Positions 1 through 64,000 of a stretch of 64,000 nucleotides of DNA are shown one piece after another. Source of the DNA: Anolis carolinensis. Its lineage: Eukaryota. Each line of letters begins with the position of its first letter. The stretch's first letter is position 1. The position numbers and the translations under genes are program-made. The DNA is taken from positions 30,418,782 through 30,482,781 of the forward strand of contig NC_085842.1 of the NCBI RefSeq assembly GCF_035594765.1, written 5' to 3'. The notes under the pieces were generated by a model. The model did not search any database. It was given only the letters and a program-made list of their open reading frames with translations, and had not been told where the DNA came from.

Positions 1-45257: not shown

Positions 45258-48200
45258 TCCTAACAAGGCCAGAACCTCAGAAGATAAATGACATAAGGCT
45301 AGGGAGTTAAACAGGAAAGGAAAGGGTAATAGAAAGCTTACCTGTGTGTATTGGGTGATAGATGATACCTGTGTAGGGGCAGACAAACTGTTCCAGGAGC
45401 TTCACATTCTGTGAGATGAAAAGGGAAACCAGATGTTTACATTTCACAAATCAAAGGAGGACTAATGAAACATTCAACCTACTTCAGACAACCCCTTTTT
45501 ATGCCTTCAACAGGTCAGGAAATTACAAAATAGGAACATTGTGCAATGGTCACAAAGTATGGAACATCCTCCATGGAGAATTTTACTGTTCCTTCCTAAA
45601 CAGCTCTTAAATTCCTAGCCAGATATCTTCCAGAAGACTTTAGGGCACTTTCTTTCTTTTCCTCATCTTCCCCTGTTGTCCTGAACTAACAGAACTGCTT
45701 AATAATTTCAATGCACCATTCCCAAAAATTCAGTTGGCTTTCATACAGTTTTTAATATGTTTCTTCAAGTTGCAAGGATTCAATACCTGAATAAGAAAAT
45801 CTTGTTCTTCTTACCCTATAATCCAGAAAAAGGTTTTGGTCTCTGCAGATGGGACAGGGGTTCCCACACACATGCTTCCCTCTCTAAAGGAATACAATGT
45901 TGTTGAATGTCAGTTTCTCAGTTTAACACCATTAAACAAATACAAGACTTGTTGTAAATGTATCAAAAGGCAGGAATTGCAGCTCTTTTTTTTTTACATA
46001 AACAACATCATTACTGTGCATTAAAGTTCCATTATTTTGATTTCCATCAGGACAAGTCAAAACATAGGTGTTTCCCTCTACCAATTTAAAGCAGACTAGA
46101 AAAAGTGAAAAGCAACAAAAAGATACCAAGTCTGATTGACAATGCTAGGTCCATCAACTACTAACATAGCTTTCTGGGCCACACTTGCTTGTTCAAATAT
46201 AAAATACAGGAGAATATTCAGCATTCTTCCCAGTTGCCCCTCCCAGCTCTATTGTGTCTCATTTCCATATTTCCAAACCAACTTGAGGACAGATTGATTT
46301 TTAAACAAAGACAAAGAAAAATCATTATGCCATCTTGACTTCTCAAGATGAGGCAAACTAAAGAAAATATTAACACCTCTTTCACAATCCCGTAACTTCT
46401 GGCACTCACAATGCAAGTCTTCCGTGTCTTCTGTGGAGGAATTGGGCCCTTGTGATTACGTCTGTAGCCAAACCAGACAGGATTGCTGCCATATCGTTCT
46501 ATGTATTCTAAATGGACAAGATAGAAAGAGACACAGTCATTCACAGTAATACCGGTAGTTTACCAGTGATATTCAAAATATACAATTGCTTTAATTCCAA
46601 CTGTTCGCTCAAAGCTAAGTAACTATTTCATACACACATGCCAGACATTGTAAATCACATGCTAATTTGACAGAAGCAAGGTTTAATCCAAGCCACACTT
46701 GCTTGTAAAAAAGACAAACTGATCCCAATGGGATCTACTCTTTAGTAGGTATGCCCAGCTTAAATACCAGTACCTCCAAATCCACCAGATCCTGTCTGAT
46801 CTTGGAAGCTAAGCAGGGTCAGTGCTGGTTAGTACTTGGATGGGATCTGGCCAATGAACACCAGATACTGTGTGCTATATTTTGGAGGAAGGAACCGGCA
46901 AAATCACATTGCCTAAGAAAATCCTATAAAATCATGGTGTTACTGTAAATCAACAGGTGACATGAAGGCACAGACACATAAGTATCCCTCCATCTTGACA
47001 TTCAGAAAGAGAGTGAAAATGTGGCTTTGGGATCAAGCCTTCAGAGAATAATGATAGTGCAATAGATGGATTTGGAATTATGTGCAATGACTACTGGAAT
47101 GGCCTGGCTTACAATTGCGAATAGCATGGTTTTAATAGTGACTGTAATGTTTTTAAATGTTTTAATGTATTTTAATTTTAATGTTTATTTAATTGTACAT
47201 TGTCCTTAAGGCATTGAATTGTGGCCTATGTGTAAGCCACCTTGAGTCCCCTTCGGGGTTGAGAAGGGCGGGATATATAGTAAATAATAAATAAGTGCAC
47301 TGCAAGGCAAGTTATAATTTTTCCAAGAACAAGAACAAAGGACTTCTTACCCAATTTCAGCTGTTAGAATGAAGACAATTCAGGGAAACCCATACAGGTT
47401 TTTGTAAGAATGTACTGCAAGTTCAGTCGAGTTGTAAGAATAAAAACAAAATCCTGTGTCTAAAATGAATATGCTTTCATTCTAAGTATATATCCTTTGC
47501 GTTTCTGTGTCTCCTGCAATTGGTTGGTGCTGGGGTTGGTTCTTTTAAAAGAACTGGGAGATGTAGGTGCTCTGTAAATCTGTCCACCCTGGCTTACTCA
47601 GAGAGGATGGGAGAAAAGAGCTGGCGTGAGCTAGATCACTTTTAACATTCATTTTAAACAAAGTAGGCTTGCTATCTACACATCTACGACTACTTTTTGA
47701 ATCTCAAATTCCTTGTTTTTCAATAGAATGTTGTTGTTAGTCATTTACAAGTTCAACACAACTTGCTCCAACAAAAAATTGCATAACATTACAGGCTTTA
47801 TCTTTAAAGCTCCCTGGCGCTTTTACGCCCCCCCCCCTCCTAATTCTTATCAGTTCCTGCCTGTAACATTGTCTGCTTCAATCCCAACTGTCCCACTTTT
47901 CACATTTTCCCTGCTATTACCTATGACTTCAACTCTCATCACAGTGCATATTTCCACCAAATCTATTAATGAAACCTATAGCCACTGGAGATTATAATTT
48001 TAGTCAAACTCTGCCTACGACAGACTCTACTGCAGACCATGTACATGATCAGACTATTTGTTCATCTTTAGCCTATGTTGTCCTTACCTAACCCTTACTC
48101 CTCTCCACCCCCACCATTATCTCCTTCACTGCTTAAATTTAGACAGTAAGCTCTCACGAGGGCAGGGATTCAGCTCTCAAATACTCTTTTGCATGCCTGT

Positions 48201-51200
48201 GCTTGTGTAAAGCCTCATGTAAACTAGCCTTCCTTAGCAAAGTTATCCCTAGCTATGTTAGATCACACCTCCTAACATCCTCAGTTTGCATGGGAATATG
48301 TTTCTAAACTGAAAACAAATTAAACAAAACACACAAAAGATATATCATTCTCTTTCACAAACACAAATGCGTTTAGCTGTTCCCCAGATACCTTCACTCT
48401 CCAAGTACTCCCAAGGCTTGTCTTTAAAACGTGATTCTGTGTCAAAACCAACTGGTTCTGTGGATTCATCTTGGCTTACTTCTGTGCTATAAAGGTGAAC
48501 AGCCAATTGCTTGGGTAGCAGGAGACAAGAGCAAGTTATCTTCTAAGGGAAGGCAAAGCAAAGCAAGACAAGCATTAAAGGCTGATATTAGAAATGTAGC
48601 ACTGGAGCACACCTTGTATTGCAAGGAGGACAAATAAATCAGTTGTAAAGCAAATCAAGTTTGAACTCTTCCTAGAAACCATGATGACTAAATTGAGTCT
48701 GTCATACTTTGGACATGTTCCGAGAAGGCATGACTCATTAGAAAAGACAATAGTGTTTGGTAAAGTAAAAAGCAGTAGGAAAAGAGGAAGACTGCATTCC
48801 AGGAGGATAAACTACATGAAGAATGCTATGGCCCTGAATCGGCAAAACCTGAGCAAGTGATTGACGATAGTGGAACTTTGACGTCCCTCATGCGGGTTCA
48901 CCATATGTCAGAGTTCACTTGAAGGTAATTAACAACAATCAAAATGACCAGCAAAGAGTTACCAGAGCTCTAGCAAATTAGAGCAAAGTTTTTAAACATT
49001 AGTTTCATTAAAGACATATTATATGTTGCATGGCAAATAATTTCCTCTAACTTTTCAATATGACAAAATGCAACAAAAGTATTGTATTTTATCCTCTAAA
49101 CTAGTGGAAAAACATTTTCAGTTTACCTGTTTTACTAACAGCAAGCTACAGATATAATTTTGCCACCTTATAGAGGTTATTAAAATAGTGAAGTTGATTT
49201 TGCATTGCACATTCTACTTGAGCCCTCCATCTTATTGTCGCCATTAATTTAACTAAACCTGATCTGACACTAACTATGGCTGGCTTTCAACTAAGGGCTT
49301 AGGCTTCTTTGCAAAATGTGATCAGCTTTACTGCAGACTTACCACTTAAACCATAGTAACACAGGGAAAAGAAGGGAAAGAATGAAAAACCCTGACTGTA
49401 TGTAAGCTTACATTAGCCTAAAAAAGCATTTTTGCTTCCATTTGCTTTACTACCACTCAGAGTGGAAGTAATTGGTGTGAACGAGAGCCCAACAAAATCT
49501 GAAGGGCCACAGATTCTAGCCTGCAGTTATTGGTTTTTTTCTTTGTCACTGCTTCATGCTTTTGGCCCTGACCTTTTATCTCCATAAAAAATCTAACCAA
49601 AATGAGTGGGAAAGGAAGAAGCACCACCCATTTAAATTGCCAACTTTTTAAAAATGGCAGAATGTTTTTACTGACTTTATGTAAACTTCTCTGGGAGGTT
49701 CTATTGGTTGGAGAGTGAGACAAAAACATTTCAGATCCATGCATTTACATTGTGCTAATAGTGTCATCACTCTTAACACTAACATAACTGAAAGATCAAA
49801 AATTAGTCTTCTGATACTTTAATAGACATTGTCATCTTTTAATCAAATAGGCTTCAGATGGTGCATGAACTTGATCTAAAAATGAAACATACAAGCCCCA
49901 TTTTGTTGCTGTGCTATAATGCTTCACTGTGTGTTCTACAGGTTGAGCAACCTTATCCGGAGTTCTAAAATCAGAAAAACTCCAAAATTGTTTGCTTTCT
50001 GACAGTTCAATGGACACAAATGTCATCCTGTGCATGCAAATATACAATTACCTTCAGGATATGTGTATTAAGTATACATGAAAAAATTAATATCATATCC
50101 AGATATTAGTAGTGCAGCGGAATAAACCGCTGAGATGCTGACCGAAAGGGCAGTGGTTTGAATCCGGGGAGCGGAGTGAGCTCCTGCTGTTAGCCCCAGC
50201 TCCTGCCAACCTAGCAGTTCGAAAATATGCAAATGTGAGTAGATCAATAGGTACCACTCCAGCGGGAAGGTAACGGTACTCAACGCAGTCATGTCAGGCA
50301 CATGACCCTGGAAACATCTACGAACAAAGCCAGCTCTTCGGCTTAGAATTGTAGATGAGCACCAACCCCCAGTCAGACATGTCTAGAGTTAAAGTCAGGG
50401 AGAAATCTTTGCCTTTCCCTACAGTAACATATTAAATATAATACTACTGATAATATATAATGATATCCTGTTTTATTATTATATATTTGTATATTTTAAG
50501 TTGTAATGTTTTTGATTGTGAGTCACTTTGACTCTTTGAATGGAGAGATAAAGAGGGATAAAAATAAATAAATATGGTTGCCATAAGTTGGAAATGGCTT
50601 AAAGCAGTAGTTCTCAACCTGTGGGTCCCCAGATGTTTAGGCTTTCAACTCGCATAAATCCTAAGAAAAAAGGTAAAGGTTTCCCCTGACGTTAAGCCCA
50701 GTCATGTCTGACTCTGGGGGTTGGTGCCCATTTCCATTTCTAAGCCGAAGAGCCTTGGAGGTGTCCATAGACACCTCCAAGGTCATGTGGCCGGCATGAC
50801 TGCATGGAGCGCCGTTACCTTCCCGCCAGAGCGGTACCTATTGATCTACTCACATTGGCATGTTTTCGAACTGCTAGGTTGGCAGAAGCTGGAGCTAACA
50901 GCGGGCACTCATTCTGCTCCTGGGATTTGAACCTGCGACCTTTCGGTCTGCAAGTTCAGCAGCTCAGTGCTTTAACACACTTCACCATCGGGGCTCCCTT
51001 ACCCATAAATCCTAACATTTGGTAAATTGACTGGGGTTTCTGGAAGTTGTAGGCCAAAACACAGGTTGAGAAGCACTGCCTTAAAGGCACACAAGAAAAC
51101 CTGGCTGAATATGCTGAATTTTGGTTTTGTCAAGAAAGCCCAACAAATTCTACACTGTTATGACAACAATGAGGCTAAAGTCCTTTCCTAATTCTGCCAC

Positions 51201-51548
51201 CTGCATTCATGTATCCTAGAATTAGACGAGATCGCTTAAGCGGCTGAGGGGGAAAAGAAAGGGGCCTGAGGCTATTAGGAATTGTGGGAGTTGGGAGTCC
51301 AAAACATCTGGAGGACCCAAGTTTGCCCAGGCCTGACATACACACAGAGAAACAAATCTAGGAGGCGTGAGTCTCTCGCTCTCCCTCTTTCTACTATCAA
51401 TAACAAGTTCGGCCTCTTCCTAAGCGATAATTCTGCTAAATGCGGAGCCCTCCCTCACCTGGACTCCGAAAGGCTTTCGGAGAGCCGCCCGGAGCGCCAC
51501 ACGGCCTGCCGCCCGACACACAAGCGAGGCGCCTATGGAGGCCGCCAT
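41913..51548 (-). CDS. MRPS18B: 28S ribosomal protein S18b, mitochondrial (mS40); 7 exons, 249 aa
   Basis: Exons 90+151+98+69+67+60+215 = 750 nt in frame; motifs [50 protein letters not shown]. Confidence 0.96.
42613..42943. mobile_element. Tc1/mariner MITE
   Basis: TIR cagtagagtcttgcttatccaac / gttggataagcaagactctactg, TA flanks. Confidence 0.85.
44498..44557 (-). CDS. MRPS18B: MRPS18B exon 6
   Basis: [20 protein letters not shown], 60 nt, AG/GT. Confidence 0.94.
45342..45408 (-). CDS. MRPS18B: MRPS18B exon 5
   Basis: [22 protein letters not shown], 67 nt. Confidence 0.94.
45815..45883 (-). CDS. MRPS18B: MRPS18B exon 4
   Basis: [23 protein letters not shown], 69 nt. Confidence 0.94.
46410..46507 (-). 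CDS. MRPS18B: MRPS18B exon 3
   Basis: [33 protein letters not shown], 98 nt. Confidence 0.95.
46780..46978 (+). mobile_element. 5S rRNA-derived SINE (5S-Sauria-like)
   Basis: gtctgatcttggaagctaagcagggtc...tggttagtacttggatggga matches the 5S A/IE/C boxes; followed by an RTE-like tail gaaggcacagacaca. Confidence 0.75.
48392..48542 (-). CDS. MRPS18B: MRPS18B exon 2
   Basis: ...[15 protein letters not shown], 151 nt, cccttag acceptor, gtatct donor. Confidence 0.88.
50105..50420 (+). mobile_element. Sauria SINE
   Basis: gaccgaaagg...gcaaatgtgagtagatcaataggtacc...tcaggggagaaatcttt. Confidence 0.85.
50670..50998 (-). mobile_element. Sauria SINE inserted in hAT MITE 50605-51078
   Basis: Flanking repeat cataaatcctaa; the host MITE has a 7/8 TSD (gcttaaag / ccttaaag). 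Confidence 0.85.
51459..51548 (-). CDS. MRPS18B: MRPS18B exon 1 (mitochondrial presequence [30 protein letters not shown])
   Basis: aagATGg, Arg/Ala-rich with no acidic residues, donor cag|gtgagg. Confidence 0.92.
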
Positions 51549-51600
51549 CTTGGGCCGCAATTACTTTACGCATGCGCCCTGAGTCGCCCCTCGAGCCTCA
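51540..51600 (-). promoter_or_regulatory. MRPS18B promoter (YY1 site overlapping the ATG; NRF1 site)
   Basis: aagatggcggc and cgcatgcgc within a small CpG island. Confidence 0.65.
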
Positions 51601-51689
51601 AGATCCTCTCGTTGAGTTCCCTTCCTTCCTTCCCTGGGAAACTCGAAAGTTATCACAATGAAAATAGAAAATAATAATAAAAATAAATA

Positions 51690-51997
51690 CAGTAGAGTCT
51701 CACTTATCCAACACTCGCTTATCCAACGTTCTGGTTTATCCAACGCATTTTTGTAGTCAATGTTTTCAATACATCGTGATATTTTGGTGCTAAATTCGTA
51801 AATACAGTAATTACAACATAGCATTGCTGCATATTGAACTCCTTTTTCTGTCAAATTTGTTGTATAACATGATGTTTTGGTGCTTAATTTGTAAAATCAT
51901 AACCTATTTTGATCTTTAATAGACTTCTCCTTAATCTCTCCTTATTATCCAACATATTCACTTATCCAACGTTCTGCCGGCCCGTGAGACTCTACTG
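51690..51997. mobile_element. Tc1/mariner MITE with right TIR hit by a hAT insertion
   Basis: Left TIR cagtagagtctcacttatcc; right end gtgagactctactg, with its last 8 bp duplicated at 52694-52701 then TA. Confidence 0.8.
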
Positions 51998-52693
51998 CAG
52001 GGGTCCCCAAACTAAGGCCTGGGGACTGGATGCGGCCCTCCAAGGTCATTTACCTGGCCCCCGCCCTCAGTTTTATAATATAATCTTTTTATATCATTTT
52101 TAATAATATAATATATTGTATTTACATATAATACTGATATTAATATTATAATGTTGTACAATATAATACAAATAATAATACCATATAATAATATTATGTT
52201 ATTACATATAATATTACAGTATAGTAGTATAGTTCAATATAGTAATATATACTGCTAATATTGTGAAATGCTAATAATATAATATATTCTATGTACATAC
52301 AGCTGCTCTGAGTCCCCTTCGGGGCGAGAAGAGTGGGATATAAATGTAATAAATAAATGTAGTAGATGAGTAAATAAATAATTTTAGACTTAGGCTCGCC
52401 CAAAGTCTGAAATGACTTGAAGGCACACAACAACAATCCTAACTTGACTATCTCATTGGCCAGAAGCAGGCCCACACTTCCCATTGAAATCCTGATAGGT
52501 TTATGTTGGTTACAGTTGTTTTCATTTTTAAATATAGCATTCTTTCATTGTTGTTGTTGTTTTGCACTACAAATAAGACATGTGCAGTGTGCATAGGAAT
52601 TTGTTCAGTTTTTTTTCCAAATGATAATTTGGCCCCTCCACAGTCTGAAAGATTGTGGACCGGCCCTCTGCTTTAAAAGTTTGGGGACCCCTG
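51998..52693. mobile_element. Non-autonomous hAT element carrying an L2-like tail fragment
   Basis: 16-bp perfect TIR caggggtccccaaact / agtttggggacccctg; 8-bp TSD ctctactg. Confidence 0.88.
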
Positions 52694-53026
52694 CTCTACT
52701 GTAATAAATTAATAGTAATATTACAAAAATTACGACAGAAACTTAAATAAAATAAAAATAAATAAGAAAATAATAACAATATGACCAAAATTACAATTGA
52801 AACTTAAAAAGTGACCACAATAATAAAATAAAAATAAAATATTAATTAAATTCTGGATAAATAAAATAATACATAAAAATATAAACAGCAATATATCATT
52901 AAATAAAACGATCAATAAATAAAAAATCACAATAGAAATTTGTACAAAGTGCAGGCAAGTACTCAATTGCTTCCTAAATGGGATCAGTGCATGACTGCTC
53001 AAAGATCTGACATAAAAATTGTTATA

Positions 53027-53352
53027 CAGTAGTCTCATGTATCCAACATAAATGGGCCAGCAGAACGTTGGATAAACGAAAATGTTGGATAATAAGGAGG
53101 AATTAAGGAAAAGCCTATTAAATGTCAAATTACATTATGATTTTACAAATTAAGCACCCAAACATCATGTTTTACAACAAATTGACAGAAAAAGCAGTTT
53201 AATATACGGTAACGTATATTACTGTATTTACGAATTTAGCACCAAAACATCACAAAACATTGACTACAAAAACATTGACTACTAAAAGGCAGACTGCATT
53301 GGATAATCCAGAACGTTGGATAAGCGAATGTTGGATAAGTGAGACTCTACTG
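53027..53352. mobile_element. Tc1/mariner MITE (opposite orientation to 51690)
   Basis: TIRs and TA flanks as in the other copies. Confidence 0.8.
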
Positions 53353-53399
53353 TAATACAAATAGCAATATAATTGATCAAATAATTTATTTTATTGTGT

Positions 53400-53640
53400 C
53401 AAAAGCAACTTGAGAACATACTCCAAGTCACTTCTGATGTGAGAGAATTGGCCATCTACAGGGACGTTGCCCAGGGGACGCCAGGATGCGTTACTGGGAG
53501 GCTTCTCTCATGTCACCACAAGCTGGAGCTGACAGACGGGATCTCACCCTGTCTCGCAGATTCAAAACGGCAACCTTCAGGTCAGCAACCCAACCTTCAC
53601 GTCAGCAGTTCACAAAGGTTTGACCCATTACACCACCACG
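53400..53640 (-). mobile_element. Sauria-related SINE
   Basis: Reverse complement of the family at 3015-3280. Confidence 0.7.
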
Positions 53641-54087
53641 GATATAATAAATTTATGTTATAAATATAAATAAAAATTACAATAGAAACTTGTACAAAGT
53701 ACAAACAAGTACCCAGCTGCTTCCTAAATGGGATCAGTGTATGACTGCTTAAGGATTTGACATTGTTATTTCACGTGGAATGCATAGCCAATTTATTATT
53801 GTAACATTCTTCAACATAAATGTGTACTTCTCTCGATTTCAGATAATAATGTTTATTTATATCCCTCCTTCTCTCCCCATACAGAGACTCAAAGCGGCTC
53901 ACAATGAAAAGCATGGCAATACAACTTAAAATATATAATATACAAATATTAAAACAGTATTAAACACCATTAATATTAAAAACAATTCAAGTTGAAACCA
54001 TAATCGCCATAACCATAAGGTATTATAGGGTATGTGTGCATTTTAGGAGAAACCCTGTATTTGTATAAATCACAAGAAATGCTATTG

Positions 54088-54828
54088 TATGGGTTGCTGT
54101 GAGTTTTCTGGGCTGTATGGCCAAGTTCCAAATAGGAGAGGCATGGGCAAACTTCGGCCTTCTAGGTGCTTTGGATTACAACTGCCACAATTCCTAACAG
54201 CCTATCGGCTATGAATGTTGCAGTTGGCCACCTTGATTGGCATTGAATGACCTTGCAGCTTCAAAATCTGGCTGCTTCCTGCCTGGGGGAATCCACCGTT
54301 GGGAGGTGTTAGCTGGCCCTGATTGTTTCCTGTCAGGAATCCCCTTTGTTTTTTAGTTTTGTTCTTTATTTACTGTCCTGATTTTAGAGTTTTTAAATAC
54401 TGGTAGCCAGTTTTTGTTCATTTTCATGGTTTCCTCCTTTCTGTTGAAATTGTCCACATGCTTGTGGATTTCAATGGCTTCTCTGTTTAGTCTGACATGA
54501 TGGTTGTTAGAGTGGTCCAGCATTTCTGTGTTCTCAAATAATATACCATGTCTAGGTTGGTTCATCAAGTGCTCTGCTATGGCTGACTTCTCTGGTTGAG
54601 TTAGTCTGCAGTGCCTTTTATGTTCCTTGATTCGTGTCTGAGCAATGCTGTGTTTGGTGGTCCCTATGTAGACTTGTCCACAGCTGCATGGTATACGGTA
54701 GACTTCTGCAGAGGTGAGAGGATCGCTCTTGTCTTTTGCTGAACGTAGCATTTGCTGGATTTTTTTTAGTGGGTCTGTAGTTTGTAGGTTGTGTTTTTTC
54801 ATCAGCTTACCTATGCGGTCAGTGGCAG
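54088..54828 (-). mobile_element. Penelope (Poseidon-type) 3' fragment: GIY-YIG endonuclease and pLTR end, interrupted by half a hAT MITE
   Basis: ORF 54353-54802: VYRIPCSCGQVYIGTT, RIKEHKR, SAIAEH, REAIEI, NFNR. Confidence 0.9.
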
Positions 54829-55224
54829 ATCCGACATTGTTATTTCAGGTGGAATTCATAGCCAATTTAATTATTATTGTAACATTCTTCAACAGAAATG
54901 TATTTATTTCAATTTTGGATAATAATAATTATGTTTATTTATACCCCACTTTTTCTCTCAATACGGAGACTCAAAGGAGCTCACAATTAAAAGCATTGCA
55001 ATCGAACTTAAAATATATAGTATGCAAATATTAAACAGTATTAAACATCATTATTAAAAACAATTCAAGTTAAAACCATAATCACCATAACCATAAGGTG
55101 TTATAGGGTGTGTGTGTATTTTAGGAGAAACCCTGTATTTATATAAACCACAAGAACTGCCATTCATGCCGAAAAACAAAAGCTTAATTTATTTAAATAC
55201 ATAGCATCCTTTTAGCCTGGAAAG

Positions 55225-55760
55225 GTCACGCATGCGCACGACGCTCCTCGGAGCAAACTGCGCCACCAGCTTCTCGAGCCAAGAGCTGCCTTTACTGCGC
55301 ATGGGCACAAGTATGCATGTTGTGATGACTTTCTCAATTCTCCCCACCTCCCTTTCCAGATTCCGCGCATGCTCAGTTCGGGGCGTCTTTGTTGCCCTCT
55401 CATGCTAGGGCGGTGGCTGCGCGCGTGCACGCACGCCGCCAACGTCCTTCTTCGTGTCCGCCAAGGGTGAGCGCATGTGCGCATGCGCACGAGAGTCTAC
55501 TAACTGCGTCACAACCTTTTCCAGCGTTAAAATTAATTTTGGTGGGCACCGTTGGATAAAATTTCAAAAGACGATTCTGCCGGTGTGCTTCGATATAAAT
55601 TTTGATGCGGATTTCGACCACTGGGATGATGACGTGAAAGGTGGGCGGGGCCTCGAGGCTTTGTTCTGGAGCCGCAGCGCGCGACGAAGGGCGGGGGGAC
55701 TCGGAGGAGGGAGGGGCCGGGTATAAAAGGCGGTGCGCGCGCACCCACCGGCCATTCTGG
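55225..55760 (+). promoter_or_regulatory. CpG-island promoter with NRF1 cluster, CRE-like site, GC box and TATA box (probable PPP1R10 promoter)
   Basis: Five GCGCATGCGC-like sites 55229-55489, gatgacgtga ~55628, gggcgggg 55643, TATAAAA 55722, initiator-like gccatt ~30 nt downstream. Confidence 0.8.
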
Positions 55761-55773
55761 GGTCTGTGTAAAG
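55750..55773 (+). other. PPP1R10: Short non-coding exon 1 of divergent gene (probable PPP1R10/PNUTS)
   Basis: Strong donor aag|gtgagt 50 nt after the TATA box. Identity is inferred from the head-to-head PPP1R10/MRPS18B arrangement in mammals; no coding exon is in the window. Confidence 0.55.
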
Positions 55774-56169
55774 GTGAGTACTGTGTCTCTGCGAGCGTTA
55801 TTTTTGGGAGCGGTTTGGGAGGGGACCAAAGGTTATTGGTATTGGGTTACTACTATTTTTGTTACCCTCTTCCTGGAATATGTCACCATTGACATTTCTA
55901 ACTCCTAAGTAATAAATATTTCGACGAATTGCTCTTTTGAGAGCATTATTTCTCTTAGAAATAATAGAAACCAATAAGAAGTGAGCTGTTAATTTAAAAT
56001 TTAAGTTCAGAATTCCCCCCAAAATTGAAATCCTGTGATTTGTGTCTGGTCAGTCGGCCAGGGTTTCTTGTTACATACGATTATATAGCTCTTTTATTTC
56101 CTTAGATTTTGGCTTTGTTTCATTAACCAAAAAATCTTAACCGTGCTTTATCTTTCTTTACCTTCCTAG

Positions 56170-56846
56170 GTTTCCTAGGTCTCGAGAAACTGTTCAACGT
56201 GCGCCGCGAAACAAAGAAACCCCCCCACAGTTGAGCCTCTGAGACGACACACAAAGCCAGCTCTGTTTCCGATCGTCTGTATTGGGACCCACCCAGCGGA
56301 GAACAACTACCATTCAAAAACATAAAAAAAATCAAATTTATATTTAGGAACAACTTTCCCTGATTTTTTTTATCATGCAACTTTTTGTGACTCATTGACC
56401 ATCAAAAGGTTGCCTTTTTTTAAACAAACCGAAAATGAGCTATACCAAATTTACTTTTTTTCTTTAAAAAACACAGCTTAATCCAAAACTAAACCTTGAG
56501 GTGCTGCCGAAGAGAAAATTAATTGGATAGTAAGTGTCGCATTTTCAACCAACTGACCAAAAAACAGTCGTCCGTGTCGAAGTGAGCTAACGGCACGAAG
56601 AAAAGACCAAAAAATGAAGGGGAAAAGTGGGTTTTATTTGAGGCGTTAACCCTTTGCATACTCCAAAATGCATATTTATATAAGGAGTATGATGGTCTCT
56701 TAGAAAATCCATCGACTCCAGGATTGTCAAGGGTTAATGAGCTCCCACATAACAGATGGTGGTGACTGAGCCATAAAGTGCTGCTTCTTTGTGTGGGAGA
56801 CGTGGAAATAGAGCTAAATAAGCAATCTGTACATAAAGATTGCAGG
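56170..56846 (+). other. PPP1R10: Probable long non-coding exon 2 (5' UTR) of PPP1R10, structured, with short uORFs
   Basis: Branch-like cttaac, pyrimidine tract, tandem acceptors cctag|gtttcctag|g (56170/56179). Best donor is cagg|gtaaga at 56846, alternative ata|gtaagt at 56529; the 3' boundary is uncertain. Confidence 0.45.
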
Positions 56847-59800
56847 GTAAGAGCGGAAGGAACAAAGCTATAACTGGGTAGTGGCCAGTGATAAATCAAT
56901 TTAATTGGATGAATTTGTCATAGTCTTCAATATTTTTAAATTTGTTAAAAATTGGGTTGTGTTTCTTTAAAAAAAATTGACGCTTATATAATGTATGTGT
57001 AGGTATGTAATACTGGAAAAAGTAACTGGCAATCTACAAATAAAGATTGCAAAATGGCTTGGGGGATTCATTTAAAAACTAATCCAGTATGTATTTTTTT
57101 AAAAACTTGTTAATAGGGAGCAGGAATCTCTATAGGGCTCAAAATGAGGTCTAGCGTGCTTATAATGTTGTAGCTACCTATATTCCCCCACCCCAGTGCA
57201 ATATGGCGGTATTTTCTCTTTTGTCCCTGACAAATGGCATTGTACCTTTCCTTTACAGGATGTTTCCCTTTTTATTTTATCCTACCTCCCCCATGTGTGG
57301 AGGGAGAAGAAAAGGGTGGGGGGGGGTGATGGTATTAACCCTGCAATGATCAGTAATGAGGTTTGACTCCGGCACTTGCTGGATCATAACTTGCCACCCA
57401 AACTGTTAAATAGGTTCTAGTTTATAGAACTGACATAAAATGATTCAGGTGGTGTATGTGATGGAGGTTGTATTGCTGTAGTTTCTTCTTAATAGATTCT
57501 GAAGCCTTTGCTTTATTTTTTCCCCCTAATTGTCTGTGCTCTTAAAATGGCGTCTCTGCCTCTTTCCTTCTCCAAGAGCCCACAAGGCTTTCTGGGCAGG
57601 GAGCTGATGTAAGCAGCTTGCAACAAACTCCTCCCCCTGAATAGCTTGTGCTTGGCACCCAAGCGGGCAGTCATGGAAAGGAGGGGGGGGGGGAAGTGGC
57701 TTACCCTTCCGCCTTGCAACCTTTTCCACAAGGATCTAACCAAATTCCACTCCCGTTTCCTCTATAGGAAATTTAGGTTACAGCTTGAGCAGTGCAAAGT
57801 ATGATCATAAATCCGCCGAGTTTCTCTTTTTTTAGGTTTCAGCATCACACAAGACCTTCGGATTTCAGTGCTTGCTCCATGTTTGCTGTGCTTTGTTGAG
57901 ACAAATCTGTTAAGTGTTACTATCAGAAAGGCAACTGTTTTGTATCCTCTTCTCTCCCCTTCCCCCATCCCCTTGCCCTGTTTTCATCTTCTGGGTCTCT
58001 TTGAAGGAATGGAGCAGGGGAGCATGTTTCTTAATTGAATCAGATCTAATTGTTGACATGAAATGCTACCACTGGACCCCAGATATTTAGCCAGTGTCAG
58101 TGACACTTGCTAAAACTAACAAGGTTCTGTATGGGGGATCTTGGCATTTTCTCTGTCCACATGTACACCAAAGGGGGTGGGTGGGAAGGGGGGAGTCTTG
58201 TATTAATTTGCCACATTCCACCGTTCCTGTACAATGTACTAGGAAAGAAGTGATCATTAGGAAAAAGGGAATCCAGCACTTGTATTACTTCATCAAAGGG
58301 AGGGGAACAGCCACAATTCCACCTGGTAAGCAAAACCTTTCTGGTATTAATTACATCTCACAACCTTCATTTCTGTTCCAGACCACTTTGTTCATTTTTA
58401 ATTTTTTTTTTTGCTGCTGTTCTCTTCCATTGTCAATACCCTAAAGTGACACCTACTGATGCATGCAGGCTGTTAAGGGTATTAGTATTTTTGCCAATCT
58501 GTTGAGGACATTAGTGTTTTCCAAGCTGGTTAATTCCTTAAAACAGGATTCTGATTCCTTGAATGGTTCTGCATGAACATCAACTAGCATTTCAGTAATG
58601 CTGCCCTTGAGACTTCTGCATTAAGAGTGAATGCTGTGAAGGGAATGTTCCACAAAGTGAAACTGAAATATCTTTGTCTCCGGTGGTAGCATTTCATATT
58701 GTAAGTCCCAAACCCACAACCTGATGACACTGTTCTGGCTTTTTAACCAATTGAATGCACCTGCCATTTCACACAACATTGCAGGGTGCTTTAGTCAGGA
58801 CAATGCTGTGTCTTTATTGGGTTGAATAGAATGAGAATGTAAAATTGTAAATGTCCATTTAATCCTACACTTGGATGACCATGCACCTGTTGTAGTCAGA
58901 TTTGCCTTTCAATAGGAAAACACTGATAAAGTGGGTTTTTAAAAAAAAAATACAACAGTCACATGATATCTGGGAATATTTATGCAGCAAAAATGGAAGC
59001 TGCCAAAATGGCATTTAAAATAAATATAGGTTGGGATAGAGGTTCACATTTCCATAAATGCACACTAATAATTTCTGTTACATCCATTAGAAAATGCTTA
59101 GAAACCCAACAGCTAAGGTCTTGTGTTTTAGGGGATTCAGTTTTGAGATAGCAAGCAACTGCCTAGCTGATAAGTTACCCAGCACTAAAGCAGGCAAATC
59201 CAGTAGATCCTAAGATTCCCTTTAAAACCATTGTTCAAAACATTCCTTTTTAGGAAAAAAAAACAGTGTTAGGAATGCTGGTTTACATAAGATTCCAAAA
59301 CAATTCTGGAAGCCTTACAAGAACTACTGCCCAGTTAAATAGTTCTATAGATATACTTCCACTGTCTCCAACACTGGTCTTTTTCCTCATGATTTGACTC
59401 CTGCCAGATGTTATAGTTACATTGTTATGTCAGCCAGTAATTTGATGAGGCAATGAAATGTCACAAGACTAGGGTAGCTGGTTGAGATTGTCTTGTGTAT
59501 ATGTGCAATGTAAAAACATGCAGCTGGAACCAGTCCTCTTAAGATTTCCCAATAAGACAAATTCTCATCCTTCAATAGCTGCTGAAGAAAGTGGGTGGAT
59601 TCTCCTTTACCCTAAATTTGAATCATGATAGTTCAACCTGCAATCTCATCCCTTGCATACTGAACACTTAAGGGGAGAGCTATCCCTGTATCCAAAAATA
59701 ACTGCTCTTCATTCTATATTGACAAAGAATAGTCTGCATTCCTGAACATACTTAACAGGAAACACTGAGGCCTAATTTTCATGTAAGTGTAACAAAAATT

Positions 59801-62800
59801 TGATGCATAACACACCGGAAGAGTGGGCTATTTTTTTTTTCATTTAAGAATTTGAGTTCACAGTTGGGCAATAATTTTTCGAGATATGGTACAGTACGAG
59901 TTTTGAGCCAAGTGTGAATTCTGGGCTTCCCTTCATAGACCACAGTGGTTTTCTAAAAAGATCTTTTTGAATTGTTTTTGGATAGTCTGACCAACCTATA
60001 GCATATTTTTTTGGCAAGGCAACATGCTCTATAAAAATGTATTGGTATAGGGCTGTAACAGCCTTGATTTTGATAGGTACATAGAAATTTGGGGGAGGGA
60101 TGTTAAATGTAGTAAATCTTCAAATGCATATGTTGGAATATTGAAACCTAATATGCCTAATTTCTCAGGTTCTCAGTTTTTTTTAACTTGTTGCCAAACC
60201 AGGAACTACCATGAGAACACCCAGTTGGATTCCAGTGCTTAGAAACACTGATAAGAGAAACCAGACAGAATATTTCAGAGGTTTTGCTACTAATACTTAT
60301 TTTAAAAGTGCTTTTTGGGACTCCCTTTTTTTGAAATGCTGGCTTCGAGTGGAATTGCGTATGTGCCACGGTTCAGTTTCCCCATGCTTGCAAGACTAAA
60401 AGTTCTTCAGCACACTGCATTAACGAACTATCTTTCATAGGAAGCGTAACAACTGTTCCTTAGTAATTCCCCTGGGAAGATGTTTTAAAAACATTTGCTA
60501 ACATATATTAATAGAATTGTAGGATATGAAGATGTGTGTCTTCATTGGATTAAAATCCTGATTCCATTCCCTAAACTGTAAGTACTAAACAACTCTTCCC
60601 ATGGAGTCCAATCCTGAAGAACTCAGGTGAATTGGAGCAATGGGAAGATAAAATAAGATGAGTAGATGAGTATAACTTTATGCTATAGTAGTACTGTTTA
60701 TCCCCCTCTACTGCTGCATAGTGAGTTCCTTATCCTGGCCTTGACACTGATACAGCTTCCACATTACCTCTGTAAGCCCAAACTGATATTTCTAAAAAGC
60801 TGTGTTGGATTCTTTGCATGATAAGCAAAGCAATATTATGAGTTTAAGCTGCTATAGCTAATTGACTTGCATCTTACACCACCAGTTTGACAAAAGATGA
60901 ACAATACAGTCCTGTTGGGAGTGTCCCTTGGGAACTGAGGTTTCCTGAATTGCAGGTGTCCCTCCCCAAGTACATTTTGCTTTCAAGTCATATGTAAGAT
61001 TGGTGGATTATAGTTATACAATGTATTTTGGGGTGAAAGCTTGAATGTTAATTTAGAAGTACCAGGACTAAATATCTTATTCTCACTTTTCCGATATACA
61101 GTAAAAGCTGCAGTGTTTGTATTGCAAATTTGATTATGTTAAACTTCAGAGTTACACGGTTGTCTAACAAATAATGTTAACGTTTATTCCTTGTATTTTA
61201 CTGTGTTTTGTTTTTATATTTTATGAAAATAGCATTTATGGTTTAATTTTGTTAAGCTTGTATATGATCCAAACAACTGTTAGGCATCTAAATACTTGCA
61301 TTTATTTTGCTGCATATAGCTCCTAATCCTGCAGCTTGAAGGATCTTTGTGAATTGCTTTGATTGGAGAAATTCTAAGATTTCAGTGTGTTTGATCCAAC
61401 ACCTGGCTCCTGGTTCTCCTGGCCAAGTAATTTTGGAAGGCTAGACCCCCGCCCCCCCCTTTTTTTTTACATAATTGGCAGGTTTAGAGTACCGATATAG
61501 CTAGAATTTAGAGTGACATATGCATTAAAGGCCTCAAAAGTAAAGGCAGTGTGACTGAATAGCTATATTATGTGCGCCCTTTGATTGCATTTGTGGAGTT
61601 ATATAAGGCAGCAGGTGCAGGGTCTGTAGACCTGATACGTTTCAAAAGATTAGCATGAGTTTGTTTCCCAGTTGTCTTTTTTAACAATAGTACATATGAA
61701 AAGCATATGCCCTTCTACTCTAAAATTGCCTTGCTGCAATAAAAGACACTTGGGGGGGGGGAGTAGCGTTTTATGTAAAAGAATTTGATTGGATATCTGA
61801 CAAATATTACTTAGGCATGTTCTGTGGCTCAGTTCTTCATATATGTCTGTTTTTGGTACAACATTTTGATCAGTTTTGAAAATGTCAGGTTTCAGCTGAT
61901 CAAAGGTGTCATTTCTATTAAGAGATCCCAAAAAACTAATGTCTACACACCTTGATACTTAAGAATTTTAGGAAATAAAAGCATTGTCCTGTATTGGTTG
62001 TAATTGAAAGGCCAATATTTTAAATGATGAGGATTTCCCCCAGTTAATTATTTGATAAATGGCATCTAGCTTTAAGGTGTGTTGTTTATTGTTGCTTGTC
62101 TTGCATGTTGGTTTATTTGGCCCAGTTACTGAATAAAAGTCTTGTGCCCTGTTCTAATTTGTAAAGGAATTCTTGGGCACTTACAGTGAAATCATATCAG
62201 ATAAAGAACCAAAGTGCAGTTATTTTGTCTGATTGGACTTTTAAGATTGGATTCTTAACTTTTAACTTGGGGAATTTATATCTGTGATTAATTAAATATG
62301 CTTTTAGGGTGAATTTTTGTGATGTATGTCAAATTGCACTTCTCAGCTTTGCCAGATAGATGGAATTGCAGTTCAAGATGTATTTGCTAGAATTACGAAG
62401 ATTATTATAGAAATTGGAAAATATAGTTTAGGTCTTGAGTGTAGTTTGCATATCGAATTACATTACTCCTGTTTTATTTGTTGTTTGACCAAGTGTGAAA
62501 AGATTAGCAAAGCATACTTGTTACATTTCATATGAAAGAAGCATGGGCACAATAAATTAGCATTGTAAGAAGTTTGACTCTATAGAGCTATTGAACAGTT
62601 AAAGCTGTCAAACTTTTGACGCTATTTTTATGGAAGAACAATGCTTCTGATGTGAAGTAGGTGCAACATTGCTTATTTTTATGGAATATCCAATATTATA
62701 AAACACTGAAAATTAATTAAATACGTATTCATGCTGTTTGGCATGGCTTTGTGTACTCTATTCCTATACATTTTCACTTGGGACCAGGTCTTGCTGAATT

Positions 62801-64000
62801 CAGTGAAATTGAGCACAGTAACTTTATAATGTTACTGTGTACAATTGCAGCTTTAATGAAAAAATCTTAACTGTGTAATGAATCTTGTAAGAACAACTGA
62901 GCATTTGTTAATGTTTTGACGTAATCATAGTCAATACTTTCAGCAAATCAAGTTATGGTTGGAAATAAAAGTAGTTACAGCCTGAAATGAAAAGTGGTGC
63001 CTGCCACTAACATTGAAATGCTGTTAGTCTCAATTTGTAATTTACTCTAGTTGATTTAAGGGCCTTTAGCTGGAATTAACATTTGGATTTAGCATCATAT
63101 ATTTACTGTTTTCCAACATACCATGCTGGATTGCAGATTAATGCATTAAAAGAGCTTTTTAAAAAATTAGTTATCTTCATGGCTTGAAATTAAACAGACA
63201 GTGCCATTTTCAGTTATTTTTATAATCAAGCTATTGTGGAGCATATTAGTTTGAACTTTATAAGCAATTTAAAAAGTTACTGCCAACATGCTGGCTTTTA
63301 AATCTCGTGTCAGTTTAAAAACGAATATGTGTAACTGTATTCCATATGTCATCAAATGACTACTTTTTGTCTTTGAAAATCACACTTATAAACATGCTTA
63401 CTTGGCAGGCCTGTTGAAATCAAAGTAAACATGTATAGAAGTTAGTTATAAAAACAAACTTGTTTATTAAAGTGGGTTAATTGAGCCACATCTGTTTGGG
63501 GGCCATGCCAAAGTAATTTAGATGTATTATGGTATACAGTGGTTATTCTCCACTTCACATAGTATTGTGTTAGAAACTCAATGTTCTAGTTAGACTTTTT
63601 CTATTTGTTTTGGGGAATTAAATCTTTTTAGTTTGGTAGTAATAATGTCTCCTGTTCATCTGATCATCAGGGTTTTAAGAGTTTATTCTATAGGGAAAAT
63701 GATTGCACAGTATTTGAAATACAAACACTGCAGCTTTTGTGCATCTCAGAAAAGTAAAATGAGAAGAGATGAAAACTACATACAGTGGGTGCATTGTTAG
63801 AAGATGAGAAATGCATCATGAAATAATATTTAAGAATGTATTGTCTTGAAACAATTTAATTGGGCAGAAAAAAATTCTGAAGTTTTTTTCATAAATTGTA
63901 AGCTGTTGTAGCAAAAAACTTTATCAAGCGTGTGGCATCTTCAGCGCTAGTGGGTACAATGGCATAAACTTATGAGTCTGGAGGCTGCTGCCATGTGCAG

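Follow-up and report, generated by a model that had tools for sequence, protein, structure and literature searches.

A repeat-free stretch beside MRPS18B in Anolis carolinensis appears to be a conserved untranslated leader of PPP1R10 (PNUTS)

Why do the transposable elements (TEs) that crowd most of a 64,000-nucleotide stretch of Anolis carolinensis DNA, the window of this analysis, stop short at about 55.2 kb? A first-pass annotation made by eye had described the remainder, up to the end of the window, as a TE desert without a credible ORF, and our analyses confirmed both descriptions. When the window was compared with itself by blastn, 59 repeated segments were found in 1-55,164, separated by gaps with a mean of 751 bp, a median of 334 bp and a maximum of 4.9 kb, and none beyond 55,164 except for one weak 55-bp inverted pair (61,075-61,129 and 63,712-63,764). 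The repeat-free run begins exactly where a TE copy at 55,005-55,164 ends, and a free run of at least 8.8 kb has a P of about 0.0009 under random placement (broken-stick permutation). No tandem repeats were found in the window past 53.3 kb, and Pfam identified no TE protein domain in 55,165-64,000. Among twenty of the longest stop-free segments between 55.2 and 64 kb there was no credible Pfam match, the four matches obtained being at chance level (E 0.036-0.098) and all under the curated cut-offs; an Rfam scan returned no match at the gathering score and one chance-level match to mir-1234 (E 0.53). Because TEs were recognized by within-window similarity and cross-species collinearity, old single-copy fossils may have escaped detection, above all at 60.7-64 kb. 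For example, a LINE at 35.3-36.5 kb falls in one of the self-blastn gaps, and other stretches of 3-5 kb in the window likewise lack within-window repeats. Elsewhere in the window, reverse transcriptases of Penelope (2-1,813) and of this LINE were found. An ORF at 54.36-54.84 kb resembles, by eye, a Penelope GIY-YIG remnant and had no Pfam match.

The genes flanking the repeat-free run point to its identity. Exons of ATAT1 (Pfam PF05301) and of MRPS18B lie on the minus strand of the window; the MRPS18B exons, searched one at a time as were those of PPP1R10, had no Pfam match and were identified by phmmer against PDB (mS40, E 5e-14). ATAT1 lies downstream of MRPS18B, and MRPS18B is followed by a divergent plus-strand promoter at 55.2-55.8 kb. 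In Petaurus (where PPP1R10 was recognized by PF08711 and PDB PPP1R10, E 2.5e-25), in Xenopus and also in human (PMC2774331), PPP1R10 and MRPS18B are arranged head-to-head, and the lizard stretch has an ordered set of motifs in common with the Petaurus and Xenopus PPP1R10 leaders, where the set lies between the promoter and the ATG exon. Since both the synteny and the collinear conserved elements match the PPP1R10 leaders of marsupial and frog, the stretch appears to be the untranslated 5' leader of lizard PPP1R10 (PNUTS), with plus-strand transcription leading away from MRPS18B. This assignment rests on orthology of the flanks, with the coding exons lying outside the window. Motif and tblastn searches of the window, and of sequence up to 10 kb from MRPS18B in four sauropsids, did not find the first coding exon of PPP1R10, which must lie past 64 kb. 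The synteny with ATAT1 and MRPS18B, the divergent promoter and the collinear leader elements thus uphold the earlier proposal of a non-coding PPP1R10 leader. Just upstream of the promoter, 3.5 kb of TEs are inserted between the MRPS18B ATG exon (51.5 kb) and the PPP1R10 core promoter (55.7 kb); the corresponding distance between MRPS18B and PPP1R10 in gecko, lacertid and turtle is about 0.5-0.65 kb.

Comparison across species showed that much of this leader is conserved. The interval 55.65-58.7 kb, together with islands at 59.2-59.5 and 60.3-60.7 kb, aligns with gecko, lacertid and turtle, and part of these blocks also aligns with marsupial and frog. Within it, 56.1-58.7 kb is collinear with gecko and Podarcis at 73-76% identity over about 2.7 kb; six blocks align with turtle, four with marsupial, and the hairpin block with Xenopus. 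By comparison, the neighboring introns of MRPS18B and ATAT1 gave no alignment to gecko, lacertid, turtle, marsupial or frog, and no other non-coding part of the window aligned with turtle or marsupial, barring a CpG-island/first-exon block of ATAT1 at about 37.7 kb. The leader motifs occur in the same order in all amniotes compared, and in five sauropsids the distances between conserved anchors differ by less than about 10%. Collinear alignment to the close relative Sceloporus covered 97% of 56.1-62.75 kb; for MRPS18B the corresponding figures were 34% (gene body) and 13% (first intron). The first-pass annotation had named TE-rich, unconserved orthologous introns as the observation that would speak against it; what we found were proximal leaders nearly without locus-internal repeats in six other species, and deeply conserved blocks. 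Its further claim of selection across the intron does not hold. The alignments show that sequence and spacing are under strong selection at about 55.65-58.7 kb and in the two islands; the distal leader aligned to Sceloporus alone (74% identity in a block that reaches 61.3 kb, 66% over 61.5-62.75 kb). No conservation of the distal leader beyond iguanians was found as far as 62.75 kb, where the Sceloporus flank ends, and the Xenopus distal leader holds a MITE-like insertion. These distal 3.3 kb are probably TE-free through position or chance.

Features of the repeat-free stretch (window coordinates; a dot indicates no assigned strand)
Feature	Coordinates	Strand	Basis or remarks
Run without any repeat family seen elsewhere in the window	55165..64000	.	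self-blastn and permutation
CpG-island promoter	55200..55749	.	several GCGCATGCGC (NRF1-type) motifs; CpG o/e about 1.1
Putative non-coding PPP1R10 exon 1	55750..55774	+	predicted TSS position
Putative non-coding exon A	56171..56526	+	motifs and cross-species alignment
Most conserved block	56527..56853	+	84-98% identity with gecko, lacertid, turtle
Hairpin 1, GCAATCT-GTACATAA-AGATTGC	56822..56843	+	within 31 nt invariant in seven tetrapods
Hairpin 2, stem GCAATCT and AGATTGC as in hairpin 1	57029..57050	+	
Further conserved patches	57190..57660	+	common to turtle and marsupial
Exon-like unit C	58224..58328	+	93% identity with gecko; kept in turtle, marsupial
62-nt nearly invariant stretch, GTAAGC to pyrimidine tract and CCAG acceptor	58329..58390	+	
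Squamate-conserved island	59211..59488	+	aligns with Podarcis, gecko
Sauropsid-conserved cassette-exon-like unit	60482..60613	+	84% identity with turtle
Distal leader or intron, AT-rich, repeat-free here	60700..64000	+	aligns to Sceloporus only

The conserved sequence is organized around recognizable signals (see table; a slash marks a predicted splice junction). The promoter contains a sauropsid-conserved TATAAAA at 55,722 and is followed by putative exon 1, in which a GGCCATTCTGGGG initiator-like block precedes a donor, AAAG/GTGAGTAC, that is kept in all five sauropsids. The 5' splice site of putative exon A, GGATA/GTAAGTGT, does not differ among lizards, turtle, marsupial and Xenopus, and the acceptor of this exon may be TTCCTAG/ at 56,170 or ACACAG/ at 56,476. 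Downstream of it, the most conserved block contains the arms GTTAACCCTT and AAGGGTTAAT, the motifs ATGAGCTCCCAC and GTGTGGGAGAC, and hairpin 1, and the patches that follow include ATGGCGG...TTTTGTC and GGTGATGTAA.CAGCT...AAACTCC.CCC. Unit C carries a mini-uORF (ATG TAC TAG) and the donor CCTG/GTAAGC, with an acceptor that is AG in other sauropsids but CG in this window. Finally, in the cassette-exon-like unit a TGCTAAC resembling a branch site is accompanied by an AG acceptor near 60,522 and by the donor AAACT/GTAAGTA at 60,578. The motifs predict where exons would begin and end and that the blocks would be transcribed; the leader is probably several conserved exon-like units with splice signals and not one plain intron.

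Compared with shuffled sequence, both hairpins fold significantly better (z -3.1 and -3.8). The loop of hairpin 2 ends in AATAA, so that an AATAAA is present in seven of seven species; hairpin 1 contains CATAAA, and 300 nt upstream there is a GTAAGT with perfect conservation. Hairpin 1 is followed by a donor-like site, AGG/GTAAGA, which gecko and frog do not keep. Downstream of the two hexamers we saw no conserved GU-rich element. When 56,636-56,750 was examined with RNAalifold in six amniotes, none of 27 predicted pairs had changed on both sides, a result that says little about pairing in the hairpin stems, which are invariant. Invariant palindromes of this type are as compatible with DNA-binding sites as with RNA hairpins.

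We consider it probable, with confidence somewhat short of strong, that the stretch comprises the promoter and 5' leader of PPP1R10 and is free of TEs through constrained elements that act on the pre-mRNA. In this explanation purifying selection would act on elements densely packed into the first 5 kb and would have removed insertions from them, leaving the stretch TE-free. The elements are a TATA/CpG-island promoter, at least two short putative non-coding exons whose splice sites are conserved, and intronic blocks including the two copies of the invariant hairpin. Action on the pre-mRNA is proposed because the conserved motifs resemble strand-specific RNA signals, namely 5' splice sites, a branch site, a pyrimidine tract plus AG, and AAUAAA. 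Depending on the elements, the transcript would either be spliced productively to the distant ATG exon or take an unproductive route, for example into alternative untranslated exons, retention or early 3' end formation, and this choice would set PNUTS dosage.

The strongest competing explanation, which we nonetheless regard as unlikely, is that the blocks are DNA-level regulatory elements for PPP1R10 and/or MRPS18B, either promoter-proximal enhancers or palindromes bound by dimeric factors, in which case the TE-free state would reflect selection on a compact regulatory module and not on RNA. The position of the blocks 0.4-5 kb from the shared CpG-island promoter is consistent with this, as is the invariance of both hairpin arms without covariation, which is expected of a sequence-specific palindromic site, and published transposon-free regions have been read as extended regulatory DNA (PMC2241635). 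Yet several of the best-kept motifs are RNA signals in the sense orientation of PPP1R10 (the GTAAGT donors, TGCTAAC with its AG, and the pyrimidine tract with CCAG), and 31 invariant nucleotides would be an unusual depth for single factor sites. A second explanation, put forward in the first-pass annotation and in our judgment distinctly improbable, is that PNUTS-PP1 would sense its own activity by way of the leader intron, which would serve as a detained intron or attenuation platform. In one version of this idea, the AAUAAA and CAUAAA hexamers of the twin hairpins would set premature termination together with U1-type sites. The conservation of the hexamers and of the upstream GTAAGT fits such a loop, and there are precedents in ARGLU1, with its intronic ultraconserved element (PMC5389617), and in PCF11, autoregulated by premature cleavage and polyadenylation (PMC6458999). 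However, no conserved GU-rich element was seen downstream of either hexamer, two fifths of the stretch, at its distal end, show no constraint, and a search of the literature for intron retention, ultraconserved elements, intronic polyadenylation or autoregulation of PPP1R10 brought up nothing relevant and linked the gene to no such loop. More doubtful still is a specific form in which the twin hairpins, each with its hexamer, and the tetrapod-invariant GUAAGU 300 nt upstream would constitute an ancient switch between productive splicing and early termination or retention, read by PNUTS-PP1 or the termination machinery and maintaining dosage feedback for at least 350 million years. Least probable, and already disfavored for 55.2-60.7 kb, is that the run is mostly chance combined with the ordinary depletion of TEs near CpG-island promoters and has no special meaning: the other repeat-free stretches of the window, the unconserved distal leader and the single-copy TEs that escape the method are compatible with it, but the permutation result (P about 0.001), an interval that is insertion-free and length-stable in five sauropsid lineages with deeply conserved blocks, and the TE cluster that did land just upstream of the promoter are not easily reconciled with it.

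The leader appears to belong among known kinds of sequence, transposon-free regions and conserved non-coding elements. Like the transposon-free regions of Simons et al. 2007 (PMC2241635), it appears to be a multi-kb TE-free interval kept at the orthologous locus of distant vertebrates, and it adjoins a gene that encodes a transcription regulator. With its 8.8 kb or more, the lizard run is at the small end of this class, for which the published cut-offs are 5 or 10 kb. A region of this class would hold no annotated transposon over at least 5 kb; judged by within-window similarity, Pfam and cross-species collinearity, the lizard run showed no repeat family of the window, no TE domain and no lineage-specific insertion. 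Most bases of the published regions cannot be aligned between distant species, whereas much of the PPP1R10 proximal leader aligns, and neither PPP1R10 nor MRPS18B is present in the text-form supplementary files of that study. Intronic ultraconserved elements controlling homeostatic splicing, among them that of ARGLU1 (PMC5389617), and the poison-exon cassettes of RNA-processing genes resemble the leader in deep conservation of non-coding sequence, in exon-like units with splice signals, and in their position within genes for nuclear RNA or transcription regulators. In contrast to these, the candidate PPP1R10 elements would lie upstream of the start codon, and premature-stop (NMD) logic would therefore not apply in the usual way. 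Autoregulation of PCF11 reportedly uses a conserved PAS in intron 1. PCF11 (PMC6458999) and PPP1R10 are alike in that a termination-linked factor has an early intron with conserved poly(A)-type hexamers, and differ in that the PPP1R10 hexamers, candidate poly(A) signals, lie inside hairpins with no conserved downstream element seen. Finally, the human PPP1R10/MRPS18B bidirectional promoter (PMC2774331) represents the same head-to-head pair with a CpG-island promoter, from which the lizard differs by its intervening 3.5 kb of TEs.

PNUTS-PP1 sets Pol II elongation and termination, and PNUTS dosage matters; in the literature searched, no description of the control of PPP1R10 itself was found. 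The leader offers concrete targets for deletion and minigene experiments, namely the 31-nt tetrapod-invariant hairpin block, the second hairpin copy, the conserved 5' splice site and the exon-like units. More generally, a modest TE desert spotted by eye in one genome can lead to deeply conserved non-coding sequence.

Self-blastn of the window identified 59 repeated segments within positions 1-55,164, with a mean gap of 751 bp and a longest gap of 4.9 kb, and TEs are abundant in 1-55 kb. From 55,165 to 64,000, this search identified no repeated segment apart from a weak 55-bp inverted pair internal to the stretch, and when the same segments were placed at random, a free run of at least 8.8 kb arose in 0.09% of trials. 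In addition, no tandem repeat was detected in the window downstream of 53.3 kb, and 20 of the longest stop-free segments of the stretch gave no credible Pfam match (four chance-level hits fell under the curated cut-offs). Because of these results, the transposon desert proposed in the first-pass annotation is real by the measures used, which define it by within-window similarity rather than by a repeat library and which single-copy elements escape.

The arms of the inverted pair (61,075-61,129 and 63,712-63,764; 84% identical, E 1.5e-7) lie 2.6 kb apart and could represent old DNA transposon ends or long-range pairing; a Pfam search of the DNA between them gave no match. A 604-codon open frame on the minus strand (2-1,813), continuing past the left window edge, encodes a Penelope-like reverse transcriptase (PF00078). 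Its end comprises the first part of a GIY-YIG-like motif, and it possibly belongs to a young, intact element. A LINE reverse-transcriptase fragment (35,349-36,539, plus strand), with a C2H2 zinc-finger ORF after it, lies on the antisense strand within the first intron of ATAT1. Tandem units include a 75-bp unit with GCGCATGCGC cores (11,882-12,042) within the CpG-rich 11.7-12.0 kb and a four-copy 99-bp AT-rich array (36,872-37,266) on the intron-1 side of the ATAT1 CpG-island/exon-1 block (37.7-37.8 kb), ~0.4-0.8 kb downstream of it.

Orthologous loci were found by tracing MRPS18B proteins to their encoding contigs in Sphaerodactylus (gecko, L001), Sceloporus (L003), Podarcis (L004), Chelonoidis (turtle, L005), the marsupial Petaurus (L006) and Xenopus laevis (L007), a small set that covers squamates, a turtle, a marsupial and a frog. 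All seven MRPS18B exons of this anole-like iguanian lizard were located in the window, from 51,548 down to 41,916 on the minus strand, with exon protein identities of 91% (Anolis sagrei) and 84.5% (Sceloporus). Searches for a PPP1R10 coding exon across the window, and up to 10 kb from MRPS18B in four sauropsids, found none. In Petaurus, the neighbour divergent to MRPS18B encodes an 846-aa product with PF08711, one exon of which matches PDB PPP1R10 (E 2.5e-25) and whose ATG exon reads MGSGPIDPKELLKGL...; the corresponding neighbour in Xenopus begins MGSRPIDPLELLKGL... The lizard stretch has a set of conserved elements in common with the Petaurus and Xenopus PPP1R10 leaders, in the same order, indicating that it is the non-coding PPP1R10 leader, as first annotated. 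The distance between the ATG exon of PPP1R10 and the MRPS18B ATG is 8.2 kb in Petaurus and 5.4 kb in Xenopus, so the ancestral leader was already long and untranslated.

Human PPP1R10 and MRPS18B share a bidirectional promoter (PMC2774331). On the plus strand, the lizard PPP1R10 promoter also carries the initiator-like sequence GGCCATTCTGGGG and the donor AAAG|GTGAGTAC; these, like its GCGCATGCGC motifs and TATAAAA, are all kept in the five sauropsids (the window lizard, Sceloporus, Podarcis, gecko and turtle). Between the MRPS18B ATG exon (51,548-51,459, minus strand) and this core promoter, the window contains a ~3.5-kb TE cluster (51,650-55,164) with repeated copies at 53.9-54.1 and 55.0-55.16 kb, whereas the two are separated by only ~0.5-0.65 kb in gecko, Podarcis and turtle and by ~1.9 kb in Sceloporus. 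Thus, the ancestral bidirectional promoter is split in the window lizard; only ~100 bp, with one GCGCATGCG motif, is left upstream of the MRPS18B ATG. Because the cluster adjoins the PPP1R10 promoter, TEs are able to land directly beside the desert. An ORF within the cluster (54.36-54.84 kb) looks by eye like a Penelope GIY-YIG remnant and had no Pfam match.

Genes, cross-species alignments and leader elements, in window coordinates
Feature	Position	Strand	Details
PPP1R10 promoter	55.2-55.8 kb	plus	CpG island, o/e about 1.1; GCGCATGCGC motifs; TATAAAA box
ATAT1	exons 33.1, 29.07, 25.1 kb	minus	three Pfam PF05301 matches in profile order
MRPS18B	exons 46.4 kb (E 5e-14), 45.4 kb (1e-5)	minus	PDB mS40 matches
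Gecko (basal squamate) alignment	56,125-58,707		73% over 2.76 kb; up to 93% at 58.2-58.4 kb
Podarcis alignment	56,196-58,704 (76%); also 59.2-59.5 and 60.3-60.7 kb
Turtle alignment			six collinear leader blocks, 68-96% identity
Marsupial (Petaurus) alignment			four leader blocks
Xenopus alignment			hairpin block, 29/30 nt
5' splice site GGATA|GTAAGTGT	56,526	plus	identical in 7/7 species; putative exon-like stretch upstream
GTTAACCCTT and AAGGGTTAAT arms, then ATGAGCTCCCAC and GTGTGGGAGAC	downstream of 56,526 site		arms 80 nt apart
Hairpin 1, GCAATCT-GTACATAA-AGATTGC	56,822-56,843		within 31 invariant nt
Hairpin 2	57,029-57,050		stem as hairpin 1; loop ending AATAA
Exon-like unit C with mini-uORF ATG TAC TAG	donor at 58,328		donor TG|GTAAGC
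Sauropsid cassette-like unit	donor at 60,578		donor AAACT|GTAAGTA; also TGCTAAC and AG acceptor

Gecko matches to MRPS18B were limited to one exon and one 56-bp piece. As an internal control, all turtle and marsupial matches to the window outside the leader are ATAT1 or MRPS18B exons, with a block at ~37.7 kb representing the ATAT1 CpG-island/first-exon region; the turtle leader blocks are conserved equally to or above the MRPS18B coding exons. Spacing is likewise stable, the 56,526 site lying 1,794-1,941 nt from the 58,328 donor and 4,048-4,403 nt from the 60,578 donor in the five sauropsids, and Sceloporus alignments cover 97% of 56.1-62.75 kb as compared to 34% of the MRPS18B gene body and 13% of MRPS18B intron 1. 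In each of the six other species, the proximal leader is almost devoid of locus-internal repeats. Alignments past 60.7 kb are confined to the close relative Sceloporus, with 74% identity in a block ending at 61.3 kb and, up to the limit of the Sceloporus flank, 66% across 61.5-62.75 kb; by this comparison, which extends to 62.75 kb, the distal 3.3 kb (60.7-64 kb) appears unconstrained. Selection, originally proposed for the whole intron, is upheld by conserved blocks and stable spacing for about 55.65-58.7 kb and for the islands at 59.2-59.5 and 60.3-60.7 kb but not for the distal portion. In Xenopus laevis, the distal leader intron contains a 462-bp MITE-like element (L007 5,549-6,010) with 46-nt terminal inverted repeats that are 85% complementary and with locus-internal similarity amounting to 303 self-similar bases in kb 5-6 of that locus; the distal part is thus able to take insertions.

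Both hairpins fold better than shuffled sequences (z -3.1 and -3.8). RNAalifold on 56,636-56,750 identified no compensatory pair, and the stems never vary across the compared species, so the result weighs neither for nor against an RNA structure; an Rfam scan gave no match at the gathering score. AATAAA is kept in all species, since the hairpin 2 loop terminates in AATAA, and a nearly invariant 62-nt stretch after the 58,328 donor terminates in a pyrimidine tract and CCAG. The acceptor of exon-like unit C (58,215-58,224) is CACAG|TT in Podarcis, gecko and turtle, with the AG also present in Sceloporus, and CACCG|TT in the window; if unit C is an exon, its acceptor may have been lost or have shifted in the window species. 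A short ORF, ATG AGC TCC CAC... (56,740-56,772), encodes an initial M-S-S-H in the lizards, turtle, marsupial and frog alike, and because its very few differences between species are synonymous (TCC/TCA, CAC/CAT), the pattern hints at a conserved upstream peptide.

Transposon-free regions maintained across vertebrates are already known as a class (PMC2241635). The PPP1R10/MRPS18B locus is absent from the text-format supplementary files of that study, and in the literature searched we found neither a description of conserved elements within the PPP1R10 leader nor a report of feedback there. Dense purifying selection on the promoter, short putative untranslated exons and intronic elements probably explains why 55.2-60.7 kb stays TE-free. 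As the motifs kept best are RNA signals with an orientation, we favor action at the pre-mRNA level; a less likely reading is that the conserved blocks act as DNA-level enhancer elements. Still less probable is the suggestion in the first-pass annotation that the leader senses PNUTS itself. The nearest functional models for the leader are ARGLU1, in which intronic ultraconserved elements steer homeostatic splicing (PMC5389617), and PCF11, with autoregulation through premature cleavage and polyadenylation as outlined in PMC6458999. Acting on the pre-mRNA, the leader elements would govern productive splicing versus unproductive isoforms or early ends.

What the first reader, a model, noticed from the sequence alone, without database searches (positions are those of the whole stretch)
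56568..56843. Four-way-junction RNA and a run of hairpins at the 3' end of the putative 5' UTR exon
Seen: closing stem cguuaacccuu/aaggguuaaug (56644-56654/56729-56739) encloses cauacucc/ggaguaug (56657-64/56684-91), gaugg/ccauc (56691-95/56709-13) and a short gac/guc arm (56714-28). It is flanked by hairpins ucguccgu/acgg-c-acga (56568-56598), cucccacaua/ugugugggag (56742-56799) and gcaaucu/agauugc (56822-56843). Mismatches are G-U on the plus strand. Inference: a compact structured cis-element (translation control, protein-binding platform or processed ncRNA) that I cannot assign to a known family.
Basis: partly seen in the sequence, partly recalled or inferred. Interest (0 to 1): 0.75.

Follow-up and report, generated by a model that had tools for sequence, protein, structure and literature searches.

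The report
Conserved RNA hairpins in PPP1R10 leader
The flagged stretch is a real, strand-specific set of RNA stems kept for over 300 million years in the non-coding leader of the lizard gene for PNUTS, but it most likely lies just inside an intron rather than at the end of an exon, and only part of the proposed four-way junction is conserved.

Summary
The stems are at the stated coordinates. The plus strand folds better than shuffles (z -3.5; minus strand -1.6).

I fetched the orthologous locus from 10 other tetrapods through the neighbouring gene MRPS18B: five squamates, a turtle, a bird, a koala, a frog and a caecilian.

- **Hairpin 56742-56799:** present in all 11 species with significant covariation (92% of cells paired, 9 pairs with compensatory double changes, 0 of 500 shuffles as good).
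- **Closing stem 56644-54/56729-39:** invariant in eight amniotes. A helix keeps its place in the caecilian and the frog, with different letters.
- **Arm gaugg/ccauc:** conserved.
- **Arm cauacucc/ggaguaug:** Anolis-specific. It follows an 11-13-nt deletion, has pair probability 0.003, and competes with a conserved GGAG/CUCC extension.
- **Hairpin 56568-98:** squamates only.
- **Hairpin 56822-43:** letter-identical in all 10 orthologues, so its pairing cannot be tested. A second copy carrying AAUAAA lies at 57029-57050.

A TATA box, a tiny exon 1, an exon 2 (56170-56529) and a donor GUAAGU at 56530 are conserved across tetrapods. The element therefore sits at +39 to +314 of the 5'-UTR intron.

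Rfam and the paper library gave nothing.

Best reading: a cis-acting pre-mRNA processing module. The scan had already noted a neighbouring conserved stem in this leader.

The parts
55722..55729 (+). TATA box of the PPP1R10 promoter (context)
   Evidence: TATAAAAG, conserved in squamates, koala, frog and caecilian in the 11-species alignment
55750..55773 (+). Putative tiny non-coding exon 1, ending at the conserved donor AAAG|GUGAGUAC (GU at 55774). The start is inferred from the TATA distance only.
   Evidence: Donor conserved in squamates, turtle, koala, frog and caecilian. The TSS was not measured.
56170..56529 (+). Putative non-coding exon 2 (360 nt) of the PPP1R10 5' UTR
   Evidence: Polypyrimidine tract plus AG acceptor at 56168-69 and donor at 56530, both conserved across tetrapods. 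Inferred from conservation, not from reads.
56530..56556 (+). Conserved 5' splice site GUAAGUGU followed by a conserved U-rich tract. This is the deepest-conserved block next to the finding.
   Evidence: Same letters in all 11 species. BLAST block 56483-56556 is 85% identical to the bird and 84% to the koala.
56568..56598 (+). Hairpin 1 (ucguccgu / acgg-c-acga)
   Evidence: In the MFE. 84% of cells paired in 7 sauropsids, with one compensatory G-C to A-U in the gecko; broken in the turtle and absent deeper.
56644..56654 (+). P1 closing stem, 5' arm
   Evidence: Pair probability 0.999. The 10-nt core is identical in 8 amniotes including the koala.
56729..56739 (+). P1 closing stem, 3' arm, directly abutting the invariant AUGAGC linker and hairpin 3
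   Evidence: In the caecilian it is replaced by AAAUCC/GGAUUU, in the frog by a different 14-bp hairpin at the same place, and in the bird it is weakened.
56684..56719 (+). Conserved arm B: GGAG..GAUGG / CCAUC..CUCC
   Evidence: Probability about 0.99 in Anolis. 98.6% of cells paired in 7 sauropsids, with 8 of 10 pairs invariant.
56657..56664 (+).
   Evidence: Lies at an Anolis-only 11-13-nt deletion that removed the 5' half of hairpin A (GCAUUUU/AAAAUGC) of the other squamates. Pair probability 0.003.
56742..56799 (+). Hairpin 3: a 23-bp interrupted hairpin, the best-supported element
   Evidence: Folds alike in 11 species taken singly. 92.3% of cells paired, 9 pairs with double changes, 0/500 shuffles, slid controls 39-59%. 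z -2.9 to -5.5 on the sense strand against -1.4 to -2.5 antisense.
56822..56843 (+). Hairpin 4: 7-bp stem and 8-nt loop holding CAUAAA.
   Evidence: The orthologous 22-mer is letter-identical in all 10 other species, so its pairing cannot be tested by covariation.
57029..57050 (+). Hairpin 5: a second copy of hairpin 4 with the same stem. The 5' half of the loop is free to vary and the 3' half is fixed. It carries AAUAAA at 57039-44.
   Evidence: Present 150-270 nt downstream of hairpin 4 in all 11 species. It is the first canonical poly(A) hexamer after the exon 2 donor in Anolis.

Best explanation
The stretch is the 5' part of an ancient, strand-specific structured RNA module in the pre-mRNA of PPP1R10 (PNUTS, the PP1-targeting subunit that slows RNA polymerase II for termination). 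It begins 39 nt downstream of the conserved donor of non-coding exon 2.

The module has three parts:
- a closing helix P1 around a variable multi-branch domain;
- an invariant AUGAGC linker, then a long hairpin (H3);
- about 20 nt further on, an invariant short hairpin (H4), repeated about 190 nt downstream (H5) with a canonical AAUAAA in its loop.

Shown here: orthology, deep conservation, strand asymmetry and covariation of H3, and the conserved splice signals that place the module in the intron.

Inferred: the module acts in cis on processing of the 5'-UTR intron. It would set how efficiently the exon 2 donor is used, as against retention or read-through of the intron and 3'-end formation at the hairpin-held poly(A) signal. 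It would do this by folding the first 300-500 nt of the intron into a compact platform that presents fixed loop and linker letters to one or more RNA-binding proteins.
For: Identity of the gene:
- MRPS18B exons lie on the - strand of the window.
- In the orthologous loci MRPS18B is flanked head-to-head by a gene with the Med26/TFIIS-N domain.
- The bird locus holds the first coding exon with a PNUTS-like N-terminus, recognised from memory of the human protein.

Conservation:
- 56129-56814 is 77-80% identical in five squamates and 74% in a turtle.
- 56729-56803 is still found in koala and caecilian.

H3:
- The same hairpin is the MFE in each of 11 species folded singly.
- In the basal 11-bp stem only 1 of 121 cells is broken.
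- Pair types switch C-G/A-U (koala, caecilian), A-U/G-U/G-C (turtle, bird) and A-U/C-G (frog).
- All five covariation measures beat 500 of 500 shuffles and every slid control.
- The sense strand is 6-10 kcal/mol more stable than the antisense.

P1:
- The arms are invariant in 8 amniotes, while the koala's enclosed 100 nt cannot be aligned with the sauropsids'.
- In the caecilian and the frog a helix of different sequence ends at the same place, just before AUGAGC.

Intron placement.

H4/H5: invariant stem and AUAAAG in all species. In Anolis, UGUA motifs lie 33-47 nt upstream of the AAUAAA and a U-tract about 50 nt downstream.
Against: - None of the 18 runs that hold 55900-56900 is on record as RNA. 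Splice-site use, intron retention and any 3' end near 57060-57075 are therefore untested.
- Within sauropsids the structure shows no significant covariation (95.2% paired against 94.7% shuffled, 40/500). For P1, arm B, H4 and H5 the case rests on invariance, which sequence-specific protein or DNA binding would also explain.
- P1 is weakened in the bird, and the interior of the junction is not conserved. Anolis itself lost one arm.
- The U-rich downstream element expected of a poly(A) site is not evident in the koala or the frog.
- The comparative set is only 11 species.
Confidence: 0.55

Rival explanations
1. One reading: the stretch is exonic. It is the 3' part of a long 5'-UTR exon ending at the GU after hairpin 4, and it controls translation as a structured leader, a uORF or an IRES-like platform.
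For: - Anolis, Podarcis, Varanus, turtle and koala have GGGUAAG after hairpin 4, which could serve as an alternative donor.
- An invariant AUG (56737-39) opens a short ORF beginning Met-Ser-Ser-His in all 11 species.
- Runs hold 55900-56900 without a break.
Against: - The donor after hairpin 4 is not conserved: Sceloporus GGGCGAG, bird GGGGCGG, caecilian GGGCUAG. The donor at 56530 is invariant.
- The ORF varies from 10 to over 60 codons, with no conservation past about codon 8.
- Its silent-looking changes are matched by changes in the 3' arm, which lies beyond the stop codon in most species.
- The AUG has a weak context (U at -3, A at +4).
Confidence: 0.15
2. The module is the body of a separate stable non-coding RNA. 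This could be a short isoform ending at the hairpin 5 poly(A) signal, or a stable intronic RNA. Its structure would serve the RNA's own stability or a function in trans.
For: - Conservation in the intron exceeds that of most of exon 2 between Anolis and the koala.
- A canonical AAUAAA sits in a conserved hairpin about 510 nt after the donor.
- Many small contig sets hold the whole unspliced 1 kb.
Against: - No read or 3'-end evidence.
- No Rfam family and no snoRNA or miRNA features. The interior of H3 is replaced in the bird.
- Conservation continues for a further 1.5 kb past hairpin 5, which a transcript ending there would not explain.
Confidence: 0.15
3. The conservation acts at the DNA level, as a promoter-proximal enhancer cluster. 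The invariant inverted repeats would be factor-binding palindromes, and the RNA folds would be incidental.
For: - P1, H4 and H5 are invariant on both arms, as paired half-sites would be.
- The region lies within 1.3 kb of the promoter, in a transposon-free block.
Against: - H3 changes its letters while keeping its pairs. It does so largely through G-U intermediates, which are mismatches on the other strand and in DNA.
- The caecilian and the frog keep a helix at the P1 position with different letters.
- The AUAAAG half of the H4/H5 loops is asymmetric and always in the sense orientation.
Confidence: 0.1
4. Chance structure in neutrally evolving DNA.
For: The energy z-score without the last hairpin is only -2.5, against a background sd of 1.1.
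Against: Orthologous conservation across tetrapods and significant covariation.
Confidence: 0.02

Closest known systems
MAT2A hairpins recognised by METTL16 (repeated conserved hairpins controlling intron detention)
   Same: Several vertebrate-conserved hairpins in the non-coding part of a regulator's own transcript. Stem and loop letters are fixed and present in more than one copy (H4, H5, and perhaps the tip of H3). The proposed output is the choice between productive splicing and a non-productive RNA. This comparison rests on my own knowledge of that system.
   Different: The UACAGAGAA loop motif is absent. The elements lie in a 5'-UTR intron, not a 3' UTR. No binding factor is known.
Poly(A) signals held in hairpins and silenced by a nearby U1 site (HIV-1 poly(A) hairpin; U1 'telescripting' control of premature cleavage and polyadenylation)
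   Same: AAUAAA sits in the loop and 3' arm of a conserved hairpin a few hundred nt downstream of a strong, invariant 5' splice site.
   Different: Use of this site as a 3' end was not shown. The downstream U/GU-rich element is not conserved in the koala or the frog. The first copy (H4) carries the weaker variant CAUAAA.
Conserved long-range and local pre-mRNA structures that regulate splice-site choice
   Same: Intronic position next to a regulated donor, strand specificity and compensatory changes.
   Different: No competing splice-site pairing was demonstrated here. The module does not sequester the 56530 donor in the predicted folds.
Rfam families (all 4227 models)
   Same: None.
   Different: No match at E <= 1 in 54000-59000 apart from a chance-level mir-1234 hit outside the element.

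Membership tests
Any Rfam 15 family | Covariance-model score at or near the family's gathering threshold | tested here: not met
   cmscan with permissive filters over 54000-59000, both strands. The only hit was mir-1234 at 57674-57730: 25.8 bits against a gathering score of 70, E 0.46.
Evolutionarily conserved cis-regulatory RNA structure (generic class) | Orthologous conservation of the helices across distant species | tested here: met
   H3 in 11 of 11 tetrapods. P1 in 8 amniotes, plus analogous helices in two amphibians. Arm B in 7 sauropsids.
Evolutionarily conserved cis-regulatory RNA structure (generic class) | Compensatory base changes above controls | tested here: met
   Met for H3 only: 9 pairs with double changes against 2.8 +/- 1.4 in shuffles, 0/500. 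Not met for the sauropsid-only alignment of the whole stretch (40/500).
Evolutionarily conserved cis-regulatory RNA structure (generic class) | Strand specificity | tested here: met
   z -3.47 (+) against -1.60 (-) for the stretch. H3 z -2.9 to -5.5 sense against -1.4 to -2.5 antisense. Many G-U pairs.
Evolutionarily conserved cis-regulatory RNA structure (generic class) | The stretch is transcribed on that strand | not testable with these tools
No holder run is on record as RNA.
microRNA precursor (for H3) | About 22-nt mature arm conserved, loop free to vary | tested here: not met
   The upper two thirds of both arms are replaced in the bird and differ in the koala, frog and caecilian. Only the base is fixed. 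No Rfam miRNA hit.
C/D box snoRNA | RUGAUGA and CUGA boxes brought together by a terminal stem | tested here: not met
   No RUGAUGA in 56530-56814. The near-match AUGAUGG lies inside arm B and is not flanked by a terminal stem.
METTL16-type hairpin | UACAGAGAA in the loop | tested here: not met
   Motif absent from 56530-56814 and 56853-57200.
Functional intronic poly(A) site (for H5, context of the finding) | AAUAAA, upstream UGUA, downstream U/GU-rich element, and mapped 3' ends | tested here: inconclusive
   AAUAAA is conserved in 10 of 11 species, with GAUAAA in the caecilian. UGUA and the U-tract are seen in squamates only. 3' ends could not be tested.

The most novel reading that the evidence does not exclude
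The 5'-UTR intron of PPP1R10 carries a tetrapod-wide attenuator. Three hairpins (the tip of H3, H4 and H5) each present a poly(A)-signal-like (C/A)AUAAAG next to a CU/AG closing step, downstream of an invariant U1 site. Through them PNUTS-PP1, itself the factor that couples poly(A)-site recognition to polymerase slowing and termination, would sense its own activity. It would then divert its pre-mRNA to a short non-coding product.
Probability: 0.15. Interest if true: 0.8.

Novelty: new member of a known kind. Interest (0 to 1): 0.6.

Why it matters
PNUTS-PP1 is a central regulator of RNA polymerase II elongation and termination, yet the searched literature describes no control element in its own transcript.

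This work defines a structured RNA module in its leader intron that can be tested directly. It is at least about 350 million years old, taking that as the age of the amniote-amphibian split. Several features are ready for compensatory-mutant minigenes and for a hunt for the binding protein:
- a covarying long hairpin;
- two letter-identical short hairpins;
- an invariant donor;
- a hairpin-held poly(A) signal.

It also corrects the local gene model: a tiny exon 1, a 360-nt exon 2, and the element inside the intron.

Tried and rejected
- **Reads:** After that I sent no window letters from 56815-56852 to any search tool, and all queries stopped at 56814 or restarted at 56853. The script pattern for it was taken from the bird orthologue printed and from hairpin 5.
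- **Run list:** 18 holders from 7 studies, many with small contig sets. None is on record as RNA, so I did not count them as evidence of expression.
- **Exact look-up of six spurious leader ORFs,** to trace transcriptome contigs: none in the collection.
- **Two of the 12 locus look-ups** (ostrich, possum) found no record.
- **Joined MRPS18B model:** not built. A single exon (window:46410-46514:-) was searched by reference, and a full-length protein returned by the tool was used from then on.
- **Human sequence:** not fetched or compared.
- **Paper searches:** PPP1R10/PNUTS combined with ultraconserved, intron retention, detained intron, premature termination, intronic polyadenylation, conserved RNA structure and autoregulation gave nothing on this element.
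- **Readings considered and rejected:** miRNA precursor, C/D snoRNA, K-turn in arm B, IRE, U1A box, METTL16 hairpin (and inspection).
- **Long-range helix 56541-47/56805-11:** this bracket around the whole module appears in the sauropsid consensus (86% paired). By eye I could not find it in the koala or the frog.

Full report
**Observation**

- The 276-nt stretch folds to -80.2 kcal/mol on the + strand, with z -3.47 and none of 200 dinucleotide shuffles as good.
- The reverse complement gives z -1.60.
- The 106-nt core gives z -3.74.
- As a control I folded 74 windows of 247 nt from 40001-58247, both strands. The mean z was -0.26, sd 1.1, with one window at or below -3. The target cut at 56814 gave -2.5.

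Energy alone therefore puts the stretch in the tail and no further. Rfam at E <= 1 over 54000-59000 gave only a chance-level mir-1234 hit outside the element.

**A constraint on the work**

No reads could be laid. 

The run search found 18 holders of 55900-56900 in 7 studies. Many are small contig sets, but none is on record as RNA, so I do not count this as expression.

**What gene this is**

Earlier notes of the scan call the genome green anole and the locus PPP1R10. I checked this.
- MRPS18B exons lie on the - strand at 51.5, 48.4, 46.4, 45.8 and 45.4 kb.
- One exon, searched by reference, led to full-length MRPS18B proteins. I built no joined exon model.
- Their genomic loci with 10-kb flanks were obtained for Sceloporus, Podarcis, Eublepharis, Pituophis, Varanus, Pelodiscus, Accipiter, Rhinatrema, koala and Bombina.
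- In these loci a gene with the Med26/TFIIS-N domain lies head-to-head with MRPS18B.
- The bird locus holds a first coding exon that begins like PNUTS, as I recall the human protein.

**Conservation**

- Window 56129-56814 is 77-80% identical in all five squamates and 74% in the turtle. Similarity continues to about 58900.
- In the bird, koala, caecilian and frog, discrete blocks survive: 56483-56556, 56729-56803, 57027-57054 and 58200-58480.

**Gene model**

An 11-species alignment shows these features:
- a TATA box at 55722-29;
- a tiny exon 1 ending at AAAG|GUGAGUAC (GU at 55774);
- a polypyrimidine tract and AG acceptor, with exon 2 starting at 56170;
- an invariant donor GGAUA|GUAAGUGU (GU at 56530), followed by a conserved U-rich tract.

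It is GC in the snake and is lost in Sceloporus, the bird and the caecilian. The finding is therefore most likely +39 to +314 of the 5'-UTR intron. This rests on conservation of the signals, not on reads.

**Hairpin 3 (56742-56799)**

- Each of the 11 species, folded alone, gives the same long hairpin.
- On the alignment, 92.3% of 209 cells pair and 9 of 21 pairs show changes on both sides.
- All five covariation measures exceed 500 of 500 shuffles. Slid controls pair at 39-59%.
- In the 11-bp base only 1 of 121 cells is broken.
- Pairs switch C-G/A-U (koala and caecilian, at least two events on any tree), A-U to G-U to G-C (turtle, bird) and A-U/C-G (frog).
- Sense-strand z-scores are -2.9 to -5.5, against -1.4 to -2.5 antisense.

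This is a selected RNA helix on the PPP1R10 strand.

**The junction**

- The 10-nt core of the closing stem is identical in eight amniotes. The koala's enclosed sequence cannot be aligned with the sauropsids' yet still folds as a multi-branch.
- The bird has three changes in the arms: two give G-U and one breaks a pair. Its MFE drops the stem.
- In the caecilian the helix ending just before the invariant AUGAGC is AAAUCC/GGAUUU. In the frog it is a different 14-bp hairpin.
- Other squamates and the turtle have two inner arms, GCAUUUU/AAAAUGC and GGAG..GAUGG/CCAUC..CUCC.
- Anolis has an 11-13-nt deletion that removed half of the first of these arms.
It has pair probability 0.003 and competes with the conserved GGAG/CUCC, which has probability 0.99.
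- Within sauropsids there is too little variation for covariation: 95.2% paired against 94.7% shuffled, 40/500.

**Hairpin 1**

It holds in squamates, with one compensatory change in the gecko and some breaks, and is lost in the turtle and beyond.

**Hairpins 4 and 5**

- The orthologue of hairpin 4 is letter-identical in all 10 other species.
- A second copy with the same 7-bp stem lies 150-270 nt downstream, at window 57029-57050.
- In that copy the 5' half of the loop varies freely, while AUAAAG is fixed. This gives AAUAAA in 10 species and GAUAAA in the caecilian.
- In Anolis this is the first canonical poly(A) hexamer after the exon 2 donor. It has UGUA motifs 33-47 nt upstream and a U-tract about 50 nt downstream. 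Those flanks are conserved only in squamates.
- The tip of hairpin 3 has a similar CU-loop-AUAA-AG shape in squamates, the turtle and the frog.

**Interpretation**

Shown: an ancient, strand-specific structured RNA module in the PPP1R10 leader.

Inferred: it acts in cis on the pre-mRNA. It would balance use of the exon 2 donor against retention or read-through and 3'-end formation at the hairpin-held signal, probably through proteins that read the fixed loops and linker. Because PNUTS-PP1 itself couples poly(A)-site passage to termination, a feedback loop is an attractive but untested extension.

Rivals:
- an exonic translation-control element;
- a separate short or intronic non-coding RNA;
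- DNA-level enhancer palindromes;
- chance.

The last is excluded for hairpin 3. The DNA reading is disfavoured by the G-U-mediated changes.

**Novelty**

Seven literature searches found nothing on this element, and it matches no Rfam family. It is a new member of a known kind, conserved cis-acting pre-mRNA structures. The scan had already noted a neighbouring conserved long-range stem in the same intron.

Noticed in passing
window 57029-57050: Second copy of the hairpin 4 motif (same 7-bp stem, loop ending AUAA) carrying a canonical AAUAAA. Present in all 11 tetrapods, with only the 5' half of the loop varying.
   Followed up: partly
window 55722-56537: Conserved promoter and leader gene model: TATA box, an exon 1 of about 20-25 nt with donor at 55774, intron 1, and exon 2 at 56170-56529 with donor at 56530 followed by a U-rich tract.
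   Followed up: partly
window 56654-56660: An Anolis-specific 11-13-nt deletion removes the 5' half of a hairpin (GCAUUUU/AAAAUGC) that the other five squamates keep. The interior of the junction therefore tolerates loss of an arm.
   Followed up: yes
window 56737-56769: An invariant AUG just before hairpin 3 opens a short ORF starting Met-Ser-Ser-His in all 11 species. Its length runs from 10 to over 60 codons and the tail is not conserved. The letters are more likely kept for the helix than for a peptide.
   Followed up: partly
L007:8448-8520 (- strand): In the bird the interior of the junction is short and holds GUGGGAGCU. This can pair with the 5' arm of hairpin 3 in place of its normal partner, giving a possible alternative fold in the MFE.
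   Followed up: no
window 45340-51560 (- strand): MRPS18B exons, with the start codon near 51545. About 4 kb of repeat-rich sequence separates it from the PPP1R10 promoter in Anolis, against 0.5-0.9 kb in the other species.
   Followed up: partly
window 54353-54802 (- strand): A 149-aa ORF that looks like the GIY-YIG endonuclease of a Penelope-type element. A LINE reverse-transcriptase-like ORF run lies at 35403-36542. Both were judged by eye only.
   Followed up: no
window 57674-57730: Weak mir-1234 covariance-model hit (25.8 bits against a gathering score of 70, E 0.46). Taken as chance.
   Followed up: no

Follow-up and report, generated by a model that had tools for sequence, protein, structure and literature searches.

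Two complementary 19-nt arms bound ~640 bp of DNA in the 64-kb stretch of the Anolis carolinensis genome analysed here (the window). Are they the termini of an old transposable element, or do they encode the two strands of an RNA stem that selection has retained? Lizards, snakes, turtles and birds all retain the pairing between the arms, so the element is probably a functional RNA structure rather than what is left of a transposon.

The inverted repeat in the window

The left arm (ATGAAATGCTACCACTGGA = AUGAAAUGCUACCACUGGA) occupies 58058-58076 of the + strand and pairs with the right arm (TCCGGTGGTAGCATTTCAT = UCCGGUGGUAGCAUUUCAU) at 58679-58697 of the same strand to give a 19-bp long-range stem. 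The spacing between the arms is 602 nt. A single position of the 19-nt inverted repeat is non-complementary, T58073 opposite G58682, and this T/C difference in the DNA becomes a U-G wobble in the + strand RNA. A 4/5-nt internal loop separates the stem from an 8-bp extension formed by agatattt (58081-58088) and aaatatct (58666-58673), both on the + strand. The stem with its wobble and the extension across the internal loop were described in the first-pass annotation, and both are borne out by the window sequence. The extension is lineage-specific, as is the hairpin at 58086-58114 described below. The 3′ half of the extension adjoins a 5-nt deletion relative to other squamates in the alignments, Phrynosoma has only a 5-bp equivalent (AGGUA/UACCU), and the other species are without one. 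We found no helix extension conserved across species; those that exist are idiosyncratic.

The repeat is rare. With up to 3 mismatches allowed, the arm pattern occurs at two sites only in the 64-kb window, where 0.02 matches are expected. These sites are the arms themselves, in agreement with the first-pass annotation, and nothing else similar to the element was found in the rest of the window. Of 40 Markov-simulated 64-kb windows, none contained an inverted repeat whose 19-nt halves lay within 1 kb of each other and had no more than 1 mismatch. The arms are mutual best partners within 56.9-60.9 kb, at -32 kcal/mol vs. -18.5 kcal/mol or weaker elsewhere. Resemblance between them, in the window sequence, dies out beyond ~42 nt.

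Searches for other identities returned little. No Rfam family reached its gathering score in the window, and at E <= 1 only rox2 (E = 1) fell within 57950-58800. The bacterial promoter/terminator scan gave nothing relevant. A tRNA/SINE origin of the right arm, suggested by a by-eye D-arm resemblance, was unsupported by ARAGORN, and a CTCF-like motif, also a by-eye idea, was a poor match and was dropped. Exact 19-mer matches in JGI metagenomes (ten) are single microbial sites with no inverted partner and no wider similarity, and were put down to chance. None of six short ORFs of the window had an exact match in the protein collection. Three side ORFs had no match in Pfam, so we make no claim of a Penelope endonuclease at 54356-54844.

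The locus and its arms across sauropsids

The comparison set consisted of 10 other sauropsids, i.e., six squamates (including a gecko), two turtles and two birds, which makes 11 species with the window. The orthologous locus was defined as the DNA upstream of MRPS18B and was taken on the PPP1R10 sense strand. MRPS18B proteins served as anchors, and the divergent upstream 10 kb was fetched from eight genera (Phrynosoma, Sphaerodactylus, Naja, Podarcis, Terrapene, Pelodiscus, Accipiter, and Dryobates). In addition, a chance ORF over the core of the loop matched ORFs on two foreign contigs, one of them from a skink. Both contigs are collinear with the window over 55.5-60.8 kb, and the collinearity extends beyond the arms. 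A second homologous-protein search with the same ORF returned the skink ORF alone.

In 11/11 sauropsids the two arms flank the core and keep their order. MRPS18B is on the - strand. A gene with Med26/TFIIS-N and CCCH domains, whose product starts MGSGPIDPKELLKGL, is divergent from MRPS18B and lies downstream of the right arm; this is PPP1R10 (PNUTS). Its first coding exon is 3′ of the right arm in birds, and falls outside the fetched DNA in the window, the other squamates, and the turtles. Judged by synteny, the arms probably lie in the PPP1R10 5′ non-coding region, after the promoter that this gene shares with MRPS18B and ahead of its first coding exon. On the same grounds, both arms are likely to be intronic and to be transcribed as one pre-mRNA. 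The locus of the frog Ascaphus had no recognisable homologue of the arms or the core, and is not a precise empty site. The first-pass annotation had held that absence from orthologues would count against a selected structure; in alignments with the turtles and other sauropsids, the arms are at the orthologous site in 10/10.

The arms are 76-100% identical to the window, vs. 30-82% for the remaining loop, which in birds and turtles has 30-51% identity. The left arm is identical in 7/7 squamates, has 2 changes per turtle and 4 per bird, and holds invariant runs of 9 and 6 nt (10 species). The right arm carries a 13-nt invariant run at 58683-58695, the longest in the whole domain (10 sauropsids).

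Across the 11 species, 206/209 species-by-pair cells are able to pair, 12 of them as wobbles. The three broken cells are an A.G at position 12 in Pelodiscus, a C.C at position 4 in Dryobates, and a terminal A.C in the skink. Shifting the partner by 1-3 nt reduces the paired cells to 32-56%. Three pairs are altered on both sides and are still paired. Positions 1 and 19 each run from A-U through G-U to G-C, position 2 has exchanged U-A for G-C, and the pair is U-G or U-A at position 16 and C-G or U-G at position 12. The remaining 13/19 pairs never vary and are therefore uninformative on pairing. When the 13 parsimony-inferred substitutions were placed randomly, a mean of 13.8 cells was broken, compared to the 3 observed (P = 0.003). 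Random placement yields three or more double-sided kept pairs with P = 0.008, and with P = 0.05 when GC bias is modelled; these double-sided changes are located at helix ends and on bird branches, in a set of 11 species. GC-biased substitution alone fairly often converts A-T pairs to G-C, so that the evidence from the birds is weakened. The duplex energy on the sense strand is -25.6 to -33.4 kcal/mol across the 11 species, and the sense-strand duplex is stabler than the antisense in 10/11. The observed substitutions preferentially preserve sense-strand pairing, in line with the selected structure that the first-pass annotation had proposed.

Predicted folding and the conserved core

In isolation, the 640 nt are predicted to fold with the stem closed, with z = -2.74 on the + strand and z = -1.27 on the - strand. 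RNAalifold predicted the complete stem independently from 10 species. With 150-400 nt of flank added to the window sequence, the stem is absent from the minimum-energy fold (pair probability ~0), and forcing it costs 10-12 kcal/mol. Of the ten foldable species, about half have the stem in their minimum-energy fold at either flank length, 6 with 150 nt and 5 with 400 nt.

The internal hairpins listed in the first-pass annotation are present, all on the + strand. In the one at 58458-58582, 58458-58468 pairs with 58569-58582 in the RNAalifold prediction from 10 species; its pairs are mostly invariant in squamates and turtles and are broken in Accipiter. The hairpin at 58086-58114, a local palindrome with a self inverted match of 26/29, is found in squamates only; its AGTGTCAnTGACACT is retained among squamates and missing in turtles and birds. 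The mini-hairpin AGCAUUUCAGUAAUGCU at 58587-58603 repeats motifs of the arms and shows some covariation (RNAalifold columns 654-660/683-689). Here UAGCAUUUCA (58586-58595) matches the right arm exactly over 10 nt, and AAUGCUGCC is similar to the left arm. In folds that include flanks, the right arm is predicted to pair with this mini-hairpin instead. The left arm has a predicted local alternative as well, the pyrimidine tract GGCAUUUUCUCU at 58143-58154 (+ strand), which pairs with 58060-58066 in the minimum-energy fold with flanks. The sequence GCATTTTCTC is conserved in turtles and in squamates except the gecko.

A strongly conserved core lies inside the loop at 58188-58387 (+ strand). Identity to the window is 89-96% in the other squamates, 84-85% in turtles, and 52-64% in birds. 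The core carries the 5′-splice-site-like sequence CUG|GUAAGC, in which GGTAAGC at 58325-58331 is invariant (10 species). Further invariant runs in the same 10 species are TTAATTACAT and TCACAACCTT, and the core contains three direct copies of YTKGTATTAMTT. A role in splicing is suggested because the most conserved feature of the loop is a 5′-splice-site-like heptamer with a conserved intronic flank. We regard 58175-58326 as a putative exon.

Alternative explanations and comparison with known systems

A duplex in the sense-strand RNA that is maintained by selection is, judged from the sequence comparisons, the probable state of affairs. We lean, with some reserve, towards the full explanation that the arms form a long-range pre-mRNA stem that loops out an element bearing a splice site. 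Several alternatives need to be weighed against it. The arms could instead be two copies, in opposite orientation, of a long protein-binding DNA motif, set among clustered conserved non-coding elements near the PPP1R10/MRPS18B promoter, with complementarity as a by-product and no function in RNA. The 56.2-58.7 kb interval aligns at 71-76% among squamates and resembles a promoter-adjacent conserved non-coding block. As might be seen in a binding site, 13/19 positions are invariant and the variable ones are mostly at the motif ends, where change would be tolerated, and the GC bias of birds could account for parallel A/T to G/C changes. However, the DNA differences between the arms are mostly of the type that gives a G-U pair in sense RNA (position 16 in squamates, position 1 in turtles, position 12 in Terrapene and Accipiter, position 19 in Accipiter), with one opposite case only (skink position 1), and random placement of the observed substitutions seldom keeps so many pairs (P = 0.003). 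An invariant site of 16-19 nt is long for a transcription factor, and no further copy of the motif was found in the window or the other fetched vertebrate loci (~240 kb), even at 3-4 mismatches. We thus find a DNA motif unlikely. Coincidence, either chance complementarity of two independently conserved stretches or neutral persistence, is scarcely credible. The many conserved blocks in the region do increase the number of possible pairs; against this stand the ~0.02 matches expected per window, the 0/40 simulated windows, the advantage of about 14 kcal/mol or more that the arms have over other partners within 4 kb, and the complementarity kept in 11 species through substitutions.

The form of the element suggests an old non-autonomous DNA transposon or low-copy ancient repeat, inserted before the sauropsids diverged and later exapted, with the arms as terminal inverted repeats that were kept along with the element as a whole and not because they pair in RNA. 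It has ~640 bp, 19-nt termini with 1 mismatch, and a unique interior, the genome is MITE-rich (~20 other such inverted pairs are in the window), and the frog without a recognisable homologue is compatible with a later insertion. Even so, the site is occupied in 11/11 sauropsids with collinear flanks and no empty site among them, and neutral terminal repeats would be expected to decay like the remaining loop over roughly 280 My. As the first-pass annotation noted, there is no convincing target-site duplication: the offset scan yielded a 5-mer (4-nt offset) and an 8-mer with 1 mismatch (24-nt offset), both no better than chance given the offsets scanned. The window and the other fetched loci held no second copy of the element, and a translated search of the core ORF against 1.84 billion representative proteins recovered related sequences from the two orthologous contigs only. 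The earlier statement that the element does not look like a MITE stands for a young MITE, which orthologous occupancy rules out, and no multi-copy sign was seen in the window, loci, or proteins searched. An ancient transposon is a rather improbable source, and such an origin would not exclude a present function as RNA. It is also improbable, to a similar degree, that a selected structure has a different job, as a dsRNA-binding platform (Staufen-type or ADAR) or as the closing stem of a stable intron-derived RNA. Such a structure shares the conservation and pairing evidence of the stem, and the ARF1 Staufen-binding stem is reportedly comparable in size to the 19-bp stem. On the other hand, 19 bp is short for efficient ADAR editing and the duplex has 19 bp only, plus 8 bp in the window. 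It has no Rfam family match, and the splice-site-like heptamer, the most conserved feature in the loop, points to splicing.

If the looping-out stem is the correct explanation, the 19-bp duplex would form between the arms in the PPP1R10 sense transcript, and purifying selection would have preserved the two arms, and their ability to pair, from the ancestor shared by squamates, turtles, and birds onwards. The stem would close a loop of ~0.6 kb whose central element bears the invariant GGUAAGC with its conserved flanks. The specific role in looping out is a tentative suggestion that may well prove wrong. The loop would sequester the splice-site-bearing element, possibly a cassette or decoy 5′UTR exon, and the leader would then be spliced preferentially straight to the exon that follows. 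Local competitors could tune the looping, with the left arm held by GCAUUUU at 58144 and the right arm by the mini-hairpin at 58597. PNUTS plays a central part in regulating RNA polymerase II elongation and termination as well as PP1 targeting, and the PNUTS-PP1 complex controls both of these polymerase steps. The stem might conceivably act as a co-transcriptional sensor in a PPP1R10 autoregulatory loop that combines kinetic choice, splice-site exposure, and mRNA output, a speculation to which we give very little credence. Polymerase speed across the 600-nt loop would set the fate of the left arm, which would either pair with a nearby mimic (GCAUUUU at 58144 or the mini-hairpin at 58587-58603) or stay free until the right arm emerges. 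The outcome would expose or hide the 5′ splice site of the core and so set the amount of productive PPP1R10 mRNA.

The stem joins 19 bp and about -31 kcal/mol with roughly 280 million years of retention around an invariant splice-site-like element. To our knowledge, such stability and such age are seldom combined in the long-range pre-mRNA structures that have been studied experimentally. Our literature search found nothing on structured RNA control of the PPP1R10 leader, and nothing relevant to this element. If the proposal is true, the locus offers a compact and clear-cut example, open to direct testing, of how an exon or splice site is looped out within a 5′ leader, and possibly a feedback mechanism that sets PNUTS dosage. 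The locus also holds a caution for a MITE-rich genome, since a transposon-like inverted repeat can be a conserved structure that is single-copy in the sequence searched.

The element resembles a MITE in its ~640 bp, 19-nt terminal inverted repeat, unique interior, and MITE-rich genome. It differs from one in having no target-site duplication and no further copy found, in being present in 11 sauropsids, and in having arms that are far better conserved than their interior flanks. The FGFR2 IAS2-ISAR stem reportedly has ~20 bp, joins intronic elements several hundred nt apart, is conserved with covariation in distant animals, and acts by bringing or removing splicing control elements. Its stem size and spacing are like those in PPP1R10, whereas the gene and the exon arrangement differ.

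There is a close likeness to PCCRs, conserved complementary pairs in human genes that form long-range pre-mRNA structures (Kalmykova et al., 2021, PMC8052449). In a PCCR-type pair, the two complementary stretches measure about 10 nt or more, lie no more than 10 kb apart, and form a duplex of -15 kcal/mol or below. The PPP1R10 arms, with a spread of 565-1319 nt across the 11 species, fall within these limits of size and energy, and both are conserved non-coding sequence. They share with PCCRs the near-perfect complementarity of conserved, here probably intronic, stretches, and the spread of hundreds of nt, and their substitutions, too, seem to preserve the structure. The stem energy fits the most stable PCCR group (-30 kcal/mol or below), and the exon-like element in the loop, a putative exon in PPP1R10, fits the "looping-out" type. 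Unlike PCCRs, which are from human genes, this stem comes from a reptile genome and was followed across sauropsids, and it is known from sequence alone. PPP1R10 is unmentioned in the text and the searched supplements of PMC8052449. In BRD2/BRD3, unproductive splicing of exon 3b is under the control of complementary pairs (PMC10789245). As in BRD2/BRD3, a conserved pair is proposed to govern a regulatory, non-productive exon in a transcription-regulator gene; the BRD2/BRD3 exon and its effect are experimentally defined and lie in coding sequence, whereas the PPP1R10 element is in the 5′ non-coding leader and is a putative exon. In ATE1, the long-range structures R1-R5 (PMC7797038) have several intronic elements competing for one partner, similar to the mimics at 58587-58603 and 58144 in PPP1R10. 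Unlike ATE1, PPP1R10 has no mutually exclusive exons, and its competition is predicted by folding only. The first-pass annotation's suggestion of an undescribed system was overstated, as the class has been described (PCCRs, PMC8052449; ATE1, PMC7797038; BRD2/BRD3, PMC10789245). Because conserved long-range complementary pairs in pre-mRNA are already described, the PPP1R10 stem is probably of a known general kind.

Inverted repeats in the window

An inverted-repeat search recovered the stem arms at 58058-58076 and 58679-58697 as 19 nt segments that are 95% complementary and 602 nt apart. The sole non-complementary position is T58073 versus G58682, which reads as a U-G wobble on the + strand and as A.C on the other. 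Set across a 4/5 nt internal loop is a further 8 bp pairing (agatattt/aaatatct, 58081-58088 with 58666-58673). The sequence agrees with the first-pass annotation; comparison with other species shows the 8 bp extension, present in the window, to be lineage-specific. The likeness of one arm to the other ends about 42 nt in. The annotation had also claimed that target-site duplications and other copies in the window were absent, and this was borne out. Duplication candidates at the arms were all at chance level, and nothing resembling the element occurs a second time in the window.

The initial likelihood that the arms are transposon ends was high, because the window carries about 20 further inverted pairs of comparable kind, most with MITE termini by eye. 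These short-range pairs (at least 18/19 matches) include 2010-2320, 5698-5821, 30889-31026, 33466-33543, 38574-38697, 40140-40323, 42608-42948, and 50196-50892. Several recur, and their ends look mariner-like (TACAGTAGAGTCT...) or hAT-like (CAGTGGTTCTCAACC..., TGGGCAAACTTGGGCCC). Judged by eye, they are ordinary MITEs, unlike the PPP1R10 element. A 163-aa open frame at 54356-54844 (−) looked like a retroelement endonuclease remnant, but Pfam gave nothing and we left it unnamed.

Orthologous loci and gene context

A chance ORF over the loop interior (58094-58441) served as query against 1.84 billion representative proteins. Just two related matches were returned, both ORFs called on Logan contigs. 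One contig (L011, SRR22184595) is 95% identical to Naja across the domain and is therefore from a snake. The other (L012, SRR31508491) is PacBio genomic DNA from the skink Prasinohaema aff. flavipes (PMC12400806). Each contig aligns collinearly with 55.5-60.8 kb of the window, sequence beyond the arms included, and the two are therefore orthologous loci, not transposon copies.

The − strand carries MRPS18B, identified by the similarity of its exon at 46221-46559 to mS40 of solved mitoribosomes. Exons at 44493-44645, 45310-45450, and 51423-51560 (−) were assigned by visual inspection alone, and Pfam returned no match for the two short pieces 45310-45450 and 51423-51560. With MRPS18B proteins from annotated genomes to anchor the locus, we took 10 kb upstream of it in nine species (Phrynosoma, Sphaerodactylus, Ascaphus, Terrapene, Naja, Podarcis, Accipiter, Pelodiscus, and Dryobates). 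The two Logan contigs were aligned to the whole window, and later local comparisons used the part from 56900 upward. The divergent neighbour of MRPS18B in frog and birds has Med26/TFIIS-N and CCCH domains and the N-terminus MGSGPIDPKELLKGL; it is PPP1R10. The order ATAT1, MRPS18B, divergent PPP1R10 is common to turtle, bird, and lizard loci. In birds the first coding exon of PPP1R10 follows the right arm at a distance of about 2 kb; it was not found in the window up to 64000 or in the squamate and turtle DNA compared. This exon placement puts the element, on the sense strand of PPP1R10, after the shared promoter region and ahead of the first coding exon; it would be intronic. Downstream of the right arm are conserved non-coding blocks at 59356-59503 and 60457-60666 (79-80% identity to skink), with 60482-60613 82-83% identical to both turtles. 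The coding signal of the first PPP1R10 exon was not found in either block.

Conservation and predicted folding

Both arms were found in 7/7 squamates, 2/2 turtles, and 2/2 birds, always in the order left arm, core, right arm. Squamates split from turtles and birds about 280 My ago. No homologue of the element was found in the locus of the frog Ascaphus. Arm identity to the window is 97-100% in squamates, 92% in turtles, and 76-82% in birds, and identity of the rest of the loop is 63-82%, 51%, and 30-35%, respectively. The right arm holds the longest run (13 nt) of columns invariant in ten species. Arm-to-arm spans are 565-742 nt except in Dryobates pubescens (1319 nt), where a 36 nt minisatellite sits inside the loop (L021, the woodpecker locus, 5147-5642; 13.6 copies, 96% matching). 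This expansion doubles the arm-to-arm distance, and both arms are still kept.

Within the loop, a core at about 58188-58387 shows 89-96% identity among squamates and 84-85% to turtles; about 100 nt of it is recognisable in birds. An invariant piece, GGTAAGC (58325-58331), reads as CUG/GUAAGC, a good 5′ splice site match, and the invariant TTAATTACAT and TCACAACCTT lie a short way downstream. Upstream, a pyrimidine tract followed by AG (about 58145-58174) is conserved in squamates and turtles. This arrangement would suit an exon of about 150 nt, either cassette or decoy. Three copies of YTKGTATTAMTT (58197-58208, 58279-58290, and 58341-58352, spaced 82 and 62 nt) lie inside the core, all in well-conserved columns, and could be a repeated protein-binding motif.

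The sense duplex is predicted at −25.6 to −33.4 kcal/mol and exceeds the antisense in stability in 10/11 species. The best partner of each arm within 4 kb is the other arm, by a margin of about 14 kcal/mol or more. RNAalifold (ten species) predicted the complete stem unaided, together with hairpins at 58458-58468/58569-58582 and 58587-58603; these internal hairpins of the first-pass annotation stand, and its hairpin at 58086-58114, a palindrome, proved lineage-specific. Folded in isolation, the 640 nt close the stem (z = −2.74). When 150-400 nt of flank is added, in the minimum-energy fold of the window, the left arm pairs with GCAUUUU at 58144 and the right arm with 58642-58653 or the mini-hairpin region 58597-58610; a fold forced to keep the stem is 10-12 kcal/mol less stable. 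For the other species, minimum-energy folds include the stem in about half of the cases. Thermodynamic prediction of the stem is therefore not robust, and the arm-mimicking partners could be meaningful competitors or mere noise of the model. The mini-hairpin (58586-58604), predicted as an alternative pairing site for the right arm, is conserved in squamates and echoes arm motifs: UAGCAUUUCA matches 10 nt of the right arm exactly, and AAUGCUGCC is similar to the left arm.

Pairing through substitutions and candidate roles

Across 11 species, 206/209 cells of the pair table are paired. Position 1 is A-U in squamates, G-U in turtles, and G-C in birds; position 2 changes from U-A to G-C in birds; position 16 is U-G in squamates and U-A elsewhere; and position 19 is A-U, with G-U in Accipiter and G-C in Dryobates. 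Position 12 is C-G, with U-G in Terrapene and Accipiter and a broken A.G in Pelodiscus. Pairing is otherwise lost only at position 4 in Dryobates (C.C) and at a terminal position in the skink (A.C). When the partner is shifted by 1-3 nt, pairing falls to 32-56%.

The best-supported reading from these comparisons is a selected sense-strand RNA duplex: the arms would pair in PPP1R10 sense RNA and loop out a splice-site-bearing element of its leader. Chance is essentially excluded. In 40 simulated windows, no 19 nt inverted repeat with one mismatch or fewer turned up at a spacing of up to 1 kb, and in the 64 kb window matches to the arms with up to 3 mismatches are just the two arm sites (0.02 expected). 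We also held 13 parsimony-inferred substitutions on their own branches and randomised site and base, which gave a mean of 13.8 broken cells versus the 3 observed (P = 0.003). At least three double-sided kept pairs had P = 0.008, or P = 0.05 with GC-biased bird branches. The case is weakened by the sample of 11 species and by the confinement of double-sided changes to helix ends and bird branches, and the 13 pairs invariant throughout count against its strength, as do the lineage-specific extension and palindrome and the fragile thermodynamic prediction. Rival accounts are a pair of DNA motifs of the same sequence within a conserved block near the promoter, a terminal-repeat element of ancient origin that was exapted, and an RNA role other than looping out.

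The selected duplex would be an unusually stable and old stem in an important gene, with a putative RNA function that is directly testable. Literature searches on PPP1R10 returned nothing on this element, and the gene is not in the text or supplements examined of the PCCR paper (PMC8052449). The element would fit the class described there, conserved long-range complementary pairs in pre-mRNA, of which ATE1 (PMC7797038) and BRD2/3 (PMC10789245) are known members.
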